DNA from: Perna viridis | Taxonomy: Eukaryota | Assembly (NCBI GenBank): GCA_037379345.1 | Contig: CM074520.1 | Coordinates: 18,703,488 to 18,767,487, forward strand | Reading direction: 5' to 3' | DNA: 64,000 bases | Shown: piece after piece, positions 1 to 64,000 of the stretch | How positions within the stretch are numbered: the first letter of the stretch is position 1 | Layout of the letters: each line of letters begins with the position of its first letter | Position numbers and translations under genes: made by a program | Notes under the pieces: generated by a model | What the model saw: only the letters and a program-made list of their open reading frames with translations | Told to the model about the DNA's origin: nothing | Databases searched by the model: none

Positions 1-939
1 AAAAAAAAAACAACAACAAAAACACAAACAAATAATAAAAAAAACAAAAACAAAAACAATTACGACTCTATAGCATCTAAATCACAACTTGTATATTCAC
101 GCCACTATGGAAGAGGGAGGTATGACGCACTGTAAACATACATTTAACCCACCATTTCGTTTGAACTGTCTGTATCAAGTAAGTCAGAATCATTGCAGTA
201 TCAATCGTTCCGGTGTTTTATATTTATTTTGGACTTGACTTGATTATGGATCGGATAAGTGTTGGTTGTTACCCTTATTTTGAAAGTGGTTATAATGTTA
301 TAAACGTCTATTCATAAACAAAAGTAAGTAATGGTGTGCATCGACAAAAAAAGTGGGCACGTGTATCCTTTTATATTGCAAAAATATATATACTTCTAAA
401 AAAAGGAATATATTTATTCATTAATTTTATTTTATATTTTATATAGTTATAAAAAAATATATTTTTATTCAACTTATAAACAGCAACAAGCAAATACTAT
501 TTTGTATACAATACAAAAAAAAGTAAAGTAAGAATAAGTTTTGTTTTTGAAATGTCCTGATAAAATTTTGGAAAGGCTGTTGCAAAGTATCATTTTAATC
601 TTCTACTGAAACAATCATGTAAGACACCACCTACAAGAACGAAATTCAACATAGTTATTTGATGAATAACAATTCTCAAAATGAGATAATTATACAGACC
701 TTATTTCTAAATTACTTTAAACTACTTCAATTATTTCATTTCATACACATTAACGCTTTAAAATAGTACGTTGATTGAAAATGTCAAATTATGATTTGAG
801 AAATAAATTTACATATGATTGTACCTTGAATCAAAATACTGAAGTATATATGTAACTCTTATGGGACGCTATCTTCATTTTATAAAAAATATGAGAATTT
901 ACGTGCTTCGAGTTCTCGTCTGTTGGTTACATTTTATAG

Positions 940-1021
940 TCTGTGCTGCTCGAACTGCCCCATCTGCCCGACAGTCTCTTAAAGATCACCTTGCTATCAC
1001 TAACTGTGGCCATCTTGAGGC
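940..1021 (+). CDS. PL13-like gene, internal exon (CAARTAPSARQSLKDHLAITNCGHLEA)
   Basis: tttatag| acceptor, |gtaagt donor, GC-richer than flanks, phase fits next exon. Confidence 0.65.
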
Positions 1022-4000
1022 GTAAGTATATATATTTGTGTATTTTATATATTTGTGTATTTGAACAAAGTAAGTTTAGTTTTGTAGAGTTTGTTATTCT
1101 GATATTTGTTTCTGTTTTATATTACACGAACGTAATACACATATTTAATATGATATTGTTGATTATTATTTATATCATTTTGAATGTAATTTTATCAAAC
1201 AAAATATTCTGCATAACACCTAAGTTGACATATTTTAAACATACCGCAGAAATAGGTACAAAGTGCAAAAAGCATAAATTAGTATAAATGTATTGAACTG
1301 ATTGTTGATTTTGATTTTCTATCATTATACAATGTAACACATAAAACGTCAAGCTCCGAAACCATAATCCATAAATTAGGAAGAAACATATTTCGTCCAT
1401 TGCAATAATCACAAAGTACAGACCAATTTAGAGCCCATTCAAAAGTATTAAAACGGAACTTCAATACATCACCTACGACCTAACATGTCATTGTTCCTCA
1501 CTCTATCGGTATCGATGTTTGCATGAAGTTCTACGGCTTTTCGATTTATCAATATACTTAAGTTCTTGTATGGTCCAGACTTTTCATTTAAATAATGTAA
1601 GGACAGAATTTTGCTTATTGATTCCATAGGCCTACACTTTTTTATTTTACAATTTCATTTCTGGCTGCAGCTCGAGGTATATCATTTATATGGATATAGG
1701 GGGCCACTCAAAACGGCTAGAATACACTAGATGGACTACAATTGAAATATTGTAGTACGATGTATGAAGTATCCGCTAGTCCGCTAGATAATTTCAAATT
1801 TATTTTTAGCTTATACCCAAAGATTTCATTATTATTTTATTACATTACCAAGTAAGTTTAGTGTGAATTGATTTAATTTTTTATTTTAATGAAAAAAAAA
1901 ATCTTTGAATACTTAAAAAAGGCTATTTTTCATTTTCCAACTTTGTTTCATCCATACAAAATTACAAAATTACATTACCCATCCTGCTATACTAATCCGT
2001 ATATAATGGGAAGTTTACCCAATATGAAGATTGCATTTTATTGTACATGTAACTTTTTTTCTAATTGCTAGCTAATGTATTCGAATTTTTTTTAAGAAAT
2101 CATATTTGTTCTAGAAACCGTCGTACAATAGGAATTCATAGAAATAGAAAAAAAAAATAGCGATACATCTATATACAGCCGGTCTCTAATGTTTAAAAAC
2201 ATCACTAGACGGTACATATGCTTTTTATTAAATCCAAAATGCCAGAATTTGCCAAAAAAAAGAAAAAACAAAAAAACAAAACAAAAAACGAAAAAAAAAA
2301 AAAAAACAAAAAAACAAAAACAAAAACAACGTGGTCAGAAGCTCACGAATGAAATAAATACAAAATATACCAGTTTAAATATTGTAAATATCGATATGCT
2401 ATACATGTATTTCTAGAATTAACCTTTCATCAGCAGCATTAAAATCAAATATGTAGGAAGATCGTAATCAAAATATTAGTTGTTAGAAGTATTCAAAACC
2501 AAAATTATCGAAAGAAGAAGCCAAATTCATCACCGAGAAGTTGTACCATATGCAATGCAAGGAATGAAGCCTCAATGTTTTACGTATTTTTTAAAAAATT
2601 TGGAATATTTCTTAATAAAGGCAGATAAAATATGATATAATTCGGGGTCAGACAATAGGAATACGAGACGAACTACAAACACAATAAAGCAAACACATTA
2701 AAATAAACGAAAAAGAAAAAAAATGATTATTAAAATTTACATTTCCACGAAATGTGTAGAAGTCGATTCCAGTTTCTTTATCAATCTTTTGAGAAACATA
2801 TCGTCAATGGAACTGCTTATAATAAATCGAGGCAGCGCAAAACAAACTGGAAATCAAATTTCATCGAAATTGAACAACTTTGAATTTTCATCGCGGGGGC
2901 GGCCATTTTGAAAATGGCGATCGATATGTAGTTCAAATTATCGATGGAGCCACAGATTCTTAATCGGGGCGTCTTAAAAGAAGTCGCTTTCCGTTTCCTG
3001 ATCAGTCTTTTGAGAAACATATCGTCCATGAAACTGCTTACAATCAATCGAGGCAGCGTAAGGAACCTGGATATCAAATTTCATCGAAATCGAACAACTT
3101 TGAATTTTTTATGGCGGTGGTGGCCATTTGGTTGTCAATACGTAGTTTAAATTATCGATTGAGCAGCAGATTCTTAATCATAGCGTCTTAAAAACCTATA
3201 CATCAATGTTCATCAAAATCTGACAACTTTGAATTTTTCGAACGCGGTGGCAGCCATTTTAAAAAAGGCGGCCGATCCATAGCTTAAATTGTAAAATAAG
3301 CCACAGATTATTAATCGGGGCGGCTCAGAGAACATAGATATCAATTTTCATGGAAATCGGACAAATTTGAATTTTCGACCGCGTTGGCGGCCATTTTGAA
3401 AATGACGGCCTAGTCGCACGCGATTTTTTATCGTGATTTTGTTTGGACTATTGAGCTTACTATATACACCAAGTTGTGTCAAATTCTGATAAGCACTTTT
3501 TCGAGATATATGATGTTCCAATTCCGGTGTAGAAAAAATGGGTACGCCTAGTCCGGCGGCCATTTTAAAAAGAAATGACGGCCATTGGAATAAAATGTTT
3601 AAAGTTCTGCATCTTTGGAAGAGTAGTTCTAACTTCCTGTGAAGTTTCATCTAAATCAGATAGGGCGTTTCTGAGAAAACGTGCGGACAAATAAATAATT
3701 TTTTACGACAGGAGAATTAAAATAATAATAAGAAACACAGTAAAAGTAATAGGTCTCCGCCACTTCGTGGTCGCCAACTTAATAATAGTAATAATAAGAA
3801 ACAGTACAATAACAACGTGTCGCCCGACATTCGTCTGGGGCGACATTATAATAAGAAACACAGTGAAAACAATAAGTCACCGCCAATTTGTGGTCGGCGA
3901 CTTAATAAAGATAAGGAAAACAAGACCAAAACAACAAACTAAATAACTAGCAATATAAACTCCTTCAAAATTAGGAATAACATCAGGTGTCCGGAAGGGT

Positions 4001-6794
4001 AAGCATGTCCTGCTTCGCAAGATGCAACCGTCACATTGTAAGTGAGTATAATCCCGTTAGAGTCTTGTTACACTAATTTAGCGACCCCACATACTTTGTC
4101 ATGGCAGAGTCACAGAGAGGGTCCAACAATGATTATGGGCAACTGTTGATTAATGTAGATAAACAACACATTACAGTTCATTATTTGAACTAAACGCTAA
4201 CAGTTTGATCATGAATTTGATAATTAGAAATAGATAAAGCATGCAAAAATTACAATAAAATTATTTAACTTTTTTCTCGAATTCTAAAGTAAGTAAAAGA
4301 AATTGTATCTTTGTCTCATTGCAATGACCTTACATGAGTATAATGTCATTTAAACCGGAGAAAATATGTTTGCACCTTTGTTATTCACACAACCTAGCTA
4401 TACATACATATCTCGAACACAATATATCGAAGAAGCCACGTCACTTTAGCAAGATGTATATGTCAATCCAGTAAGAAGTGAAATATTTTCTCATGTGAGA
4501 TAGAAACTTCATATCGGCCAATCCAGTAACAATAACGACCGTAAAAAAATTAACAAAGTATAAATAAATTCAATTAAAGGGCATTTAAGGCAATGGTAAC
4601 GGGAACATTTGAGCATCATGATCAAAAAGCGATTTTTTTTGTAGATTTTACTGATGTTTGTTTTTATTTTAGTCCTCCACCAGCGGCGCAATATCAGGAA
4701 GGAAATTTAAACTGCAGCACAACAACATACGAAGAACCATCTAACTACAGTTACTATGACAACGAAAGAATCATGATTAAAGCATCATCTTACTATACAG
4801 CGTTCAAGGGATTTCTTAACTTCAAAGAAAACACTCCAAAGTATTGCTTTAGTAATAGCAACCAAGGCCAACTTCTCGATTCATTTGATATTCATTTCAA
4901 AAGGTACAATTAAGTGCAAGTTAAGAAATTTGTCTTTCTTGTTAATTTTTTACAAATACGGGACGTACTCGACAAAAAAGTTGGCTACATGGGTCTTTTT
5001 TTTTTTCTTATACATCATCTGAAGTTAATTTTGCCCAGAAAAAAATAAAGTTTTTAGTTAGAAGAAATATACATAATAATGATAAAAAACTATATTATAA
5101 AGTTTTTTTTAATATGATTGTTTTACTTACTAAATCAATAAGAGTTCTTAATTGTTTACTATTTTTAGAAATGATATTCTCAATTTTTAATGCAGTCATT
5201 CTATTTGACAAAAAAGCATGTGCATGCCAAAGCAAATACAGTTGGAAATAAACAATGTTTTGTATAAATATATAATTGAATAGTTGAAAAAAATCAAATC
5301 TACCGGATAGTTTAAAAAAAAACACACTTAAAAAAAAAAGATTTTAAAGAAAATGTATTTGTTAGTTATGTATATAGCCAGCTATATATTTCGAAATGAT
5401 AAACAAACATATTTTTATAAAGCCATCCAGAATTTTCAGTGTTATTCTGTTATGTGTTCGCTCTCTTGAAAAGAGTAATCAAGGGAACCAAGGTCATAGC
5501 GGTAATCAAAGGAATGTAATCCAGGGACAAAGACCAGACATGGAAAACAGACATACACAACAAAGTAATTAAAATCATACATACAAAGTAACAAAAGTAA
5601 ATGAGCTACTCGGACTTCACTAAAAACTGGAAGTATTTAGCTTACAACTGGTAGGGTAAGCGTCCTTTTTTTCTAGAAACACCCGCCGAGTTGCTCGTAA
5701 AAAGTCAAGTCCGGGGTAGACAAAGAAAAGTGAAAAGACACATTGTCACAAAACGAGATTTTCTTTTTCAACCGAACGTTTTCATTTTAGTTTGATATAT
5801 ATTTCTATTAACATGCAAATTTTCGTATTCCTTTTAAAGCCAACACATACTGGTATCTCTTGTGCAACAGTAAATCATTTGAAAAAAAGCTTTCATAAGA
5901 ATCATGATCGATTGTTCAGTATAATAATTTGAAATAATTTATGCAAAGAATATGAAATTTTTCGCTTTTAATCCATTCCTTTTCTGTAGTGAGTCACCAC
6001 AAAAGCTTGTAGGTGTTGAGTTAACGCCTTGTCGTGGAAGTTACTGGACTAATGGAAAAGTGATATGTTTTCCATGGGAATGTGATCGGTTTTCATACAG
6101 AAATGGCAAGTATGATGGCACCAGCTATAGAAACCTTGACGTTGAAATAAACATGCATGACTTGAACAAACTTCCTGATGGTACTTCCATTATCAAATTT
6201 GAAGGATCATCAGACCCAAGAACTATATACAATATTGAATTAAATGAAACCGATTACCTAACAACACAACAATTTCTTTCATTTTGTAAAGATGATGGTC
6301 CTTGCTATAAAGGAAAATTCCTTAAGAACAACAATGTATTATACCAGTATGGTGGTCGTCCTCCTCTTGAAATGATGAAACTTGGCAACAAAGCTGTCAT
6401 TGGATTTAGGTATGATCCTAGGGATTTTATTTTTCCAGAGAAATCTTTAGACAAAAGATGCTCTTTCAAAGCCAACGTTAGCTCAGAGATATGTAATTCC
6501 CCATCTGGTAGACATGCATGGAAGATTTTGTGGCAATTTCCGCTACCTTTTCCCCAGGAATGGCTGAAAATTAACTTTTTTGTAGGATTTTCATATCTAA
6601 CGGACTGCACATTTGACCTTTATGTATATATCAACGGGAAGAAGAAACAATTTCTCTCTGCCAAAAGTCCTTGTGGACAACATGCAGACATGAAGTTAGG
6701 ACATTATCCGTACCCGACAGTTGGCGTGTATGGAAAAGATAAAAACGGGGATGGAGAGTTTAAAATGCGATTCCGTGGCATCAATATGTGGTAA
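940..6794 (+). CDS. Heparin lyase I (polysaccharide lyase family 13)-like beta-jelly-roll protein; spliced, 5' end not found in window
   Basis: Exons 940-1021, 4673-4903 and 5990-6794 have AG/GT borders and matching phases (GC|T, AG|T), about 372 codons. AATAAA at 6996-7001. Blocks IIKFEGSSDPRT..LTTQQFLSF, QYGGRPPLEM, KILWQFPLPFPQEWLKINF and YPYPTVGVY are collinear with heparinase I blocks as I recall them (AQWHGAPSRT..LSIEEFLAL, QGGYPPLAF, IAYKMPFAQFPKDCWITF, YYFKFGIY). Confidence 0.72.
2365..2580 (+). repeat. Dispersed repeat, second copy at about 45875-46070
   Basis: Shared ATACCAGTTT..ATTGTAAATAT.GATATGCT, TATGTAGGAAGATC, TGAAGCCTCAATG. Confidence 0.7.
2730..3906 (+). mobile_element. Non-autonomous Helentron/HINE-like element with internal GGCGGCCATTTTG subrepeats and triplicated hairpin end
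   Basis: GGCGGCCATTTT-type motif near 2897, 3118, 3249, 3386 and 3556; three AATAAGAAAC..hairpin..TTAAT modules at 3726-3906. Confidence 0.65.
4673..4903 (+). CDS. PL13-like gene, internal exon
   Basis: ttttag| ... ag|gtac; open frame PPPAAQYQEG...DIHFK. Confidence 0.8.
5470..5722 (-). mobile_element. Penelope-like 3'-end copy
   Basis: Shares terminus AAGAGTAATCAAGGGAACCAAG with other copies. Confidence 0.85.
5990..6794 (+). CDS. PL13-like gene, terminal exon (lyase-like domain)
   Basis: ctgtag| acceptor, 268 open codons to TAA, polyA signal 200 nt downstream. Confidence 0.88.
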
Positions 6795-7279
6795 AACCTA
6801 CACTGGTCTCAATCATTGAATTGTATTGGCTGCTGTGTTAACTTGTTACAGTCTTAACCCATAGTAAATAAGGCAGTGAAAAAAATGCACACGCCATCAG
6901 TCTGCCTTTCTTAAGTCATGATTGTAAAGTTTTTGTCTATCAAGATTGGTATCCATTTCATTGTTTTCTTTATTTAGCAATTGCTAGTTCTTGTTAATAA
7001 ATCATGTTTTGACTATATATGAATTTGTCTATCTTAAATATTGGCATATGTCAACTACGAAAACAACAAAGATTGGAATTTTTTCCGTTGCAAAAAGATA
7101 AATTTTAAAGCTAGATTTAAGTGTAACGAGTGCAAAACTGATGTTAGGACAGACACATTGTTCCAAGAACAATTACAAGAACGTGATTGGTCCTACTATA
7201 TATTACGTGTATATGCAAAGGTCTATTCTTTCCCCTTTCTTTAGTAATTCCTTACTCTCTGGAGCACCCATCAAAATTT

Positions 7280-8660
7280 AATAAACAAATATAGCAACTA
7301 TTCTTTAAGAAACTTTGTGCATGTGCAGGTAAAATACTTGTTCTTATAGAAGCTGTTGACCCAGTTTTAATCGGTTCAGTCTAAATGATATGATAATAAG
7401 TCGGACACTGGTATGGAATGTCAAATTACGGTTATCACCAACCACCATGTATCACAAGTGATTATAGCGGAACTCTACGTATCAGATTACAATTGCATTT
7501 AAACCTATGCTTTTTCAACAGTTTTACTTCTATTCCCCATACTGAATTAAAATCCCGACTCAAAATCATTATACATCGTGGTTATTGATAACAGGACGGT
7601 ACACCTAGATACAAATATGTAGTTCGTGGTAGATGTTCCTCGCATTCAGCAAAAAAGACCATTCGAAATCATCTTCCAAATATACCGAAAATTTTTTTTT
7701 CAAATTGATGGATTTTTTGATCGACAACATATTTGTCCAGTGCGATGGAAGCGTTTTTCAACAACGTCGGCATTCCAATGGGAACAAATTATGCTCCTTT
7801 TCTTGCAGAGTATATTCATTCACTCTTATGAGGCTGACTTTATGGCTAATCTAATCCAAAAGAAAGTATATTGTTTAGTTTAGCTAGATCTTTTAATCTC
7901 AGTTCTGCTAGTATAGATAACGTATGATCGTTAAACAATCCTAGATCGGGGATTTTATGCATATCATCCACCCCAAAGAACTAGAGATAAAGGGTACTAC
8001 ATACACTCTGATACCAGCCTCATATCTTAACTTACCCTTAAAAGTCGATGGTAAAGGAAAACTATTGATAAAACTATATGACAAACTTTTCATTCCGTAT
8101 TGTTAACTTTCCTTTTATCTGTAGCAACATCCCTTCATTACATTTGTATGAAGTTTTCATATCACACCTCAAACGTTATGCCACTGGTTACCGTAACTAT
8201 GCAGACCTTTTGTATCGCACTAGAATTCTTACACTTAGGCTTCTAAAAGAGGGTTATGTTGCTACTAGATTGAAGTCGTCTTTTCAGAAGTTTTATGGTC
8301 GTCATCATGAACTCATGGATCATTACGGTGTATCCATCTGCATTATAAAAACTGATTTGTTCAATCTGTTATAATTCTCCTTTCTTCTTTCGTCTACACT
8401 GGACATGAATTTTTATGAGCATGTGGGCGGATGTTTCTAGAAAAGCAGAGCACGTTAACGCTTATGATGCACCTGGTCAATGCTCCCAGATTGTAGTGGA
8501 GTCTGAGTTGCTCATTTGCTTTTGTTATTTTGTATATATTGTTTTGGTTTGATTTATGTTTTTTTTTGTTGTGCGTTTGGTTCCAATGTCTGGTCTTTTC
8601 CATTAGATTATATTCTTTTGATTTCCGCTAGAATCTTGGTTCCCTTGATCACTTTTATTT
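7280..8660 (+). mobile_element. Degenerate Penelope-like retroelement (RT plus C-terminal HTH region and 3' UTR; probably Naiad-type)
   Basis: TYAFST..TSIPH, FLIDNIFVQ, IPMGTNYAP..HSYEADF, YIDNV, FRIVNFPFICSNIP, RLKSSFQKFYGRH; ORF ends after RT with no downstream endonuclease. Confidence 0.85.
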
Positions 8661-9499
8661 GATTTTGTGAATATAAAATTACGGCCGCTGTATATTGTAC
8701 AACAACTGTAGATATGGGCGTAAATCAGTAGAGTTACCATTACAACACTAGTAGATCTAACATCAAGTTACTATGGTTTTATCTTTATTTTCTGTTTACC
8801 TCAGCTTGCATTACATTATTGACAGGACATGTGTTAGTTTTATTACCTCAGTCTTTCTTTTTTGTTATACATCCAATATTATCAAATATGTTGAACATTT
8901 AGGTTTCTATGAATATAAAATTCCTTGTATAATAGTATGTGTTTTATAACCTTAATAAATGCTCAACGATTTATGTTTATGCAACTCCAATCTTTCTCAG
9001 ATTAAAAGATAATGAAGTTATAAAGAAACAAATAATTAGCGTGATGTAACAAGACGTTTAAAAGGATTCATACCGCCTCTAAAAACAGTGTAACGATCGC
9101 AAAAAAAATGAATTGTAAATCAATGTAGTGCTTGGTTATTACTGGATAAACACCTGCTTATTACAGTAACAAGCAGGATGGAATTGCTTAAGGCCATCTC
9201 TATTACCCCTACCATCCTAGAAAACAAGCCTCATCATTAAACAATCACAAAAGATTTAAACGGCAGAAACGAAGGGAAAGCAAATTGGAAAATCGATAGC
9301 TTCTTTTATGAGATGTTAAGCCTACGTGCTTAATTTGAAGCATCTAATGAGTTTTTTCTTTTCTGATAACTCCAGAATACAATTCCAGGATATGTCTTAA
9401 TACCGATAGTGCGACGAATAGAATATGACTTGATTTTCAATTATACCACTATTTTTCATATAGTCAATTACACTAAGTTATGATTTCAATGCAGAATCT

Positions 9500-10700
9500 A
9501 AGCCTAAAATATCAAATAAATCTCTACATTCAATCATGTCAAAATAAGTGATGGAAATGATGTGCCGATATCTTTTCTTATTAGCATACCAATAACATGG
9601 TATATTAGAGTATTTCCAATCTGCCTTACGATTTTCAATCATGGATAATTTGCTTGGAATGTTCTCAAGCAAACCGAAAAAAATCATTGAAGAAAACCAA
9701 CATATATACCACTTTGATTAGATAACAACAATTTTTAAAGATAAACATTCAGACAATCCGCAGGACATATACTCACCCAAGCATGACACCTGGAGAGAAA
9801 AGTTTAATCCTATTGTCATTTTGAAAGTAGAAACAAAGATAACACCATTGACTTATGGGAAATATGGGAAGCAAGTATTGTGTATATCTGAGACGTCTAT
9901 CGCTAATAACGATTTTAGAATCCAGATATTGGTAGTATGGATACTTAATTGATGGTAGATTTTATCGTGTAGAGATATTTCATGCATTGGATGAAAAGAA
10001 CATCTCATTAATCCAAAAGATTATGTATTTTAATAGTCCAACACGCTGCCTGTAATTGTGTTAACACATAGGAGCATTAGTTTAAAGACTGATGAATCCA
10101 TCGATAAATTCCACAATCTCAAAATAAATGATGTTAAATGACATGCCCATCCATTGTCTCATTGACTTCGTGCAAACCACATATCACTACTTTCCTTTTA
10201 TGTTACATGATTGGTGAGAAGCTTTGGTTTGGTTTGAATTAGCCGAAAATCGAAACCAAGACCTACCATAAAACTGGCCAAGAACTTTCCTACGATACCA
10301 CTAAGGCTGTAAAGCGTGGAGGGGAGGCAATATTAGGGAAAGCAAGCATTTTTGATGATTCTATTTGTACAACACCAAAGGATGTGCCTATACATGTACT
10401 ATTTGCCAATATTATTTCAAACAGTGGACATACAATCAGGGATCTCCATGGATCAAAATGAACATATGGTTAAGTTTTCTCTTTCCGAGGCTTGACCAGA
10501 GGTCCACGGTTCTAGAGAAATCAAAATCACTGGTAGATGTGGTCATTTATTTGATACCATTAAAGAAGTTGTTAAATGTACAAGTCAGTTTAAAAAAAAA
10601 GAGATACAAAATCTAACCACTTAGTTAAGATCTAATCAATCAGATTAAAGCAAGAACTGTGTAGTCAGAGTGAACCAGACTTTAAAGATAATTCAATTGC
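9500..10700 (+). pseudogene. Decayed intronless iGluR ATD copy
   Basis: Collinear blocks EYFQSAL (9608), LITILESRYW (W 9930), TYHYF (10182), KASIFDDSI (10339), FRGLT..RF (10483), LKKL (10560); spacing matches spliced iGluR-B; stops and frameshifts. Confidence 0.6.
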
Positions 10701-10728
10701 AAAGAACATCATACTTCAAAATTTTGTT

Positions 10729-11317
10729 GTGAAACCTGTCTAAACTGAATCGTATTGGACATTAAATTTGTTCTATTATAACATATGTTTAGTTTGCCAA
10801 TGTTTTACCGTAACTATGCAGACTTTTTTTATTCGTGCTAGACTACTAACAATTAGGCTCCTGGAAAAGGGTTATGTTGATACAAGATTGAAGTCATCAC
10901 TACAGAAGTTTTAAAGTCGTCATCATGAACTCGTGGAGCGTTACGGTGCATCATGAAAATGATTTGTTCATTGTGTCATAGTTTTCCTTTTCTCTTTCGT
11001 CTACCCTAGATTTGACTTTTTATGAGCATATCGGCGGGTGTTTCTAGAAAAGCAGAAGACACTTACCCTATCGATGCACATGGTCCATGCTCCCATTTTC
11101 TAATGGAGTCCGAGTTGCTCATTTACTTTTGTATGTATTAATTTGGTTATTTCATGTCCTTAGTTAAGTATGTCTGTTTTCCATGTCTGGTCTTTGTCCC
11201 TGGATTATATTGTTTTGATTTCCGCTTGAATCTTGGTTCCCGTAATTACTCTTTTAAATAATATACGTTGCTGTAAAGTAACTTTAAAAAAGTGTCTACT
11301 TTAGACAGATGTCACTG
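10729..11317. mobile_element. MITE-like element interrupted by a Penelope-like insertion
   Basis: GTGAAACCTGTCTAAA / TTTAGACAGATGTCAC imperfect TIRs. Confidence 0.55.
10800..11254 (+). mobile_element. Penelope-like 3'-end copy nested in a MITE
   Basis: Matches about 8188-8660 (end of ORF plus 3' UTR). Confidence 0.88.
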
Positions 11318-12804
11318 TATAAAAGATTGAGTTTTATCCAAATAAAGGTGTAAATTACATTGTTATTACGAAACCTTAACTCATAGTATACTGTGAAAAC
11401 TCTCTGCTCTCCTTTGTTTTAAGTAAGTAGTTGTCTTTATTGAAAAAAGGAAATAGATTGATCAGATTTTATGATTTATAGGCTATTAGACTCCAGTTAA
11501 AGACATGCATCGTTATTTGAATAAACGCATTGATAAAATGCCAAAGAAGATAAATACATAAAACAGATGCGCTTTCACGGATTTTTATATATAATAAATG
11601 CATAATCAATAAAGAAACGGAAATGAAATTCAAACACCCCTTTTAGCCACATTTAACATGTTTATGTTCATGTTTATGTTAGTTTTCCAATCAATGATCG
11701 ATACAATATATTATTCGAGTGTGATAAATTAAAGAACCGTAGCATATATTATCATAATACAGAGTGTTACTCAATTCAGACTTTATGCATTTTTAAACAT
11801 TTCTTGGACATTAAACTGAATATGAATTTCAAATGAACATAACTTGCACTCTCAAAGGTTGACAAAATCAGCTTTGTTGTAATGTGATTTCCAACTAATT
11901 ATGAACACGCGAAAATTAAAGATCGCGGAAAATTAATATCCCCCTTTATCAAGCACATCTCGAAATTTGCCAGCCCGGTATCTTCTACCAAGAGAACAAT
12001 ACTTCCGATATTTTCGTCACTTTATCAATATTTTTTTTAAAGACCCGTTTATTTTATTTATGAAACATAGTGTTTATAAATGTTTATAAAAATTGTTTAT
12101 TTTTGTTTCTGCTGTTTTGTCTTGATATCAGTTAGTTGGTAATGTTCTACTATGTATTTTTTGTGAGAGCCTATGATCAATGGAGAATAAATACTGCATT
12201 GAATGTAAGGTGGTTTAATTGCTTACATAAAATGTTGTCGTAATATATGTATCAAAGATATTCGTTCGATTTGAATTATGCTTTTTTCAGCATGCCCATA
12301 TGTAACCAAATATGTAACGCTATCTTGTCAAGGAGAACATTACGAAATTTATATCTTTCCAAGAAATATTTAAGTCCAATATCGATATTTATTTTTTTAT
12401 ATAGATTAAGTAAAATGCGACAGCAAATAATATGTTAGCATCAAATGCACAAGTAATATTTCAATTATATACAAGGAACATTTTTCTTTACAAAAATAGT
12501 ATATTTTACTACAGTGAAAAAAAATATGTAAAAGCATTTTCTTCAAATACCATACAATTATAGTAAACATTACCACTTATTTCGTAATCAAACATATATA
12601 CTTTAACTAGATATGCTAGGGCCTTCAAATCTGAAAGTTGGGAAGTAGCACATAGAAATGATGAGAAGTAATTAAATGAAAGTTTCATATCGTCATGTTA
12701 TATAAAGTTTTATAAAGGACATTCGACTTCGACTTTTTTCTCATATGCTCCATTTCGATGAATACGTAAAACGACAATGCCACGATGATATAATATATGC
12801 AGCA

Positions 12805-42452
<29,648 letters not shown>

Positions 42453-43137
42453 CTTTTTCTGGTCAATATTTACTTCTGTTTAATAGTAATTCCACAATGA
42501 TGACTAAAGTGATCAAACCGTTTATCTGCTCATGTTGTTCGATTGGGTGAATTCCATTTAAGAGTAAATTAAATCGTACCAAATAATAAAAATAATTAAT
42601 TGTAGTAAATCACGGTGTCAAAATTTGTACAACCCGCCATCAAAATGGCATTTATATTCCTAGAAGTCTAAATGCATTTTGTAGTGTCTCGGTAATAGAT
42701 TTACAATCCAATAATATAGCTAAATGAGATTACTGAAAATAACATGGTACGTACTGGACAAATCGACCAATAAACATTGTAAATAAAATTGACATTAACC
42801 AATTATTTCCGTTGATCCTGGGATATGATCAGGAACTACGGACGCTTCACACTTAAATCCTTCCTAAAATGTTTTAAATCTATAAATGTGTGTTGTTAAC
42901 TTCTCAGTGGAATTTTCCTTTGGAAAGTAATTAGATTCCGAACTGAGGCAACTTACACCATCAATAAAGAAGCAAGGATGTTATTGACATCAATTTTAAC
43001 TCCATCTTGAAGAGCCCTCAGTAATAGATAGCTAGTGCTGACATGCGCATACAAATTACGTCGTTTTATGAGTAAAATGAAGAATATTTTGGATAAAACG
43101 TGTATTTACAAATAATGGAAGATTTAAAAGCATCAAA
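42453..43137. promoter_or_regulatory. Putative bidirectional promoter and 5' UTRs of the two iGluR genes
   Basis: 685 bp between divergent ATGs. Outward-facing TATAAA at 42651-42656 (-) and 42881-42886 (+), CCAAT at 42708, 42767 and 42799. These motifs have low specificity in AT-rich DNA. Confidence 0.6.
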
Positions 43138-62905
<19,768 letters not shown>

Positions 62906-64000
62906 GTAAGCTGATTATAGATTCATTATAAGGAAGTTCTTATATGTGCTAAGTTCAAGAATCCTTCCTATCAGTTCTCTGCAACAATGTAAAAATTATT
63001 AGCATGTAGTATAATGATTCAAAACATATTTTATACATGGGTATGAATTTAAGTGTGCACTTAACCATCTGACAATGAGTACTCAAAGATGATGTTACTA
63101 ACACAGTATCGAGGTGAAATTAAGATAATTATTTTGTTAAACCGGTCATAAACTTTATTTAGAAAGTAAATTCAATTAACAAATATTATATTTCCAACTG
63201 TGCATGCACATTACAATACATTAATATGGACGTCACACGTCCTATATATGTGTAGAATATAATTATTAATGGTTAAAAATATTCTGACAGTAGTGACGGT
63301 TGTCAACACGAAAATAGACAAATGCACAAGTGCAGAGGCCCTGTAATGTCTTTTAATAGTCGTTTGATACGATTTCACATTTAGTTGCTTATTTAAGGCA
63401 GCGTTAATCATTGTATCATCAATATGGCTTCTGTATACTTTTGGCTAGAAAAAAAAAAACGTCAATATCCGGTTTGTACCTTTAGTCACAGCAGTTTCAT
63501 GTGCATATACATTGTGAATGCGTATTGTGGACCGAACTATTATCGAAAATTATTCGCTAGATTCGATGAATAAATACAAATTGAAGATATAAATGGCCAA
63601 GACAGTATACGGCATGGCGCCCAGATGTTTTTACGAAAATGACGGAATCAGCGTTACTCATGATTCTTGGGTACTTGAAAGGTGCAAACGATAATGAAAC
63701 TAAACGAAACTAAAAGAATCGGTAACAAATTATTTGGAACGAAACAAGTCGAAACAAAATGATTGAAAATGAATTAGAATCGAAAAAAGTCGAAGGAAAT
63801 CGAAACAGAATTAAACGAAATGAACAAGAATAGATAAATCTTTAAAGATGTTTCGTACTTCATAGTTAAAGCGACCCAAAGACATTTTGAACCATTACAA
63901 TTCGGACCGTGTATAAGGACAATTGACGTACCCGAGGAAGAGGAGTTAATTAAAATTTCTAATATGACGTCTTCATACCGTCAAACAGTATATGTCGGTA

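Follow-up and report, generated by a model that had tools for sequence, protein, structure and literature searches.

A mussel gene family with introns, predicted to share the fold of bacterial heparinase I without its catalytic histidine

Heparinase I (CAZy family PL13, Pfam PF14099), known from B. thetaiotaomicron, B. eggerthii and Pedobacter (PDB 3IKW, 3INA and 9GRW), combines a beta-jelly roll with a thumb inserted into it (the thumb as defined in PMC13714783). Its catalytic base is His151 (bioRxiv 10.1101/2023.02.14.528460), and PDB entry 3ina is the H151A mutant of the enzyme. Tyr375 touches the product, and a calcium site formed by Glu222, Asn345 and Asp346 in B. thetaiotaomicron (Glu240, Asn363 and Asp364 in BeHepI) joins the thumb to the sheet (PMC13714783). 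Judging by the literature searched and the matches found in this analysis, the PL13 heparinases are enzymes of bacteria, and our literature searches found nothing on a molluscan PL13 or heparinase-like gene. The gene described here lies in a stretch of 64,000 nucleotides from the mussel Perna viridis (contig CM074520.1; hereafter the window, whose positions are used throughout), and its last exon shares with heparinase I both the jelly roll and the thumb while differing from it at most of the residues named above.

The gene has three exons on the plus strand (891-1021, 4673-4903 and 5990-6794), whose 131, 231 and 805 nt add up to 389 codons with the stop counted, for a product of about 388 residues, and both of its introns are in phase 2. 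Exon 1 (891-1021) opens with the ATG at 891, so that position 940, where the original prediction had begun the gene, falls within it; the exon ends ahead of the donor GTAAGT, and its product starts with a hydrophobic, signal-peptide-like stretch (MRIYVLRVLVCWLHFIVCAA) followed by about 23 mature residues with one cysteine. Its placement follows from homology and splice signals, given that comparable exons lie upstream of three paralogs and that the encoded peptide resembles the N-terminus of full-length Mytilus proteins. Intron 1 (1022-4672; 3651 nt, GT..AG) contains repeats, with a repeat signal at 2250-2850. Exon 2 (4673-4903; 231 nt, 76 full codons, two cysteines), flanked by the acceptor TTTTATTTTAG and the donor GTACAA, encodes the N-terminal region that the family conserves (..YT.F.G.L.FKDNTP[KR][YF]CF..), and this region can be aligned with the Mytilus N-termini. 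Intron 2 (4904-5989; 1086 nt, GT..AG) carries, at about 5450-5850, a repeat of very high copy number. Exon 3 (5990-6794; 805 nt, 267 full codons, nine cysteines, TAA at 6792-6794) holds the PL13-like domain; a plus-strand open frame of 280 codons at 5952-6794 contains all of the motifs from which the prediction was made, and the true start of the exon at 5990 is preceded by a polypyrimidine tract and AG.

The junction of exons 2 and 3 (4903|5990, GT..AG) was observed in contigs of the public runs X1 and X2, in which the joint reads 4901 to 5988 with 1086 nt skipped and GT..AG at a cut of +2. The X2 contig spans 4683-4901 and runs on into exon 3, the X1 and X2 contigs cover exon 3 at 5988-6119 and 6374-6849, and a further run, X8, gave weak but strand-consistent RNA reads; expression was very low in two raw RNA runs. 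The spliced gene foreseen in the original prediction is therefore seen in transcripts across exons 2 and 3, and exon 1, which no RNA reads covered in the runs examined, is counted as inferred. Taken together, this is a genuine spliced and transcribed animal (bivalve) gene. The predicted mature protein has 12 cysteines (nine from exon 3, two from exon 2 and one from exon 1), in line with the many cysteines first noticed, and these, the signal-like exon 1 and the S/T/P-rich stalk and hydrophobic tail carried by relatives suggest a secreted, disulfide-rich product that resides outside the cell.

Six intact, old paralogs are present in this genome, on two chromosome-scale contigs. In all five of the others a homologous exon 2 lies 0.45-2.1 kb upstream, and the three in which its 3' end was read (L002, L004 and L005) share the phase 2 donor found here. 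Synonymous divergence (dS) is saturated among the paralogs, with pS of 0.68-0.90 against pN of 0.19-0.35, and wherever dN/dS was computable it was 0.06-0.23; the family is under purifying selection, and the view of the gene as domesticated fits such a set of intact, old copies. In the family tree the branch of the paralog in the window is the longest. Orthologs are present in five Mytilus species, on contigs of up to 140 Mb. When 1.84 billion representatives were searched with phmmer, eight matched, seven of which belong to the family; the eighth, a metagenomic cadherin-like repeat protein (P0010; E 5e-9, five stretches), was discounted as an artefact of composition or repeats. All relatives that carry a name are uncharacterised proteins of Mytilus, and the matches also include Logan and ENA fragments, from SRR23320465, ERZ26168041 and ERZ25067879. 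One M. coruscus homolog bears the UniRef name 'GON domain', which we set aside because the Pfam GON family (PF08685) matches other multi-exon loci here and not this family, and one MAFFT alignment (A4) was discarded for misplacing exon-2 fragments.

Searches, structure models and alignments were made with single exons or with natural full-length Mytilus proteins. The AlphaFold2 model of exon 3, built from an alignment of only 17 sequences, has a pLDDT of 77 overall and below 50 at residues 1-40, and it shows the feature that defines the PL13 fold, a beta-jelly roll with a thumb insertion, modelled confidently at exon-3 residues 43-267 (6117-6791, plus strand) and superposing on residues ~103-376 of heparin lyase I. 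The seven best Foldseek matches were all heparin lyase I (E 1.2e-10 to 6.9e-10, TMq ~0.6), seven orders of magnitude ahead of the next family. With VIA-align, heparin lyase I gave Z of 16.8-17.0 (rmsd 3.1-3.8, 215-228 residues aligned), compared with 10.5 for PL20 and ~10 for PL7, at a sequence identity to bacterial PL13 of only 16-18%. The C-terminal 225 residues are thus modelled as retaining both the jelly roll and the thumb of the bacterial enzyme. Model confidence is low for the first 160 residues of the protein, which span exons 1 and 2 and the beginning of exon 3, and in a model of a full-length Mytilus protein the N-terminal 131 residues have pLDDT below 50.

Profile comparison points to the same family. 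Against a profile of 15 PL13 enzymes drawn from the protein database, the mussel family was matched by hhalign at 87% probability (E 4.1e-6, 138 columns), and the match is centred on the PL13-specific thumb: the thumb-like subdomain at exon-3 residues ~74-125 (6210-6365, plus strand; SDPRT..TTQQFLSFCKDDGPC..GGRPP) is the segment most similar in sequence to PL13. The family alignment (A1) reached 52% with one heparinase I, and no more than 1% with three thumb-less PF14099 proteins encoded in the same Pedobacter genome. Language-model neighbours were PF14099 carriers in 29 of 30 cases. Together with the Foldseek and VIA-align scores, these results uphold the proposed homology to heparinase I. 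A search with Pfam PF14099, suggested at the outset as a check, did not pass threshold: hmmscan of the window protein returned no family at E<=10, and the top match of its relatives, which was indeed PF14099, stayed below threshold at 12.7-16.9 bits (best E 0.0016; gathering score 29.9 bits), so that neither reaches membership at that score. PL14, PL7 and 'Polysacc_lyase-like' families also occur among the language-model neighbours.

Other searches by sequence returned little. phmmer of the window protein found no match in the PDB, and the family profile searched against PDB sequences drew a branching enzyme and a mannanase at chance level (E 0.14-0.18). The PF14099 HMM run over the mussel's own genome missed the family loci, its sole match (C6) being weak, stop-containing and taken as chance (E 0.45). 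The family HMM (A1) found nothing in two bacterial genomes that carry heparinase I, a word-index search with the family profile brought up no bacterial relatives, and a sample of 300 more genomes of Pedobacter's phylum yielded one additional heparinase I.

The blank Pfam and PDB searches with the single protein, and a model alignment of just 17 sequences, are what might be expected if the resemblance were an artefact, produced either by bacterial contamination or by a structure predictor that supplied a generic beta-sandwich. Contamination is however at odds with the two GT-AG introns, the spliced contig, flanking DNA of 30% G+C like the remainder of the window, the six paralogs on chromosome-scale contigs and the chromosome-scale Mytilus loci, all of which support integration in the host genome. 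A generic sandwich would leave unexplained both the large gap in Z (17 vs 10.5) and an independent sequence-profile signal that yields the same residue pairing as the original prediction. The artefact reading is accordingly so improbable that we consider it effectively refuted.

Several blocks are collinear between the mussel protein and heparinase I (IIKF.G..D.R with FAQWHGAPSR, TTEEFL with STEEFL, GG.PPL with GGYPPL, YDPR with NSDR, and YP.VG.Y with YFKFGIY), and the altered active site that was originally proposed can be read from them in large part. The hhalign pairing of IIKFEG with FAQWHG places Glu71 (exon-3 numbering; GAA, 6201-6203, plus strand) at His151 of the B. thetaiotaomicron enzyme and Lys69 (6195-6197, plus strand) at Gln149, confirming by profile alignment that QWH reads KFE; the PL13 catalytic base is absent, and its column varies across the family (E/A/I/M/D/G/S). 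Tyr247 (exon-3 numbering; TAT, 6729-6731, plus strand) stands at the catalytic Tyr357 of B. thetaiotaomicron, Tyr375 of B. eggerthii, because its strand YPTVGVY pairs with YFKFGIY in an extended, low-confidence part of the hhalign alignment, on which the mapping of all C-terminal residues depends. The replacement of FKFG by PTVG agrees in addition with the model, whose strand 241-247 ends at this tyrosine, but the retention of the tyrosine holds for this copy and three paralogs and not for the family, where the column reads Y/F/M/L/N. A third proposed replacement, of RTE by GVE, found no statistical support, the PL13 profile matching exon 2 alone with a probability of 0.18% and exon-3 residues 1-64 alone with 0.13%. 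The paralogs read [AS]RVE.T, near the GRVELS of heparinase.

The calcium site of PL13 is likewise not reproduced here. The position of the ligand Glu222 is occupied by Q in this protein and by Q/L/M/S/F in the family, and the Asn-Asp pair aligns with His-Ala, a conserved Asp lying one residue beyond. At the positions of Arg344 and Lys353 most relatives, the C11 copies among them, have R and K/R, which makes the cleft basic in most members; this copy has Q and T, and the case for an anionic ligand is weaker for this paralog as a result.

We consider it about an even chance that the product is a secreted mussel pseudo-lyase with the heparinase I fold, a non-lytic binder of anionic glycans derived from bacterial PL13. 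With the catalytic histidine missing, a sugar-binding "dead lyase" is most likely, as opposed to a working heparinase, and lyase activity is most likely absent. On this explanation a bacterial PL13 gene would have been acquired by ancient transfer, and the histidine base, the glutamine and the calcium-ligand glutamate would have been lost while the beta-jelly roll and thumb were kept. The resulting old, small family of the mussel lineage would have been maintained by selection with the position of the tyrosine acid free to vary, and the predicted cleft between sheet and thumb may bind an anionic or sulfated polysaccharide, the lectin-like protein working outside the cell and some relatives perhaps being tethered to the membrane. 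A fuller account, in which the mussel lineage took a bacterial heparinase-I gene, added introns, a signal peptide and disulfides, and multiplied it into a set of receptors outside the cell that bind anionic or sulfated glycans without catalysis, some of them membrane-tethered, is offered more tentatively and falls somewhat short of an even chance.

The original prediction had allowed for either a binder or an enzyme of altered chemistry, and the two are not equally likely. An enzyme, whether a lyase or another glycan-modifying catalyst, could use Tyr247 and a new base, either Glu71 or a residue of the unmodelled N-terminal part, in an active site re-invented in this paralog; the tyrosine is present here and in three paralogs, the cleft-forming fold is intact, and the 160 poorly modelled N-terminal residues could supply a different catalytic residue. 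The purifying selection on the family would suit an enzyme, yet the His and Tyr positions vary freely in spite of it, so that the conserved function cannot depend on either residue, which argues against conserved lyase chemistry and favours the binder. Molluscan jelly-roll lyases do exist, and the Aplysia PL14 enzyme is among the structure matches, but a carboxylate base would be chemically unfavourable beside a polyanionic substrate, the calcium-ligand Glu is gone, and in this copy the equivalents of Arg344 and Lys353 are gone too. Continued catalysis is on balance improbable, and a non-lytic binder remains our preferred reading.

The horizontal acquisition that was first proposed is plausible. 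The distribution is narrow and patchy, as would fit a transfer (eight phmmer matches, the named ones from Mytilus only), but bacterial proteins at ~17% identity are too distant for a sequence tree to nest the animal family among them. It is possible, though we think it unlikely, that the PL13-like fold is real and was not acquired horizontally, having come down by vertical descent from an old eukaryotic gene of the jelly-roll lyase type that most animals have lost, or having its nearest relatives in unsolved non-bacterial families. The bacterial identity of just 16-18% and the lack of any bacterial protein among the phmmer matches in 1.84 billion representatives are consistent with such descent, as is the great age implied by saturated dS and by introns that are conserved. 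Eukaryotic jelly-roll lyases are known (PL20 and PL7 in fungi, PL14 in molluscs); PL20 and PL7 nevertheless reach only Z ~10, thumb-less PF14099 proteins no more than 1%, and the thumb, the strongest common segment, is matched solely by bacterial heparinase I. Vertical descent would also have to account for named relatives restricted to Mytilus and for only eight representative clusters, one of them spurious, in the whole library.

A selectively maintained, intron-bearing, multi-copy mussel family with the PL13 fold would extend that fold to animals. It would also be one more instance in which a gene probably passed from a bacterium to a mollusc and its product then ceased to be catalytic. If the fuller account above is true, no PL13-derived family would have been known in animals before this one, and an enzyme would have turned lectin after horizontal transfer. 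A natural scaffold in which evolution has altered the heparin-binding cleft and thumb could also inform the specificity of heparinase I, and such proteins are a possible source of new glycosaminoglycan-binding modules.

Set beside the described systems, the mussel protein is closest to heparinase I in its jelly roll and thumb, and differs from it in having introns, a predicted signal peptide and 12 cysteines, in the replacement of Gln149 by Lys, of the His base by Glu and of the Ca2+ ligand Glu by Gln, and in a tyrosine that is not conserved across the family. The Lys and Arg residues with which heparinase I contacts heparin are mostly unmatched, and the N-terminal third has no recognisable likeness to the enzyme. 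PL20 glucuronan lyase (2ZZJ) and the PL7 alginate lyases have the jelly-roll core in common with it (Z 8-10.5), but they and other PF14099 proteins lack the thumb, align over 130-150 residues and give no profile-profile signal. The molluscan PL14 alginate lyase of Aplysia kurodai (AkAly30, PDB 5GMT) provides a precedent for a secreted jelly-roll lyase encoded by a mollusc. It belongs to a separate family (Z 8.3, 11% identity), lacks a thumb and acts catalytically on alginate. Catalytically dead folds of carbohydrate enzymes have been reused as lectins elsewhere, the GH18 chitinase-like lectins being an example. Those lectins are unrelated in fold and ancestry, and binding by the mussel protein is a prediction, but they too form a multi-copy secreted family in which the fold and cleft are kept and the catalytic residues replaced.

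The open frame at 5952–6794 on the plus strand (280 codons) contains every motif quoted in the original prediction and forms the end of a three-exon gene in a window that is AT-rich throughout (28–35% G+C). The first exon (891–1021, plus strand) opens with an ATG at 891 and a hydrophobic, signal-peptide-like stretch and closes on a GTAAGT donor; the second (4673–4903, plus strand) lies between an acceptor (TTTTATTTTAG) and a GTACAA donor; and the third, also on the plus strand, is entered at 5990, directly after a polypyrimidine tract and AG, and runs to 6794. Exons 1 and 2 are in phase with the downstream frame, both introns are phase 2, and the joined exons make 1167 nt, or 388 codons and a stop, with 12 cysteines in the predicted mature protein. 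The spliced joint 4903|5990, from which the 1086-nt GT..AG intron is absent, is present in contigs of two public runs (X1 and X2), and further run contigs span 4683–4901, 5988–6119, and 6374–6849. Because exon-2 and exon-3 matches stay 0.45–2.1 kb apart in all six genomic copies, with no intronless copy, the joined form must be RNA-derived. Raw RNA-seq run X8 covers exon 3 weakly and solely in pairs whose first mate maps to the minus strand, the pattern expected of a plus-strand transcript; a second raw run, X9, gave no cover of this exon. Exon 1 drew zero reads in the runs examined; it is backed by homologous exons 5' of three paralogs and resembles the N-terminus of 371-residue Mytilus proteins.

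Within intron 2, the repeat stretch 5450–5850 is covered extremely deeply in each of the four runs (contig word depth as high as ~1e5; raw RNA reads 350–450×). It shows numerous 'goes back' and 'skips' joints, has loose ends at 5470, 5565, 5669, and 5724, and resembles a transcribed, partly tandem element of very high copy number that lies outside the gene proper. Within intron 1, the stretches 2250–2850 and 3650–3850 have moderate RNA-read and contig cover with fixed differences from the window, and probably represent dispersed repeats to which other copies align.

The 723-Mb source genome carries six copies of the gene, four on contig C10 and two on C11, each with an open frame and an exon-2 homolog upstream. 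Just beyond the window edge, ~19 kb upstream of the window gene, lies its tandem paralog L002 (G000:C10:18690080-18690865; 53% identity), which has its own exons 1 and 2 and pairs with the window copy as sister in the family tree; of the six branches, that of the window copy is the longest. The exon-2 donor is also phase 2 in L002, L004, and L005, the three paralogs in which the 3' end of that exon was read, and the intron is therefore older than those duplications. Between copies, pS is saturated (0.68–0.90), pN is 0.19–0.35, and dN/dS, where computable, is 0.06–0.23, which shows old duplicates maintained by purifying selection.

When phmmer was run in full against 1.84 billion representative proteins to look beyond this genome, eight matched, one of them the window's own protein and another a spurious repeat protein that is not a family member. 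The sole named relatives are 'uncharacterized' proteins of 369–371 residues from five Mytilus species, encoded on chromosome-scale contigs; the remainder are unnamed Logan and ENA fragments. The source organism is accordingly taken to be a bivalve allied to mussels. Three relatives on Logan contigs such as L015 (P0023, P0006, and P0011) have a C-terminus rich in Ser, Thr, and Pro that runs into a hydrophobic tail, and may thus be membrane- or GPI-anchored. The Mytilus coruscus relative P0012 (UniRef A0A6J8CUD7) is labelled 'GON domain-containing protein' in UniRef; Pfam GON (PF08685) gave no match to the gene family, and its matches in the source genome fall at different loci with several exons, on C1 and C7. 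The Mytilus relatives are unannotated, and literature searches returned no PL13-like or heparinase-like gene reported in molluscs.

Direct sequence searches for PL13 were blank. All searches, folds, and alignments used single exons or natural full-length Mytilus proteins as input. The window protein matched no Pfam family at E<=10, neither it nor the family profile matched PDB sequences, and the PF14099 model run over the source genome did not recover the six loci; its sole scoring place (G000:C6:37527162-37527443; 18.6 bits, E 0.45) has three in-frame stops and is probably a chance match. Some relatives have sub-threshold PF14099 matches at collinear positions (best E 0.0016). Four independent, more sensitive tests support the homology originally proposed. 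PF14099 is present in 29 of 30 language-model neighbours (score 0.94; 180 of 256 features shared), and when it is left out, jelly-roll lyases of other families come next. For exon 3, an AlphaFold2 model (17-sequence alignment; pLDDT 77.4, residues 1–40 disordered) retrieved heparin lyase I as its best seven Foldseek matches (E 1.2e-10 to 6.9e-10), with the next family at E 6e-3. VIA-align superposed model residues 32–267 on residues 103–376 of the heparin lyase I chain, with Z 16.8–17.0 and rmsd 3.1–3.8 Å over 215–228 residues, as against Z 10.5 for PL20 and ~10 for PL7. Finally, the family profile aligned with a profile of 15 diverse PL13 sequences at 87% probability (E 4.1e-6, 138 columns), and at 52% with a single Pedobacter africanus heparinase I, located through a genome scan with the back-translated AQWHGAPSRT motif. 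Three thumb-less PF14099 proteins of the P. africanus genome scored <=1%, so the signal singles out PL13. The homology is solid, and unexpected for an animal.

For the N-terminal third, sequence comparison gave no support for homology to PL13: probabilities against the PL13 profile were 0.18% for exon 2 and 0.13% for exon-3 residues 1–64, and the full-length Mytilus model is unreliable up to residue 131. At exon-3 residues 7–13 (6009–6029), [AS]RVE.T in the paralogs stands opposite GRVELS of bacterial heparinase I, which includes Arg83 (B. thetaiotaomicron, Bt, numbering), a match collinear by eye and without statistical support; the Arg position is Gly in the window copy.

The gene unquestionably belongs to the animal genome, given its introns, host-like composition, paralogs on two chromosome-scale contigs, and Mytilus orthologs. 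How it arrived there we can only infer, as with its function; the very narrow distribution and a resemblance specific to bacterial heparinase I that extends to the thumb favor ancient transfer from a bacterium. The same two observations speak against vertical inheritance followed by widespread loss, or an ancestor in some non-bacterial family not yet sampled, which we consider a rather doubtful origin, albeit one consistent with an identity to bacterial PL13 of 16–18%, with the failure of phmmer, a word-index profile search, and the family HMM run on two heparinase I-bearing genomes to find a closer bacterial protein, and with the lack of a tree able to nest the family within bacteria.

Structural analysis of the lyases assigns H151 as catalytic base in a His/Tyr system, near which R83, K353, and R344 lie (bioRxiv 10.1101/2023.02.14.528460), and in the B. 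eggerthii enzyme Glu240, Trp266, Asn363, and Asp364 form the Ca2+ site while Tyr375 touches product (PMC13714783). The profile alignment pairs residues exactly as the original prediction did, and the rewired active site it described is correct: in exon-3 numbering, the base His151 (Bt) is Glu71 (codon 6201–6203; E/A/I/M/D/G/S across the family), Gln149 is Lys69 (mostly K/R), and the Ca2+ ligand Glu222 is Gln119 (Q/L/M/S/F). Toward the C-terminus, where residues were paired by extending the alignment at low confidence, in agreement with strand positions in the model, the catalytic Tyr357 is kept as Tyr247 in the window copy (codon 6729–6731), as predicted, and is not kept across the family (Y/F/M/L/N, with Phe in all Mytilus proteins); Arg344 and Lys353 are Gln and Thr in the window copy, R and K/R in most relatives, and the cleft reads Arg, Lys, Tyr in L002 versus Gln, Thr, Tyr.

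Because the family stays under purifying selection even as the residues in the base and acid positions change, it appears independent of heparinase His/Tyr chemistry. An enzyme with a re-invented active site seems improbable to us; the window copy offers it the best case, with its Tyr kept, Glu at the His position, and an N-terminal part that is unmodelled. We favor, with evenly balanced confidence, a protein secreted or tethered at the surface that binds anionic glycans without cleaving them, because the scaffold is conserved while the His/Tyr positions vary. Set against heparin lyase I, whose jelly roll, Omega loop, and thumb were defined in the B. eggerthii enzyme (PMC13714783), the family conserves the jelly roll, the thumb, and the blocks D.R, GG.PP, and YDPR, adds a new Cys pair to the thumb (C..GPC), and has basic cleft residues in most members, a scaffold that would have been retained for binding in what is an animal, catalytically altered family of the PL13 fold.
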